Notes: generated from the sequence alone by a model not told the origin. Shown: positions 1 through 64,000, counted from the stretch's first letter. The stretch: 64,000 nucleotides of DNA from Phycisphaerales bacterium (GCA_022446795.1 JAKVBX010000005.1:37085-101084); one strand, 5' to 3'. Translations and numbers: made by a program.

Positions 1-679
1 CGCCGCCGTTCTCGGAGCCCGGCTCGGCGAATGGATTCAGGAAGATCGACCCCGAGGCCTCAGCCAGGTGGCTGGCCTGGCGACTTCCGGTCGTGAGGGA
101 ACCGGGGCGAAGTTCAGCGGTGTAGAGCGTGCCGCCCTCGAGGCTCGTCGTGCCGGTCCTGGGATCCGCGGAAATCCGCACGTCGAAGGGCGTACCGGGA
201 ACGATCTCCGGTCGACGCCCGGAGATGGGTGGTGTCCGGAATCGACCGACGGCCGCGGGTGGCATGACGCCTTCCACGACGACGACCGCGGTATCCGTCG
301 AGTTGAGCATCTCCTCCGCATTCAAGTGACCGAAGCCCATGGTCTCCGAGCCGACGCCTCGCCGTTCCATCTCGGAGATCATGTGAGCCCGGATGTTGGG
401 GGGGATGTCGCTGGAGCCTGTTCCATCCAGTCCGACGACGAGCCCGTACCCCCGGACAACCAGGGGTTGATAGGTGTCACTGGTGCGATCCGAATAGCCC
501 ACGATGACCGTCTCGGCACCGACGGTGCCACGGACGATATTGGGCACGTCGAAGTCGGACACCCGCTTCACCGATGAGGGCTTGGGCCGCGGCGTGGCCC
601 GCTCGATGGGATCACAGCCCATGATTGCAGCCAGGCTGACGGCCAGCAGGGGCACCAGGATGGACGATCGGGTCGCCAT
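1..679 (-). CDS. flgI: flagellar P-ring protein FlgI-like, N-terminal part (gene continues past the window start)
   Basis: This minus-strand frame is open to the window edge, so it is absent from the ORF track. The ATG is at 677-679. The translation starts MATRSSILVPLLAVSLAAIMGCDP (signal/lipobox-like). It then contains VRGYGLVVGLDGTGSSD and SLEGGTLYTAEL, which match the GYGLVVGL-GTGD and SL-GGTL blocks of FlgI. Confidence 0.55.
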   Translation of the reverse strand, partial: MATRSSILVPLLAVSLAAIMGCDPIERATPRPKPSSVKRVSDFDVPNIVRGTVGAETVIVGYSDRTSDTYQPLVVRGYGLVVGLDGTGSSDIPPNIRAHMISEMERRGVGSETMGFGHLNAEEMLNSTDTAVVVVEGVMPPAAVGRFRTPPISGRRPEIVPGTPFDVRISADPRTGTTSLEGGTLYTAELRPGSLTTGSRQASHLAEASGSIFLNPFAEPGSENGG

Positions 680-811
680 GGGAATCGCGCAGTGTATCTC
701 CTGAACGGTCCTTGTCCGCGATGCAGGCGGAACTTGGGGTTGTTGTGCAGGGGGTGGCGGCCCGGGCCCCGCCTCCAGGGGTCCACGAGCGGGGTGAGCC
801 CCGGTGAGAAG

Positions 812-831
812 GCCCTGGTGGGGGCCAGGGC
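812..831 (-). terminator. GC hairpin just 3' of tRNA-Val (candidate terminator or processing stem)
   Basis: The minus strand reads GCCCTGG-CCCCCA-CCAGGGC, a 7-bp stem with a 6-nt loop. It begins 6 nt after the tRNA 3' end and is followed by CTTCTC. There is no long U tract. Confidence 0.35.
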
Positions 832-837
832 TTCCAA

Positions 838-911
838 TGGGCGATGCCGGACTCGAACCAGCGACTTCCTCGGTGTAAACGAGGCGCTCTAGCCAACTGA
901 GCTAATCGCCC
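838..911 (-). tRNA. tRNA-Val (anticodon TAC)
   Basis: The reverse complement GGGCGATTAGCTCAGTTGGCTAGAGCGCCTCGTTTACACCGAGGAAGTCGCTGGTTCGAGTCCGGCATCGCCCA folds as a 74-nt cloverleaf. It has a 7-bp acceptor stem, a D arm GCTC/GAGC, an anticodon stem CCTCG/CGAGG with loop TTTACAC, and a T arm GCTGG-TTCGAGT-CCGGC. CCA is not encoded. Confidence 0.92.
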
Positions 912-1138
912 GTGAACCGGTCATGGTAGCAGCGGCGTGCAGGAGTTCGTGAGATCGCGATCGAGGGCCGATAACGGACCCGTCAGCCGGGGTCCGACGT
1001 ATCAAAAACGACATGTTTCGGTTCAGGTTGAAATCCCCGGAGCCGATGGTGATCGTCGGTGGGGGCCGCCGTGGCCTGCACAGAACTCGAACCGGGTCGC
1101 CAAGACCTGCGATCCGCAACCAGACGGAAAGACCTGCC

Positions 1139-1330
1139 ATGAACGCATCACACTCTCCGATGTTCGACGTCTCAGTCAGCACCCGCATCATCAAACTCCA
1201 GGGCAACGCGGCCGCCCCATGGGTCGTGTGCACGCTCGATGCCGTGCCCGTCATCCTGGCCCGCTTCGAGAACCGCGCCGCGGCCGAAGCCTGGCAACAG
1301 GGACTGTCCAGTCGCCGCCAGGCAGCCTGA
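1139..1330 (+). CDS. small hypothetical protein (63 aa)
   Basis: Internal ATG of ORF 1013..1330. The translation is MNASHSPMFDVSVSTRIIKLQGNAAAPWVVCTLDAVPVILARFENRAAAEAWQQG. It has no recognisable motif and lies in a 475-nt gap convergent with the ATPase gene. Confidence 0.25.
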   Translation: MNASHSPMFDVSVSTRIIKLQGNAAAPWVVCTLDAVPVILARFENRAAAEAWQQGLSSRRQAA

Positions 1331-1386
1331 CAGTCGACAGCCAATTCAATTGATCCCGTGCAGCGGTACTCGCGACCTCTCGATGG

Positions 1387-4300
1387 TCAGCGCGAGAGCC
1401 GTTGTGCCTGCTGAAGCAGCCACGCTTCTTCCGCGAGACCCCACGGTCGGAACTTCTCGACCTGGCCCAGGTCTTCGCTGTGAAGCAGTGCGCGGTTGGA
1501 GCCGAGGCGGCCCGCGGCGGTCGAGTCGATCACCTGGCTGGAATCCATCTGGCTCATCTGGAACAGCACGCGGTTTTCGAACTCGCGTTGTGCGCCCCGA
1601 TCGAGGAACCGTGACAGGTTGTTGACGGTGTCGATCCAGGTGATGACATGCATTCCCACGGCAGGTCCGTCGCGGAGGATGGAGGCGACGATGGCATCGG
1701 GCTTGGGTGGTCCATCGTCGCTCGAGAACGAGAAGTCGTCCTCGTTGCGGCGGAGTGCTCGCCAGTTCTGCATGGCCGTGATGAAGAGGTAGAGCGGCGG
1801 ATGGTCCGACCGGGGGTTCTCCAGTCGCCGTCCCAGTTCGGCATGCAGGGCCACCAGGGTGTCTTCCAGTTCGTGCTCCTTGACGCTGCGGTGCTCGTGC
1901 GGGAGCGCGTCGGCGAGTCGCTCGAGGCGACCATTGGTGGGGCCGAAGCCGTCGAAGAGCGCAAATGTCGGGTCGCCATGCGGGGTCGCCTGTGCCGCCA
2001 GGGCGAGCATGACGGATTCGAGGATCGCGGCGGCGGACTCCTCGTGTTGTCCCAGCAGGAGGAGGTTGGCGCCGGTGCGGCGGGCGAGGCTGACGGTGGT
2101 GGGTGGCTTGATGGCGACGGCATCCCCCAGCCACGCGTGGGATTGATCGCTGTCAGCAGCCGGCGAGGCCAGCAGTGCCTCCAGGGGCTGGCAGTCAGCG
2201 AGGTCGGCGGCAATGTGTCCCCGGAACACGAATGGCGTATGGGTACGGCCTTGTTCACTGGCCCTGTGATGGAGGTCCTTGAGGCAGTCATCCCGCTGGG
2301 CCTCGTCGAGCCAGACGATCTGGAAGGGATTGTTGCCCTCGTACTTGCCACCGGCATCGTTGTAGATCGCATCCCCGGGTCGGGTCAGCAGTCTCGCGGC
2401 GGGGTTGTCTTCGGCGAGGATCAGATACGAGTCGGCTTCGGAACACTGCAGCGCAATGCGGACGCCCATCTGACCCATGGTGCTTCGCGCGAGCGAATAC
2501 ACGCCATCGAGTGTCTGCGATCCCAGCAGGGCATGCATGCCGAAGGCTCGGCCCTGGCGAACCAGTCGATCCAGCAGCAGCGATGCTTCCTGTGCGACCA
2601 TGTCATCTTCCACGAAGATCTCCTGGAACTCGTCGACGACCAGCAGAACGCGGGGCAGGGGCTCGCCGCTGGCGGCCCGGTAGCCCTCGAGATCCTGCAC
2701 CCCCAGCTTGCGGTAGAGCTCGCCGCGTCGCTTGAGTTCGTCGTCGATGCGCTGCAGCACGCTGAGCCCGAACTCACGATCGGACTCGATGGCGATGACC
2801 TGGGCATGGGGCAGCGCGTGGGTGTCGTAGACCTGGAACTCGACACCCTTCTTGAAGTCCACGAGGTAGAACTCGATCTCGTCCGGGGAGTGCCACATCG
2901 CGAGATTGGTGACCAGCACGTGCATCAGGGTGGACTTGCCGGACCCGGTCTTGCCCGCCACGAGGGCATGCTGGGCCGTGCCTCGCCCAAGTCGCAGATC
3001 CTGTGTCCGCTTGGCGCCGTGTTGTCCCAGGGCCACGCGGATCTCCCGGGCGGTGGAGCCGGTCCAGATCTCATCGGGCCGCGGCTTGATGAGATCGAAT
3101 GGCACCTCGACGCGATGCGTCGCCTCCGAGGCATCTCGCAACTTGCGGAGGATCGTGTTGGCCAGGGCATCGGGCATGTCCTCGCCGAGCCGGATGGGCA
3201 GGTCCTCGAATCCATTGTTCCGGAGGTGCCAGCCGTTGTCGCTGCTTCGAAGCACGATCATGCCATCATGGATGTCCGTCTCGTGGAGTCCCTGTGGCAA
3301 CGGGCGTCGCAGGTCACGCAGCAGGATCGCGTAGACGCCACAACGGGTTCCACTTCGCAGGATGCTCATGAGTCGCTTCGTGGCCTGCTCGTTCAGGTTG
3401 CCCGGGAAGTCGGCCATCACCAGGAAGCGATACGGCTCGGCGATCTGTCCCGCGTGACGGTTGTAATCGTCGATGGTCTCGTACTCGTTCCGCAGGTATC
3501 GCTGGATGACATCCTCCATGTGGGATGTCAACTGGAACAACTGTTCCTCGATGTGCTTGGACTCGCTGTAGATCTGCTCCAGGACCTGGCCTTCGTCTAC
3601 GTCGGCCAGGTGCATGAAGCCTGCGAAACTCTCGCCCAGCCCGACCGGGTCAAGCAGCGTGAGCCTTGCCTTGCCCGGTGGAACGGCCGCGAGCAGTCGC
3701 AGGACGGTCGAACGGGCAGCGGCCAATGCTTCATCTCGAGTGTCGGGTTCGAACTCGATGATCGTCGAGACCTGGCTGGGCAGGCTCAGCAGGAGCGGCA
3801 GCGTGGCCAGCGGGGGCCCCTCCCAGGGGAAGGGCGTGTTGTTGGAGAGGGGATCGGTAATGGTGGCGATGTTGAAGTCCACCTCGGCCAGGGCCGCCAT
3901 GACCTCGGTCGAGGTCCCCGGCTCCCAGGCCTGCCATGAGGGGTTGTCCCACTGCAGCGGCGAGACATCACGAAGTCTCGTGAGGAGGTCGAGGTCTCGG
4001 CAGAAGCCCATGCTGGCCTCGTTCCATTCCATGGTCAGCCGGCCGCGGATCTCCATGACCGCTGACTCGGCGGCCTGCTGTTCATCCTGCGTTTCCGAGT
4101 CGAGCCGGTGCACCGCCTGCTCGTATCGCTGCTCGATCCGCTTCAGCTGAGTGTTCTCATCCCGTTCCTGCTGTTCCATCTCGGCCGCGTGCCGCTGTCG
4201 GACGTTCTCGATCTTCTCGTCCAACTTGGATTCCAGGCGATCGTGGAACTTCTGTCGGCTGGGCTCGACATGCCCCACCCGTGGTTCCGCGCGATCCCGC

Positions 4301-5058
4301 ACGCCACTGACGACTTGATCGCGTGTCTTTTCCGCCTGGTTGATGATGGCGTCGTGCTTGGACTCCAGCGCCTTGATGACGTCGGCGGCCTTGCCTTCCA
4401 GTGCTTTCACACGGGCACGATCCACGGCGGCATTCTTTCGCAAGCGGGCCCGCCAACTGATCCTGGCCAGCGGCCGCATGGCGCTTGGCGGTGCGTACTT
4501 GGACTGCAACTCCCGGAGCTCCTCGAGGATCTGAGCGGGCTTGATGGTGCCGGCATCAGTCTCGGGAGCCGTGCCCGCGTCGGCGGGGATCAGATCATCC
4601 AATTCCCGGGCCAGGCGCTCGACGGCTTCGTACTGCTTGCGGGCGTCCCGGAGCGCCCGCTTGGCGGCGTCGACCTTGCCCTCGTAGAGGCTCTCGGCCA
4701 TCCATTCGTTGTCCGCGGCCTTGCTCTCGAACCGCTTCAGCTTGCGATTGGCGGCGTGGTCAATCTGTTGTTCGATGGCCTCCGCCTGCTTTTCGAATCG
4801 CACCAGGTCCTCGTCACGCTTCTCGTCGATGCCCCGGCGTGCGACCCGGGCGTCATGCCGGGCTTCCTCCATGTCGCGATCCCGTGTCTCCTCCAACTGC
4901 GTTCGCTCCTCGCGTTGACGCAAGGTGGCGGCGGAGGACCGGCGTTCGAATTCCGACTGCGCGCCGTGGAAACTGTCCTGGAGGCGCAAGGCCGTCTGTT
5001 TCAGGCCGACGACCAGTTCCATCAGGCGTTGGAGTGGTGGGGTTGGAGGCGACGTCAT
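1387..5058 (-). CDS. FtsK/SpoIIIE-family ATPase with a long N-terminal coiled coil and no TM anchor (EccC/EssC-like)
   Basis: Walker A VAGKTGSGKST is encoded near 2929-2955 and Walker B LLVVDEFQE near 2626-2646. Flanking degenerate P-loop-like modules are LLDPVGLGESF near 3640 and LLLLGQHEESAA near 2050. The first roughly 335 residues are charged heptad-like sequence. I prefer the start ATG at 5058, which has GAGGA 7 nt upstream. The longest ORF starts at 5154. Confidence 0.9.
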   Translation of the reverse strand: MTSPPTPPLQRLMELVVGLKQTALRLQDSFHGAQSEFERRSSAATLRQREERTQLEETRDRDMEEARHDARVARRGIDEKRDEDLVRFEKQAEAIEQQIDHAANRKLKRFESKAADNEWMAESLYEGKVDAAKRALRDARKQYEAVERLARELDDLIPADAGTAPETDAGTIKPAQILEELRELQSKYAPPSAMRPLARISWRARLRKNAAVDRARVKALEGKAADVIKALESKHDAIINQAEKTRDQVVSGVRDRAEPRVGHVEPSRQKFHDRLESKLDEKIENVRQRHAAEMEQQERDENTQLKRIEQRYEQAVHRLDSETQDEQQAAESAVMEIRGRLTMEWNEASMGFCRDLDLLTRLRDVSPLQWDNPSWQAWEPGTSTEVMAALAEVDFNIATITDPLSNNTPFPWEGPPLATLPLLLSLPSQVSTIIEFEPDTRDEALAAARSTVLRLLAAVPPGKARLTLLDPVGLGESFAGFMHLADVDEGQVLEQIYSESKHIEEQLFQLTSHMEDVIQRYLRNEYETIDDYNRHAGQIAEPYRFLVMADFPGNLNEQATKRLMSILRSGTRCGVYAILLRDLRRPLPQGLHETDIHDGMIVLRSSDNGWHLRNNGFEDLPIRLGEDMPDALANTILRKLRDASEATHRVEVPFDLIKPRPDEIWTGSTAREIRVALGQHGAKRTQDLRLGRGTAQHALVAGKTGSGKSTLMHVLVTNLAMWHSPDEIEFYLVDFKKGVEFQVYDTHALPHAQVIAIESDREFGLSVLQRIDDELKRRGELYRKLGVQDLEGYRAASGEPLPRVLLVVDEFQEIFVEDDMVAQEASLLLDRLVRQGRAFGMHALLGSQTLDGVYSLARSTMGQMGVRIALQCSEADSYLILAEDNPAARLLTRPGDAIYNDAGGKYEGNNPFQIVWLDEAQRDDCLKDLHHRASEQGRTHTPFVFRGHIAADLADCQPLEALLASPAADSDQSHAWLGDAVAIKPPTTVSLARRTGANLLLLGQHEESAAAILESVMLALAAQATPHGDPTFALFDGFGPTNGRLERLADALPHEHRSVKEHELEDTLVALHAELGRRLENPRSDHPPLYLFITAMQNWRALRRNEDDFSFSSDDGPPKPDAIVASILRDGPAVGMHVITWIDTVNNLSRFLDRGAQREFENRVLFQMSQMDSSQVIDSTAAGRLGSNRALLHSEDLGQVEKFRPWGLAEEAWLLQQAQRLSR

Positions 5059-5095
5059 GCGGTGGTCCTCGATGCCGGATCCTAAACCGTTCCGG

Positions 5096-5371
5096 CTAGG
5101 CTGTCTCCCCGCCCTCGTCCGGTGTGGATCGCCGCTGGCTGTAGGGGGCGTCATCGTGGGTCGCCAGCACTCGGACCGCTTCCTCCATGACCTCGTGCAT
5201 CTGTTCCAACGCCGTCATGGCCGTGCGGACATCGTGGTGGAGGTTGCGGATGAAGCGTTGCTCGATTCGTTGGGACACGGGGTCGTCCCACGCCTCTCGC
5301 AACTGGTCCCAGGCCCGGGTCAGTTGCTGCGCCGCCGACATCACTTGTCGATTCGCAATCATCAGGCTCAT
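5096..5371 (-). CDS. small helical WXG100-like protein, W-x-D variant (91 aa)
   Basis: The motif LREAWDDPVSQRIEQRF parallels the hairpin motif of the 94-aa protein. The sequence looks all-helical with a polar C-tail. Its start overlaps the upstream stop by 4 nt (ATGA). Confidence 0.6.
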   Translation of the reverse strand: MSLMIANRQVMSAAQQLTRAWDQLREAWDDPVSQRIEQRFIRNLHHDVRTAMTALEQMHEVMEEAVRVLATHDDAPYSQRRSTPDEGGETA

Positions 5372-6003
5372 GGCGTGTCGTCCTCGGCAGGCTCGGGGGT
5401 CTCGGTAGCGGGTTCATCATCCTCGGTGGACTCTTCGCTCTCATCGATCTCGGTGCCACGGGAGAACGGGCTGATGGTCTCGCCCATCTCGCGGGCCCAG
5501 GCGTCGAAATCGGCCGGTGGGGTGGGCAACTTGAGGTATGAGTCCAGGTGCTTGGTGAGCACGTTGAGTCTCGCGACGAGCAGTTCCATGTCGGCTTCCA
5601 GCATGTTCGTCAGTGGTTGGAGCCCGGCTCTCAGCAGGTTGGACTGGTGGTCGATTCGGCGGCTCCACTTCTTGAGCAGTTCGAGCCGCTCTTCTGCTTC
5701 ACGCTGCTTGGCCCGCGCACGTTCCATGGCCTTTCGCTGTTCAAAGAACATCTGGGCGGTGTCATTCGGACGGGAGATCCGGGCCCGTTCCAGGTCGCTG
5801 CGGGCATTGTCGAGCGCGGCTTGCGCCTTGCGGATGCGTTGTCGCCAGACCAGCGGCTGCTCGGACTCGACCCAGTGCTGCATTCGCCGGACATCCTGGT
5901 AGACGCCGCTGACGCCACGCATCGTGCGAGAGCGGAATTGGACGACGGCGGCGCGGAACGTGTCAATCGCCTTGACCGAGGTGATCTTGGCCTGCTTGCT
6001 CAT
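5368..6003 (-). CDS. helical/coiled-coil protein with an acidic C-terminal tail (211 aa), function unknown
   Basis: A good-length ORF between the two WXG-like genes. The first roughly 165 residues look helical and rich in R/K/E/Q. The tail reads EIDESEESTEDDEPATETPEPAEDDTP. Confidence 0.7.
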   Translation of the reverse strand: MSKQAKITSVKAIDTFRAAVVQFRSRTMRGVSGVYQDVRRMQHWVESEQPLVWRQRIRKAQAALDNARSDLERARISRPNDTAQMFFEQRKAMERARAKQREAEERLELLKKWSRRIDHQSNLLRAGLQPLTNMLEADMELLVARLNVLTKHLDSYLKLPTPPADFDAWAREMGETISPFSRGTEIDESEESTEDDEPATETPEPAEDDTP

Positions 6004-6010
6004 GACGATA

Positions 6011-6295
6011 TCACCCCTGGTCGAGGTATTCCTGCGCCTTGTCCGCCTTGCGGATCAGGTATGGGACATGGTCAGTCGTGGCCTTGTTGAAGCGGACGAG
6101 CGAACGCATGGTCTGTTCGAACTCCTCCTGGAACTTCCGCTGCTCCTGGTCCCGCCAGGTTTCGCCGAGGGCGTTCAGCCGGGCGTTGATGTGATTCATG
6201 CCCTTCTCGAGTTCCTCGCGGAATCGAGCCAGTTCCCGGGCAAACCGCTTTACTTCTTCTGGTTCGACGATGACCTTGGCCATGTCTGCTCCCAT
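6011..6295 (-). CDS. WXG100 (ESAT-6/EsxA)-like protein, W-x-D variant (94 aa)
   Basis: MAKVIVEPEEVKRFAREL...ALGETWRDQEQRKFQEEFEQ resembles S. aureus EsxA from memory (IKMSPEEIRAKS...ANWEGQAFSRFEEQFQQ). The length of about 95 aa fits the family. An alternative start is at 6283. Confidence 0.8.
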   Translation of the reverse strand: MGADMAKVIVEPEEVKRFARELARFREELEKGMNHINARLNALGETWRDQEQRKFQEEFEQTMRSLVRFNKATTDHVPYLIRKADKAQEYLDQG

Positions 6296-6331
6296 CAGTG
6301 CGTTGGAGACCGGTTCAAGTATAGAGGGCGT

Positions 6332-6856
6332 CTAGGGCTGCCGGGCCTCATCACCGGGAAGATCGGTGCCTGTCGCATCGCCGGTCGCATTGCTGTTGCC
6401 CGATCCCGACCCGTATTGGAACAGGCGCGTCCAGGTTCCCTGGAGTTCGCCCAGCACCGTGCCACGCAGGACGACATGGCGGGCCATCGTGATGTCGACG
6501 CTGCCTTCGATCACGGTGCCGTCGGTGAACTCCAGGTCACCCCCGAGGAAGGCCACGTCGCCGGTGACCGTTCCCGAGATCGTGGCCTCATGCGCGGAGA
6601 TGGCCACGCTGGCCTGGGCGCCCTGCTCGAGGAACAGGGCTTCGCGGGCGTAGAAGTAGGTGTTGGTCGTGACCGGCTCCGTGACGGTGATGGTGTTGCC
6701 CTCGACGAGTTCGTAGCCCTGCTCGAGATACTGGCGTTCGTAGCCGGAGACCGTCGACCAGATCTGCCAGAAGCCATAGAGCACGGTGGCGCCACCGGTC
6801 GCGACCAACGCCAGCAGGACCCAGCAGCCCAGTTGCGATCGTCCACGCGTCGTCAT
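6332..6856 (-). CDS. membrane-anchored bactofilin-like (polymer-forming beta-helix) protein
   Basis: The N-terminal TM segment is LGCWVLLALVATGGATVLYGFW. It is followed by repetitive ATISGTVTGDVAFLGGDLEFTDGTVIEGSVDITMARHVVLRGTVLGEL, typical of the bactofilin/CcmA fold. The start ATG at 6856 overlaps the upstream stop (ATGA). Confidence 0.45.
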   Translation of the reverse strand: MTTRGRSQLGCWVLLALVATGGATVLYGFWQIWSTVSGYERQYLEQGYELVEGNTITVTEPVTTNTYFYAREALFLEQGAQASVAISAHEATISGTVTGDVAFLGGDLEFTDGTVIEGSVDITMARHVVLRGTVLGELQGTWTRLFQYGSGSGNSNATGDATGTDLPGDEARQP

Positions 6857-7401
6857 GGCGAGGCACTCCCTCGTTGGCTGTTTCGGCGGCGCAGCAGCCA
6901 CTGGTTCGCCACGATCAGCAGGATTGCGACGACAGGCAGCAGGAACCAGATCCACAACTGCAACGCCGGCGGGATCGGTTCACCGGCCTCCATCTGGAAG
7001 TTCACCCGTGACACCAGGTCACCTCGCATGGCCGCGGCATCGACCGACCACGGGCCAGGCGTGGGGAGTTCGAACTTGGCGCTGTACAACAGCCGGTTCG
7101 ACGCGGCTTCCCGGGTCGCCTCGACCAGGATGGACGAGACCTCGGTTTCCGGGTGTTCCAGCATCAGCGAGACCGTGGCGTCGAGTACCGGCGTATCGTT
7201 CTGGGCCTGCTGGACCAGGACCGACAGGTCCACTGGGCCAGCTCGCAGCGGCGTGGGCTCGCTGAATACCGTGAGTCGCCAGGGCCCGTCGATGGCGGAA
7301 GCTCGAACGATGCCACTGTCAGCCATCACGCCGAGCGGGATCGCGACCAGGAGCAGCGTGATGAGCAGGATCGGGCGGGACATGGATGGTGAGCCTATCA
7401 C
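6853..7401 (-). CDS. FixH/YtkA-like exported protein with a C-terminal TM anchor
   Basis: The signal peptide is MSRPILLITLLLVAIPLGVMA. The beta-rich domain reads GPWRLTVFSEPTPLRAGPVDLSVLVQ...FELPTPGPWSV. The C-terminal TM is LWIWFLLPVVAILLIV. It sits directly after the CcoG/FixG-like gene. An alternative start is at 7383. Confidence 0.4.
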   Translation of the reverse strand: MIGSPSMSRPILLITLLLVAIPLGVMADSGIVRASAIDGPWRLTVFSEPTPLRAGPVDLSVLVQQAQNDTPVLDATVSLMLEHPETEVSSILVEATREAASNRLLYSAKFELPTPGPWSVDAAAMRGDLVSRVNFQMEAGEPIPPALQLWIWFLLPVVAILLIVANQWLLRRRNSQRGSASP

Positions 7402-7410
7402 GACGCCGGT

Positions 7411-9753
7411 TCAGGATGGCATGGTTCCACGCATCTCCATGGGCTGGAACACGATCCAGGCGGCGGTCAGCCACAGCGCCAGGCTCACGATGGCCCATGG
7501 CAGCAGGGCGGCACATTCGCGGCGGAACGATGTGGTCAATTCACGGGCCAGCCGGTACTGCAACCAGAGCGTGACCACCAGGCCCACGTCGAGGATCAGC
7601 AGCTCCAGGGGCAGCAACCAGGTCGGGGCCGGGCCGCAACAGGAGAGGGCCCAGGCCGGTTCTCCCAGGGCGGTGGTGCCGAGGTCAGCCGCGGCCCGCT
7701 GGACGCTGGGAATGACCGTGCCCCAGCTGGTGAACAGGTGGAAGAGCATGTGAACCAACCACATGGCGAAGCCCAATGGAACGAGTGTCAGTGTGAAACG
7801 CGTTGTGACCTGTTTCCAGGTGGCCCCGGTGGCGGAGAGGGCCTGGGAAGCGCTGCCGGCTGCGGCCAGGATCAGCGGCGGCAGGACGGCGATGCTGATC
7901 AGCAGGGAGGCCGAGATGACCCACCAGTCCGAGGTCATTCCCAGCGATGCGGCCAGGTCACCCTGCCACTGCAGGACCGGGCCCACCATGCCCAGGGCGT
8001 TCGCGAAGGCACCGAAGACCAGGACCGCCACCAGTGCCGTGACATCCCATCGATTGGACAGTCGTCGCAGCGATGACCGCCAGCCGTCGTCCAGCAGTTC
8101 GGTGCCATGGCGTCGCGGCATGATGCCGACGTTGTCATGTGGGCACGCGTGAACACAGTCCAGGCACCAGGTGCAGTCCAGCCCGCCGTTCTTCTTGGGC
8201 AGGAAGAGATCCAGTTCGCACCCACGGTTTTCTTCATTGCCGCGAATGCAGTCATAGGTCGTGCACGAGTGGCAGGTGTCCATGTCGCGCACACGGACTT
8301 CCAGCGGGGAGGCCATGGACTGCACGAAGTGGAACTGGCCGATTGGGCAGATGTACTTGCAGAATGACGCCCCACGGAAGAACCCATCGATCACCATGGC
8401 TATGGCGAAGTAGGTGATCACGATCCAGGCGGTCCACCAGGGGGTGTCCCAGAGGCTGAAGGCCTCGTAGGCCCAGAGGAAGAGCACCATCAACGCCACG
8501 GCCAGCCACTTGCTCCTGAGTATCCGCGGCCACCGCAAACGACCACCGCCCAGGCGACGGGCCAGTTCCCGTGGCAGCATGAACGGACAGGCAAAGCAGA
8601 ACAGGTTGCCGGCGACGAGGAGGGCCAGCACGACGAATCCCCGCCAGTGAATCCACGGCAGGACACCGGCCAGGTTCATCGGGCTGTGCTGCGGGCCCAG
8701 CAATCCGTCGATCACCACGGCCGCGGCCAGCAGCAGCATGACCGTCTGCATGCCCCGGCGGAAGAGCCGATGTCGGAACACGCGGCCCAGTCCACGCAGC
8801 CGCAGCAGGTCGAAGCCTGTCCGTGGGGACGAACTGGCGGTGCCGGCACCAACTGGTGACGGGCTTCCGCCAGCCAGCACGGGGAGGGGCAGGCTTCCGC
8901 CGGGTGTTGCCGGTCGCAACGCCTGGCCCGGACGCGCGAGCCTGGGGCTCAGCAGTTCGCGGATGATGATTGCCACCGGAACCAGGAAGATGATCGACCC
9001 CGGGACCCACATGATGGCGCCGGCGATGGCCTGATCATCCAGGGCGGTCAGTCCCAGGAGGCGAGGCGCCGACTCGTAGGTCGGGTAGATCACGACTTCC
9101 CAGAAGCAGAAGGCGGCCGAGAAGACGGTGTTGGAGACATCCGCCACGAGCAGGTAGATGATCATCGACCACCGCGGCCAGACCGGTGTGCTGGGCCAGG
9201 GTTGAACGACCGGCCACCAGAACAGCATGGATGCGAAGAGGAAACAGGCGTGCTCGACCTGGTGCCAGCCCTGGCTTCGGAGCCCCAGTTCGTACAGCGG
9301 CGGCCAGTGCCATGCCCAGGTCATGATGATGAAGACCAGCAGGCAGGTGACGGGATGGCCGAGCCCACGGAAGAAGGTCCACAGGGCGGGCCATGCGAGG
9401 AATGGTCCCAGCCAGTGCTTGCGGATGACGTGAGGCAGCCCACGCAGCAGTGGTATGCCCGGTGCCCCGAGCCAGATCAACGGTGGGGCGATCATCATGA
9501 GCAGCAGGTGCTGGGTCATGTGGGCCTGCAGGAGCAGGTTGCCCATGGCGTCGAGTGGTGAGGCAATGGCGAGCCAGATCACGGCGAGTCCGCCGGCATA
9601 GCTGACCAGTCGCCAGCGGGGAAATCGGTCCGGCATCCGGCGATGCAGACCTCGCCAGCCGCGCCAGTACAGACAGAGGCTGACGAGCGAGACCAGGATG
9701 ATCACCGGCTCCAGCGTCCAGGACTGCATCAGGGCTTGTGCAGCGGGATTCAC
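7411..9753 (-). CDS. fusion protein: caa3-type cytochrome oxidase assembly factor CtaG plus a CcoG/FixG-like 4Fe-4S polyferredoxin membrane protein
   Basis: The N-terminal roughly 290 aa resemble Caa3_CtaG (YWRGW...SPLDAMGNLLLQAHMTQHLLLMMIAPPLIWLG). The C-terminal part has FCFACPF and CKYICPIGQF membrane motifs, a ferredoxin cluster CHSCTTYDC...CTWCLDCVHACP, and additional TM helices. Confidence 0.75.
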   Translation of the reverse strand: MNPAAQALMQSWTLEPVIILVSLVSLCLYWRGWRGLHRRMPDRFPRWRLVSYAGGLAVIWLAIASPLDAMGNLLLQAHMTQHLLLMMIAPPLIWLGAPGIPLLRGLPHVIRKHWLGPFLAWPALWTFFRGLGHPVTCLLVFIIMTWAWHWPPLYELGLRSQGWHQVEHACFLFASMLFWWPVVQPWPSTPVWPRWSMIIYLLVADVSNTVFSAAFCFWEVVIYPTYESAPRLLGLTALDDQAIAGAIMWVPGSIIFLVPVAIIIRELLSPRLARPGQALRPATPGGSLPLPVLAGGSPSPVGAGTASSSPRTGFDLLRLRGLGRVFRHRLFRRGMQTVMLLLAAAVVIDGLLGPQHSPMNLAGVLPWIHWRGFVVLALLVAGNLFCFACPFMLPRELARRLGGGRLRWPRILRSKWLAVALMVLFLWAYEAFSLWDTPWWTAWIVITYFAIAMVIDGFFRGASFCKYICPIGQFHFVQSMASPLEVRVRDMDTCHSCTTYDCIRGNEENRGCELDLFLPKKNGGLDCTWCLDCVHACPHDNVGIMPRRHGTELLDDGWRSSLRRLSNRWDVTALVAVLVFGAFANALGMVGPVLQWQGDLAASLGMTSDWWVISASLLISIAVLPPLILAAAGSASQALSATGATWKQVTTRFTLTLVPLGFAMWLVHMLFHLFTSWGTVIPSVQRAAADLGTTALGEPAWALSCCGPAPTWLLPLELLILDVGLVVTLWLQYRLARELTTSFRRECAALLPWAIVSLALWLTAAWIVFQPMEMRGTMPS

Positions 9754-9789
9754 GGGTCAAATCGTACCGGCTGGACGGCCAGCGGCCCG

Positions 9790-11259
9790 CTAGAAGACCG
9801 GCGGATCGGCATCCTCGGTTTCGCGAGGTGTCATGGAGAATCCGGCAGCGGGCTCGTGCTCCCAGTCCGGGTGCATGGTGTCCAGGAAGGACACGACCGC
9901 CGTGACGGCCTGTGGAGACAGGTGCTTGCCGTAGGCGGGCATGTTGCCGCCGCCCTGGATGACCTGTCGGATCAACTGGTCGGTGTTGAGCCGGGTCGCC
10001 ACATCATCCAACTCTGGGCCACGGTGACCGCCACGTCCCTTGAGGGCATGGCAGTTCCGGCACTGCTTGTTCTGGACCACCAGGGCGCCCTGGAGTTCCA
10101 GTGGGGTACGTCCCTTGACGTACGCCGGTGGCGTGGGGATGCCGCTCCAGGCATCCATCACCGGTGACCAGGGCGAGGTGTACCCGAGGTAGGTCAGGGA
10201 GGAGAGCGTCAGCATCAGGAAGATGATGAAGATGACCGAGAACGGTCGTCGCTTCCAGTGCTTCTCGCCGCGTCCGGAGATGAACGGCAGCAGGATCAGG
10301 ACGGTGGCCGCCAGGATCGGGAAGCCGATGATCAGGAACGTCTCCATGTACGGAGGCAGCAACGCGAGCACGGCAAAGATCGACTGGAAGTAGAAGTCGG
10401 GTCTCGGGGCCGTGTCGATCAGCGTTGGATCCGGTTTGCCGGAGGGGCCGGATGGTCCGAAGAGACTGGCGCACACGAACACCAGGAAGAGCACCAGCCC
10501 GCAGGCGACCAGGTCCCGGGCGGCAGCGTTCGGGAAGAACGGCATGCCACGCTTCTTGACCTCTCGTTCGTAGGTCTCGAAGTAGGTCTTCTTGTTGACG
10601 TGGTAGCCAGGCGTCGGCGTCTCGTTGATGCCGCACTTGATGACCAGCAGCAGGTGAAGCCCGATGAGGCCGATGAGGGCGCCCGGGATGACGAAGACGT
10701 GCAGGGCGAAGAAGCGCGACAGGGCTTCCGAGCCGATGATGGCGCCGCCGAGCACGAAGTGGACCAGTTCCGGACCAACCCAGGGCACGCGACCAACCAT
10801 GGCCATGCCCACGCTCAGGCCCCAGTAGGCATCCTGGTCCCATCGCAGAACCTGCCCGGTGAAGCCCATGGCGAGCGTGCACAGGAACAGGCCCAGCCCG
10901 ACCAGCCACGTCAGCTCCCGCGGGAACTTGAATGCGCCGTACAGGAAGACCTGGATCATGTGGATCGACATGAAGGCGATCATCAGGTGCGAGCCCCAGA
11001 CGTGCATGCCGCGGAGGAACCAGCCCATGTACTGCTCGTAGGTCATGTACATGAGGGATTCCCAGGCCTGGCCACCGGAGGGGACGTAGGCCAGGGCGAG
11101 GCAGATGCCCGTCGAGATCTGGAGGATGAAGATCGTCAACGTCATGCTGCCGAAGACGTACCACCACTTGGCACTGCGCGGGACCGAGTGCGTCGCACTG
11201 GGCCCGATCACCTCGGCGAGGTGCAGTCGGCTTTCGAACCAGTTGAGGAACTTCTTCAT
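9790..11259 (-). CDS. cytochrome b (bc-complex) fused to a C-terminal monoheme cytochrome c
   Basis: WWYVFGSMTLTIFILQISTGICLALAYVP...RGMHVWGSHLMIAFMSIHMIQVF is typical of cytochrome b. The C-terminus carries CRNCH plus GGGNMPAYG. Confidence 0.9.
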   Translation of the reverse strand: MKKFLNWFESRLHLAEVIGPSATHSVPRSAKWWYVFGSMTLTIFILQISTGICLALAYVPSGGQAWESLMYMTYEQYMGWFLRGMHVWGSHLMIAFMSIHMIQVFLYGAFKFPRELTWLVGLGLFLCTLAMGFTGQVLRWDQDAYWGLSVGMAMVGRVPWVGPELVHFVLGGAIIGSEALSRFFALHVFVIPGALIGLIGLHLLLVIKCGINETPTPGYHVNKKTYFETYEREVKKRGMPFFPNAAARDLVACGLVLFLVFVCASLFGPSGPSGKPDPTLIDTAPRPDFYFQSIFAVLALLPPYMETFLIIGFPILAATVLILLPFISGRGEKHWKRRPFSVIFIIFLMLTLSSLTYLGYTSPWSPVMDAWSGIPTPPAYVKGRTPLELQGALVVQNKQCRNCHALKGRGGHRGPELDDVATRLNTDQLIRQVIQGGGNMPAYGKHLSPQAVTAVVSFLDTMHPDWEHEPAAGFSMTPRETEDADPPVF

Positions 11260-11279
11260 CGGATCTCGTTCGCCTGGGG

Positions 11280-11834
11280 TCAGGCGGTCTGCTGCAGGGA
11301 GGGAAGACGGCCGCCCTTGATCTGGAGTTGACCGTCAACGATTCGGGTTTCGTACTCGTAGAGGCCACGCGGGGGCGGGCCGGCGGCATGGGAGCCGTCG
11401 GCGTAGTACACGCCGCCGTGGCAGGGACACATGAACAGCTTGGACTCGGGGAACCACCGGACGGGGCAGCCCAGGTGGGTGCAGTTGATGGCGAACACGG
11501 TGAAGTCGCCGCCGTCCTTGCGACGGACCCAGCACGGGATGTCAGCGGTGTAGCCGTCCCATGGAACGCGGAACGGGTTCACGAAGGTCGCCAGTCGCGT
11601 CTCGCCCTTGGGGAAGTCGTCGGCCTTGCCCAGGGTGATCCACTTCTGCCACCCGGTTCCACGCCAGGAGTTGAATACGTATCCGATGATCGGCAGGGCG
11701 ATCAACAGGCCCGCGACGACATTGATGCCGGCACCGAGCCAGAAGAGGAATGTCCGACGCGGCGGCTCCGGCTTCGGGCCTTCGCCAAGCATCCTGACGT
11801 CGGGGGCTTCCTTGTAGTTGAAGTTCTCAGCCAT
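11280..11834 (-). CDS. Rieske [2Fe-2S] subunit of the bc-type complex
   Basis: Contains CTHLGCPV...CPCHGGVY Rieske boxes and an N-terminal TM helix. Confidence 0.9.
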   Translation of the reverse strand: MAENFNYKEAPDVRMLGEGPKPEPPRRTFLFWLGAGINVVAGLLIALPIIGYVFNSWRGTGWQKWITLGKADDFPKGETRLATFVNPFRVPWDGYTADIPCWVRRKDGGDFTVFAINCTHLGCPVRWFPESKLFMCPCHGGVYYADGSHAAGPPPRGLYEYETRIVDGQLQIKGGRLPSLQQTA

Positions 11835-11846
11835 CTCGGAACCGTC

Positions 11847-12638
11847 TCATTCTGCCTGTGCCATCGTCTCGGAACGGTCGTCGTCTGCCGACGCCTCGAT
11901 CGTGGTCGTGTCTGGATAGGGTTGACCCGGGAACTCGACCCGGTGCGAGGCCAGCCAGGCCACGACATCGCTGATCTGTCGATCGGTCAGTGGGGACAGG
12001 TCAGCCCGCTTGCTGCTCTTGTGACCGCCGGCGTAGCCCGCGAAGTTCGGCATTCCCAGGTCCAGTCGGCCGCAGATGACGGCCGATCGGAGGGCCTGGT
12101 CGCTGACCAGTGCCAGGTAGGACGGGTCAACAACCGAGCCGGCCAGTCCGCCGTTGCCCTGGTCACCGTGGCAACTGCCGCAGTACGTGCCGAAGACCGA
12201 CTTGCCGCGTGACACGGAGCCGGTGTCGCCGGAGATCGACGGCAGCTTCAGGTTGCTGGCGACCGCGGGGTTCGACCAGTGTTCCCACATGCCGTCGACG
12301 ACGATCTTGATCTGTTCGTCGGTCATCGGACCGCCCTGTGGAAGGCCGAAGGGTGGCATGAGCGTGTGCCCGACGCCATCGGTCACGACCCTGGTGACGT
12401 ACTCCTGGTCAGCGATCGCCAGGTACATCGGGTCGTTCAGCGGCCGTGCGGCGCCCCATCGACCATCGGCGCCATGGCAGCCGGAACAGTGGGTGGTCCA
12501 CAGCACGTGGAAGTTGGTGATCGTCGTCTGGATGACCGGCTTGTCGGCCTCGGTGGGCTTGCCGGGCATCCAGTCACAGCCGGCGAACGTCAACGCGCTC
12601 GTCGCCAGCAGGGCCGGGATGGTCCATTGCCGCCTCAC
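11847..12638 (-). CDS. diheme cytochrome c lipoprotein
   Basis: Two CxxCH sites (CSGCH, CGSCH). The signal/lipobox is RRQWTIPALLATSALTFAGC. The GTG start at 12638 overlaps the upstream TGA (GTGA). The longer ORF reaching 13070 overlaps the upstream gene and is rejected. Confidence 0.8.
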   Translation of the reverse strand: MRRQWTIPALLATSALTFAGCDWMPGKPTEADKPVIQTTITNFHVLWTTHCSGCHGADGRWGAARPLNDPMYLAIADQEYVTRVVTDGVGHTLMPPFGLPQGGPMTDEQIKIVVDGMWEHWSNPAVASNLKLPSISGDTGSVSRGKSVFGTYCGSCHGDQGNGGLAGSVVDPSYLALVSDQALRSAVICGRLDLGMPNFAGYAGGHKSSKRADLSPLTDRQISDVVAWLASHRVEFPGQPYPDTTTIEASADDDRSETMAQAE

Positions 12639-13483
12639 TCGTCTTCGCCTCCCTGGGATCGGATACCGGGAGATTCCATGCCGAAGCGTTCGAGGTAGGT
12701 CCAGTTCTGCATGGTGCCGATCTTCTCGGTGCGGATGATCCACAATCCCGCGATGATGCCGAAGGTGACCTGGGCACCGATGAACCAGTACCAGTCGATG
12801 TTGGTCTTGAGGGCCGGGTTGATCACGCTGATCGTGGCCCAGGTCAGCCCGGACCACACCAGTGGCACGAACAGGGCGGCGAACAGCAGCGGGAAACGCG
12901 GGATCATGGGCAGCGTGACGCCGTAGATCAGGCCGACGAAGACCGACATGATGCCCTGGATCAGCAGGCCGACGATCAGGCTGGTGGCATTGAATTGTGA
13001 CAGTTGCTCGACCGTCTGGGTTTCGACGCCGATCAGCAGCGTGGCTGACAGGATGTTGCAGGCGTACCACAGGCTGCCGTGCTCGATCAGGCTTCCGATG
13101 GTGGCGACGATGGCCATCACGATGCCACCGATGATGCCGCCCCAGATGCCTGCCGAGTAGGGGTGGATCTCCGCTGGGACACGCTGGCGGTGGCGGGCCT
13201 GGCCCATCAGGCGACGGACCTGCTGGGTCCGCGGGGCGACCGGATCGGCATCGGGTTCAAGGGGAATGCGGTCCTCGCGGTTGTCCGGGTGGACTTCCCG
13301 GAACCAGCCGATCGCACCCACCAGCATCAGCATGGCGCCGATGATGGTGACCACCCACTGCGTGACCAGCCCGGCGGCGATCAGCGTGACGCCGAAGGCG
13401 CACGTGAACGGCGAACTGGTCGGCGCCGGCAGGTCAATGCCGGGCGGCTCGGGCGTTCGGGGACGGAATTCCTCAGTACTCAT
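12635..13483 (-). CDS. polytopic membrane protein of unknown function embedded in the respiratory cluster
   Basis: About 6-7 hydrophobic helices are visible, for example FGVTLIAAGLVTQWVVTIIGAMLMLVGAIGW, IWGGIIGGIVMAIVATIG and FPLLFAALFVPLVWSGL. It is translationally coupled to the diheme cytochrome c gene. Confidence 0.6.
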   Translation of the reverse strand: MSTEEFRPRTPEPPGIDLPAPTSSPFTCAFGVTLIAAGLVTQWVVTIIGAMLMLVGAIGWFREVHPDNREDRIPLEPDADPVAPRTQQVRRLMGQARHRQRVPAEIHPYSAGIWGGIIGGIVMAIVATIGSLIEHGSLWYACNILSATLLIGVETQTVEQLSQFNATSLIVGLLIQGIMSVFVGLIYGVTLPMIPRFPLLFAALFVPLVWSGLTWATISVINPALKTNIDWYWFIGAQVTFGIIAGLWIIRTEKIGTMQNWTYLERFGMESPGIRSQGGEDE

Positions 13484-13501
13484 GGGTCGAAGGTGACTCG
13501 A

Positions 13502-14140
13502 TCAGACGTATCCGATGATGTAGACGATGGTGAAGACGGCGATCCAGATGCCGTCGACGAAGTGCCAGTACCACGACAGCATGTCCACCTTGTGGGCATG
13601 GCGCTTGTGCATGAAGCCACAGGCCGTCAGCACGAACACGATGGTCAGGAGGATCAGCCCGCAGCAGACGTGGCCGGCGTGGAAGCCCACGACGGTGTAG
13701 AAGCCCGAGCCGAACAGGTTGGTCCGGATGGTCAGCCCGTCCTCGGCGATCAGGCCGTACCACTCCATTCCGGTTCCGACGAGGAACTCCACGCCGAAGA
13801 GAATGGTCAGCAGCCACCAGAAGCCGAACATCTTGATGTTGCCCTTGCGAAGGGCCTTGACCGCCAGCACGATCCAGATGGAACTGGTCAGCAGGAAGAT
13901 CGAGTTGAACACGACCTTCATCGGAGCGACCGAGATGTCCAGGACCTCGTGCGGGAACGGGCCGGAGATATCCCGGCCGATGTAGTACAGGTAGGTGGCC
14001 AGCAGCGTGCCGAAGAAGGTGATCTCCGAGCAGATCAGGCAGGCCATGCCGACCTTGCCGCGATTGAGATTGCGCCGCTTCGCCACGGGTGGATCCGTGG
14101 AAACGGCGGCGGGCATCGCGTTGGCGGAGGCTTGGCTCAT
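13502..14140 (-). CDS. ctaE: cytochrome c oxidase subunit III
   Basis: FFGTLLATYLYY, GFHAGHV and WYWHFVDGIWIAVFTIVY are characteristic of the subunit. Confidence 0.9.
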   Translation of the reverse strand: MSQASANAMPAAVSTDPPVAKRRNLNRGKVGMACLICSEITFFGTLLATYLYYIGRDISGPFPHEVLDISVAPMKVVFNSIFLLTSSIWIVLAVKALRKGNIKMFGFWWLLTILFGVEFLVGTGMEWYGLIAEDGLTIRTNLFGSGFYTVVGFHAGHVCCGLILLTIVFVLTACGFMHKRHAHKVDMLSWYWHFVDGIWIAVFTIVYIIGYV

Positions 14141-14146
14141 GGAACG

Positions 14147-15829
14147 CTACTCGTACTTCCAGTCGGGGTCTTCGGGGTGCTTCTGGTCCCACAGCGGACG
14201 ACGGCTGTGCACGGTGGGAATCTCGGAGAAGTTGTACTCGGGCGGCGGGGAGGTGGTGGTCCACTCCAGTGTCCAGGCATCCCACGGATCGTCGCCGGCC
14301 TTCTTGCCCCGCAGGACGCTGTTGATGACGTTGTAGGCGAAGAACAGGATGCCGGCGATCTGGAACAGCACGCCGATGGAGGACAGCAGGTTCCACAGTT
14401 CCCAGCCGCGGTCGGGGTGATACGTGTAGATGCGGCGGGGCATGCCGAGCATGCCGCTGACGTGCATCGGTCCGAACGTGAGATTGAAGCCGATGAACAG
14501 CAGCCAGAAATGCCACTTGCCGATGGTCTCGCTGAGCATGCGGCCACTGACCTTCGGGAGCCAGTAGTAGATGGCCGCGAAGATCGAGAACACGAGTCCA
14601 CCGAACAACACGTAGTGGAAGTGGCCCACCACGAAGTACGAGTCACTGACCTGCCAGTCGAAGGGCACGACGGCCAGCATGATGCCGGTGAGTCCGCCCA
14701 GGAGGAACTGGGTCAGGAATCCCATGGAGAACAGCATGGGCGTTTGGAATCGAAGCTTGCCGCCGTAGAGCGTGGCGATCCAGTTGAACATCTTGATGCC
14801 CGTCGGAACGGCGATGAGCATCGTCGAGCCCATGAAGATCGCATTGACCATGGGGCTCAGGCCGAGGGCGAACATGTGGTGGACCCAGACGCCCAGCGAG
14901 ATGAAGCCGATGGCGATCGTCGCGGCGACCATGAGCGGGTACCCGAAGATCACCTTCCGGCTGAAGACGGGGATGATCTCGGAGACGTACGCGAAGGCCG
15001 GCAGGATGAGGATGTACACCTCGGGGTGTCCGAAGAACCAGAACAGGTTCTGCCACAGCACGGCCGAACCGCCATTTCCCGTGTCGAAGAACTGGGCTCC
15101 GAGCCACCGGTCGAACAGCAGCATGACCTGGGCCGCGGTCAGCGGGGGCATCGCGATCATGATCAGGATCGCGTCGATGAACATCAGCCACACGAACAGC
15201 GGCATCTTCATCAGCGACATGCCGGGGCATCGCATGGTCATGATGGTCGTGATCAGGTTGATCCCGGTGGCGATCGAGCCGAAGCCGCTGATGCCGATGC
15301 CGAGGATCCAGTAGTCGGTGCTGTGGCCGCGGGTGAACGTGCGTTCCGTCAGCGGGGCGTAGGCGAACCAGCCCACGTCCGGCGAGGATCCCATGCCGTA
15401 CAGGCCCTGGGCACCGAAGTAACTGAAGTAGAGCAGCAGGCCGCCAAAGAGGAACAGCCAGAACCCGAAGGCGTTGAGCCGTGGGAACGCCAGGTCCCGG
15501 GCCCCGATCATCAGGGGCACGAGGTAGTTGGCGACGCCCAGCAGGATCGGCATGCCCACGAGGAAGACCATCGTGGTGCCGTGCATGGTGAAGAGCCGGT
15601 TGAACTCCTCGGGCCCGACCACCTCGAGACCCGACCAGGCCAGCTGCCACCGCATCATCGAGGCCTCCAGGCCACCGATGAGGAAGAAGAGCAGGCCGGA
15701 GGTCACGTACATGATGCCGAGCTTCTTGTGGTCGGATGTGGCGACCCACTCGTGCAGGTACGAGAAGAACGTGGCGCGATGGCCCGACGCTTTTTGCAGT
15801 TCCCTGTTGGGACCGTCGAGGACCGTCAC
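14147..15829 (-). CDS. ctaD: cytochrome c oxidase subunit I
   Basis: Contains SDHKKLGIMYV, WFFGHPEVYILILP and GHFHYVLFGG. The probable GTG start at 15829 overlaps the subunit II stop (GTGA). The longest ORF starts at 15853. Confidence 0.95.
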   Translation of the reverse strand: MTVLDGPNRELQKASGHRATFFSYLHEWVATSDHKKLGIMYVTSGLLFFLIGGLEASMMRWQLAWSGLEVVGPEEFNRLFTMHGTTMVFLVGMPILLGVANYLVPLMIGARDLAFPRLNAFGFWLFLFGGLLLYFSYFGAQGLYGMGSSPDVGWFAYAPLTERTFTRGHSTDYWILGIGISGFGSIATGINLITTIMTMRCPGMSLMKMPLFVWLMFIDAILIMIAMPPLTAAQVMLLFDRWLGAQFFDTGNGGSAVLWQNLFWFFGHPEVYILILPAFAYVSEIIPVFSRKVIFGYPLMVAATIAIGFISLGVWVHHMFALGLSPMVNAIFMGSTMLIAVPTGIKMFNWIATLYGGKLRFQTPMLFSMGFLTQFLLGGLTGIMLAVVPFDWQVSDSYFVVGHFHYVLFGGLVFSIFAAIYYWLPKVSGRMLSETIGKWHFWLLFIGFNLTFGPMHVSGMLGMPRRIYTYHPDRGWELWNLLSSIGVLFQIAGILFFAYNVINSVLRGKKAGDDPWDAWTLEWTTTSPPPEYNFSEIPTVHSRRPLWDQKHPEDPDWKYE

Positions 15830-16944
15830 TTGAGTGTCTCCAGGTAGGCGCACACCAGCTCGATTTCCTCGGACGTCAGTTTCATGGCCGGCATGTCACA
15901 ACCGGGCTTGATCGTCTGCGGGTCGAAGACCCACTGTCGCAGGACCTGCGGGTTGTTGGGCGCCGCGCCGGCGCCGATCACGCTTCGGCTCATGAAGTGC
16001 GTCAGGTCGGGCGCGAATGTCCCGTTGGCAACCGTGCCACGGATGGTGTGGCAGTTGATGCAGGCGGTCTGCTGGAAGATCCGTCGTCCCTCCGCCACCG
16101 ACTCGTCCTGCACGGCTTCCTTCTGCTGCTGGGCGACCCACTTCTTGAACTCGGACTCGGGTTCCACTACGACCGTGATGAGCATGTTGGCGTGAGCACC
16201 GCCGCAGTACTCGGCGCACTGTCCGACGTAGGTTCCGGCCATGTTGGGCTCGAGCCAGAGGTGGTTCTTGTCCCGGTTGGGGACCACGTCCGTCTTGCCG
16301 GCGAGCTGGGGAACCCAGAAGGAGTGGATGACGTCCGCGGACTCCAGCGAGAGGAACACCGGAATGGGGGTGTTGTCATCGCCGATGGGAATGTGAAGTT
16401 CGTTCGCCGTGACGAAGCCGTACTCGGGGTAGTCGAACTCCCACCACCAGCGATGGCCGACGACCGTGACTTCCAGGGCGCCTTCCGGGGGCGTTTCCTT
16501 CTCGATTTCGAAGATCCCCCGGGCGGACACCAGGAAGAGAACGAATACGATGAGCGTTGGTAGAACGGTCCAGGCCAGTTCGATGGGGTTGCTGCCGTAG
16601 ATCTGGGCCGGCTCGGCATCGTCATCACCTTCACGGTGGCGATACCGGATGATGCTGAAGACGATCATCGTCATCACGATGATGCCCAGGACGCCCACAA
16701 TGCCGATGACCAACCACGTGATATCGAGGATCTGCTGTGCCGGAGCACTTCGAGGTGCGAACATCGTCGGCCAGGGTGCGGCACCGTCGCAGACGGGAGC
16801 CTCTGCAGCGGCGGTGGCGGTTTCCGCAAAACTCGTTTCGCTGGTGGCAGACACCATGACCGCGGCGAGGATGACGAGCACCAGGCCCATGGGGCCTGCA
16901 ATCAGCCGCGACCGGCCGTCGTGTGCCGTCCTATGTCGCGTCAT
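15826..16944 (-). CDS. ctaC: cytochrome c oxidase subunit II with a fused C-terminal cytochrome c (caa3 type)
   Basis: The CuA site is DVIHSFWVPQLAGKTD...CAEYCGGAHANM. The C-terminal heme site is CINCH. The start ATG at 16944 precedes the TM/signal region. Confidence 0.9.
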   Translation of the reverse strand: MTRHRTAHDGRSRLIAGPMGLVLVILAAVMVSATSETSFAETATAAAEAPVCDGAAPWPTMFAPRSAPAQQILDITWLVIGIVGVLGIIVMTMIVFSIIRYRHREGDDDAEPAQIYGSNPIELAWTVLPTLIVFVLFLVSARGIFEIEKETPPEGALEVTVVGHRWWWEFDYPEYGFVTANELHIPIGDDNTPIPVFLSLESADVIHSFWVPQLAGKTDVVPNRDKNHLWLEPNMAGTYVGQCAEYCGGAHANMLITVVVEPESEFKKWVAQQQKEAVQDESVAEGRRIFQQTACINCHTIRGTVANGTFAPDLTHFMSRSVIGAGAAPNNPQVLRQWVFDPQTIKPGCDMPAMKLTSEEIELVCAYLETLK

Positions 16945-17121
16945 TCGCTGTGCTCCACTTCGCCTCGCCCACCGGTCGCCCGAGCCGATCGCGGCGGGGG
17001 CGTGGAGGCAACCTAACAGCATCCCGGGCCTCGTGGCAAACCGTGTTCAGTTGGGTTGGCGCGGCATTCAGGCCCGATTTGCAGGTCGTCTGGTTGGATT
17101 CCCTTGTGCCGGCGGTGCCGG

Positions 17122-20100
17122 ATGAAGAAGGACCCCAGGGTGAGAGAAATCGCCGCTGCGATTGACTCGTGCCTGATCCGGGACCGGCGGCGATTTCGGC
17201 GACGGCTGAGGCGGTTGAAGGGGCGAGGTGATGTCGAGGTCCGCGGCCGGGGGCTTGAGAAACTCGCCAAGCAGGTCAAGGAGTCGCTCGAGGCTGTCGA
17301 TCGAAGGCGTCAAGTGCTTGTCAAACAAGAGTTTGCGGGAGATCTTCCGATTCTCGAGGCACGGGCGGAGATCGACAGGGCCCTCGCCGACAACCAGGTG
17401 GTCATCATCTGTGGTGAGACGGGGTCGGGGAAGACGACCCAGTTGCCCCGAATGGCGATGGACGGAGGGCGGGGGCTGTTCGGCGTCATCGGGCATACGC
17501 AGCCCCGGCGACTGGCAGCCCGGGCGGTCGCCCAGCGGATCTCCGATGAGCTGGGTCCGGTTGGTCCCCAGGTCGTGGGCTTCCAGGTGCGATTCCGGAG
17601 GCAGACGCCTCCTGATTCGATCATCAAGGTGATGACCGATGGCATCCTGCTCGCGGAGTTGGCGGATGATCCGAGGCTGGAGCAGTACGACACGATCATC
17701 GTTGACGAGGCTCACGAGCGAAGCCTGAATATCGATCTCCTGCTGGGCTGCCTGAGGCGCATCGTGGCGCAGCGTCCCGAGCTGCGGGTGATCGTGACCT
17801 CTGCGACGATTGATGCCGATCGGTTCTCGACGTTCTTTGGTGGCGCGCCGGTCATCGAGGTCTCGGGGCGTCAATACCCCGTGGACATCGTCCATCCCGA
17901 ATCGGGGAGTGGGCCCGATGATCCCGAGTCGGTCTCCCGCGCCGTGCATGATGCCATGCACGAGGCGGTCCGTCGTCATCCCGACACGGGAGACGTGCTC
18001 GTGTTCCTGCCCGGTGAACGCGAGATCCGGGAAGTGGGGCGAACGCTGCAGGGCCCCTTCGGTCGCGACTTCGAGATCGTGCCGCTGTATGCGAGACTTT
18101 CGCTGGCGGCGCAGCAGAAGGCGCTGCGGCCCGGGGCTCGCCGTCGGATCGTGCTGTCGACCAACGTGGCGGAGACGTCGTTGACCGTGCCGCGGATTCG
18201 CGTGGTCATCGACTCGGGACTCGCCCGTATCAATCGATACAGCGCCCGGCGAGGCATCGAGCGGCTCCCGGTGGAAGGCATCTCGCAGGCGTCCGCGGCA
18301 CAGCGGACGGGTCGGGCCGGTCGCATCGCGCCGGGGACCTGCCTGCGGCTGTATTCCGAGGCGGCGCTGGCCAAGCGAGACGCGTATACACCACCGGAGA
18401 TTCTCCGCACGAATCTCGCGGGCGTGATTCTCCGGTTGGCGGACATGGGACTGGGGAGCGTGGAGGAGTTTCCGCTGCTGGATCCACCACGACCCCAGGC
18501 GATCCGAGCCGGCCTGGAGACTCTTCATGAACTGGGCGCACTGGATGCGGCAGGTGGTTTGACCCGGGTCGGTCGATCCATGGCCCGGATGCCCGTCGAC
18601 CCCCGGCTTTCGCGAATGCTCCTGGCGGGGCACGAGGAAAACTGCCTGGATGATGTCCTGGTCATCGCCAGTGGCCTGGCCATTCCCGATCCCCGCGTCC
18701 GTCCACCGGAATCGGAACAGGCGGCGGACCAGCGGCATGCGGCTTTCCGCGAAGAGGGGTCGGATTTCCTGTCCATGCGAACGCTGTGGGAAGAGTGGGT
18801 CAAGGTCATTCGAGCCGGCGGGGGAAGCAGCCATCGCCGCTGGTGCCAGTCCAACTTTCTTTCCTGGGTGCGGATGCGCGAGTGGCGGGAGATCCATGAT
18901 CAGTTGCATCGCATGCTGCGTGAAGTCGGTCTGCGCACGGAACGACGCGATCGGCGTGAGGTGGATGCAGATGCCGTGCACCGCTCGCTGCTGGTAGGAC
19001 TCGTGACGAACGTGGGTCACCGGGCCCGGCCAACTGCGACGACGTCGGGGAAGGTCGAAAAGGGCGTGTACGAGGGGCCGTCGCGAAGACGATTCCGGAT
19101 TCATCCCTCCTCGGGACTCACCCGGGAAAGGCCGCCTTGGATCATGGCGGCCGAGTTGGTCGAGACCACGCAGTTGTGGGCCCGCAAGGCGGCCGGCATC
19201 GACCCGAGCTGGATCGGATCGGTGGCGGCGCATCTCCTGGAACCGGTTTACGGCGATCCGGAATGGGATGGAACGCGCGGCGCGGCGATGACGCAGGAGA
19301 CCCGGACGCTCCGCGGCCTGGCCATCCCCGGCAGTCGACGAGTCGCCTACGCCAAGGTTGATGCGGACGTGGCGAGGCGGATGTTCATCGACGAAGGACT
19401 GGTCCGAGGCGACCTCTCGCTGGGCGCCGAGTTCTACCGGCACAATCGCCAGTTGCAGGAGGAGATCGAGCGGCGTGAGGACCGGCTGCGACGCCGGGAC
19501 CTGCTGGTCAGTGAGTTGGAGCGGGCGGCCTTCTACGAGAAGCATGTGCCGGACTGGGTCGTGGACCTGGCCAGTTTGAAGCGGTGGATTGATACCGCGA
19601 AGGCCGGGGAGGTCGATGCACTTCGGATGAAGGAGTCGGATCTGCTTCGACGGGACGTGGCCGTTGAGGAAGAGGCCTTCCCTGAGTTCATGACGCTGTC
19701 GGGCGTGACGTGCGCGGTGCATTATGGGTTCGAACCCGGCTCGGACCAGGACGGCATGTGTGTCCGGGTTCCGCTGGGAATTCTGACGAGAATCGATCCG
19801 GTCCGCCTGGGGTGGCTGGTCCCGGGGTTGCTGCCGGAGAAGATCGAGGCCGTCATCCGCGGACTCGACAAGGACATCCGCAGGGAATGCCAGCCGGTGG
19901 CGGACACGGTTGACTGGTGTCGACACGAGATGCGTGATGGCGAGGGGCCGGTGGACGGGCGGCTTGCCGAACTGCTGACGCAGCGCAGTGGTCATGACGT
20001 CACGGTGGCGATGGTGTCGGCGGTCGAGCTGCCGCCGCACCTGCAGGTCATGATCGAGGTCGTCGATGGCGAGACGGTTGTCGGGCAGGGGCGTGACCTG

Positions 20101-21054
20101 GGTGTTCTTCGTGATCAGTTGGCGTCCGGTGCCGTGGCGGACTTCGCCGGGGCGGCGGCGGCACATGACCTGGCCCGTGAGAATCAGCAGTCCTGGACCT
20201 GGGGCAGCCTGTTCGAACCCGTGACGCTCCAGGTCGGCGGTGTGGCGCTCTCGGCGTGGACGTCATTGGAGGACGAGGGCCGATCCGTGGGCATCCGGTT
20301 GGTGCCATCATCGATGGAAGCCGTGCAACGGAGTCGCCGCGGATTGTGTCGCCTGTTCCTGATGGCCGGTGGCGGCAGCATCGAATTCCAGGTGGAACAC
20401 CTTCCGGAACTGGACCGACTGATGCTGTCGGCCTCACCGGTGCTCGGCAGTGATCACCTGTGCGATGGGGTGGCGCTCCTGGCCTGCGAAGCGATCTACC
20501 TGGGTGACGGTGGGCCGCGTCACCTGTCAACCCGGGAGGCCTTCGAGTCCCGACTGGTTGAAGGTGAGGCCCTCATCGTCAAGAGCGTGCTGGAGGTTGG
20601 CGAACGGTGCCGGGAGATCTTCCAGCGACGCCAGGACGTGGCGATCGTGCTGGAGTCGGGATGTCCACCGGGGGCCGAGGTGACCTGGGACGAAGAAGCC
20701 AGGCACCTGGATCGACTGTTCCAACCGGATGTCCTCCACGAGACGCCGCGGGCCTGGTTGGCCCAGTACCCACGGTGGCTGGACGTGATGACCCAGCGGC
20801 TCCATCGAGCGCGACGCGAGAACGGTCGTGGCCTGCGGATCGAGGAGGTCGATCGGTGGGAAGCGCGACTCGCCACCGTGTGGCGTGGTGACGCCACGCT
20901 GCCGGCGGTGCGACAACTCGCCTGGCTGATGGAAGAGTGGCGGGTGCGACACCAGGCGCCCGGCCAGCCCCAGGCGGTACCGGTGACCGAGGAGACCCTG
21001 GCCCAGCAATGGGAGGTCATCAGGATGCTGGGGATTCCCGGCGTGACGTCGTAG
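17122..21054 (+). CDS. hrpA: ATP-dependent RNA helicase HrpA (DEAH box)
   Basis: Contains GETGSGKTTQLP, DEAHERS, SATID and TNVAETSLT, with a long HrpA-type C-terminal extension. Confidence 0.9.
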   Translation: MKKDPRVREIAAAIDSCLIRDRRRFRRRLRRLKGRGDVEVRGRGLEKLAKQVKESLEAVDRRRQVLVKQEFAGDLPILEARAEIDRALADNQVVIICGETGSGKTTQLPRMAMDGGRGLFGVIGHTQPRRLAARAVAQRISDELGPVGPQVVGFQVRFRRQTPPDSIIKVMTDGILLAELADDPRLEQYDTIIVDEAHERSLNIDLLLGCLRRIVAQRPELRVIVTSATIDADRFSTFFGGAPVIEVSGRQYPVDIVHPESGSGPDDPESVSRAVHDAMHEAVRRHPDTGDVLVFLPGEREIREVGRTLQGPFGRDFEIVPLYARLSLAAQQKALRPGARRRIVLSTNVAETSLTVPRIRVVIDSGLARINRYSARRGIERLPVEGISQASAAQRTGRAGRIAPGTCLRLYSEAALAKRDAYTPPEILRTNLAGVILRLADMGLGSVEEFPLLDPPRPQAIRAGLETLHELGALDAAGGLTRVGRSMARMPVDPRLSRMLLAGHEENCLDDVLVIASGLAIPDPRVRPPESEQAADQRHAAFREEGSDFLSMRTLWEEWVKVIRAGGGSSHRRWCQSNFLSWVRMREWREIHDQLHRMLREVGLRTERRDRREVDADAVHRSLLVGLVTNVGHRARPTATTSGKVEKGVYEGPSRRRFRIHPSSGLTRERPPWIMAAELVETTQLWARKAAGIDPSWIGSVAAHLLEPVYGDPEWDGTRGAAMTQETRTLRGLAIPGSRRVAYAKVDADVARRMFIDEGLVRGDLSLGAEFYRHNRQLQEEIERREDRLRRRDLLVSELERAAFYEKHVPDWVVDLASLKRWIDTAKAGEVDALRMKESDLLRRDVAVEEEAFPEFMTLSGVTCAVHYGFEPGSDQDGMCVRVPLGILTRIDPVRLGWLVPGLLPEKIEAVIRGLDKDIRRECQPVADTVDWCRHEMRDGEGPVDGRLAELLTQRSGHDVTVAMVSAVELPPHLQVMIEVVDGETVVGQGRDLGVLRDQLASGAVADFAGAAAAHDLARENQQSWTWGSLFEPVTLQVGGVALSAWTSLEDEGRSVGIRLVPSSMEAVQRSRRGLCRLFLMAGGGSIEFQVEHLPELDRLMLSASPVLGSDHLCDGVALLACEAIYLGDGGPRHLSTREAFESRLVEGEALIVKSVLEVGERCREIFQRRQDVAIVLESGCPPGAEVTWDEEARHLDRLFQPDVLHETPRAWLAQYPRWLDVMTQRLHRARRENGRGLRIEEVDRWEARLATVWRGDATLPAVRQLAWLMEEWRVRHQAPGQPQAVPVTEETLAQQWEVIRMLGIPGVTS

Positions 21055-21057
21055 CGG

Positions 21058-22401
21058 TCAGGACGTGACGGTTTCGGTTTCCGCGGAGCGGCCGACGCTG
21101 TAGTAGATCCAGCCGTTGCTGGTCATGGCATCGTGATCCCAGATGTTCCGGCCGTCGAAGACGAGCGGCGCCTTGAGGGTTGACTTCATGCGGTCGAAGT
21201 CCGGCGTACGGAACTCGGGCCACTCCGTGCAGACGATCAGGGCGTCTGCGTTGGGGAGTGCTTCGTACATGTCCTCGACGATGTTGATATCGAGGCCGTA
21301 CTGGCTGAAAGTCTCACGGGCGATGGGGTCGAACGCGGTGATGGTGGCGCCGGCTTCCAGCATCTTCGTGATGATGGTGTGCGCAGGTGCTTCCCGAACG
21401 TCGTCGGTGTTGGGCTTGAAGGCCAGTCCCCAGATCGCCAGGTGGACGCCGGAGAGGTCGCCATTGAAGTGCCGCAGGATGCGATTGATGAACCAGAGCC
21501 GCTGGGCCTGGTTGACGTCATGTACCGCCTGGTTGAGCAGGCAGGGGATGTCCGAGTCCTCACCCATCTCGATCACGGCCAGCGTGTCCTTGGGGAAGCA
21601 TGAGCCGCCATAGCCCAGCCCCGGGTAGAGGAACTCGCGGCCGATGCGACGATCGGCACACATGCCTTCCCGGACCTGGCGGATGTCGGCGCCATAGTGC
21701 TCGCACAGGCGGGCCATCTCATTGATGAACGAGATCTTCGCGGCCAGCATCGCGTTGGACGAGTACTTCACCATCTCGGCGGACGGGATCTCCATGAACA
21801 TGAGCGGGCGGTCCTGCCGGACGAATGGCTCGTAGAGTCGCGTCAGCCGGTCCCGGCCAACATCGTCATGGACGCCGCACACGATGCGATCAGGCTTCTG
21901 GAAGTCGCCGATGGCATCGCCTTCCTTCAGGAACTCGGGATTGTCCGCGACCGAGAAGGGTTGATCCGTCAGGGCGGCAATCTGGTCCCGGACCTTGTAG
22001 GTCGTGCCCACGGGAACGGTGGACTTGACGATGACGAGCGGATGATTGGTGTCGCACTCGGGATCGTTGAGCGCCTCGGCAATGTCGCGGGCCACGCTCA
22101 TGACGGCGGACAGGTCAGCTCGGCCGTCGGCACCGGTGGGGGTACCGACGCAGATGAAGATCAGTTCGGCACCGGAGTAGGCGGCCCGTCGATCAGCCGT
22201 GAAGGTCAGTCGTCCGGAACGACTGTTGAGATGCATGAGTTCCTCGAGGCCCGGTTCGTAGATCGGGCAGGACCCCGACTTCATCGCTGTCACGCGCTCC
22301 TCGTTGACGTCCAGGCACGTCACCTCATTGCCCGTGTTGGACAGGCAAACCCCGGTGACGAGTCCCACGTAGCCTGATCCGACGATCGTGACGTTCAACA
22401 C
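21058..22401 (-). CDS. ugd: UDP-glucose 6-dehydrogenase
   Basis: The N-terminal Rossmann motif is IVGSGYVGLVTGVCL. It also has GGSCFPKD and GLAFKPNTDDVREAP. Confidence 0.9.
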   Translation of the reverse strand: MLNVTIVGSGYVGLVTGVCLSNTGNEVTCLDVNEERVTAMKSGSCPIYEPGLEELMHLNSRSGRLTFTADRRAAYSGAELIFICVGTPTGADGRADLSAVMSVARDIAEALNDPECDTNHPLVIVKSTVPVGTTYKVRDQIAALTDQPFSVADNPEFLKEGDAIGDFQKPDRIVCGVHDDVGRDRLTRLYEPFVRQDRPLMFMEIPSAEMVKYSSNAMLAAKISFINEMARLCEHYGADIRQVREGMCADRRIGREFLYPGLGYGGSCFPKDTLAVIEMGEDSDIPCLLNQAVHDVNQAQRLWFINRILRHFNGDLSGVHLAIWGLAFKPNTDDVREAPAHTIITKMLEAGATITAFDPIARETFSQYGLDINIVEDMYEALPNADALIVCTEWPEFRTPDFDRMKSTLKAPLVFDGRNIWDHDAMTSNGWIYYSVGRSAETETVTS

Positions 22402-22456
22402 GAATTTCTCCTCGCGAAATCGGTGACGGTCTGGACGGCCGGTGCCGTCCGTGAAG

Positions 22457-22990
22457 TCAGGAACAGCAGAGTATACCGCCGTGGGCGAGGGATTCCGCGT
22501 CGCAGCCTTCCAGTTCGAGCAACTGTCGCTTCAGCCGCACCGCCTGGTCGGTGGGTGCCGTTCGACCGGCGAAGCCACCGAGTCCGCCCCCGGTTCGCAC
22601 CACCCGATGGCAGGGAACCAGCAGTGGCGTGGGATTGTGTCGCATGGCAGCCGCGGCGGCTCGAATGGCCGTGGGCCGACCGGCTTCGGTGGCCAACTCG
22701 CGGTAGGTCAGGACGCCTCCGGCCGGGATCAGGCGACAGACCAACCAGCAGTCGCGGAAGAACGTGGGGCCGTCGGGAATCTCGAAGTCCGGAACAGGGC
22801 GTGACTCGCCTCGGGCGAGATCCTCGACCCACTCGGCGAGGTCATCACGCAGGCTCGTGTCTTCGGTCCCGCCACCGGGCGTGTCGCCGACATGGTGCCA
22901 GCCACCATGGATCGAACCGGCGGTGTCCTCGGCCAGCCGGAAGACGCCGAGGGAAGTGGGAATATCACGCCAGAACTCGATCCTGTTCAT
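22457..22990 (-). CDS. ogt: methylated-DNA--protein-cysteine methyltransferase
   Basis: Contains the active-site motif VPCHRVV and the downstream GGLGGF. The start is at the internal ATG (MNRIEFWRD). Confidence 0.85.
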   Translation of the reverse strand: MNRIEFWRDIPTSLGVFRLAEDTAGSIHGGWHHVGDTPGGGTEDTSLRDDLAEWVEDLARGESRPVPDFEIPDGPTFFRDCWLVCRLIPAGGVLTYRELATEAGRPTAIRAAAAAMRHNPTPLLVPCHRVVRTGGGLGGFAGRTAPTDQAVRLKRQLLELEGCDAESLAHGGILCCS

Positions 22991-23046
22991 CAGATCATCG
23001 TACCCTGTCAGGCACGGGAACAGCCCGAACCAGGAGAAGCCACGAC

Positions 23047-24339
23047 ATGTCCACAACCACCCGTTCGTCCCTGGACGCCCTCTCCCGCGGATTGCTCGAA
23101 CTCCTTGAGGAGCGGGATCCCGCCGTGGCCACCATTCTGGGTGACGAAGCCGTTCGCCAGGCGACGACGCTGGAACTGATTGCCTCGGAGAATCATGTCA
23201 GCACGGCGGTCATGCATGCCATGGGGTCGTGGATGACCAACAAGTATGCCGAGGGCTATCCCGGTGCCCGGTACTACGGCGGCTGCGAACACTACGACCT
23301 GGTGGAGAACCTGGCTCGCGACCGTGCCAAGGAGCTGTTCGGGTGTGGCTACGCGAATGTTCAGCCACATTGTGGTGCCAACGCCAACATCGCCGCCTTC
23401 ATGGCGATGCTCTCCCCGGGTGACCGGGTGCTGTCGCTTCCGATCAAGTCGGGCGGTCACCTGAGCCACGGATTGAAACCGAATTTCTCGGGGACGTTCT
23501 ACGAGATCCATGACTATGACCTGGATCCCGACACCGAACTGCTGGATTACGACGTGATCGCCAAGTTGGCCGAGGACATCCGCCCACAGATGATCATCTG
23601 CGGGTACTCGGCCTATCCCCGGACCATCGACTTCGCCCGATTCCGGCAGATCGCCGATTCGGTCGGTGCGGTGTTGATGGCTGATATCGCCCACATCGCG
23701 GGACTCGTGGCGGCGGGGGTCCACCCGTCACCCTTCCCGCATGCCCATGTCGTGACCACGACGACGCACAAGACGCTCCGGGGACCCCGCGGCGGGCTCG
23801 TCCTGAGTGATGACGAGGAGATCGCCAAGAAAGTCGACCGAAAGGTCTTCCCGGGGTCCCAGGGTGGTCCATTGATGCACATGGTGGCGGCCAAGGCCAT
23901 CGCCTTCCAGGAGGCGTTGCAGCCGTCGTTCCGGACATGGGCACAGCAGGTCGTCGACAATGCGGCCGCGTTGGCCGAGGCGCTGGTCGGGCACGGCTAT
24001 CGCCTGTGCTCCGGTGGCACGGACAACCACCTCATGCTGGTGGATCTTCAACCCCGCGATGCGGAACTGACCGGCGCGGATGCCGAGAAGTGGCTTGAGT
24101 CTGCCGGCATCGTCACGAACAAGAACGGCATTCCCAATGATCCGCGTCCGCCCCGGGTGACCAGCGGCCTTCGACTGGGAACCCCGGCATTGACCACGCG
24201 CGGCTTCGGGCCGTCGGAGATGGTCGAGGTTGCCGCCTTGCTGGATCGCGTGATGGGTTCGGCTGGTGACGAGGCGACCTGCGCCGCGGTCCGGGATGAT
24301 GTCCGGGCGTTGTGCGAGCGGTTCCCGCTGCCGCACTAG
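23047..24339 (+). CDS. glyA: serine hydroxymethyltransferase
   Basis: Contains LELIASENH, YPGARYYGGCE and TTTTHKTLRGPRGG. The start is ATG at 23047; the upstream 208-codon extension overlaps ogt and is rejected. Confidence 0.95.
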   Translation: MSTTTRSSLDALSRGLLELLEERDPAVATILGDEAVRQATTLELIASENHVSTAVMHAMGSWMTNKYAEGYPGARYYGGCEHYDLVENLARDRAKELFGCGYANVQPHCGANANIAAFMAMLSPGDRVLSLPIKSGGHLSHGLKPNFSGTFYEIHDYDLDPDTELLDYDVIAKLAEDIRPQMIICGYSAYPRTIDFARFRQIADSVGAVLMADIAHIAGLVAAGVHPSPFPHAHVVTTTTHKTLRGPRGGLVLSDDEEIAKKVDRKVFPGSQGGPLMHMVAAKAIAFQEALQPSFRTWAQQVVDNAAALAEALVGHGYRLCSGGTDNHLMLVDLQPRDAELTGADAEKWLESAGIVTNKNGIPNDPRPPRVTSGLRLGTPALTTRGFGPSEMVEVAALLDRVMGSAGDEATCAAVRDDVRALCERFPLPH

Positions 24340-24821
24340 ATCGTCGTCGTTCGCAGTTGTCGCCGGGCTTCGTATACCGCCGCGCACACAGCCGTCGCCA
24401 GGTTGAGGCTGCGCGCTTCCGGTGCCATTGGCAGGGTCACGCGGTGGTCATCACCCCAGCCATCACTCACCCAGCCGTGGATCTCGTCCGAGACGCCACG
24501 GGTCTCACCCCCGAAGAGCAGGTAATCGTCGGCCTGGAAGGGGGCATCCCAATGGGCCCGCGAGGCCTTGGTCGTGAACAGGAAGGCTCGGCCCGGGCGT
24601 TCCCGGTCGAGGAAGGCCTCCCAGGACTCGTGCTCCCGACAGTCCACCAGGTGCCAGTAATCGAGCCCGGCACGGCGGAGGGCCTTCTCGGACATGTCAA
24701 ACCCGATCGGGTGGACGATATGCAGCCGGCAGCCCGTAGCAGCAGCCGTCCGGCCGATGTTTCCGGTGTTGTTGGGGATCTCCGGTTGGACGAGCACGAT
24801 GTTGAGCACGGGAGGCCGCAT
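24336..24821 (-). CDS. trmL: tRNA (cytidine/uridine-2'-O)-methyltransferase TrmL (SpoU family)
   Basis: Contains NIVLVQPEIPNNTGNIGRTAAATG and the C-terminal SLNLATAVCAAVYEA. Confidence 0.85.
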   Translation of the reverse strand: MRPPVLNIVLVQPEIPNNTGNIGRTAAATGCRLHIVHPIGFDMSEKALRRAGLDYWHLVDCREHESWEAFLDRERPGRAFLFTTKASRAHWDAPFQADDYLLFGGETRGVSDEIHGWVSDGWGDDHRVTLPMAPEARSLNLATAVCAAVYEARRQLRTTTI

Positions 24822-24900
24822 GGGCTGAGTCTACTGCCCGCGGGTATGCCGGTTGGCGTTATAGTGCGGGACTCGCCGGAGGGCCCTGTCCCGGGAGCTT

Positions 24901-26964
24901 GTGAAGGAGATGAACGCCGTGCCCAGCCATACCACTGAGAACATCAGGAACATAGCGCTCGTCGGGACGTCCGGCGGCGGAAAGACGACCCTGGCCGAGG
25001 GATTCCTGGCCGCTGGCGGCGTCATCGGTCGTGCCGGCCGCGTCGAGGATGGCAACACCGTCTCGGACTGGGACGACCTGGAGCGGGAGATGGGCTTCAG
25101 CCTGGACTCCAGCATCCTTCACATGGAACATGGCGGCTGTCGGCTGAACATCATTGACACGCCCGGTCGTGGCGACTTCCTCGGCAAGGCCGCCGCGTGC
25201 CTGCCCGCGGTCGAGACGATGGTGCTCGTGCTGGATCCCGGCACGGGAATCGATCCCGTCGCCCGCCGGCTCATGAAGCTGGCTGCGGAACGGAACCTGC
25301 CGCGGGCCGTCGTGGTCAACAAGATCGATTCCGGCAGTGACCTCGCCGGCTTCCTCGACGAGATCCAGGAGACGTTCGGTTCCGTATGTCGACCGATCAA
25401 CCTGTCGGCGGATGGCGGCTCGTCCGTGGTCCGCTGCTTCCGGTCCGGCGAGGGAGACTCCGATCTCGGGGCCGTGTCCGACTTCCATACCGGTCTGCTG
25501 GACCAGGTCGTCGAGGTTGATGAGGAGCTCATGGAGCAGTACCTGGAGCAGGGCGAAGTCACGCCCGAGCAACTCGAGGCGCCGTTCAAGCGAGCCATGC
25601 GGGAGGGCCATCTCGTCCCGGTCCTGTTCACCTCGGCCCGCGAGGGTGTCGGCCTCACCGAACTGCTCGACCAGGTCGCCGAATTCTTCCCGAATCCCGC
25701 CGAAGGCAACCCGCGACCGTTCTGTTCAGAGAGCGGTGATGATCTCGAGACATCGGCCGATCCGGGCGGCCCGCTGGTGGCCCACGTGTTCAAGGTCGCG
25801 TCGGATCCCTACGTCGGCAAGCTCAGCTACATGCGTGTCCACCAGGGAACGCTGGCGGGCGGAGCCACGCCTCGCGTCGATGACCAGCGAAAGGCTGTCC
25901 GCGTCGCGCATCTCTTCCAGCTGCAGGGCAAGGAGAGCAAGGAAGTCGACCAGGCCGTTCCTGGCGACATCGTCGCGGTCTCGAAGGTCGATGAGATCGA
26001 CTACAACAGCGTGCTGCACTCGAACGAAAAAGATGTCGTCAAAGTCCGGCCCATCCCGACGCCCAAGCCCATGTTCGGCCTGGCGATCGAGGGGACCAGC
26101 AAGGGCGCCGAATCCAAGATCGGTGACGGCCTGGCGAAGATGACGGCCGAGGACCCGACCTTCGAGGTCGAGCGTGTCGCCGCCACCAGCGAACTGGTCG
26201 TGCGTGGCCTGGGTGAGAATCACCTTCGCGCCAAGCTTCGACTGCTCAAGGACCGCTACGGTGTCGAGGTCGACTCCCGTCCGCCCAAGGTCGCATACAA
26301 GGAGACGATCACGGGCAAGGCCGAGGGCCATCATCGGCACAAGAAGCAGTCCGGTGGTTCCGGTCAGTTCGGCGAAGTCTTCCTGCGGGTGGAGCCCATC
26401 GAGGGTACCGAGGAAGAGGTCTCCAACGGCCTTCTGTTCATGGACGAGACCTTCGGCGGTTCCGTGCCCAAGCAGTTCATGCCGGCCATCGAGAAGGGTG
26501 TTCGGCAGGTCATGGTCGACGGCGCCGTCGCCGGCTATCCGATGCAGAACATCAAGGTTGCGGTCTACGACGGCAAGCACCACCCGGTGGATTCCAAGGA
26601 AGTCGCGTTCGTGACGGCCGGCAAGCGGGCGTTCATCGACGCGGTCCAGAAGGCGAACCCGGTCCTGCTGGAACCGTTCGTGAAGCTGGAGATCACCGTG
26701 CCCCAGGACGCCATCGGCGACATCTCGTCAGACCTGTCCGGCCGCCGCGGCCGCATCCAGGGCACCGACGTTCTGCCTGGCAGCCAGGTCCTGATGCATG
26801 CCGAGGCCCCGCTGGCCGAGGTCATGACCTATGCCGCCCAGCTCAAGTCGATCACGGCGGGTGCAGGCAGTTATTCGATGGAGTATTCGCATGACGAGAA
26901 TACGCCGCCGAATATCCAGGCCGAGGTCGTTGCCGCGTTCAAGCCCGATGCCGAGGCGGACTGA
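24901..26964 (+). CDS. elongation factor G paralog (EF-G-like GTPase)
   Basis: G1 is GTSGGGKTT, G3 is DTPGRGDF and G4 is NKID. Domain IV has the HHPVDS loop. The overall length of 687 aa fits EF-G. Confidence 0.85.
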   Translation: MKEMNAVPSHTTENIRNIALVGTSGGGKTTLAEGFLAAGGVIGRAGRVEDGNTVSDWDDLEREMGFSLDSSILHMEHGGCRLNIIDTPGRGDFLGKAAACLPAVETMVLVLDPGTGIDPVARRLMKLAAERNLPRAVVVNKIDSGSDLAGFLDEIQETFGSVCRPINLSADGGSSVVRCFRSGEGDSDLGAVSDFHTGLLDQVVEVDEELMEQYLEQGEVTPEQLEAPFKRAMREGHLVPVLFTSAREGVGLTELLDQVAEFFPNPAEGNPRPFCSESGDDLETSADPGGPLVAHVFKVASDPYVGKLSYMRVHQGTLAGGATPRVDDQRKAVRVAHLFQLQGKESKEVDQAVPGDIVAVSKVDEIDYNSVLHSNEKDVVKVRPIPTPKPMFGLAIEGTSKGAESKIGDGLAKMTAEDPTFEVERVAATSELVVRGLGENHLRAKLRLLKDRYGVEVDSRPPKVAYKETITGKAEGHHRHKKQSGGSGQFGEVFLRVEPIEGTEEEVSNGLLFMDETFGGSVPKQFMPAIEKGVRQVMVDGAVAGYPMQNIKVAVYDGKHHPVDSKEVAFVTAGKRAFIDAVQKANPVLLEPFVKLEITVPQDAIGDISSDLSGRRGRIQGTDVLPGSQVLMHAEAPLAEVMTYAAQLKSITAGAGSYSMEYSHDENTPPNIQAEVVAAFKPDAEAD

Positions 26965-27006
26965 TCCAGGGCCGCCGGCCCGGCTCGCTGGGTACACTGG
27001 CGATCG

Positions 27007-28110
27007 GTGAACAGGCAACACTCACCCATGGCGGTCGTCTGGTTGGCGGTCTCGGGCCTCGGCTCGGCCGCGCTGCTGGCCGCCGGACTCACCCGGACAC
27101 AGGTACCACCGGGCGTGGTGATGACCATTGCCGGTGCCATGGGCCTGGCCATCACCTTCGTGGCCATGATGATCAAGCAAGCGGAAGCGGCCATCCTCGG
27201 GCTGGCAGCCGTTGGCAGCGGCGCCGTTCTGGCCGTGGGCCTGCTGCCCGATTCGGCCAGTGACATCCTGGTTGGTGCCGGCATGCTCGGCCTGGTGGTG
27301 ACCGCGGGCTTCGCGGTGCTCCTGGCGTCGGGCGGTGGGGGGCGTGCAGATGGCGACGCCAACATCGTGACACTGCTGCATCGCATTCATGAGCAGTCAA
27401 TGCTCAGTGATTCGGCCCGGCGGGTTCTGTACCGGGAGCGAGAACTGGAACTGCTGCGTCGAACGATCGAGGACGACCTGAGTCGCGGTGACTTCAACGC
27501 GGCGCTCGTCCTGTGCGACGATATGGAGCGTCTGTTCGGATACACCGTCGAGGCGGAACAGGCCCGTGAGCGGGTGCTCAACCAGCGAAACGCGGTGCTG
27601 TCGGAGGAGATCCAGCAGCAGGTGCTCGCGGTCCACCAGCTGGTCCACGAGCAGCGATGGAAGCGGGCCGAGGTCGCCGCCCGGCGGCTGCACCGGCTCT
27701 ACCCCGACTCGCCCCAACTGGAGGAACTGGAGCGGGGCGTCCAGGCCGCCCTGCAGGAACACAAGCGGGCCCTGCATGATCAGCTGCAGACCGCTCGGGC
27801 GGCCGGCGAGGTCCAGCAGGCGATGGACCTGCTGCGGCAGCTGGATGAGTACCTCCAGCCCCAAGAGGCCGAGGCCATCCGTGACGAGGCCCAGGAGGTC
27901 ATCGCCCGGCATCGGGAGTGGCTGTCCGGGCTGTTCCGGGAAGCCGTTTCCAGTCACGACTGGGCCGGGGCGATCAACTGTGGTGAACGAATCATCGAGT
28001 GCTATCCGATGGATACCATGGCCACCGAGGTCCGGGAGATGATGGATCGTCTCCAGGCGCGGGCCCGTGGTTCTGCAAAGTCCGGACAGGGAGTGGCGGG
28101 TTCCGAATGA
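27007..28110 (+). CDS. membrane protein with a cytoplasmic helical/coiled-coil domain, function unknown
   Basis: There are four N-terminal hydrophobic helices, then about 240 aa of helical E/R/Q-rich sequence. Confidence 0.6.
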   Translation: MNRQHSPMAVVWLAVSGLGSAALLAAGLTRTQVPPGVVMTIAGAMGLAITFVAMMIKQAEAAILGLAAVGSGAVLAVGLLPDSASDILVGAGMLGLVVTAGFAVLLASGGGGRADGDANIVTLLHRIHEQSMLSDSARRVLYRERELELLRRTIEDDLSRGDFNAALVLCDDMERLFGYTVEAEQARERVLNQRNAVLSEEIQQQVLAVHQLVHEQRWKRAEVAARRLHRLYPDSPQLEELERGVQAALQEHKRALHDQLQTARAAGEVQQAMDLLRQLDEYLQPQEAEAIRDEAQEVIARHREWLSGLFREAVSSHDWAGAINCGERIIECYPMDTMATEVREMMDRLQARARGSAKSGQGVAGSE

Positions 28111-29003
28111 ACATGATGCAGACTGCCGTTCGAGTCGTACCCGTGGTCGGTGTGTTGTCCCTGCTGGGACCGGCCGGTTGTGTGATGGAGGATTTCAACG
28201 ACATCGGGCAGACGTTCTTCTCGCCGTCACCCACCGAGGCGGCCCGGGATGCGCTGGACCCGTACAACCCGGACCTCCGACGCGAAGGCGTGGTGCTGCT
28301 GTCCAACGCACCCTTCGGCGGCGTAGAGGCCTACCTGAAGATGTACCGCGACTACGTGGTGAACGATCCCAACCCGTTGGTCCGCGCGGCCGCGATCACG
28401 GCGCTCGCTCGCCATGGTGACGAGTCTGACGCCATTCTGATCTCGCCCTATCTCAGTCGCGAGGCGGAGCCCAACGAGACGGTCCGCTGGTATGCCGCCC
28501 TGGCCCTGCAGCGGCTGCATGATCCCGAGGTCATCGGTGTCCTGGAAACCGCCATGCGGGACGAGGATGAGACGGGAGAGATCCGTGCGGCCGTGTGCGT
28601 CGCCCTGGGGCAGTATCCCGAGGACCGGGTCGTCCAGTTGCTGCTGCTGGCGTTGGATGCCCGCGAACTGGCCGTGAATACCGAGGCGGCGCAGTCGCTC
28701 ATGCTGCTGACGGGACAGGAGTTTGGCCTGGACCGGGTCGCCTGGCAGAACTGGTACAACGCCGCGCTGGCGAAGAAGGTCGCCTTCAAGGACCAGCGTG
28801 AATACTTCTATCCCACCTACTCCCGCGATACGGACTGGTGGGAATACGCCGCCTTCTGGCTGGACATGAGCTGGGAGAAGCCGAGCGCACCGGCGGGCAG
28901 GCGACCTGAGAGCGAGCGACGCACCTACGAGGAACCGCCGCCGGAGGTCCGGGGCGACGAGCAGGTGACCGAAGAGGTCGAGACGGCGGACAACGAACCG
29001 TGA
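28107..29003 (+). CDS. HEAT-repeat lipoprotein
   Basis: The signal/lipobox is VVGVLSLLGPAGC. The HEAT/PBS-lyase-type repeats read NPLVRAAAITALARHGD, ETVRWYAALALQRLHDP and EIRAAVCVALGQYPED. The ATG at 28107 overlaps the upstream TGA. Confidence 0.7.
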   Translation: MNMMQTAVRVVPVVGVLSLLGPAGCVMEDFNDIGQTFFSPSPTEAARDALDPYNPDLRREGVVLLSNAPFGGVEAYLKMYRDYVVNDPNPLVRAAAITALARHGDESDAILISPYLSREAEPNETVRWYAALALQRLHDPEVIGVLETAMRDEDETGEIRAAVCVALGQYPEDRVVQLLLLALDARELAVNTEAAQSLMLLTGQEFGLDRVAWQNWYNAALAKKVAFKDQREYFYPTYSRDTDWWEYAAFWLDMSWEKPSAPAGRRPESERRTYEEPPPEVRGDEQVTEEVETADNEP

Positions 29004-29977
29004 CCAACCGCTGTGTCATCGTTCGCGATGGGACCATCGGCATCGAGAACCGCGCCGCTACCGGGCGTGGTCCGGGCGAGGCGACCCTCGAGGTCCTGCG
29101 GGTCGGCCTCTCGCACCTGGACGCGGCCATCGGGCAGGGGCGGATGTCCTTCGATGGCATTCCTGGTCAGGAACTGGTGGGTCGTGTCATCGACGTGGAT
29201 GAGGCTGACGCCGACTGGCGGTCAAGACGGGTCGTGGTCGACCCGCTCGTGACCTGTGGACAGTGCGAATGGTGCCTCGGGGGGGTTCGTGAGCACTGCG
29301 GTCAACGGCGGATCATCGGGCGGCAGGGAGCCGACGGTGGCCTGGCGGAGCAGATCGTCGTTCCGATCTCGTCACTGGTGGCGGTTCCTGATCATGTTGA
29401 CGACGATTCGGCCGTGTTTGCCGTCCCGGTGGGCCGGGCCCTCCAGGCGGCACGGCAGGCCAGGATCGAGGGCAAGACCTACGTCACCATCGTCGGCGAC
29501 AACGCACTGGCGCTGCTGACCGCCCAGGTCCTCGTCCGACGAAATGCCTCGGTGCGGGTCCTGGGGGAACATCGTGAACTGCTGGATCGATGCGAGCGAT
29601 GGGGGATTCGCCATCGTCACCGGGACGAGGCCGGACTCCGGGGGGACCAGGACATCGTCGTGGAGTGCACGGGTGATCAGGCGGCCATGGCGGCGACACT
29701 GGGGTTCGTCCGACCGCGAGGGACGGTCATCCAGATGGTCGCTCCCGAGACCGTCGGGGCCGAGGGGACGGTCCTGGACCTCCGACGCCTGGTTGACGCG
29801 GAAGTCCGGCTCGTGGGTTCCTCCTTTGGTCCGGTGGCCGAAGCGATGAACTTGATTGCCACCGATGGCATCGACGTCGTGAGCGTCGTGGGGGTGCGGC
29901 GTCGACTTGATGATGTTCCGAGCCTGTTGACCGATCCGCAATTGGCGACGGGTCGCAAGGTTCTCGTCTCGCCGTGA
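29000..29977 (+). CDS. medium-chain (zinc-type) alcohol dehydrogenase family protein, atypical active site
   Basis: The structural-zinc cluster is CGQCEWCLGGVREHC. It has GQELVGRV where GHE is expected, and a Rossmann segment VTIVGDNALALL. The GTG start overlaps the upstream TGA. Confidence 0.65.
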   Translation: MTNRCVIVRDGTIGIENRAATGRGPGEATLEVLRVGLSHLDAAIGQGRMSFDGIPGQELVGRVIDVDEADADWRSRRVVVDPLVTCGQCEWCLGGVREHCGQRRIIGRQGADGGLAEQIVVPISSLVAVPDHVDDDSAVFAVPVGRALQAARQARIEGKTYVTIVGDNALALLTAQVLVRRNASVRVLGEHRELLDRCERWGIRHRHRDEAGLRGDQDIVVECTGDQAAMAATLGFVRPRGTVIQMVAPETVGAEGTVLDLRRLVDAEVRLVGSSFGPVAEAMNLIATDGIDVVSVVGVRRRLDDVPSLLTDPQLATGRKVLVSP

Positions 29978-30014
29978 CGCCGCAACGCGTCTGGCTCGCT
30001 ACGCTGTAGCCCCC

Positions 30015-31556
30015 GTGGACACTACCCCGCCCAAGGACCAGCGGCCTTCTGATCCCACAGAGCCGATCGAAGCGCCGGCGGCGGCCGCCGCTGGTGAGAT
30101 CCAGTCCGGTCGCCTGGCGGGCAAGTCGCTGGGTGCCGCCATCGCGATCGTAGCCTTCCCGGTCCTGCTGCAGCAGGTCATGGCGGCCTTCGTCGGCCTG
30201 GTCGACAAGATGCTGGCGGGCAACCTCGCCGACGACATCGTGATGGCCGCGTTGGATGGTGTCGGTGTGGCGTCCTACGTCGGGTGGCTGATCGGGATCG
30301 CCATGTCCGGCCTGGGCATCGGTGGGCAGGCGATCATCGCCCGGGCGATGGGCGCCGGCAATGTCGACGAGGGCGAACAGGCGTTGGGGCATGCCCTGGG
30401 CCTGAGCGTGGCCTGGGGCGTGCTCTGTGGCATCGTCATGTGGTTCACCGCCGATGCGTTGGCGAGCATCGGTCAACTCGGACCCGAGGCGACCACCTTC
30501 TCGAACCAGTACATCCGGACGTTCGCGGTATCCATGCCCTTCTTCGGGGTGATGATGGTCGGGGCGATGTGCATGCACGGAGCAGGGGAGACGCTTCGTC
30601 CGTTTCTCATCGCGGTAGCCGTGAACATCGTGAACGTGATCGTGTCCTGGGTCCTGTCCGGTGCGGACCTGCGAGTGGGTGACTCCGTCCTGGTCAATCC
30701 GTTCAGCTTCGACCTGGACGTGCTGGGCATCGCCCTCGGCAGCGGCATCGGCATGGCGGTCGGCGCCCTGCTGACGATCGCCGTGCTGTTCCACGGGATC
30801 AAGGACCTGCGCCTGCGCACCGGCATGCTCTCCCCGCGGCCGGCGATGTCCTGGCGGGTGGTCCGGATCGGGATCCCCAACTTCTTCGAAGGCATGGCGA
30901 TGTGGATCGCCAACATCATCGTGCTGGGCTTCATCGGAACGCTCGCCGGCCGCGCCGCGCAGGCGGCGTTGACTGCGGAGACCGGCGAGGATTCATCTGA
31001 CCTGGCGATGGCGGGCGAGGGGCTGCAGGGCGCGCACATCATCGCCGTGCAGTGGGAGGCCTTCAGTTTCCTGCCCGGCTTCGCGATCGGGATCGCCGCC
31101 GGCGCCCTCGCGGGTCAATACCTCGGGGCCGGCAACGCGGCGATGGCCCGGAAGGCGGTCTGGGTCTGCGTCGGGCTGGGCACGGTGTTGATGGGGCTGA
31201 TCGGCATCGTCTTCATCATCTGGGGCCGGGAACTGACCAGCCTGATCTCGCAGCAGGACGTGCACCTGGACGTGGTCCCCAAGCTGCTGGTCATCTGCGG
31301 GGCGACACAGGTCTTCTTTGCGGTGTCGATGGTGGTCCGCCAGGCGCTGCGAGGGACCGGGGACACCACCTGGGTCTTCATCATCACGGTGGTATCGAGC
31401 TACGGCATCCGCCTGCCGGCGGCCTGGTTCCTGGGCGTGTACCTGGATTGGGGCCTTCCGGGGATCTGGATCGGGCTCTGCGGCGAATTGGGCATCCGCG
31501 CGATGTTCTTCCTCGCGCGGTTCGTCAACGGCGGGTGGGCCAGGCAGCAGCTCTGA
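30015..31556 (+). CDS. MATE-family efflux transporter
   Basis: About 12 TM helices are visible. The N-terminal signature is PVLLQQVMAAFVGLVDKMLAG. The two halves are repeated, as expected for MATE/NorM/DinF. Confidence 0.75.
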   Translation: MDTTPPKDQRPSDPTEPIEAPAAAAAGEIQSGRLAGKSLGAAIAIVAFPVLLQQVMAAFVGLVDKMLAGNLADDIVMAALDGVGVASYVGWLIGIAMSGLGIGGQAIIARAMGAGNVDEGEQALGHALGLSVAWGVLCGIVMWFTADALASIGQLGPEATTFSNQYIRTFAVSMPFFGVMMVGAMCMHGAGETLRPFLIAVAVNIVNVIVSWVLSGADLRVGDSVLVNPFSFDLDVLGIALGSGIGMAVGALLTIAVLFHGIKDLRLRTGMLSPRPAMSWRVVRIGIPNFFEGMAMWIANIIVLGFIGTLAGRAAQAALTAETGEDSSDLAMAGEGLQGAHIIAVQWEAFSFLPGFAIGIAAGALAGQYLGAGNAAMARKAVWVCVGLGTVLMGLIGIVFIIWGRELTSLISQQDVHLDVVPKLLVICGATQVFFAVSMVVRQALRGTGDTTWVFIITVVSSYGIRLPAAWFLGVYLDWGLPGIWIGLCGELGIRAMFFLARFVNGGWARQQL

Positions 31557-31564
31557 TCGAGTGA

Positions 31565-32230
31565 CTAGGCGTCCGACTCGGGCGGCGCTGGTTCGGATGC
31601 GGATTCCGCGGGGGCTTCCGGGGCCGGTTCGGCCTGGGGCTTGGCGGCAGCAGACTGGTTGAGCAGTCGCGTGATCTTGTTGCGATCAGGCGACAGCACG
31701 ATGCTCATGCGTCGGCCAGCCATCCGCGGTTCCATCTCGACCTTGGCGATGTCTTCCAGTGACGTGATGACGTTGGCCATGCGTTCGCGTCCACGCTCAC
31801 GGTGGAGCATCTCGCGGCCACGGAAGTTCTGGACGATCTGCACCTTGTGTCCGTCCATCAGGAACTTGCGGGCCTGCTGGAGTCGGATGGCGATGTCATG
31901 GGGATCGATCTTCATCGACCGGCCCAGGCGGACCTCCTTCATCTCGGCCGCCTTGGATCGGGCGCGGTTGGCCTTCTCCTTCTTCGACTGTTCGTAGCGG
32001 TACTTGCCGAAGTCGAGAATGCGGCAGACGGGGGGATCGGATTCAGGGGAAACTTCCACGAGGTCGAGGCCAGCATCACGGGCGCGGTCCAGCGCGTCGC
32101 GGACGTCGATGACGCCGACCATGTTCTCGGTTTCGTCAATGAGACGAATGGGTGACTTGCGAATCTGCTCGTTCACCCGGGGAAGGTTCCGGATGTTCTC
32201 CTGGGGCTTGAAGTAGCGGCGACGGGCGAT
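31565..32230 (-). CDS. infC: translation initiation factor IF-3 (probable non-AUG AUC start)
   Basis: RVNEQIRKSPIRLIDETENMVGVIDVRDALDRARDAGLDLVEVSP...PPVCRILDFGKYRYE is typical IF-3. The frame stays open 18 codons upstream of the GTG at 32176, back to an ATC at 32228-32230 that directly follows an in-frame TGA. Confidence 0.85.
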   Translation of the reverse strand: MARRRYFKPQENIRNLPRVNEQIRKSPIRLIDETENMVGVIDVRDALDRARDAGLDLVEVSPESDPPVCRILDFGKYRYEQSKKEKANRARSKAAEMKEVRLGRSMKIDPHDIAIRLQQARKFLMDGHKVQIVQNFRGREMLHRERGRERMANVITSLEDIAKVEMEPRMAGRRMSIVLSPDRNKITRLLNQSAAAKPQAEPAPEAPAESASEPAPPESDA

Positions 32231-32468
32231 GGGTCAGCTCTCCATGTGTGGTGTTGACAGATTGATACCGGTCCGGTTCCCGGTCCGGTGGTTCATCAAC
32301 GGAATTGCGGCAGGTGCGCACCTCATGCCGAAGGCAGTGAAGCCGGGCTGTGAATGGGGGTGGGCACGGATATCGCAGGCTCCTGGGTCGCGTCCGCGGT
32401 GGACACGATGGTCCTCCAGACTACCGGGGCGAACTCGGAACGGCAACAGCAAACGCCGGGGCGGGGGC

Positions 32469-34553
32469 TCATGCGGGGGCCGCTTCCGGGAAGAGGGTGC
32501 TGATCGCCGTCCCATGCTCCCGGCCCCGGACCTCGCTGGCGAGGCTCGCGAGGAAGTCATCCAGCGGAACGGCGCCCAGGTCGCGTTCGATGCCGTGTGC
32601 CCGGACGCTGACCGTCCGGTTCTCGCTGTCGCGGGGACCGACCACCAGAACGTAGGGGACCTTCTTCTCCGCGGCCGATCGGACCTTGGCGTTGAGCCGT
32701 TCATCCCCGGCATCGAGCCCGGCCCGAAGGTCCTCGGCTCGCAGGAGGGACTGGACCTCCCGGGCGTATTCGAGGCTCTTGTCGCTGACGGGCAGCACGC
32801 GGACCTGCTCGGGGGACAACCAGGCGGGGAAGGCCCCGGCAAAGTGCTCGATCAGGAAGCCGATGAATCGCTCCATGGACCCGAAGGGCGCCCGGTGGAT
32901 CATCACCGGTCGATGGGCCGTGTTGTCGGCACCGATGTACGAGAGGTCGAATCGCTCGGGCAGGTTGTAGTCCACCTGGACGGTGCCCAGCTGCCAGTCC
33001 CGGCCGATGGCATCTCGCACGACGAAGTCGATCTTGGGACCGTAGAAGGCGGCCTCACCAGCCTCGGCGTCGAAGGGGACGCCCATCGCCTCGGCCGCCT
33101 CGATGCAGGCCGTCTCGGCGAGCTTCCAGTTGTCCGGGTCGCCGACGTACTTGTCGCTCTCGGGATCCCGCAGTCCGACCCGGACGCGGTACTGGTCCAT
33201 GCCCAGCGTCGAGAAGATGATCTTGACGAGTTCCAGGCAGCCCTGGACTTCCTCGCCGATCTGTTCAGGTGTGCAGAAGAGGTGGCCGTCATCCTGCGTG
33301 AACCCGCGGACGCGGAGCATGCCGCTGAGTTCACCGGACTGCTCGTGGCGATACACGGTGCCGAACTCCGCCAGTCGGACCGGCAGGTCGCGGTAGGACC
33401 GCGGCTCGCTGGCGTAGATGCGGATGTGGTGGGGGCAGTTCATGGGCTTGAGCAGGTAGCCCTCGACATCCCCGGATTCCAGTCGATTGGACAGCTCGCC
33501 ACAGGAGCATCCTTCGCCCGCCAGGATCGCCATCTGGTCCCGCTCGATGATCGGTGGATACTGGCTGTCCTGGTAGTAGGGGAAGTGCCCTGACGTTCGG
33601 TACAGCTCCAGCCGACCGATGTGCGGCGTGAAGACCTGGTCGTAGCCCTGTCGGCGGGTGTACAGCGAGATGAAATCCTGCAGTTCCTGGCGGACGATGC
33701 TGCCGGCGGGCTTCCACAGGATCAGGCCGGGGCCGACCGCGTCGTCGATCGTGAACAGGCTCAGTTGCTTGCCGATGACCCGGTGATCTCGCTTGCGGGC
33801 TTCCTCCAACTGTTTCAGGTGCCGCTTGAGCTGCTTGCGATCGGTGAAGGCGGTTCCGTAGATCCGGGTCAGCTGGTCGGACGAGCTGTCGCCATGCCAA
33901 TGGCTGGCGGCAATGCTCATGACCTTGAAGGCGCCGATTCGCCCGGTCGAGGGGACGTGCGGTCCTCGACAGAGGTCCTCCCAGTTGTCGCCCGGATTGC
34001 CGGTGGCGTACCAGGACAATTCGTCGGAGCCACCATCGATGGCTCGCTGGGCATTGTCGACCTTGTACTTGTTACCCTCGGACTCGAGCTTGGACAGGCC
34101 TTCGGTGGCGGACATGTCGTACCGGGTGAAGGGACGATCTTCCGCGACGATCGCCTTCATCTCGGCTTCGATCCGCTCGAAGTCCTCGCTGCTGATCTTG
34201 TTGCCCTCGGGCAACCACATGTCGTAGTAGAAGCCACCGGAGACCGGAGGCCCGTAGACCAGTTGGACATCCGGCCACAATCGCTGGATGGCCTCGGCCA
34301 TGACATGGGCGGCGCTGTGTCGGATAAGCCACAGGGCGTCGTCGCTGGACTCCGACTCTCCCTTCCGGGCGGTGATGATCGCGATGCTGGCATCCTCCGC
34401 GATCGGGACGTCCAGGTCGGTCATGGTGCCGTCGACCATGGCGCCGATGGCGGATGCGGCCAGGCCGGGGCCGATGGACTCGGCGACCTGGCCGGGAGTG
34501 ACCGGCTCGTCGAATTGTCGCGTGGAACCGTCTGGAAGTTGGATGGTGGGCAT
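32469..34553 (-). CDS. thrS: threonine--tRNA ligase
   Basis: The TGS-domain start is MPTIQLPDGSTRQF. It has the editing-domain HSAAHVMA and class II motifs (FRHEQSGELSGMLRVRGFTQDDGH, PVMIHRAPFGSMERF). Confidence 0.95.
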   Translation of the reverse strand: MPTIQLPDGSTRQFDEPVTPGQVAESIGPGLAASAIGAMVDGTMTDLDVPIAEDASIAIITARKGESESSDDALWLIRHSAAHVMAEAIQRLWPDVQLVYGPPVSGGFYYDMWLPEGNKISSEDFERIEAEMKAIVAEDRPFTRYDMSATEGLSKLESEGNKYKVDNAQRAIDGGSDELSWYATGNPGDNWEDLCRGPHVPSTGRIGAFKVMSIAASHWHGDSSSDQLTRIYGTAFTDRKQLKRHLKQLEEARKRDHRVIGKQLSLFTIDDAVGPGLILWKPAGSIVRQELQDFISLYTRRQGYDQVFTPHIGRLELYRTSGHFPYYQDSQYPPIIERDQMAILAGEGCSCGELSNRLESGDVEGYLLKPMNCPHHIRIYASEPRSYRDLPVRLAEFGTVYRHEQSGELSGMLRVRGFTQDDGHLFCTPEQIGEEVQGCLELVKIIFSTLGMDQYRVRVGLRDPESDKYVGDPDNWKLAETACIEAAEAMGVPFDAEAGEAAFYGPKIDFVVRDAIGRDWQLGTVQVDYNLPERFDLSYIGADNTAHRPVMIHRAPFGSMERFIGFLIEHFAGAFPAWLSPEQVRVLPVSDKSLEYAREVQSLLRAEDLRAGLDAGDERLNAKVRSAAEKKVPYVLVVGPRDSENRTVSVRAHGIERDLGAVPLDDFLASLASEVRGREHGTAISTLFPEAAPA

Positions 34554-34684
34554 GGCTGGGTCTCTCGGGGACGGGCGAGGATACCCCGTGGGGCGGCCGA
34601 GTCAAACGCCGCGGGGCTTTCTTTGGGGCCACGGAGCCTCACCGGCCGACATCACACGAGGACCGGGGATATCGGAGTCTTGCC

Positions 34685-35179
34685 GTGATTTGTCCACGCT
34701 GTGGTGCCGACGACGACAAGGTCATCGACAGCCGGGCTGCCGAGGATGGCTACGTCGTCCGACGCCGCCGGGTCTGCTCGGCCTGCGAGCACCGGTACAC
34801 CACCTACGAGCGGGTCGAGCGACGTCGTCGGCTGGTGGTGGTCAAGAAGGACAATGCCCGCGTCCCCTTCGATCGCTCCAACATCCTCCGGGGGCTCCAG
34901 GCGGCCTGCGGCAAGCGGCCCATCTCCGAGGAGGTCAAGGAGGGCATCGTTGATGCCATCGAGGCCGAGATCCACCAGGAATTCGACCGCGAGGTGCCCA
35001 GCCGTGAGATCGGCGAGCGGGTCGCCGCCCAGTTGCGGGCCGTCGATGACATTGCGTACATCCGGTACGCCAGCGAATACCACAGCTTCCGGACGATCGA
35101 GGAATTCGTGGAAGAGGTGACCGACCTCAAGGGCCGGACGCGGGACGCCGAGGGACAGGATGTCCTCTTCGACGAGTAG
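34685..35179 (+). CDS. nrdR: transcriptional repressor NrdR
   Basis: The zinc ribbon is CPRCG...CSACEHRYTTYE, followed by an ATP-cone. The start is GTG. Confidence 0.9.
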   Translation: MICPRCGADDDKVIDSRAAEDGYVVRRRRVCSACEHRYTTYERVERRRRLVVVKKDNARVPFDRSNILRGLQAACGKRPISEEVKEGIVDAIEAEIHQEFDREVPSREIGERVAAQLRAVDDIAYIRYASEYHSFRTIEEFVEEVTDLKGRTRDAEGQDVLFDE

Positions 35180-35188
35180 CAGCCGGAC

Positions 35189-35941
35189 TCACTTCGTGAC
35201 GGTTTCGGCCTTCATCTCGGGCGTGACGTAGAGGATCCGCAGGCAGTTCTCGCACTGGGTCAGCTGCGTCGAGTTGCTCATCAGCTGCACCACGATGTTG
35301 AACGGCAGGTTGAGGTTGCACGAACCGCAGCAGTACTCGCGGCGCCGCTTGTCAATCTCTTCGATCGCGGCCATCGCATCACCGTCGAAGTCATCAGCGC
35401 AACGGTCGTAGGTGTCCAGGGCGCTGGCGGGAATGACGGCGGCCTTGACGTCGCGATCGGCCTGGAGCTCGGCGACTCGCTCGCTGACAGCCTGCTTGCG
35501 TTCCTCGAGTTCCCGGTGGGCGGAGTCGAGAACGGTCTGTCGTTCCGCGATCTCTCCGTCGAGGGTGGCCATGTCGGTATCGATCGTCTCGATCTCGGTC
35601 ATCTCCCCGAGGATCAAGTCATCCGTTCCGCCGCGGGTGGCCTTGATCGTGTTCATCTCCTCCAGCACCGTGGAATACTGCTTCGTCGTGGAGGCGGTGT
35701 TGAGGTCGTTCCTGAGTTTTTCGAGCCGCTCATCAATGGACCCGATGTCGGTCTCATGCCCGTGGATGGCAACCTGCCGCTGCTTGCGGCGAGTGCCCAA
35801 TTCCTCCTTGCGCTGTGCCAGTTCATCCATCTGACGTTGCTGGGCACGGGCATAGGTCTCGGCGGAATGGACCCGCGACTGCAGACCGCGGAGTTGCCGT
35901 TCGACGAGATTCAGTTCGAGGAGGTCTTCAATCAGTGGCAT
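35189..35941 (-). CDS. coiled-coil protein with a C-terminal C4 zinc ribbon (COG1579/zf-RING_7 type)
   Basis: A long coiled coil is followed by CCGSCNLNLP...CENCLRILY. Confidence 0.7.
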   Translation of the reverse strand: MPLIEDLLELNLVERQLRGLQSRVHSAETYARAQQRQMDELAQRKEELGTRRKQRQVAIHGHETDIGSIDERLEKLRNDLNTASTTKQYSTVLEEMNTIKATRGGTDDLILGEMTEIETIDTDMATLDGEIAERQTVLDSAHRELEERKQAVSERVAELQADRDVKAAVIPASALDTYDRCADDFDGDAMAAIEEIDKRRREYCCGSCNLNLPFNIVVQLMSNSTQLTQCENCLRILYVTPEMKAETVTK

Positions 35942-36055
35942 GTCGTCAGGGTCGTCCTTGCTCGGAGGCCATTTTCGTTTCGTGATCCCTCAGTCTACAC
36001 GCGACGGGGGGGCAGGTGGGCTCGGACTCGTCCAGAACACGGCACCAAGAGGGGT

Positions 36056-36922
36056 CTACGTCTCACATCCAATCGAGAGGCGTAGCATCCACCAGGCAAC
36101 GGGCGCGGCCAGCAGGAGTGAGTCGATGACATCCATCACCCCGCCGAGCCCCGGGAGCAGGGAAGAGGAGTCTTTCAGGCCGGCGCCACGCTTGAACAGG
36201 CTCATGGTCAGGTCGCCAGCCTGTCCCACGAGGGCCAGGATCGCGCCCATGATCAACACCCACCACCAGGCGAGGGGAAACCCCAGGGCGGCGTCGAGGA
36301 TGAAGGCGGCCAGCATCGACGTGGCCATGCCGCCGATGAGGCCTTCCCACGTCTTGCCCGGGCTCAGCCAGGGGATCAACTTGTGCCGCCCGATCGCTCG
36401 ACCAGTGAAGTAGGCCCCCATGTCGCAGGCCTTCACGACGAGGGCGACACCACCGATCATCCAGATGGAGATATCGGCACCGATCAGGAGCAGGAATCCG
36501 CTCAGCATGCCCAGGTAGACCACGCACAACAGAACGACAGCCGTGGCGGCAAAGACGTCCTGCACCTGTCGCCCATGACTGAATCTCAGCAGGCACGTGA
36601 CCAGGGTGATGGCGATCACGGTCAAAGGGACGGTCGCATCGAAGTCCTCGGGCAACGAACTGGAGAGCCAGGTGGCGAGCATCACGACGACGCTGGCCAT
36701 GGCGGCCAGTCGGGCGTCGGTCCGAATGCCGGCCGCTGCGGCGACTGCCGTCAACTCGAAGGCGCCCAGGGCCACCACGAGGCCACCGAGAATGGCCAGG
36801 AACAACCCCGGGGGGAGGGACCAGTTTCCGATCGCGACAGCCCCGACGGAGGCGTCCAGCCAGAGCAGCCCGAGGAGCCCGAGGATGAAGAACAACCCGG
36901 TGACGAGACGCTGTGCCAGCAC
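36056..36922 (-). CDS. cdsA: phosphatidate cytidylyltransferase
   Basis: Contains DMGAYFTGRAIGRHKLIPWLSPGKTWEGLIGG and SLFKRGAGLKDSSSLLPGLGGVMD. Confidence 0.9.
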   Translation of the reverse strand: MLAQRLVTGLFFILGLLGLLWLDASVGAVAIGNWSLPPGLFLAILGGLVVALGAFELTAVAAAAGIRTDARLAAMASVVVMLATWLSSSLPEDFDATVPLTVIAITLVTCLLRFSHGRQVQDVFAATAVVLLCVVYLGMLSGFLLLIGADISIWMIGGVALVVKACDMGAYFTGRAIGRHKLIPWLSPGKTWEGLIGGMATSMLAAFILDAALGFPLAWWWVLIMGAILALVGQAGDLTMSLFKRGAGLKDSSSLLPGLGGVMDVIDSLLLAAPVAWWMLRLSIGCET

Positions 36923-36923
36923 G

Positions 36924-37319
36924 TCAGTCGTTACCCGCGGCGGTGGTGTTCATCGAGGTCCACGCTTCGTAGCCACCGGCCATGGACCGGACGTGATCGA
37001 AGCCAGCCAACTTGAGAAACTTGGCGACGATGACCGAGCGGCGTCCGGTCCGGCAGTAGATGACGATCGGTCGCTTCCGGTGAGGCTCCAGTTCCGGGCA
37101 CCGGGTGCTCATCTGCTGCAGCGGAAGCGATATCGCGCCCTTGATACCACCGGATTCCCACTCCTCGCCAGACCGGCAGTCCAACAGCAGGAAGTCGTCA
37201 CCGCGACGCTGCAGTTCCACGACGTCCTCCGGGGTCAACTCCCACGGGGCGTTGCTTGTGCTGCTGGGAGACGCGGAATTCGGTGTGGTCTCGGCCATCG
37301 AGGGGTCATCGTACCCCAT
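36924..37319 (-). CDS. rhodanese-domain sulfurtransferase
   Basis: Contains FLLLDCRSGEEW and the active-site loop IVIYCRTGRRS. The start is uncertain (37319 or 37298). Confidence 0.8.
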   Translation of the reverse strand: MGYDDPSMAETTPNSASPSSTSNAPWELTPEDVVELQRRGDDFLLLDCRSGEEWESGGIKGAISLPLQQMSTRCPELEPHRKRPIVIYCRTGRRSVIVAKFLKLAGFDHVRSMAGGYEAWTSMNTTAAGND

Positions 37320-37345
37320 TCGACGTCCTGTCCCGGCCGCGATGC

Positions 37346-38029
37346 TCACTCGTCGACATCCTCGTCCAGGCGTCGCAGGACGTCGGAGATCACGTCGGCA
37401 TCGAAGCCACGGCGGGCCAGTCGCCCCCACAAGCGTCGCCGCCGGGTTTCCGGGGGGTAGGACGCCAGCGATCGCATGGCCTGCGTGGCCAGGGCCATGG
37501 CTGACTCCACGGGGTCGCCGGCGGCGCGGGAGGCCGCCTCGGCGGCGTCTTCCGCCGGGACACCGCGATCACGCAGTTTCGATTTCAGGAAGTTGACCGA
37601 GGCCGGCGTTCGACGGGCCAGGGCCTCTGCGGCGGACTCGGCATAGCGTCGGTCGTCCAGGGCGCCACCATGTTCCAGCGTAGCGACGACCTCGTCGATC
37701 ACCGACTCGTGATGCCGGCGCCGGGCCAGGCTGTCGCGGATCTCGCGGACGGTCCTGGCCTTCCGGGCCAGCCGCTGCAGTGCGGCCCGCCAGGCCAGTC
37801 GATACTCGTGTCGGGTGGCAATGGCCTCCGCAAGGTCCTCGGTCATGGTCATGTCGACGTGCAGGCCCAGGGTGGCACGATCCGATTCCAGGATCGTGGC
37901 GACGCGTCGCCGATCCAGGAGAACGGTACGGGAATCGAGATCGCCGGAGACGGCGCCGAAGCCGGTGATGACACCCGACCCGGGAACGCGGGGGCGTGGT
38001 GAGCGAGTTGAACCGGACGCTCGTGGCAC
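37346..38029 (-). CDS. recX: regulatory protein RecX
   Basis: Shows the three-helix-repeat pattern: ALQRLARKARTVREIRDSL, DDRRYAESAAEAL and RRLWGRLARRGFDADVISDVL. Confidence 0.7.
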   Translation of the reverse strand: MPRASGSTRSPRPRVPGSGVITGFGAVSGDLDSRTVLLDRRRVATILESDRATLGLHVDMTMTEDLAEAIATRHEYRLAWRAALQRLARKARTVREIRDSLARRRHHESVIDEVVATLEHGGALDDRRYAESAAEALARRTPASVNFLKSKLRDRGVPAEDAAEAASRAAGDPVESAMALATQAMRSLASYPPETRRRRLWGRLARRGFDADVISDVLRRLDEDVDE

Positions 38030-38035
38030 GATCGA

Positions 38036-38347
38036 TCAGGAGATCTCGGCCAGCAAGGCCTGGATCTCACCCTCCGCGTGAATGTCCCCGCTGGACCGGG
38101 CCTGGTTGAGGCCGGTTTCCAGCGTCGTACGGGCCTCGTCCGGACGCCCGGCATCCACGAGGCACCGGGCCTTGTGATAGTAGGCGTAGCAGTAGTCCGG
38201 ATCGATCTCGGTGGTCAGGTCGAAGTGGGCGATGGCTTCCGTGTAGCGGCCCGCCTTGGCATGCTCCATGGCGATGCCGTACAGGCAGAACGTGTCATCG
38301 GGCTGTGACTCAAGCAGGTTCCGAAGTTGGCTGATTCGATCGGTCAT
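38036..38347 (-). CDS. small TPR-repeat protein
   Basis: The TPR consensus is visible in CLYGIAMEHAKAGRYTEAIAHFDLTTEIDPDYCYAYYHKARCLVDAGRPDEA. Confidence 0.65.
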   Translation of the reverse strand: MTDRISQLRNLLESQPDDTFCLYGIAMEHAKAGRYTEAIAHFDLTTEIDPDYCYAYYHKARCLVDAGRPDEARTTLETGLNQARSSGDIHAEGEIQALLAEIS

Positions 38348-38391
38348 GGTGGAAGCGACCCGGGTGGGCTCGTGACGGGTATCCTGTCGGA

Positions 38392-39969
38392 ATGGACTGG
38401 CGAACAAGGATCTCTCGACGCATCCTACACGTGCTGCCCGCGGGGCTGCTGGCGATGGCGATTTCGTCGTCGCCCGGTTGCGTCAAGTACGAACTCAAGC
38501 AGACCGAACGGCCGCCAACGGCCCACCTGGAACTTCGGCACGAGGCTCATGGCACCGCCCATGCCACGGTCGTGGACGAGGACGTCTGGTATGTCCTGCA
38601 GGGCAACCGCCTGCTCGTGATCGACCAGGAAACGGGCCGCCAGGTCAGCGAGACGGACCTGTCGACGCCGGGCCTGACCGGTCCCGCGGTCGACCTGCTC
38701 GTGGAACCGACGTCCATCCATGTCGTCCTGAGGGACTCCGCCGTGGTGGTGCTGGATCGAACGGATCCCCGCCGCCCGTGGTTGGAGTCCCGGTGGAATG
38801 CCGATGAACTGGGTATCGCCCCACGCGCGATTGACCCGGGCCGCGAGGGACCGATCGTCAGCGGCGTCGGCGGCGCGGTGCAACTGCCCTCGCTGCATCA
38901 CCTGGTCGACCATGATGACGAGATCACGTCGGTGGTCGAATTGGATGGGGTGTCGCTCTACACGACCGGTCGGCGCGCCTATCGCGTCAGCGATGACACC
39001 TACGTGGGATCCGCTACCCGCCTGGAACAACTTCCGGCGGCTCAGCCCGGCGGACCAGCCTCACCGGCCGGCGTGGTGCTGCCCGAGGGCGTCCTGTTCT
39101 TCGTTCGCAACGAGATCACCGGCGGACTCGGTGGGTTTGCCGTCCTCGAGGGCGGCATCTTGCGCGAGGTGGACTCCCGTCGAAGCACCGAGGCGCTGCC
39201 GGGGGCGGTCAATCGACTGCGAATTCGGGGCGATCGACTGCTGATCGTCGGCGCCCGGAGCGTTCACCTGTATCGCGTCGACGTGAACGGCACGCTGCAC
39301 GAGACCTGGTCCCAGGATCTCGAGGGCATCCGTGATGCTGATTTCCTCGATGATCGAGACATCGTGGTCGTCGGCGACTTCGGCCAGGCCCGGCTGCGGA
39401 CCGATCGCCACGGGGATGCCATGGTGATTCACAATGATGCGCCCGGCGGGCTGCTCCAGGCCATTTCCGATGGCCGACTGATCATGGCCACGGGTGTCAA
39501 TGGCACCTGGGAGTATCGGATCGGTGATACGGCGGACCTGGTCTCCGGCCAGCCACGTCTCTATCCCGAGGCGCCCAAGTCGGCGGCCATGCTCGGGTGG
39601 GAGGTCACGATCACCGGTGATGGTCGCGAGGCGCAGGTCTCCAATGATCTCGGCATGGCGTCACTACCGGCGCCTCCGGGTTCGCGCTATACGACCGTCA
39701 GCAGTGGTGACGGGACCTTCTGGATCGGGCATACGGATGGCGTGATCATGTTGAAGCCACCCAAGTCACTGCCGCCGATGCCACTGGGTTGGGATGAGAT
39801 GACCCAGGAAGAGAAGCAGGCCTCGGGCCTGTCCCCGATGGATGGTGTGCAGAAGCTCACGGTCGATATCGACGGCCCGGTGATCTTCCTTCAGCCGTTG
39901 GACCTCGGTGGGGGCGTGGCCTATGCCGCGTCGCACGGCGGCTTCGGCGTCGTTCGCGAGATCTGGTGA
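38392..39969 (+). CDS. hypothetical lipoprotein (525 aa)
   Basis: The signal/lipobox is LLAMAISSSPGC. The sequence looks beta-rich and has no recognisable catalytic motif. Confidence 0.6.
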   Translation: MDWRTRISRRILHVLPAGLLAMAISSSPGCVKYELKQTERPPTAHLELRHEAHGTAHATVVDEDVWYVLQGNRLLVIDQETGRQVSETDLSTPGLTGPAVDLLVEPTSIHVVLRDSAVVVLDRTDPRRPWLESRWNADELGIAPRAIDPGREGPIVSGVGGAVQLPSLHHLVDHDDEITSVVELDGVSLYTTGRRAYRVSDDTYVGSATRLEQLPAAQPGGPASPAGVVLPEGVLFFVRNEITGGLGGFAVLEGGILREVDSRRSTEALPGAVNRLRIRGDRLLIVGARSVHLYRVDVNGTLHETWSQDLEGIRDADFLDDRDIVVVGDFGQARLRTDRHGDAMVIHNDAPGGLLQAISDGRLIMATGVNGTWEYRIGDTADLVSGQPRLYPEAPKSAAMLGWEVTITGDGREAQVSNDLGMASLPAPPGSRYTTVSSGDGTFWIGHTDGVIMLKPPKSLPPMPLGWDEMTQEEKQASGLSPMDGVQKLTVDIDGPVIFLQPLDLGGGVAYAASHGGFGVVREIW

Positions 39970-39978
39970 CGTCGTCGG

Positions 39979-40674
39979 CTAGGACGAGTCAGCATCGCAC
40001 CAGTCGCATTGGCAGTACCGACGACAGATCGGATCCCCGGCGCAGAGTGGATGCCGCGCCTTGCAGACTGCTCGACCGTGCGCAATCAGCAGGTGGCTGA
40101 CCTGGGTCCACTTGGGTCTTGGCAGGAGGGCCATCAGGTCCCGCTCGATCTTCTCCGGGGTGGTCTGCGTCGTCAGGCCGAAGCGGGTGGACAGTCGCAT
40201 GACGTGGGTGTCCACGACGACCCCGTCGTTGATCCCAAAGGCATTCCCCAGGACGACATTGGCCGTCTTCCTCGCGACGCCCCGGAGGCTCAGCAGATCG
40301 TCCATGGTGTCTGGAATCTCGCCGTCATAGTGCTCTACGACCCGGGTCATGGCCGCGTGGACGGACTTGGACTTGTTTCGGTAGAGCCCGATCGTGCTGA
40401 TCAGCGGTTGAATGTCCTCGGGCGAGACCGCGGCGTAGTCGGCCGGGGCTGGGAAGGCCTGGAACAACGCAGGAGTCGCTTTGTTCACGCCCACATCCGT
40501 CGACTGGGCCGAAAGGATCGTGGCGATCAACAGTTCATGCGGCGTGGTGTAGTCCAGTGCGCAGGTGGCATCTGGATAGGCCTTTTCGAGGGCCGCGTAG
40601 ATCCGGGAGGCTCGCTGCTTCGCGCCGGCGGTGACCGTCGGGAGTTTGAATCCGGCCTTGCTGGTGGTGGTCAT
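39979..40674 (-). CDS. nth: endonuclease III
   Basis: Contains LIATILSAQSTDVGVN, the HhH motif LLSLRGVARKTANVVLG, VDTHV, and the 4Fe-4S cluster CKARHPLCAGDPIC..YC. The start is at the internal ATG (MTTTSKAG). Confidence 0.9.
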   Translation of the reverse strand: MTTTSKAGFKLPTVTAGAKQRASRIYAALEKAYPDATCALDYTTPHELLIATILSAQSTDVGVNKATPALFQAFPAPADYAAVSPEDIQPLISTIGLYRNKSKSVHAAMTRVVEHYDGEIPDTMDDLLSLRGVARKTANVVLGNAFGINDGVVVDTHVMRLSTRFGLTTQTTPEKIERDLMALLPRPKWTQVSHLLIAHGRAVCKARHPLCAGDPICRRYCQCDWCDADSS

Positions 40675-41231
40675 CTCGAGCCGTCTCCTCGAGGCAGGGC
40701 GGCGCCGGTTGCCGCGATGGCGATCAGCAGAGAAATGGCCGCCGCCGCCCAGAGTCCCTCGGCCAGGTGGTGCCACTTCTCGAACCCGGCCAGGATCTCC
40801 AGCGCGGTAACAACATCACCGTCGCGTGCGGCCGCTCGGTAGGCGGAGAGGTCCGCGTTCAGGGGCGGATTGACGAACAGCCAGCGGGCGAAGAACACGA
40901 TCGTGGCGATGGCGACTGCGGCAACGCGGATCACGTGGGTCGCGCGGCGACGGACCAGGTCACCCACCCGGGCCTGCAGGAACAGGACGATGATCACGAG
41001 GGGGCAGAGAATCAACTGGGCCATGTCGGCGATGCTGAAGACCGGTTCCGTCACCAGTCCCGCGACGAGCCGTGAACGCGTTTCCACATCAAGTGCTTCA
41101 TATCCCGGAACACTGGGTTCCTGCGCCGGAAACGTGGAGAACGTCACGCCGGCGGACAATCCAGCGGCGCAGACCACGGCCAGCCAACTCGACAGCAGCA
41201 GGAGGCCAAGTGCCGAGAGCGAACGACTCAT
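40671..41231 (-). CDS. hypothetical membrane protein (186 aa)
   Basis: Four hydrophobic segments are visible. The start ATG at 41231 overlaps the moaE stop, and its stop overlaps the nth start, both by 4 nt. Confidence 0.5.
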   Translation of the reverse strand: MSRSLSALGLLLLSSWLAVVCAAGLSAGVTFSTFPAQEPSVPGYEALDVETRSRLVAGLVTEPVFSIADMAQLILCPLVIIVLFLQARVGDLVRRRATHVIRVAAVAIATIVFFARWLFVNPPLNADLSAYRAAARDGDVVTALEILAGFEKWHHLAEGLWAAAAISLLIAIAATGAALPRGDGSR

Positions 41232-41683
41232 GGCTGCAGGCCCGGCGTGGCCAGCGGTTGGCCCGGTGACCAGGTCGATCCCGAATCCCAGGCTTCTCGT
41301 TTCCAGATCGGCACGACGGACTTGAGTTCGTCGATCAGCCATCGGCAGGCCTCGAAGGCCTCGGCTCGATGGCCACAGGCCACCTGGACAACGACGCTGG
41401 CCTCGCCCACCTTGACCTCGCCGAGGGCATGGTGGAGGCGGACGGCCAGGAGTGACCACCGCTCGACCGCCTGCGTGGCCAGTTCGTTGAGACGAACGAC
41501 CGCCAGGGGTTCATGTGCCTCGTAGTCCAGCGCCCTCAACTGGCCATGATCCGCGTGGGTCTCAGGCCGGGTCGTGCCGACGAAGTCACATTGAGCGCCC
41601 CCCGGCGGCGGCGGATCCCAGGGGAGCAGGACGACCGGGTGCGGGTGCAGGCCGACGTCGATGATGGGTTCGATACCGCTCAC
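41228..41683 (-). CDS. moaE: molybdopterin synthase catalytic subunit MoaE
   Basis: Contains ALDYEAHEPLAV, HHALGEVKVGEASVVVQVACGHRAEAFEACRWLIDELKSVVPIWKRE. Confidence 0.8.
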   Translation of the reverse strand: MSGIEPIIDVGLHPHPVVLLPWDPPPPGGAQCDFVGTTRPETHADHGQLRALDYEAHEPLAVVRLNELATQAVERWSLLAVRLHHALGEVKVGEASVVVQVACGHRAEAFEACRWLIDELKSVVPIWKREAWDSGSTWSPGQPLATPGLQP

Positions 41684-41735
41684 GTGGACATCCTACGTCG
41701 GTCATGGACGCTGCGGACACGCTAGTCTCCCGGTC

Positions 41736-42470
41736 ATGGAGTCTCTTCTTGCCCCGACAGCGGCATCGCTGGGAGCGGACCTTCGGCAGGTCTGCGATCG
41801 GCTGCACCAGGACGGCTGGCGGGCGGTCCAACTGTCGGCAGCAATGCCCGGGACCCGTCCGCGAGATCTCAATGCCTCGGCACGCCGGGATCTCGCCGCC
41901 ATGCTCCGTCGAATGGAGCTGGTTGCCTCGGGACTGGACCTGTGGATTCCCAGGGAACACTTTCTCGACTCGTCGACAGTCGAACGGGCCGTTGATGCCA
42001 TCGCCGCGGGATGCGAATTGGCACATGATCTGTCAATCGACTCATTGAGTGTGCAACTGCCCGAGGCCGAGGTGCTCGATCCGGCCGCGGGTGAGGCCAT
42101 CCTGGCTGCGGCCGCGCATCGTGGTGTGATGCTCGCGGATCACCGCGTGTGCTCGGGACCACCGGAGTCGACCGCCGCGGGCCTGGATCCAGCAGCCTGC
42201 CTGTCGATGGACCGGGATCCGGTTGAAGATGTCATCATGCTGGGCAGTTCACTGGTGTCACCGCGGCTCTCGGATCTCCTGACCACGGGCCTTCGAGGGC
42301 CGGTGGGCGCTCCCGAGGGTCGATTGGACCTGGCGGCCTATCGCGCCGCGGTCGTGACCATCGCCCGGGAACGACCGGTCGTTCTTGATCTTCGGCAGCT
42401 CGAATCGCCCTGGAATGCCATGCAGATCGGCCGGCAGGCCTGGGCGGCAGCGGGGACCGGTGGTCCGTGA
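41736..42470 (+). CDS. sugar-phosphate isomerase/epimerase-like TIM-barrel protein
   Basis: The similarity to the xylose-isomerase-like TIM-barrel family is weak (GWRAVQLSA..., ASGLDLWIP). The start is at MESLL. Confidence 0.4.
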   Translation: MESLLAPTAASLGADLRQVCDRLHQDGWRAVQLSAAMPGTRPRDLNASARRDLAAMLRRMELVASGLDLWIPREHFLDSSTVERAVDAIAAGCELAHDLSIDSLSVQLPEAEVLDPAAGEAILAAAAHRGVMLADHRVCSGPPESTAAGLDPAACLSMDRDPVEDVIMLGSSLVSPRLSDLLTTGLRGPVGAPEGRLDLAAYRAAVVTIARERPVVLDLRQLESPWNAMQIGRQAWAAAGTGGP

Positions 42471-42515
42471 CGCGAGATCCGGAAACGGCTGGCTGCGTGG
42501 TCTACACTTTCGGGC

Positions 42516-42929
42516 ATGTCGGCCCTGGCCCATGGTGTTGACCTGGTTCCGATCGCCCGCATCGAGGAGATGCTCGAGGCGCACGGCGATCACTTCATCG
42601 ACCGCGTCTTCACGCCCGGTGAACGGTCCGATGCGGAGCGCGCTCGCCGGGGACGAGCAGAACGATATGCGGCTCGCTTTGCCGCCAAGGAAGCAATCCT
42701 GAAGGCACTGGGCACCGGGCTCTCCGGTGGTGTGACCTGGCAGGACGTGGATGTGCGTCGGACCGCCAGCGGGGGACCGGTCGTGCAGTTCAGTGGCGTC
42801 GCCGCTCGACGTGCTCGAGAACTGGGGCTGAAGGAGTGGCGATTGAGTCTCAGCCACGCCGGGGGGATGGCCATCGCCAGCGTCGTCGCGAGTGGGCCGG
42901 AAGATCCGAGTCCTGGAGACGAGGTATGA
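42516..42929 (+). CDS. acpS: holo-[acyl-carrier-protein] synthase
   Basis: Contains GVDLVPIARI, FTPGE, RFAAKEAILKALGTG and LSLSHAGGMAIASV. Confidence 0.9.
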   Translation: MSALAHGVDLVPIARIEEMLEAHGDHFIDRVFTPGERSDAERARRGRAERYAARFAAKEAILKALGTGLSGGVTWQDVDVRRTASGGPVVQFSGVAARRARELGLKEWRLSLSHAGGMAIASVVASGPEDPSPGDEV

Positions 42930-43609
42930 GCCGGCGTGGATCACGCCCGGCGCTCTACGAACTCAGCCGGCGCAAGCTCAGTGGGGGAGAGCCATCACCT
43001 CCGACCGGGGCCGAACCGCCCGGGGAAGAGTCGCCGACGACCGTCGTCTCCTGGTTCACGCCCGGTATCGGGGTTCGTGTTCCCGTGGGATTCCTGGTGC
43101 TGGCGGCCGTGGTCCTGGTGGCAGCGGTCGTCCTGGCCTGGTGGGTCGGATACGGGCAAGGGGTCTCGAGGACCGAGGCCTTGATGGCTTCGAATCCGTC
43201 CGGGGTCTTCGTTGATCCGCTCAACCAGGCCGATATGGGACGTTCCGAACCCACGCCTCAGCCACCTTCCGATCCGGTCACGAGCCCGGCAAACCCGCCC
43301 TCGACCCCTCCAGGGGCGGTTGAGCGGCCCTGGCACTTCGTCCTGGCCGAGACCAATCTGGAGGGTGCGGACCGACTGGCGGCCTTCTGTCTGGAACATG
43401 GGCTTGAAGTCATGGTCATTTCTCGCCACAATACGGGGCTTGCACGCATCATTGCCCTCCCGGGGCAGGCCAGTTCCTCCAGAGACACGGCTTCGGTGCG
43501 GGCGCAGGAAGACCAGATCGTCGCCATCGGGCGACGATGGAAACAGAACGGTGGACGGACGGATTTCTCCGACCGCTACATGGACCGAATCGAGCCTGCT
43601 CCCCGGTGA
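42926..43609 (+). CDS. hypothetical single-pass membrane protein
   Basis: The ATG overlaps the acpS stop. It has one TM (VPVGFLVLAAVVLVAAVVLAWWV), then a P-rich linker and a small alpha/beta C-domain. Confidence 0.55.
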   Translation: MSRRGSRPALYELSRRKLSGGEPSPPTGAEPPGEESPTTVVSWFTPGIGVRVPVGFLVLAAVVLVAAVVLAWWVGYGQGVSRTEALMASNPSGVFVDPLNQADMGRSEPTPQPPSDPVTSPANPPSTPPGAVERPWHFVLAETNLEGADRLAAFCLEHGLEVMVISRHNTGLARIIALPGQASSSRDTASVRAQEDQIVAIGRRWKQNGGRTDFSDRYMDRIEPAPR

Positions 43610-43636
43610 CCGGGGCGGGCGCCAAGGAAGACGACG

Positions 43637-43867
43637 ATGAGCCTTCATCCCAGCCTCCGAACCAAGCCGTCTGGACTGAACCAGTTTCGCACCGTGTTGA
43701 CGCGCGGTGAGCGGATCAACGTGCTTCGTGAACGTGGTGATCACAAGGATGGGGATTCACCTCTTGGCCTGGTCAAGGTGGCCCAGCGCCGCATGGTCGC
43801 CAAGAAGAAGAAGAAGGCCGAGAAGGAAGAGGGCGAAGGCACCGAGGCTGTCGCTTCCGAGTCCTGA
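43637..43867 (+). CDS. small basic protein (TIGR04137-like)
   Basis: MSLHPSLRTKPSGLNQFRTVLTRGERINVLRERG...PLGLVKV resembles the PVC-group 'small basic protein' family as I recall it. It is followed by a KKKKK run and an acidic tail. Confidence 0.5.
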   Translation: MSLHPSLRTKPSGLNQFRTVLTRGERINVLRERGDHKDGDSPLGLVKVAQRRMVAKKKKKAEKEEGEGTEAVASES

Positions 43868-43948
43868 TTCTGCTGACCGTCGGCTGAATTCAACTGATCA
43901 ATGATCCCCCGAGGCGGCCCGGCCCGCCAGCGGCTATCGTTGTCATCC

Positions 43949-45100
43949 ATGATGGACCAGGGACACCTGCTCAGCAGTCGTACCGGCGACGTCGATGTCT
44001 CCGGTATCCGACGGGCCTTCCAACTTGGCGCGAGGCTCGAGAATCCGATCAATCTGTCGATCGGGCAACCGCACTTCCCGGTACCGGATGCGTTGAAGGA
44101 TGCGGCGATTGATGCCATTCGTGCCGACGCCAACGGCTACACGCTTACGGGCGGTCATGACACCCTGCGTGATTCGCTTCGGGAGTTCGTGCGGGATGAC
44201 CTTGGTTGGGATACCTCCGGCGGTGATCTCGACGTGATGGTGACCTCGGGAACGAGTGGTGCCTTGGTCCTGGCGGCGTGGGCCCTGCTTGATCCCGGGG
44301 ACGAGGTCATCGTTCCGGATCCGAACTTCGTGATCTACCCGGTGCTTGGTCCCATGAGTGGTGCCACGGTCGTGCCCTGCGATATCTACCCGGACTTTCG
44401 CATGACGGCGGCGCGGATCGAGCCACTCATCACCGAGCGAACAAAGATGGTCATTCTCAATTCGCCGGCGAATCCCACCGGGATCGTCCTGGATGACGAT
44501 GAGATGCGCGATATCGCGACCCTGTGTCGTGATCGCGGCGTGATCCTGTTGTCCGACGAGATCTATGACCTGTTCACGTACGCCGCGGCCCGTGATGATC
44601 GTGGTCGATGTCCCACCCCGGCGCATCATTCCCGTGACCTCCTGGTTGTCCGTGGCTTCGGCAAGAACTACGGGTGTACCGGTTGGCGACTTGGCTTTGC
44701 CGCGGGACCGAGTTGGCTGATCCAGGAGATGCTGAAGTTCCAGCAGTACTCCTTCGTCTGCGCGCCGAGCATGGCGCAGCATGCCGTTGCGGCGGCCCAC
44801 TCGGTGGACATGTCGAAGTGGGTAGAGTCCTACGAGCGTAAGCGGGACATGGTGGTCGAGGCCCTGTCGCCCCTGACCGATCTCGCCGTTCCGCAGGGTG
44901 CCTTTTACGCCTTCCCGGCGGTTCCGCCCGCGCTGGGCCTGACGGGGACGGCCTTCTCGGAGTCGATGCTGGATCACAACGTGATCGTCATCCCCGGGGG
45001 GGTGTTCAGCGCCCGCGATACCCACTTCCGGATCAGCTACGCCGTGGATGATGGCCGGCTGGCCGAGGGGCTGGAGGCCCTGGTCTCGGTCATGAGCTGA
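43949..45100 (+). CDS. class I/II pyridoxal-phosphate aminotransferase (aspartate aminotransferase-like)
   Basis: Contains NLSIGQPHFP, ILNSPANPTG, LSDEIY and the PLP-lysine region RGFGKNYGCTGWRLG. Confidence 0.8.
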   Translation: MMDQGHLLSSRTGDVDVSGIRRAFQLGARLENPINLSIGQPHFPVPDALKDAAIDAIRADANGYTLTGGHDTLRDSLREFVRDDLGWDTSGGDLDVMVTSGTSGALVLAAWALLDPGDEVIVPDPNFVIYPVLGPMSGATVVPCDIYPDFRMTAARIEPLITERTKMVILNSPANPTGIVLDDDEMRDIATLCRDRGVILLSDEIYDLFTYAAARDDRGRCPTPAHHSRDLLVVRGFGKNYGCTGWRLGFAAGPSWLIQEMLKFQQYSFVCAPSMAQHAVAAAHSVDMSKWVESYERKRDMVVEALSPLTDLAVPQGAFYAFPAVPPALGLTGTAFSESMLDHNVIVIPGGVFSARDTHFRISYAVDDGRLAEGLEALVSVMS

Positions 45101-45118
45101 TGCCCCGGAATGAAAATT

Positions 45119-45147
45119 CCCCGTCGGAGCACAAGGCCCCGACGGGG
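45119..45147 (+). terminator. GC-rich hairpin 19 nt after the aminotransferase stop
   Basis: CCCCGTCGG-(11 nt)-CCGACGGGG forms a 9-bp stem. No U tract follows (AGGAGGGG), so it is atypical for an intrinsic terminator. Confidence 0.35.
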
Positions 45148-45320
45148 AGGAGGGGAGAAAGAGCATGTTGTCGACCCGGTATTGAGCCGGGCCCTTGGCT
45201 GGGAACAGGGGAATTCAAATTCCCCGATTGGCCGCGAACCGGTGGGGCAACCCCACGACGCTGGCCGACTCCCGCCAAGCTACATGGGCGGTGATCGGTC
45301 GCATGATCGCATCCGGTCCA

Positions 45321-45368
45321 CAAAAGCACGCAATTCTTGCCGAATCACAACTAAATTTTTGTCGTGCT
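45321..45368 (-). terminator. candidate intrinsic terminator for the 45370..46458 gene
   Basis: The minus strand reads AGCACG-(31-nt AT-rich loop with small internal stems)-CGTGCT followed by TTTTG. It lies immediately after the stop codon, in the only markedly AT-rich patch of the region. Confidence 0.35.
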
Positions 45369-45369
45369 G

Positions 45370-46458
45370 CTAGGTACTCTCGGACCTTGATCCCGCAGTG
45401 GCAAAGGGATACGTGACATCCTGCTCGATTTCGTCGAGGAGCTGTATCCACGTCTCACGAACACGATCGGGGTCATTCCTGTGCTGAACCTGTGCACGAG
45501 CGGCTGATCCGATCTGCATTCGCCGGTCTCCATCGGCCAGCAGGTCCAGGATGGTCCTGGCCCACTGCTCGGCGGTGGGCTCCATGAGAATGCACTGGGC
45601 GGTCCGCTCGGCCTCCGACAGCAGGGGGTGGTCGGGGCGGACGATCACCCGGCCGCGGGCCATGGCCAGGTCGAGGACCGAGCGGGCCTGGCAGGTGGAG
45701 CGGGCCATCAGGGCCAGCGTGCAGTCGCTGACGAGCGGGCTGAGTGTCGAGGCGTTGCTGATTGATGAGATGCGATCAAGCAGTCCCCGGGACTCGGCAT
45801 ACTGCCAGGTTGGATCGCCACCGATCCGCCCCAACTCCAGGCAGATCTGGAGGTCCGGAATGTCCTGTACGACCTGCACCAGGCCATCGATGAGGGCCTT
45901 GGCTTCCATCGGTGCCGCGGCGGCATCGAGGATGGCGATCGATGGGGTTGCGTCTTCCGCATCGACGGATTGCGGCGGCAGCGCAATCGGAAAAGGCAGG
46001 GCGACGATCAACTCGTGCAGTTTCCGATCCCGCAGCGCCGTGGCCAACCCGGCGGAGGCGGTGACATATGCGGCGACGCGTTGCGGTCGGACCGGTGGAC
46101 GCTTCACGTGCGTTGCGTTCCAGCATTCGACGACCAGTGGGGCATCCATCGCCTGGGCCAGGTCGCTGGCCAATGTGGCGGTCGACTCGCCGAAGGCCAG
46201 GACGACATCCGGTGGCTGTCGTCCCAGGTCACGAAGGAGGCCGTCGCGAACCCTCGCGCGCTGCAGCCAGCCCACGGGCATGGCAGCGGTCAACGGTCGC
46301 TCGGTGACGAGCCCGGCCTGGTCCGACTCGGGTGATGGTGGGGTCGGCAGGAGTTCTGTCACCATGACATCGGCCTGCTGGAGTCCTGAAAGGGTGTCGC
46401 GAAGCGCCGGCCCCTCCTCCTGGCGACGGGCCTCATCGATGATCGCCAGCACATGCAT
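45370..46458 (-). CDS. glycosyltransferase (GT-B fold)-like protein, divergent
   Basis: The length and C-terminal pattern (SVLDLAMARGRVIVRPDHPLLSE...MEPTAEQWARTILDLLADGDRRMQIGSAAR) resemble GT1/GT4 enzymes. The catalytic motifs are not clear. Confidence 0.35.
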   Translation of the reverse strand: MHVLAIIDEARRQEEGPALRDTLSGLQQADVMVTELLPTPPSPESDQAGLVTERPLTAAMPVGWLQRARVRDGLLRDLGRQPPDVVLAFGESTATLASDLAQAMDAPLVVECWNATHVKRPPVRPQRVAAYVTASAGLATALRDRKLHELIVALPFPIALPPQSVDAEDATPSIAILDAAAAPMEAKALIDGLVQVVQDIPDLQICLELGRIGGDPTWQYAESRGLLDRISSISNASTLSPLVSDCTLALMARSTCQARSVLDLAMARGRVIVRPDHPLLSEAERTAQCILMEPTAEQWARTILDLLADGDRRMQIGSAARAQVQHRNDPDRVRETWIQLLDEIEQDVTYPFATAGSRSEST

Positions 46459-46991
46459 CAGGTTCGTTCTCTCCAGGGTGGCGTCTCGTGCTGAAGCGGA
46501 CGCAGGGCATCGCTCATATCGGTCGAAATGCGTGTCGGTCGTCGCGTTTCCAGGTCAACCTGGACCCAGAGTGTCGACGCGGTGCAGATGATCTCAGTGC
46601 CCTCCTCGCCGATTCTCCAGACGATGGTGTCACGCCATGACTTGACTCGCTTGATGTCACGCACCCACGTGGCGATGAAGAGCGTCTCGTCAGGCAGGGC
46701 CTCCCGTCGATAGTCGATCTCATGGCGGGCCACGAAGAACATGCGATTCCGGTCCAGGAGGTCGGCATATGACCAGCCAGCCTCGCCAAGGGCGCGTTCG
46801 GCGGCGTGGTCGATCCAGCGTACGTATTCGATGTTCGAGACATGTCGGACCACGGTGCTGATGCCCTCGTCCGCCGTCTGGAGACGCAGCCACACCGGGT
46901 TCGGATGAACGACCCAGCCGGGGAATTCAACGGGGGCCTCCGGCAGGATGGCCAGGTCAGGTCCTGGTCGTGGCGCCATCGGTTGCGTCAT
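46458..46991 (-). CDS. acyl-CoA thioesterase (4HBT/hotdog family)
   Basis: VRHVSNIEYVRWIDHAAERAL...MFFVARHEIDYRREA fits the YbgC-like hotdog pattern. Confidence 0.7.
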   Translation of the reverse strand: MTQPMAPRPGPDLAILPEAPVEFPGWVVHPNPVWLRLQTADEGISTVVRHVSNIEYVRWIDHAAERALGEAGWSYADLLDRNRMFFVARHEIDYRREALPDETLFIATWVRDIKRVKSWRDTIVWRIGEEGTEIICTASTLWVQVDLETRRPTRISTDMSDALRPLQHETPPWRERT

Positions 46992-47314
46992 GGCGTGGGT
47001 CCAGGAGGCGCATCGATCGATCGCAGGTAATCCCAGGTGTAGAGCCCCGTGTCGTGTCCATCGGAAAACCGGATCCGTACGGCATAGTTGCCCACCAGTT
47101 CGAGATCCTCGGCCTGCAAGGGGCCAGAGTCCCCACCGGGCACGACCGCCAGCGGATTCCGTTCAATCTCCTCCCGCAGGGCCCGGGATTCGGCCGAGGG
47201 TGACAACCGTCGCAGGTGGTCTACCGCGAGGAAGGAGGTGGTGCCGTCCTGCCACGTGATGCTCAGGCCACGGGCCCGGTCCAGGTCGAGATGTTTCGGG
47301 GCGGGTTCGCTCAT
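46988..47314 (-). CDS. DUF971-family protein
   Basis: LSITWQDGTTSFLAVDHLRRLSPSAE...NYAVRIRFSDGHDTGLYTWDYLR is typical of DUF971. Confidence 0.7.
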   Translation of the reverse strand: MSEPAPKHLDLDRARGLSITWQDGTTSFLAVDHLRRLSPSAESRALREEIERNPLAVVPGGDSGPLQAEDLELVGNYAVRIRFSDGHDTGLYTWDYLRSIDAPPGPTP

Positions 47315-47342
47315 TGCGTCTGGCTCGACTCAGGGAAGATCG

Positions 47343-48275
47343 ATGAGCGGTATCCTACTCAGCGACAGGGAGCACCGAATGTCGACGAAGCCTTCTCTCC
47401 AAACACCCTCTGGTGCACTGGGGCATGCGGCCGACCGCCTGTGCGAGTGCGTGCGACGGGTGGGTTCGCCGGTCTGCGTGGGCCTTGATCCCGTTCTCGA
47501 ACGCCTGCCGGGCGATCTGGCGTCGTCATCGACATCACCCACGTCCGCGATCGAGACCTTCTGCCTGGGCGTCCTGGATGCCATCGCCGGGCAGGTCGGG
47601 GTCGTCAAGTTCCAATCCGCCTGCTTTGAGCGTTACGGCTCGGAGGGCGTCGCCGTGCTGGAACGGTCTCTCGCTGCGGCGAGGGAGCGTGACCTGATGT
47701 CCATCCTCGATGCCAAGCGGGGCGACATCGGCATCTCCGCAGCGCATTACGCTGCGGCGGCAACCGCCTGTGGCTCGGACTGGGTCACGATCAATGGTTG
47801 GCTGGGCGAGGATGGAATCGCCCCGTTCCTCGACGGTGGGATCGGCGCCTTCGTGCTGGTCCGGACGTCGAACCCCTCCGGCGAGACCATCCAGAACCAG
47901 TCCCTGGTGGATGGTCGGACGGTTGCGGAGTCGATGGGAGACCTGGTCACGTCGATGGGGGCGGACCATGTCGGCGAGCATGGCTACAGCACGCTTGGCG
48001 CGGTGATTGGCGCCACGCACCCAGCGGAACTGGAGGGCTTCCGATCGCGACTTCCCGGGACCATCTTCCTGCTGCCGGGCTACGGCGCGCAGGGAGGCAC
48101 CGCCGAGGATCTGGCGTCGTGCTTCGATGACAACGGCCTGGGGGCACTGGTGACGGCGAGCCGCAGCGTGATCTATGCCGGTGAAGGCGGGTCAGGCGGC
48201 TGGACCGATGCGGTCCGCCAGGCGGCGACCGAACTGGCTGACGATGTCGGCACTGTCGCGGGGATGCGGTCATGA
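47343..48275 (+). CDS. pyrF: orotidine 5'-phosphate decarboxylase (type 2)
   Basis: Contains [19 protein letters not shown] and [12 protein letters not shown]. The start is 47343 or 47379; the upstream extension overlaps the DUF971 gene and is rejected. Confidence 0.85.
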
Positions 48276-50029
48276 CGGCTGGCGCCCGTGGAGGACTGCC
48301 GGGGTGGCGCGTCATCATCGTGATGAGTTGCTTCGGGATCGTGCTGGCCCTCCCGTTCATTTTCCGCGTCTCGCAGGGCGAGGACCTGGCGGATGCCCGC
48401 CGCGTCATCATCATCAGTCCGCACAATGAACAGATTCGCTACGAGTTCGGCCGAGGATTCGATCTCTGGCACCAGGCGAAGTTTGGTGAACCAGCCCGCG
48501 TGGACTGGAGCACCCCGGGCGGGACGTCCGAGATCCGCAAGATGCTTCAATCGGACTGGACCGCGGCCCTCAAGCGGGGTGAGCGGCCCGGCGGCAATGC
48601 CGACCTCGTCTTTGGTGGCGGATCGTATGAACACGGTCAATTCAAGCGAGGCATCAAGCTGGTTCTCGATGATCGCACCGGCGAGCAGGTGCGAGCCTGG
48701 GTGCGCGGCATCGGCGGAACAATGGAGCCGGCACTGGAGTCCCTGCTCTCGGGGGGCGACGCCACCGATGACGTGGCGGTCGAGGTGCCCGGTATCACCG
48801 CCACCGTGTCGGCGGACGAAAACGCGGCCGGGCGGTGGTCCGTGTCCGTGACGTCGACGATCAGTGTTCCCGCCGGCATGCCCACGGCCATGCTTCAGAA
48901 GATCTACGGGCGTGACCAGGTGGCGGGGACACCACTCTGGGATGCCGACCAGTACTGGCTGGGAACGGCGCTCTCGGCCTTCGGCCTCATCTACAACAAT
49001 GATCTGCTGCGGGAACTGGACGTCGCCCCGCCGACCTCGTGGTCGGACCTGGGGAACCCGGACCTGCGGCAGGAAGTGGCGTTGGTCAACCCGGCCCAGT
49101 CCGGTTCGGTGACCACGGCGTTCGAGACGATCCTGAAACGACGGGACTGGACCCCGGGATGGTGGGTCCTTCGGCGTGCGGCGGCCAATGCTCGTTACTT
49201 CTCCGCGTCATCGCTTCGGGCGCCGACGGATGTCGCCCAGGGAGACGCGGCGATGGGCGTCTGCATCGACTTCTTCGGTCGCTTTGAATCACAGTCGCTG
49301 CGGGATCGTGGGGCCGGTGACCGCGTGGGGTACATCGATCCACCGGGCGAGACGATGTTGGACCCGGATCCCATCTCGCTCCTGATGAATCCACCCGATC
49401 CCGAGATGGCAGGCCGGTTCATCGAGTTCACCCTGTCACCGCAAGGGCAATCACTCTGGCAGTTCGCCCCCGGGGCCGGGGACAACGGAATGGGGCCGGA
49501 GCGATTCGCCCTGCGACGCATGCCCGTCTCGGACGAGTTGTACCGGGACCACTTCGGCCAGTTCGTCGACCAGGTGGACCCCTTCGTCAATGCCGAGCCG
49601 CCCCCGTACAACGATCGGAACATGCGGTCCTTCATCGCGATCGTCTTCCAGGCGATGGCGATGGATGTGACGGTGGATCTCGAGGCGGCCTGGGAGGCCA
49701 TCGTGAACCACCCGTCCTATCCGCCCGGTGGTCAACTGGTGACGGCCGCGGATGTCGAGGATTCGGAACTGGCGCAGATGCTGACGTTGTTCGACGCGAT
49801 TCCCGACGTGCCGGGGCCGGATGGACAGACGTTCACGCTGGCGACGCCGGAGGGCCGCGCCAAGATCAAGGCCGGCTGGCTCTACGGCGGCTGGAAGGGC
49901 GAGGGGCTCTGGTCGGCTCAGGCGGATCCTCGTCATGTCCTGCGTCGGCTGCTGGGTGACCAGATGGCCGCGAACTACCGCGAGGTTGTTCGCCTGGCCG
50001 AGGACCGAACGACCGGGAGCACGAACTGA
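48272..50029 (+). CDS. extracellular solute-binding protein (ABC-type, iron/polyamine-like)
   Basis: It has an N-terminal TM/signal and the early motif [14 protein letters not shown]. The size and alternating pattern fit a periplasmic binding protein. No cognate permease or ATPase gene is adjacent. Confidence 0.5.
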
Positions 50030-51546
50030 TGTCCGATGGCCATGAGCATGAGCGTGTTCCGTCCCGGACGGGGATCATTGCGACGCTGGGGCCGGCGACC
50101 GATTCGCCCGAGGTCCTCGAACGACTGGTTCATGCCGGCGTCTCCATCTTCCGCCTCAACTTCAGTCACGGTGAGCCATCGGAACACGAGGCGCGCATTG
50201 CCGCAGTCCGCGACCTGGAAGCACGCTGCGGGTTGCCCCTGGCCATCATGGCGGATCTGCCCGGTCCCAAGATCCGGGTCGTTGAAGTCGCGGGTGACGG
50301 CATTGACGTTCAGGCCGGGGAGGACGTGGTCTTCGAACGCCAGGTGGACGGCGCCTGCCAGTCACCGGCAGCGGGTGAACCACTTCGGCTGGCCTGCACC
50401 TGGTCCGGCCTGATCGATTCAGTCAAGGCCGGGCAACGCGTTCTCATCAATGACGGCGCGATCCGACTGCTCGCCACCGAGTCGTCACGGGACCAGTTGT
50501 GGTGCCGGGTCACCAGTGGCGGCCTCATCTCCTCTCACAAGGGCGTCAACCTGCCCGACACCGACCTGGACATCGAGGTGCCAACGGCCCGCGACCGTCA
50601 ACTGGTCACCTGGGCCATGGATCACGACGTGGACATCGTGGCGATGAGCTTTGTCCGGTCGCGAGCGGAAGTCGAGGCCCTCCGGGCGGTGATGACGGAC
50701 CACCTGTCCGGAACCACTGGACGACGCCCCCTTCCGATCGTGGCCAAGATCGAGGTACCTCCAGCGGTTGACGCTGCCGAGGAGATCATTGCTGCAGCCA
50801 ACGCGGTGATGGTGGCCCGAGGTGACCTGGGCGTGGAGATGGATCTTGCCCGGGTGCCCATCATCCAGAAGCGATTGCTGGCGCTGTCGCGTTCCCTGGG
50901 CCGGCCGTGCATCGTGGCGACGCAGATGCTGCAGTCGATGATCGATTCCCCCGTTCCGACACGAGCCGAGGCGAGTGATGTCGCCGGGGCCATCTTCGAC
51001 GGAGCTGATGCGGTCATGCTCTCGGGCGAGACCGCCGTGGGGCGTTACCCGGTCGTGGCCGTGGAGACCATGCGACACATCGGTGACGAGACCGAGGCCT
51101 GGATGGATACCGAGGGCATCCTGGCGGAGGCCGAGTGCACGGTGGACTGCACCACCGAGTGGCCGGATGACAGCCGAGCACTGGTCTCGGGCATCTGGTC
51201 GACGGCTCGTGCCGTCGGCGCCAAGTGCATCGTGGTGTTCTCGGAATGGGGGACATGGTCGCGGCTGCTGAGTCGAAGCACCCAACCGCTCCCGATCGTG
51301 GCCTATACCCCGCATCAGAAGGTCGTCCGACAGATGCTGCTCTGCCGTGGCGTGACGCCCGAGGTGATGGAGATCATCCCTGATGAGGCCATCCTGACAC
51401 GTGACGTCGAGCATCGGCTCAGTGCCACAGGTTGGTTGTCACCGGGTGATGCGGTCATCGTCGTGCTGGGGCGCCCGCTGGAGACGACCCGAAACTCCAC
51501 TCGTATCACCGTGCACCGGGTCACGGCGGGGAAGACGCTGGAATGA
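50029..51546 (+). CDS. pyk: pyruvate kinase
   Basis: Contains TGIIATLGPA, FRLNFSHG, KIEVPPAV, MVARGDLGVEM and ATQMLQSM. Confidence 0.95.
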   Translation: MSDGHEHERVPSRTGIIATLGPATDSPEVLERLVHAGVSIFRLNFSHGEPSEHEARIAAVRDLEARCGLPLAIMADLPGPKIRVVEVAGDGIDVQAGEDVVFERQVDGACQSPAAGEPLRLACTWSGLIDSVKAGQRVLINDGAIRLLATESSRDQLWCRVTSGGLISSHKGVNLPDTDLDIEVPTARDRQLVTWAMDHDVDIVAMSFVRSRAEVEALRAVMTDHLSGTTGRRPLPIVAKIEVPPAVDAAEEIIAAANAVMVARGDLGVEMDLARVPIIQKRLLALSRSLGRPCIVATQMLQSMIDSPVPTRAEASDVAGAIFDGADAVMLSGETAVGRYPVVAVETMRHIGDETEAWMDTEGILAEAECTVDCTTEWPDDSRALVSGIWSTARAVGAKCIVVFSEWGTWSRLLSRSTQPLPIVAYTPHQKVVRQMLLCRGVTPEVMEIIPDEAILTRDVEHRLSATGWLSPGDAVIVVLGRPLETTRNSTRITVHRVTAGKTLE

Positions 51547-52805
51547 AGGCCGCCATCCTCGCCGTCGGCGATGAACTGCTCGGAGGACGGTGCCTGGACA
51601 CGAATTCGCACTGGCTGTGCGATCACCTGTCGCATCATGGCGTGACCGTCGTCGAGACTCGATCGGTGGGTGACGACCAGGCGCGGATCGTCACCGCCCT
51701 GCGATCACTGTCGTCCACGGCGGATCTCGTGATCATGACCGGCGGTCTCGGACCGACCCAGGACGATCTCACGCGTGAGGCCGTGGCCGAGTTCGCCGGC
51801 CAGGACCTCGTCGTGGATGGGTCGGCGCTGGAGTGGATCACCACATTCTTCCGCGAGCGGGACATGACGATGGGCGACGCGCAGAAACGGATCGCGATGC
51901 GGCCGGAACACGCGACCTGTCATCGCAATGGCGTCGGGACGGCGCCGTCGATCCGGATGTCGATCGGTGGGGGCGACCTGTGGCTCCTGCCTGGACCACC
52001 AGCCGAGATGCATGATGCGTGGGATTCACATGTCTCCACGTGGCTGCAGCAGGCCAGTGGTGGTCAGCCGGCCACGCCGGCGGTCACGATCAAGGCCTTC
52101 GGTTTGATCGAGGCGGAACTGGAGGCTCGACTGGGAGACCTGACTCGACGGGACCATCGTCCGCAGTTGGGTACGCGCGTCAGCCAGGACGAGTTCCTCC
52201 TGCACGTCGAACCGGTGGGGGTGGATGATGCGGGCTACCAGGCCTGCGTCGCCGACGTGGAGGCCCGGCTGCAGCCCTATGTCTTCGGTCGCCAGGCCGA
52301 GACGCTGTCCGACGTGGTGGGTGCGGCGTTGTTGGCGCGTGGTGAGTCCCTTGTGACCGCCGAGTCCTGCACGGGCGGGGGTATCGGGTCGTGCATCGTG
52401 GATGTTGCGGGCTCCAGCCAGTGGTTCCGCGGTGGGTGGATCACCTACTCCAACGAGATGAAGCAGGAGTTCCTTGGCGTGCCTGCGGGTCTGCTGGAGG
52501 AACATGGCGCCGTCTCCGAGCCAGTGGTGGCGGCCATGGCTGAAGGTGCAGCGAGGCAGTCAGGCGCCCAGTGGGCATTGGCGGTCTCGGGCATCGCGGG
52601 TCCAGGCGGGGGAACGGCCGACAAGCCGGTGGGCACGGTCTGGATGGCCTGTCATGGCCCGACGGGCGTGACATCGCGGCGATTCCGGCTGGGTGCTGAT
52701 CGCAGTCGCATTCGAATGCGGACGGTGAAGATGGCGCTGCAGGTGCTGCGCTGGCGACTGCGGGACATCGATCCCATGACTCCGACGTCCTGGGATGCGA
52801 CATGA
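51543..52805 (+). CDS. cinA: CinA-family competence/damage-inducible protein (nicotinamide-nucleotide amidase domain)
   Basis: The MoCF-biosynthesis-like N-terminus is AAILAVGDELLGGRCLDTNS...TGGLGPTQDD. The C-terminal PncC-like segment is TAESCTGG...GIAGPGGG. Confidence 0.9.
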   Translation: MKAAILAVGDELLGGRCLDTNSHWLCDHLSHHGVTVVETRSVGDDQARIVTALRSLSSTADLVIMTGGLGPTQDDLTREAVAEFAGQDLVVDGSALEWITTFFRERDMTMGDAQKRIAMRPEHATCHRNGVGTAPSIRMSIGGGDLWLLPGPPAEMHDAWDSHVSTWLQQASGGQPATPAVTIKAFGLIEAELEARLGDLTRRDHRPQLGTRVSQDEFLLHVEPVGVDDAGYQACVADVEARLQPYVFGRQAETLSDVVGAALLARGESLVTAESCTGGGIGSCIVDVAGSSQWFRGGWITYSNEMKQEFLGVPAGLLEEHGAVSEPVVAAMAEGAARQSGAQWALAVSGIAGPGGGTADKPVGTVWMACHGPTGVTSRRFRLGADRSRIRMRTVKMALQVLRWRLRDIDPMTPTSWDAT

Positions 52806-53332
52806 AGGTGACGGGGTTCATCGGACTCGGGAGCAATCTCGGCGATCGTGTGGCATCGATCCTCCAGGCGGTCGAGGCGCTTGATGAGACGCCGGGCGTG
52901 ATGGTGTTTCGACTGAGCACGCTCCTGGAAACGGAACCGGTTGGCCTGCAGGAGCAGGGTGATTTTCTCAACGCGGTCGTGGAAGTTCGTTCCACGCTTT
53001 CGGCGAGCCAGGTGCTCCAGCAGATGCTCGCCATCGAATCCGGTCTGGGCCGGGACCGCGCATCGAGCACGGCGGGCGGGCCTCGTGAGATCGACCTGGA
53101 CCTGCTGCTGTGGGGGGAGGAGATCAGCGAGACCCCGGGCGTCCAGGTTCCGCATCCCCGGCTCCATGAGCGGGCCTTCGTGCTCGTTCCCATGGTCGAA
53201 CTCGCCCCGGACCTGGTCCATCCCACGATCGGACGATCGATGCGGGATCTGCTCGAGGATGAGATCAAGGTCAATGGTCCGCTGCCGGACCGGTGTCGGC
53301 CGGCGGGTCGCGGCCCCTTGCTGGATTCGTGA
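52802..53332 (+). CDS. folK: 2-amino-4-hydroxy-6-hydroxymethyldihydropteridine diphosphokinase
   Basis: Contains IGLGSNLGDR, REIDLDLLLWG and PHPRLHERAFVLVP. Confidence 0.9.
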   Translation: MKVTGFIGLGSNLGDRVASILQAVEALDETPGVMVFRLSTLLETEPVGLQEQGDFLNAVVEVRSTLSASQVLQQMLAIESGLGRDRASSTAGGPREIDLDLLLWGEEISETPGVQVPHPRLHERAFVLVPMVELAPDLVHPTIGRSMRDLLEDEIKVNGPLPDRCRPAGRGPLLDS

Positions 53333-53386
53333 CGAGTGACCGGGACTTCCCGGGTCCTTCGGTCGTGAGATGGGTATCCTGAAGGG

Positions 53387-54664
53387 ATGAAGATTCGAAC
53401 TACTGGATTGTCGGCCGTGTTCGGGATGCTGTTGCTCCTGGGTATCGCCATTCCGTCGTCGGCCCAGGACGGGCCTGCCCAGTTGCAACCGATACGACCC
53501 GATATCGTGGAGGCCGAGCCGGCGGTCCAGGCCGCGGCCGAGGCCATGTTCCGCCAGGCTGGCGAGACGATGAAGTCGGCGCCGGCCATGACCTGCAGGT
53601 CCACCGTCAAGGTCATGGCGGGGCCCGAGCCCAGGACCGTTGTCGTCGAGTCCAAGTTCGGCGAAGACGGCTCCATGCAGGTCGAGGGACTGGAGTCCCT
53701 GATCGTGGTCAAGGATGGCTACATCAATATCGTTCTCTTCAGCGTTCACGATCGCTTCATTCGCGTGCCGCGGAGCATGCAGCCCTCGGACAACATCCTG
53801 ACCCTCTTCAACGAGCGATCGCTGGCGGGCTATGAGATGCTGATGCGCGAAGGCCAGCCGCCGGAGGTCTGGCTGGAACCTCTCATGATGCGATCCGTGG
53901 GCAAGCCGAAGGTGACCGGGCTGGAATCCGTGACGACCGAGGATGGCACCCAGCTCCAACGGATCCTGGTCGCGGGCCACCTCGGCTCCGGCTCGATCGA
54001 CTTCGACCCCGAGAAGAAGATCATCGTGGCGGCACGATCGAAGATGTATCCCCTGACTGGCGCCGAGGATTTCAGTTGGGAGATGACCCTGGAACCCAAG
54101 ATGGCGTTCCTGGAGAAGCTGCCCGAGCCCATCACCTTTGATCCTGGCCGCCGAATTCCGGTCACGACCCGGAGTGCCCTCGATCCGGTTGCGAGGAACC
54201 GACTGGCCGTCGGCGATCCCGCCCCGGTGCTGCGCCTGCCGCTGCTGGATGGGACCATCCTCGACCTGGCGGAGATGCGGGGCAAGATGGTTGTCCTTGA
54301 CTTCTGGGCGACCTGGTGCGGTCCGTGCAAGCGTTCCCTGCCGGAGTTCAATCAGCTCTATATCGAGCAGGGTCGCAACGAAAAGAATGTTCTGGTCTAC
54401 GCGGTGGATGTCATGGAACGAGCGTCGAAGATGGAGGAACGCCTCGAGATCGTCTCCACGTTCTGGCGGGAACAGAAGTACGAGGTGCCCACCATGGTGG
54501 CGCCGAATGACGCCGTCACCAAGGCCTGGGGGATCTCCTCCATTCCCTACACCGTGGTGATTGGACCGGATGGTCGCATCATGGAGATCCTGGTGGGCTA
54601 CTCTCCCAATTCGAAGGCTCGGATCGATTCGGCGCTGAAGAAAGATAAGAAGGGCAGGTCCTGA
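53387..54664 (+). CDS. TlpA-like thiol:disulfide oxidoreductase with a large N-terminal domain
   Basis: It has a signal peptide, an unknown beta-rich domain of about 270 aa, and a redoxin domain VVLDFWATWCGPCKRSLPEF. Confidence 0.8.
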   Translation: MKIRTTGLSAVFGMLLLLGIAIPSSAQDGPAQLQPIRPDIVEAEPAVQAAAEAMFRQAGETMKSAPAMTCRSTVKVMAGPEPRTVVVESKFGEDGSMQVEGLESLIVVKDGYINIVLFSVHDRFIRVPRSMQPSDNILTLFNERSLAGYEMLMREGQPPEVWLEPLMMRSVGKPKVTGLESVTTEDGTQLQRILVAGHLGSGSIDFDPEKKIIVAARSKMYPLTGAEDFSWEMTLEPKMAFLEKLPEPITFDPGRRIPVTTRSALDPVARNRLAVGDPAPVLRLPLLDGTILDLAEMRGKMVVLDFWATWCGPCKRSLPEFNQLYIEQGRNEKNVLVYAVDVMERASKMEERLEIVSTFWREQKYEVPTMVAPNDAVTKAWGISSIPYTVVIGPDGRIMEILVGYSPNSKARIDSALKKDKKGRS

Positions 54665-54667
54665 ACC

Positions 54668-55858
54668 GTGATAGCGGCGTTTCGAATCACGGTCGTCTTC
54701 CTGGTCCTCGCTCAAGCCACCGCGGCGTGGGGTGATGACGCGGCGGCGGCCCTGGTCGAGACCTGCAAGGCGCTCCGGTCGAATGAGCCCGTGCGGATGA
54801 CCAGTACGTTGACGTTGGAGTCCACGCGTTCCGGTCCGCCGGTGACGCTTGACCCGATCACGGCGGTCATCGATCGGACTGGACCAGGCACCGGTGTGTT
54901 CCGAATCGGGGAGTACGACGCGTACATCTCCGACGGAGAGGTCATCGTGATCCGGGACGGGGTTGATGATGCCTACGTGCGGTGCCATCGTGAGTCCATT
55001 CCCGCGGCGTCGATTCATCGGGCGATGGCGTCCTGTCCGTTTCCACTGCTGGCGATGAGCTTTCCGGCCGAGGATCCGAAGCAGACCGCGGCCAGGCTGC
55101 ACTCGGAACTGGATACGCTCGAACCACGGTCATTCGAACGTGATGACCAGGGCCGGTTGACGGCGCTGACGTGTTCGTCACCCTCGGGCGACCTGGTGTT
55201 CCAGATCGACCCGGAGACCGGGCGACCTGGCAGCGCCGTCCTGAAACATCGCGATCCCGAGGGCATGCCCGCCGGCTCGAGCGTGACGTATCGATGGAAC
55301 TGGACCTACCAGGCCCCACCTGAAGATGAAGCGATGACCTTCACGCGAGGCCGACGATTCCGACTCGACCGCGTCTCGGCGCTCAAGCGATCCGGCGAGA
55401 CCACCGCGACAACCGGTGGTGAGGCACCGGCCCTTCGGCTGCCTGCCCTGGATGGTGGCATGATCGACCTGGCCAGGCTCCGTGGCCGTGTCGTCGTCGT
55501 CGATTTCTGGGCGACCTGGTGCGGCCCATGTCGCCGGGCGCTGCCGCAACTGCAGACACTGGCGGATGAGATGGCGGAGGAGCCCGTGACGGTTCTGACC
55601 GTGGACTGCTTCGAACGCACCAGCGGTGCGGCCCTTCGCGACGCGGTATCGAAGATGGTCAAGGACCTGGACCTTCGCCTGCCCGTCCTGCTGGATGAAC
55701 AAGGCGACGTGGCCCGGGCCTGGGGCGTGCGGGGTATTCCGGCGACCTTCGTGATCGATCCGAAGGGTCGAATTTCGGCGTCCCATACCGGTGCCGGACC
55801 GGACTATCTTCAGCAACTGCGTGAGGACGTCGTGTCTGCGCTGCAGCCGGCGCCCTGA
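54668..55858 (+). CDS. TlpA-like thiol:disulfide oxidoreductase, tandem paralog
   Basis: It has a signal peptide, an N-domain of about 240 aa, and VVVVDFWATWCGPCRRALPQL...WGVRGIPATFVIDPKGRI. Confidence 0.8.
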   Translation: MIAAFRITVVFLVLAQATAAWGDDAAAALVETCKALRSNEPVRMTSTLTLESTRSGPPVTLDPITAVIDRTGPGTGVFRIGEYDAYISDGEVIVIRDGVDDAYVRCHRESIPAASIHRAMASCPFPLLAMSFPAEDPKQTAARLHSELDTLEPRSFERDDQGRLTALTCSSPSGDLVFQIDPETGRPGSAVLKHRDPEGMPAGSSVTYRWNWTYQAPPEDEAMTFTRGRRFRLDRVSALKRSGETTATTGGEAPALRLPALDGGMIDLARLRGRVVVVDFWATWCGPCRRALPQLQTLADEMAEEPVTVLTVDCFERTSGAALRDAVSKMVKDLDLRLPVLLDEQGDVARAWGVRGIPATFVIDPKGRISASHTGAGPDYLQQLREDVVSALQPAP

Positions 55859-55861
55859 CCT

Positions 55862-59393
<3,532 letters not shown>

Positions 59394-59429
59394 ACGCTTC
59401 ACGCCAGATCGATACCATGCGGGGGAACC

Positions 59430-59906
59430 ATGGGCCAAGTGGCATTGGGATTTCGGAGTCTTCTGTTTCGCGCCTCGGTGTTCTTCATCATGGCCGTGCT
59501 GTTGGCATGGGCCCTCGGAGGCACGTTGTGGCCACGAGCCGTGGGCGTCTACCTGGAACCCATCACGGTCTCCGGGCAGGAATGGGTGTGGCAGGCCAAG
59601 GTCGACGAGTCGCCGACACCGACCACGCCTGTTCGTCCACCACTTGAGTTCAGCCTCTGGAAGCGTGGTGACAGCGGTCGGTATTCCGGCTACGAGCCGT
59701 TGTCGGACGTGATATTCACCGAGACCCTGCCGCTGCTGGCCTCGACGGGGGACCTGGTGGTCGGCGGTTTCGACTATCACAAGGGACAGTGGGCGATCTT
59801 CCGGATCGATGCCAAGGGCAACCTGGGCACACCCACCGTCTATCCTGATCGACTCGCGATCGTGAAGGCCTGGAATTCGCTCAAGGGGTCGGCGTCGGCG
59901 CCTTGA
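59430..59906 (+). CDS. hypothetical membrane-anchored protein (158 aa)
   Basis: It has one N-terminal TM (LLFRASVFFIMAVLLAWAL) and no recognisable motif. Confidence 0.5.
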   Translation: MGQVALGFRSLLFRASVFFIMAVLLAWALGGTLWPRAVGVYLEPITVSGQEWVWQAKVDESPTPTTPVRPPLEFSLWKRGDSGRYSGYEPLSDVIFTETLPLLASTGDLVVGGFDYHKGQWAIFRIDAKGNLGTPTVYPDRLAIVKAWNSLKGSASAP

Positions 59907-59909
59907 CCG

Positions 59910-60767
59910 CTACGGCGCCGCTGGTGGTTCCGAACCGAAGGTCAGGACGCCAGTGGCCACCAGGATGCCCAGCACGATCGTCAGCCCGATCCGGTACCAG
60001 CCGAACACGGCGAGTCCATTGCGGTTGAGATAGCCCACCAGCCATTTGACGGCGATGGCTGCCGATACGGTGGCGACCACGATGCCGACGATCACGTTGA
60101 ACCACCCCAACTCCTCGAAGAGGTTGGGGCCGTCGCCGGAGAGGTTCTTCATCAAGCTGTAGACGCAGGCGCCGCCCAGTGTCGGGAGTCCGAGCAGGAA
60201 ACTGAACTCCGCCGCTCGCGAGGCCCGCAATCCCACGGCCATGCCCGCGACGATGGTGATCATCGAGCGGCTGACCCCCGGCCACATGGCCAGCAACTGG
60301 AGGAGGCCGATCAACAGGGCTGCGGTGATCGTGAGGTCGGTGAGGTCTCGCGTGCTTGAGGAGCGGCCACGCCCGATGATGATCATCAAGACGCCACCGC
60401 CAGCCAAGGCCACGAGGACCGGAACGGGATGCATGAGTTGCGTCTCGATCCAATCATTGAGCAGGGGGCCGACGATTGCGGCCGGGGCGAAGGCGATGCA
60501 GATGTTGATCAGCAGGCGAAGGCCCTTCGGATCACGCCCCAACCCACCCCTGATCATGGACTTGACCCGCGGCCAGTACAGGCCGAGCACGGCGAGAATG
60601 GCACCACCCTGGATCACGATGAGGAGATCGGAGACCGAGTCGGCCGATTCGCCGGTATCCAGTCCGAGCAGGGAACTGGCGAGAATCAGGTGGCCGGTGG
60701 AGCTCACCGGGAGGTACTCGGTGATGCCCTCGACAATGCCCAGGATGATGGCGTCAAGGATGGTCAT
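59910..60767 (-). CDS. uppP: undecaprenyl-diphosphate phosphatase
   Basis: Contains ILGIVEGITEYLPVSSTGHL, SRSMITIVAGM and FSFLLGLP. The start is at the internal ATG (MTILDAI). Confidence 0.9.
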   Translation of the reverse strand: MTILDAIILGIVEGITEYLPVSSTGHLILASSLLGLDTGESADSVSDLLIVIQGGAILAVLGLYWPRVKSMIRGGLGRDPKGLRLLINICIAFAPAAIVGPLLNDWIETQLMHPVPVLVALAGGGVLMIIIGRGRSSSTRDLTDLTITAALLIGLLQLLAMWPGVSRSMITIVAGMAVGLRASRAAEFSFLLGLPTLGGACVYSLMKNLSGDGPNLFEELGWFNVIVGIVVATVSAAIAVKWLVGYLNRNGLAVFGWYRIGLTIVLGILVATGVLTFGSEPPAAP

Positions 60768-60814
60768 GGCAAGGGAAGCGGGGATTTCACCCCATCGCGG
60801 GGTATCATAGGTCC

Positions 60815-61315
60815 GTGGTATCCAGTCACTCCAGATCGACCGGTGGGCCTGAGGATCATCACTCTTCCCTCGTGGCCACCACGGAGGAGGTTCGAACGAT
60901 CCTGCGTTCGGCAGGCCTGAGGTGCACGCCTCAGCGAGTGGCGGTGTACGAGGCCCTCCAGCACGCCAGTCATCCAACGGCCGAGCAACTGCACGACGTG
61001 GTTTCGCAGACCATGGCGATCAGCCTGGCGACGGTCTACAACACGTTGGAGGCCTTCACCACGGCCGGGATCATCCTGCAGTTGCCCTCCCCCTCGGGTT
61101 GTTCGCGGTACTGCGGGCAGCAGCAGGCGCACCTGCACCTGAGGGTTTCCGGAAGTGATGAGATCATGGATGTGCCCATGGACCTGGGGCAGCAGATCAT
61201 GCAGGCACTTCCACGGGAGGTGCTGTCCAAGATCGAGGATCGAATGGGCGTTCGGATCGATTCGATCGACGTTCAGCTGTCCGGGGCACGACCAACCGCG
61301 TCCCAGGGCGAGTGA
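60815..61315 (+). CDS. Fur-family transcriptional regulator (cysteine-poor variant)
   Basis: The winged-helix region is LRCTPQRVAVYEAL...PTAEQLHDVV...ISLATVYNTLEAF. The C-terminal dimerisation domain lacks CxxC pairs. Confidence 0.7.
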   Translation: MVSSHSRSTGGPEDHHSSLVATTEEVRTILRSAGLRCTPQRVAVYEALQHASHPTAEQLHDVVSQTMAISLATVYNTLEAFTTAGIILQLPSPSGCSRYCGQQQAHLHLRVSGSDEIMDVPMDLGQQIMQALPREVLSKIEDRMGVRIDSIDVQLSGARPTASQGE

Positions 61316-61866
61316 GCAGTCCCGTGGGAACCGGCATGACGACACACATCGTGCTGGCCGGCCCCCGTGCAGTCGGAAAGACAACGATTGGAAGGACCCT
61401 GGCGGCTGCCCGGGGCGTGATGTTCATTGACCTGGACGATCGTGTCCTGTCAACCTTCGAAGACTCGACGGTGTCGGAGGTCTGGCGTCTGCATGGTGAA
61501 TCGGCCTGGCGGGCTGCGGAGTCCCGCGTGCTGGGAGAAGTGCTTGCGGAGCCACCGGCCGTCATCGCGCTGGGTGGCGGCGTTCCCACGATTCCCGAGG
61601 CCTGCCAGCAGTTGAACCATTCCCGTGACGCTGGTCATGCCCGTGTCCTCCTGCTGGAGGCCAGCCCGGCCGTGCTGGCCGATCGGCTTGCGGATGGCGG
61701 GGGAGATCGACCCAGCCTGACCGGAGCGACTCCCGCCGAGGAGATCGAGGCGATCTGTGCGGAGCGGGCAGCAGCCTACGCGTCGGTGGCAGATCACTCG
61801 GTACGGACCGACAGCCGAAGCATGGACGAGATCCTGCTGGATATCACGGCGTGGCTTGAGGCGTAG
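61312..61866 (+). CDS. aroK: shikimate kinase
   Basis: Contains the P-loop LAGPRAVGKTTIGRTLA, then FIDLDD and ALGGG. The GTG start overlaps the Fur stop; an alternative start is at 61336. Confidence 0.8.
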   Translation: MSSPVGTGMTTHIVLAGPRAVGKTTIGRTLAAARGVMFIDLDDRVLSTFEDSTVSEVWRLHGESAWRAAESRVLGEVLAEPPAVIALGGGVPTIPEACQQLNHSRDAGHARVLLLEASPAVLADRLADGGGDRPSLTGATPAEEIEAICAERAAAYASVADHSVRTDSRSMDEILLDITAWLEA

Positions 61867-61881
61867 AGGGTGTTTGGGCGA

Positions 61882-62025
61882 TCAGTCGCTGGGGGTGATA
61901 CGGCGGCCGAGGCTACGCTTGCGATTGATCATCTTGCGACCGTTCTTGGTCTTCATTCGGGCGCGAAATCCGAACTGGCGGGCACGCTTGATCTTGCTCG
62001 TTCGTCTGGGGTAGTGCATCGCCAT
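61882..62025 (-). CDS. rpmH: 50S ribosomal protein L34
   Basis: MAMHYPRRTSKIKRARQFGFRARMKTKNGRKMINRKRSLGRRITP matches the L34 pattern (K-R-x-x-x-GFR-x-RM-x-T-x-x-GR...RR-x-x-GR). It is the internal start of ORF 61882..62238. Confidence 0.85.
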   Translation of the reverse strand: MAMHYPRRTSKIKRARQFGFRARMKTKNGRKMINRKRSLGRRITPSD

Positions 62026-62255
62026 GGTCGAAAATCTCCGTTGCCCGAGCGGCCGGGACTGGCCTGGAACCGGCCCTGCCCGCGTCGGATCCGGCATGGT
62101 AGCACGGACCGCCGCCAGGTCCAAGGGTCTGGCTTGCCAGGGCCGGGAACTGGGGTCATATATATAGTGCCGGGGAGATCGTGGGGGGCTGGGGCTGGGC
62201 CGTTTGCCCTCCCGGGCACTCCTGGGTCGGATAATCACGGTTTTCAGATGGGTGC

Positions 62256-62999
62256 GTGAAGATGAATGACGAGATGCTGGACGCGGCCGAGAAGCTCATC
62301 GGCCACCAGTTCGAGGATCGGCCGCTCCTGCGGCGGGCACTCACGCACGCTTCGTTGACCGATGACCGCCTGGACAGCAACGAGCGGCTGGAGTTCCTCG
62401 GGGATGCCGTCCTGGGCATGGTGGTCTGCGAGTACCTGCATGACCGCTTCCCGGAGCTTCTCGAGGGCGAGATGACCAAGGTCAAGTCGATGGTGGTCAG
62501 CCGCCGGGTCTGTGCGGAACTGGCTGACGAGATGGGGCTCGGCGGGGCCTTGATGCTGGGCAAGGGAATGGCGTCCCGGCAGACCCTGCCCACGTCAGTT
62601 GCGGCTGCGGTCTACGAGTCGGTCGTTGGTGCCGTCTACGTCGATTCCGGCTTGGAGGCGGCCCGTGACCTGATCCTCCGTGGGCTCGAGGAGCGGATTC
62701 GGCAGGCCGTCGCCTCTGGACATCATTCGAACTTCAAGTCCGTGTTGCAGCAGATCGCACAGCAGGTCTTCAACATGACGCCGACCTATGCCCTGCTGGA
62801 TGAGCAGGGACCGGACCATGCCAAGTGTTTCGAGATCGCCGTGACGATCGGGGCACGTCGGTTCGAGCCCTGCTGGGGTCCCAACAAGAAGCAGGCGGAG
62901 CAGGAAGCGGCGCTTCGCGCCCTGGAGGAACTGGGCTACGCCAGCCGGCACGACTCCGGCGAAGTCCACGTCGATCTGTCCGCCGTCTCCGAGCGATAG
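62256..62999 (+). CDS. rnc: ribonuclease III
   Basis: Contains the signature ERLEFLGDAVLG and a C-terminal dsRBD (KSVLQQIAQQ...GPDHAKCFEIAV...NKKQAEQEAA). Confidence 0.95.
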   Translation: MKMNDEMLDAAEKLIGHQFEDRPLLRRALTHASLTDDRLDSNERLEFLGDAVLGMVVCEYLHDRFPELLEGEMTKVKSMVVSRRVCAELADEMGLGGALMLGKGMASRQTLPTSVAAAVYESVVGAVYVDSGLEAARDLILRGLEERIRQAVASGHHSNFKSVLQQIAQQVFNMTPTYALLDEQGPDHAKCFEIAVTIGARRFEPCWGPNKKQAEQEAALRALEELGYASRHDSGEVHVDLSAVSER

Positions 63000-64000
63000 T
63001 CACTCGGCCGTCGGGTGCTCCGGGCTGGCGTGTCGCTGCGGCAGGCTCAGCAGGCGGTGTCCATTTTCATCATTGAGATCCAACTGACCGATGCCGCCGA
63101 TGGTGCTGCCAGCGGTGACGACCGGGATCCCACGCTGGTTGAACACGCTGATCGCGCCATCTCGTCGGCTGGCGGCGATGCCACCCACCACGACCGGGAC
63201 GCCCTGGCCGTTGGAGAGATTCAGGACCCCGCCGTCCGCGGAAGCCGCCATCGCACAGACGGTCTTCTCATTGGGGGCCATCAGCGCGAGCGTCGCGCCA
63301 CGCTGTGATCGGGTCTGCATGGTGGCCATGAGGGTCCCGGACTCGTCCGACAGGTCAACGCGGCCGTTGCCCGTCTTGTCGGCGCGGATCGAGGCGACGG
63401 CGGTGCCATCAGCGGCGGCGGCGGTCATGGTTCCGCCACCGTGATCGCGGATGGTCATGTGGGCGGTGACCTGCCCCTTGCTGTTGCTCAGGGCAGCCTT
63501 TGGAAGCAGGTCGCCCTCGCCAGTCTGAAGCCGTACGGCACCGTTCTCGCTGTGCAGTTGGAGCAGTGCGTCGTTGGTCTTCGTGCCTCGCAACGTCACG
63601 ATGTCCTTGTCGTCTGCCCCGCGGATGGTCAATTCGCTTCGAATGTCATCCGAGGTCATCCGGAGTCGATCGCCCAGGGCGAGGGAGCCGTACTGGTCGG
63701 CGGTCGAGGCGCTCACCATCGCATGGCCGTGGTTGTCATGGAGTTCCAGGGCGGCCCCGGTCAGGATCGCCTGGAGGGCGCCCCGAGCCTGGCCATCACG
63801 CATCACCTCGACGGCGCCCCCGTGTTCACCGGGATGCATGCGAGCCGCCCGGCTGCCGGCGCTGTCCCAGATCGAGACCTCGCCACCGTTATCCGTGGCA
63901 TACAGGCCCGCCACGGAACGTCCTTCGCAGTTCCACAGGGCAATGTCGCCGCCCTGGGAATTGGCGGCCAGTCGCATGATGTTGCAGCCCTCGGGTGTCC
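63000..64000 (-). CDS. hypothetical repeat protein (5' end probably beyond the window end)
   Basis: The frame stays open to position 64000. The translation shows recurrent roughly 25-30-aa units of the type GG-x-[VIL]-x-[LIV]-x-[ND]-x2-G, for example QGGDIALWNCEG, NGGEVSIWDSAG, DGGVLNLSNGQG, DGAISVFNQRG and IGQLDLNDENG. Confidence 0.55.
   Translation of the reverse strand, partial: TPEGCNIMRLAANSQGGDIALWNCEGRSVAGLYATDNGGEVSIWDSAGSRAARMHPGEHGGAVEVMRDGQARGALQAILTGAALELHDNHGHAMVSASTADQYGSLALGDRLRMTSDDIRSELTIRGADDKDIVTLRGTKTNDALLQLHSENGAVRLQTGEGDLLPKAALSNSKGQVTAHMTIRDHGGGTMTAAAADGTAVASIRADKTGNGRVDLSDESGTLMATMQTRSQRGATLALMAPNEKTVCAMAASADGGVLNLSNGQGVPVVVGGIAASRRDGAISVFNQRGIPVVTAGSTIGGIGQLDLNDENGHRLLSLPQRHASPEHPTAE

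What the first reader, a model, noticed from the sequence alone, without database searches (positions are those of the whole stretch)
1387..5058. Unusual ATPase architecture: a roughly 335-residue coiled coil replaces the TM anchor, and only the middle of three P-loop modules is intact
Seen: residues 1 to about 335 (nt about 4050-5058) are almost purely charged and helical, for example EERTQLEETRDRDMEEARHDARVARRGIDEKRDEDLVRFEKQAEAIEQQ. No hydrophobic stretch of 18 residues or more occurs anywhere in the protein. Three NTPase-like modules follow at a spacing of roughly 240-300 aa. Module 1 has a degenerate loop (LLDPVGLGESF, nt about 3640) with FLVMADFP in the Walker B position. Module 2 has canonical Walker A GKTGSGKST (nt 2929-2955) and Walker B LLVVDEFQE (nt 2626-2646). 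Module 3 is degenerate (LLLLGQHEESAA, nt about 2050, and LYLFITAMQ). Established: EccC/EssC proteins have two TM helices, a degenerate DUF/ATPase-like domain and then three ATPase domains, and substrates dock on the last one. Inference: this protein looks like DUF plus D1 plus a single regulatory or substrate-binding domain. The coiled coil could tether it to another structure or drive oligomerisation.
Basis: partly seen in the sequence, partly recalled or inferred. Interest (0 to 1): 0.65.

Follow-up and report, generated by a model that had tools for sequence, protein, structure and literature searches.

The report
Anchorless EccC-like ATPase of planctomycetes
This gene encodes a relative of the motor ATPase of type VII protein secretion, from a large and apparently undescribed planctomycete family that sits next to small ESAT-6-like genes; this marine lineage has cleanly lost the membrane hairpin that almost all its relatives carry, so it is unclear how, or whether, it still works at the membrane.

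Summary
Window 1387-5058 (-) encodes a 1223-aa protein with no transmembrane (TM) segment, about 365 N-terminal helical residues, and three FtsK-like modules. Only the middle module keeps Walker A and B.

The interpretation needs correcting. The helical region does not replace a TM anchor. About 97% of relatives have the same two long helices with a two-helix TM hairpin between them. Helix lengths are nearly invariant: 103 and 144 residues between conserved anchors. The family has 831 clusters (50% identity) in Planctomycetota and Lentisphaerae.

The window protein and a small marine Phycisphaerae clade lost only that hairpin, about 47-49 residues at aa 198/199. Two other lineages also lack it, probably independently.

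Module 2 resembles EccC D1. Module 3 is a degenerate P-loop domain. Module 1 is a DUF-like degenerate domain, but its Walker-A-equivalent is IIEFEPDTRDEALAA, not LLDPVGLGESF.

The gene ends a conserved four-gene cassette: WXG100, a 200-aa helical hairpin, a 70-92-aa WXG-like protein, then the ATPase. No other known type VII secretion (T7SS) components are nearby.

Best reading: a minimal T7SS-like system of PVC (Planctomycetes-Verrucomicrobia-Chlamydiae) bacteria, here as a soluble or peripheral variant. I found no description of it in the held literature.

The parts
1387..5058 (-). Gene for the 1223-aa EccC/EssC-like FtsK/SpoIIIE-family ATPase, the TM-less variant (stop codon at 1387-1389).
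   Evidence: ORF list and translation. Pfam PF01580 at 93 bits. NCBIfam EccCa 123 bits, EssC 96 bits, FtsK only 31.5 bits. PDB best hit is EccC 4nh0 at 1.4e-35. Homologues are full length from residue 1.
4591..4986 (-). Long helix A (aa 25-156) with a hendecad-like hydrophobic stripe.
   Evidence: AF2 helix at model residues 2-133. Periodicity 3.65, z 12.9. The distance from L16 to W119 is 103 residues in 91 of 94 relatives.
4465..4590 (-). Tip region (aa 157-198): a P/G-rich linker plus a short helix (aa 174-187). Its 3' end, between nt 4465 and 4464 (aa 198/199), is where relatives carry the two-helix TM hairpin.
   Evidence: Alignment A1 shows a gap of about 60 columns here against TM-bearing relatives. 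The span L184 to R200 is 16 residues here against a median of 65. No hydrophobic window reaches 1.6.
3964..4464 (-). Long helix C (aa 199-365). It starts with the basic segment ARISWRARLRK, which is juxtamembrane in relatives, and leads into module 1.
   Evidence: AF2 helix at model residues 173-342. Periodicity 3.65, z 11.8. The distance from R200 to W345 is 144 residues in 84 of 94 relatives and 145 here.
3064..3903 (-). Module 1 (about aa 386-665): a degenerate, DUF-like P-loop-fold domain. It has no Walker A; IIEFEPDTRDEALAA sits in the P-loop position and FLVMADFP in the Walker B position.
   Evidence: hhalign module 1 against module 3: probability 95%, E 3e-8. The AF2 strand/helix order matches module 2. 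61 columns are at least 90% conserved. A sequence profile finds nothing in the PDB.
2224..3063 (-). Module 2 (aa 666-945): the only catalytic FtsK/SpoIIIE ATPase domain, D1-like. Walker A is at nt 2929-2955 and Walker B at nt 2620-2646.
   Evidence: Pfam and NCBIfam hits. phmmer to 4nh0 D1 residues 267-492. GK/RTGSGKS is invariant in the family.
1390..2223 (-). Module 3 (aa 946-1223): a degenerate P-loop domain. GQHEESAA sits in the Walker A position and LYLFITAMQ in the Walker B position. It is the candidate substrate or regulatory domain.
   Evidence: hhalign against module 2: probability 96%, E 1.5e-9 over 204 columns. There is a weak, in-register match to the EccC5 D2 P-loop region, E 0.29. 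Foldseek aligns three domains.
5096..5371 (-). 91-aa WXG100-like helical protein (turn motif W-D-D), third gene of the cassette. It has a C-terminal extension of about 20 aa in the window and L001 compared with three TM-bearing loci.
   Evidence: TIGR03930 at E 1e-3, below threshold. Conserved in loci L001, L003, L005 and L007. Its start overlaps the stop of the upstream gene by 4 nt (ATGA).
5368..6003 (-). 211-aa protein, second gene of the cassette: a long two-helix hairpin (aa 10-77 and 82-158) plus a disordered acidic tail.
   Evidence: AF2 model at pLDDT 77. No specific fold match, best E 0.03. Conserved next to the ATPase in every cassette-bearing locus examined.
6011..6295 (-). 94-aa WXG100 protein (turn motif W-R-D), first gene of the cassette.
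   Evidence: Pfam PF06013 at 39.1 bits, above the cut-off of 27.3. Conserved in every cassette-bearing locus.

Best explanation
The gene encodes a divergent member of the EccC/EssC branch of FtsK/SpoIIIE ATPases, the motor of type VII (ESX/WXG100) secretion. It belongs to a large family specific to Planctomycetota and Lentisphaerae.

Shown:
- The family architecture is helix A, a variable linker, a two-helix TM hairpin, helix C, a DUF-like degenerate module, one catalytic D1-like module, and one degenerate C-terminal module.
- The gene is the last of a conserved four-gene operon: a WXG100 protein, a helical hairpin protein of about 200 aa, a WXG-like protein of 70-92 aa, then the ATPase.
- The window protein belongs to a marine Phycisphaerae clade in which the TM hairpin alone was deleted. 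Both ruler-like helices and all catalytic motifs are intact.

Inferred:
- Module 2 hexamerises and hydrolyses ATP.
- Module 3 and/or module 1 recognise the helical-hairpin proteins encoded upstream, by analogy with EsxB docking on EccC D3.
- Helices A and C pair antiparallel into a stalk about 20 nm long, whose tip carries the membrane hairpin in relatives.
- In this lineage the protein is soluble, or only peripherally attached through the basic, Trp-containing tip segment or through a partner. It therefore cannot form a membrane pore by itself, and it probably still processes or delivers the same WXG100-type clients.
For: - Homology: PF01580 at 93 bits. EccCa, EssC and EccCb are the top NCBIfam hits, and FtsK scores only 31.5 bits. 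The PDB sequence search puts EccC 4nh0 first at 1.4e-35, then EccC5 and YukB, ahead of FtsK at 3e-12. Foldseek gives 4nh0 at E 2.6e-25 over 974 columns.
- Module homology: hhalign results and matching secondary-structure order.
- Cassette: the same four genes occur in at least five different genomic contexts (L001/L003/window, L005, L007, the P0066 locus, L023), with clear sequence conservation. The WXG100 gene passes the Pfam threshold.
- TM loss: a hairpin is present in 113 of 120 closest homologues and about 123 of 125 further representatives. Alignment A1 shows a clean gap.
- Orthology: the closest TM-bearing relative, P0007, shares the window's synteny of cytochrome bc, CtaG, two small genes and the cassette.
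- Selection: helix lengths are invariant at 103 and 144 residues although the mean majority-residue frequency in those columns is only 0.31. TM-less genes are intact in at least six related lineages at 56-75% identity.
Against: - No secretion or localisation data exist for any family member.
- No other T7SS membrane component (EccB/D/E, EssA/B, EsaA, MycP) was found in the neighbourhoods examined.
- These bacteria have an outer membrane, and nothing here explains how it would be crossed.
- Scores are far below the NCBIfam equivalog cut-offs (123 against 509 bits).
- Without TM helices the protein cannot be a translocon, so the secretion reading is weakest for exactly this variant.
- The antiparallel pairing of helices A and C rests on one AF2 monomer model with pLDDT 52-76 in the middle of the helices, and I could not inspect its coordinates.
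- Membrane binding by the tip segment is speculative: its hydrophobic moment is unremarkable.
- The Tautonia orthologue has no annotated WXG100 neighbour.
Confidence: 0.6

Rival explanations
1. The system is not a secretion system, at least in TM-less lineages. The ATPase would be a cytoplasmic remodelling or unfolding motor that assembles, disassembles or positions polymers or complexes of the helical-hairpin proteins encoded upstream. The long stalk would act as a spacer or scaffold.
For: The TM hairpin has been lost two or three times independently while the rest stays under selection, which suggests pore formation is dispensable. No accessory membrane components are encoded nearby. The rigidly fixed helix lengths look like a structural ruler. 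The 211-aa protein is a generic long hairpin with an acidic tail.
Against: About 97% of the family keeps the TM hairpin. All characterised relatives of this ATPase branch that are linked to WXG100 genes are secretion motors (established knowledge; PMC11217815). No polymer-forming family such as PspA/ESCRT-III was detected in the small proteins.
Confidence: 0.25
2. It is a DNA translocase: the cell-division FtsK of the organism, or a conjugative or TraB-like DNA pump, as some database names suggest ('cell division protein FtsK', 'DNA translocase FtsK').
For: It has an FtsK/SpoIIIE domain. Some sources use FtsK names. FtsK motor domains are Foldseek hits at about 1e-10.
Against: The FtsK equivalog scores 31.5 bits against a cut-off of 1566. 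No Ftsk_gamma domain was reported. EccC and EssC hits are far stronger than FtsK hits. Two of the three modules lack P-loops. The gene is tightly linked to WXG100 genes, and no relaxase or T4SS genes are nearby.
Confidence: 0.03
3. It is part of an anti-phage defence or other conflict system built around an FtsK/HerA-type ATPase.
For: PADLOC gives SspH at 8.7e-26 and mad8 at 1e-19. The mid protein of locus L023 carries a borderline Imm33-like domain.
Against: The PADLOC hits cover only the generic P-loop domain, aa 687-903. No Ssp/Dnd or other defence partners are nearby. The cassette lies in conserved housekeeping contexts, next to the cytochrome bc and oxidase-assembly genes in the window, L001, L003 and L024, rather than in variable islands. 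The three small proteins have no PADLOC hits.
Confidence: 0.05
4. The missing TM hairpin is an artefact (assembly or frameshift error) or marks a decaying pseudogene.
For: Most close relatives come from metagenome-assembled genomes.
Against: The same in-frame deletion with the same boundaries occurs in the window, in P0001-P0005, and in the loci L001/L009 (which encodes P0004), L010 and L011. These come from different samples and oceans and share 53-75% identity. The ORFs are intact at 1223-1235 aa, with invariant Walker motifs and unchanged helix lengths.
Confidence: 0.02

Closest known systems
EccC (actinobacterial T7SSa; for example T. curvata EccC 4nh0/4n1a, mycobacterial EccC5 7np7/7b9f)
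   Same: It belongs to the same branch of FtsK/SpoIIIE ATPases, and EccC is the best sequence and fold match. Both have a degenerate ATPase-like domain before a catalytic D1-like domain, further P-loop-fold domain(s) after it, and genetic linkage to WXG100 genes. Family relatives also have a two-helix TM hairpin upstream of the ATPase modules.
   Different: There are three P-loop-fold modules instead of four (DUF plus D1-D3), and only one Walker A instead of three. There is an N-terminal helix of about 200 aa before the TM hairpin and a helix of about 170 aa after it, instead of a short stalk. The TM hairpin is absent in the window protein. No EccB/D/E or MycP genes are present. The host has a diderm PVC-type envelope.
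EssC/YukB (Bacillota T7SSb; 4lya, 5fv0, 9qks)
   Same: Both have a cytoplasmic N-terminal domain ahead of the two TM helices, a DUF, then ATPase domains, and both are encoded with WXG100 proteins.
   Different: EssC has two FHA domains at its N-terminus rather than a long helix, and three Walker-A-bearing domains. It needs EssA, EssB, EsaA and EsaB. None of these is found here.
EccCb1 (the soluble half of the split ESX-1 EccC)
   Same: It is precedent for a T7SS FtsK-like polypeptide without TM helices (6j19/6jd4/9jv8 are hits).
   Different: EccCb1 holds only D2-D3 and docks on the membrane-bound EccCa1, which holds the TM helices, DUF and D1. Here the TM-less protein holds the DUF-like and D1-like modules itself, and no membrane-bound partner ATPase is encoded nearby.
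FtsK DNA translocase
   Same: It shares the RecA-like FtsK/SpoIIIE motor fold, including the DS-containing motif (FQMSxxDSS here), with Foldseek E about 1e-10.
   Different: There is no gamma domain and no four-TM N-terminus. The motor unit is a tandem of degenerate modules. The FtsK equivalog scores 31.5 bits against 1566.

Membership tests
T7SS ATPase EccC/EssC (TIGR03924/03925/03928) | An FtsK/SpoIIIE P-loop domain with Walker A and B that is closest to EccC/EssC rather than FtsK. | tested here: met
   PF01580 at 93 bits. EccCa 123 bits, EssC 96 bits, FtsK 31.5 bits. PDB EccC 1.4e-35 against FtsK 3e-12.
T7SS ATPase EccC/EssC (TIGR03924/03925/03928) | The score reaches the curated equivalog cut-off. 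| tested here: not met
   123 against 509 bits, 96 against 778, and 76 against 347.
T7SS ATPase EccC/EssC (TIGR03924/03925/03928) | Three tandem nucleotide-binding domains (D1-D3), each with a Walker A motif. | tested here: not met
   There is one Walker A, in this protein and in about 245 relatives. Module 3 has GQHEESAA in the P-loop position.
T7SS ATPase EccC/EssC (TIGR03924/03925/03928) | A degenerate ATPase-like (DUF) domain between the membrane stalk and D1. | tested here: met
   Module 1 matches module 3 at hhalign probability 95%. It has the same strand/helix order as module 2 in the AF2 model. The three-domain Foldseek alignment supports it.
T7SS ATPase EccC/EssC (TIGR03924/03925/03928) | Two TM helices N-terminal to the ATPase modules. 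| tested here: not met
   The maximum KD-19 score is 1.35 and no hairpin is present in the window protein. A hairpin is present in about 97% of family relatives. A dedicated predictor such as DeepTMHMM was not available.
T7SS ATPase EccC/EssC (TIGR03924/03925/03928) | Encoded next to WXG100 substrate gene(s). | tested here: met
   The WXG100 gene at 6011-6295 scores PF06013 39.1 bits against a cut-off of 27.3. A second WXG-like gene lies at 5096-5371. Both are conserved in every cassette-bearing locus examined.
Complete T7SSa or T7SSb apparatus | Accessory membrane components: EccB/EccD/EccE/MycP, or EssA/EssB/EsaA. | tested here: not met
   Pfam and NCBIfam scans of neighbours in the window, and the precomputed Pfam families in nine related loci, show none. 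Only the neighbourhoods were searched, not whole genomes.
Complete T7SSa or T7SSb apparatus | ATPase-dependent export of WXG100 proteins. | not testable with these tools
   This needs secretome or fractionation experiments.
FtsK DNA translocase | A four-TM N-terminus, a linker, the alpha/beta motor, and a gamma (KOPS-binding) domain, with an equivalog-level score. | tested here: not met
   NF007615 scores 31.5 bits against 1566. No gamma-domain hit appears in the Pfam scan. There are no TM helices.
WXG100 (PF06013), for the neighbouring 94-aa protein | A helix-turn-helix protein of about 100 aa with a central W-x-G turn, scoring above the Pfam threshold. | tested here: met
   39.1 bits against 27.3. 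The turn motif is W-R-D, conserved as TW[RK]DQE in all five orthologues aligned, not W-x-G.

The most novel reading that the evidence does not exclude
[quoted passage not shown] Its EccC-like motor has a single active ATPase domain and hangs from the membrane on a rigid, length-invariant antiparallel helical stalk of about 20 nm. Because the membrane hairpin has been lost repeatedly, as in this window, the ancestral core activity of the EccC-plus-WXG100 pair may not require the ATPase itself to form the membrane channel. Soluble variants would then either dock on an unknown channel or act entirely in the cytoplasm.
Probability: 0.35. Interest if true: 0.8.

Novelty: new variant of a known kind. 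Interest (0 to 1): 0.62.

Why it matters
Type VII secretion is treated as a system of Actinomycetota and Bacillota. Surveys of WXG100 proteins and of T7SS variants report essentially only those phyla plus a few Chloroflexi (PMC3935865; PMC11217815).

A family of more than 800 sequence clusters in PVC bacteria would widen the phylogenetic range of the system. It pairs an EccC-like motor with WXG100 genes and nothing else recognisable, so it offers a stripped-down version for asking what the ATPase-WXG100 core does by itself.

The natural TM-less variants amount to a ready-made experiment on whether the motor must be the membrane pore. The strictly conserved helix lengths suggest a structural ruler whose purpose is unknown. 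The family is currently annotated only as 'FtsK/SpoIIIE domain-containing protein' or, misleadingly, as 'cell division protein FtsK'.

Tried and rejected
- Sequence-profile searches of module 1 and module 3 against the PDB found nothing significant. Module 3 reached only E 0.29 to the EccC5 D2 P-loop region, and module 1 gave only spurious hits. Their P-loop nature rests on hhalign within the protein and on the AF2/Foldseek result.
- hhalign of module 1 directly against module 2 was not significant (probability 0.4%). The link goes through module 3.
- The 211-aa protein gave no family hit in Pfam, NCBIfam or PADLOC, and no significant fold match (best E 0.03, to generic long helical hairpins such as chemoreceptors and F-BAR domains). 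Its identity stays open.
It was rerun with a shallow alignment of 13 sequences.
- The hydrophobic-moment test for an amphipathic membrane-binding helix at the tip was unremarkable: 0.45 against a background of 0.30 +/- 0.17. The W/R-rich tip is therefore only a suggestion.
- The promoter and terminator scan was uninformative.
- Literature searches for T7SS, WXG100, EccC or FtsK together with Planctomycetes, Planctomycetota or other PVC terms found nothing relevant. Sutcliffe 2011 is not held.
- Considered and rejected: the longer ORF start at 5154, because it overlaps the upstream gene and homologues start at the 5058 equivalent.
- Considered and rejected: the two membrane-protein genes at 6332-7401 as a substitute anchor. 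The closest TM-bearing relative has the same two genes (L003), and cassettes in other contexts lack them.
- I could not read the coordinates of the AF2 model, so the pairing of helices A and C was not checked directly.

Full report
**1. What is at the coordinates**

Window 1387-5154 (-) is one open frame. The ATG at 5058 is the likely start. The extra 32 codons overlap the upstream 91-aa gene, which ends at 5096. Every close homologue starts with the same MTSxxxPPLxR. The product is 1223 aa. The window has 63-67% G+C. The nearest relatives are metagenome-assembled genomes of marine Phycisphaerae in the phylum Planctomycetota.

**2. Check of the observation**

- **No TM segment.** The best 19-residue Kyte-Doolittle window scores 1.35. 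The only long uncharged run, aa 414-434, is Pro-rich and forms beta strands of module 1 in the model.
- **Helical N-terminus.** An AlphaFold2 model of aa 24-1223, built on 71 aligned sequences, has pLDDT 83 and pTM 0.64. It places helices at aa 25-156, 174-187 and 196-365, then three alpha/beta modules with the same order of strands and helices.
- **Amphipathic helices.** The two long helices have a hydrophobic period of 3.65 residues, which is hendecad-like rather than a 3.5 heptad. The signal is well above shuffles: z is 4-6 on this sequence and 12-13 on the family-averaged profile. 'Coiled coil' is therefore acceptable in the broad sense.
- **Three FtsK-like modules.**
  - Pfam detects only one FtsK_SpoIIIE domain, at aa 692-848.
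  - A profile-profile comparison matches module 3 to module 2 at 96% probability, E 1.5e-9, over 204 columns. In that alignment GQHEESAA lies on GKTGSGKS and LYLFITAMQ lies on LLVVDEFQE.
  - The same method matches module 1 to module 3 at 95% probability, E 3e-8.
  - Foldseek aligns 974 columns of the model to the three ATPase domains of T. curvata EccC (4nh0, E 2.6e-25) and about 600 columns to the two-domain D2-D3 structures 4n1a and 4lya.
- **One correction.** In module 1, LLDPVGLGESF aligns with FALFDGFGPTNG of module 3, which in turn aligns with the strand after the P-loop helix of module 2 (FYLVDFKKGVEF). The P-loop position of module 1 is IIEFEPDTRDEALAA.

**3. The family, and the key correction**

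The protein has hundreds of full-length relatives of about 1300 aa, annotated at most as 'FtsK/SpoIIIE domain-containing protein'. A search with only the family-specific part, aa 1-665, finds 831 clusters (50% identity) at E <= 1e-30. Named sources include Isosphaeraceae (Paludisphaera, Tautonia), Phycisphaerales, Tepidisphaeraceae and Lentisphaerae. Every member inspected has exactly one Walker A at a P-loop position.

Most relatives do have a membrane anchor. In 113 of the 120 closest homologues, and in about 123 of 125 further representatives, two strongly hydrophobic segments lie at about aa 205-290, in the middle of the helical region. The alignment shows a clean gap of about 60 columns in the window protein between ...SKYAPPSAMRPL (aa 198) and ARISWRARL (aa 199).

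The helices on either side behave like rulers:
- From the N-terminal anchor to the invariant Trp119 there are 103 residues in 91 of 94 sequences.
- From the Arg after TM2 to the invariant Trp345 there are 144 residues in 84 of 94, and 145 here.
- This holds although the mean majority-residue frequency in those columns is only 0.31.
- The span that contains the hairpin is a median of 65 residues in relatives and 16-18 in TM-less proteins.

So the helical region does not replace the anchor. The anchor alone was excised.

The TM-less state is shared by the window, by P0001-P0005, and by the Phycisphaerae MAG loci L001/L009 (which encodes P0004), L010 and L011, at 53-75% identity. The closest TM-bearing relative, P0007 (50% identity over 81% of the query; 56% over the ATPase modules), sits in the same genomic context as the window, so the loss happened in place.

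Two other TM-less proteins are not close to this clade:
- P0066 has TM-bearing nearest neighbours at 66-69% identity.
- P0184 is only 32% identical over aa 1-665, no closer than TM-bearing relatives.

They probably lost the hairpin independently.

**4. Surroundings**

On the same strand, immediately upstream, lie three genes:
- a 94-aa WXG100 protein (PF06013, 39.1 bits against a cut-off of 27.3; turn motif W-R-D);
- a 211-aa protein modelled as a long two-helix hairpin with a disordered acidic tail, with no specific fold match;
- a 91-aa protein with sub-threshold WXG100 similarity (turn motif W-D-D).

The four genes are tightly packed. Gaps are 7 nt and 37 nt, and one junction is a 4-nt ATGA overlap. 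The same order (WXG100, about 200 aa, 70-92 aa, ATPase) recurs in at least five unrelated genomic contexts, with and without the TM hairpin. Sequence conservation across these loci is clear. One orthologue, from Tautonia, has no annotated WXG100 neighbour.

No EccB/D/E, MycP, EssA/B or EsaA homologue was seen in any neighbourhood. Further upstream in the window lies a respiratory cluster: Rieske protein, a fused cytochrome b/c, a CtaG fusion and two small membrane proteins. It is shared only with the closest relatives and is not part of the cassette.

**5. What it is**

Sequence and fold both place module 2 closest to EccC D1. The matches are TIGR03924 positions 408-653 and 4nh0 residues 267-492. 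EccC, EssC and YukB come well ahead of FtsK and of conjugative coupling proteins.

Module 1 has 61 columns at least 90% conserved and module 3 has 42, so both degenerate modules are under strong selection.

It fails several defining features of EccC/EssC: three Walker A motifs, the equivalog scores, the TM helices and the accessory components. I therefore file it as a new variant related to that family, not as a member.

**6. How it probably works**

Shown: the homology, the architecture, the cassette, and the derived loss of the TM hairpin.

Inferred by analogy with EccC/EssC (established knowledge; PMC11217815; the 4n1a entry title 'in complex with a signal sequence peptide'):
- Module 2 forms the hexameric motor.
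- Module 3 and/or module 1 bind the helical-hairpin proteins encoded upstream.
- In ordinary family members the TM hairpins of the hexamer form the membrane passage.

The AF2 model suggests that helices A and C run antiparallel. The model is confident where the conserved N-terminus and the Trp345 region lie (pLDDT 84-91), consistent with these packing together next to module 1. The tip, where the hairpin sits in relatives, would lie about 20 nm away. I could not inspect the coordinates, so this is an inference.

In this lineage the protein must be soluble or peripheral. The tip keeps the basic juxtamembrane segment. In sister sequences that segment is rich in Trp and Arg, for example PWRWLKYRLSLWSRSK. 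The hydrophobic-moment test was not distinctive, so membrane binding is only a suggestion.

The main rival is that the pair of ATPase and WXG-like proteins has a cytoplasmic role, at least in TM-less lineages. DNA translocation, anti-phage defence and artefact are unlikely.

**7. Novelty**

I found no paper in the held library that describes a T7SS-like or WXG100-linked system in Planctomycetota or other PVC bacteria. Published surveys report WXG100 and T7SS essentially from Actinobacteria, Firmicutes and a few Chloroflexi. Sutcliffe 2011, which may mention other phyla, is not held.

My verdict:
- It is a real and unusual architecture, and a new variant of a known kind.
- The 'replacement' interpretation should be changed to 'loss of the membrane hairpin from a family that normally has both'.

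Noticed in passing
window 5096-5371 (-), compared with L001, L003, L005 and L007: In the two TM-less-clade cassettes aligned (the window and L001), the third cassette protein has a C-terminal extension of about 20 aa (VLATHDDAPYSQRRS...). The three TM-bearing loci aligned lack it and end in RDCE. In L024, also in this clade, the gene is similarly long (96 aa). The independently TM-less P0066 and P0184 loci have the short 70-aa form, so the link to TM loss is uncertain.
   Followed up: partly
L023 3694-4755 (+): In the locus of the TM-less homologue P0184, the middle cassette protein is 353 aa and carries a borderline Imm33-like domain at its C-terminus (26.3 bits against a cut-off of 27). This suggests the disordered tail of this protein can be replaced by a globular domain.
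   Followed up: partly
window 6011-6295 (-) and orthologues: The WXG100 proteins of this cassette have W-[RK]-D instead of W-x-G at the turn, and a conserved C-terminal motif H-x-P-[YF]-L-x-[RK]-K-A...Y-L-x-Q-[RG]. This motif matches neither the YxxxD/E nor the HxxxD/ExxhxxxH signal. Motif-based WXG100 surveys would miss them.
   Followed up: partly
window 838-911 (-): A tRNA-Val (TAC) gene lies about 475 nt downstream of the ATPase stop codon. Both ARAGORN and Rfam find it.
   Followed up: yes
window 49722-49809 (+): ARAGORN calls a tRNA-Ser (CGA) inside a 585-aa ORF (48272-50029). Rfam finds nothing there at its gathering threshold, so this is probably a false positive.
   Followed up: partly
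window 6332-7401 (-): Two small membrane-protein genes lie between the CtaG fusion and the cassette. One has a weak bactofilin-like match, and the other has weak YtkA/FixH-like matches and a C-terminal TM segment. They occur only in the loci that share the respiratory-gene context (L001, L003, L024) and are not part of the cassette elsewhere.
   Followed up: partly
window 7411-11834 (-): This is a respiratory cluster. It has a Rieske protein, a cytochrome b fused to a c-type cytochrome domain (489 aa), and a 780-aa protein whose N-terminal third is Caa3_CtaG, followed by a large membrane region with weak 4Fe-4S-like matches.
   Followed up: no
window aa 1104-1120 of the ATPase (about nt 1699-1749): A family-conserved acidic loop, EDDFSFS, follows the Walker-B-equivalent strand of module 3. 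The AF2 model leaves it unstructured. Its function is unknown.
   Followed up: no
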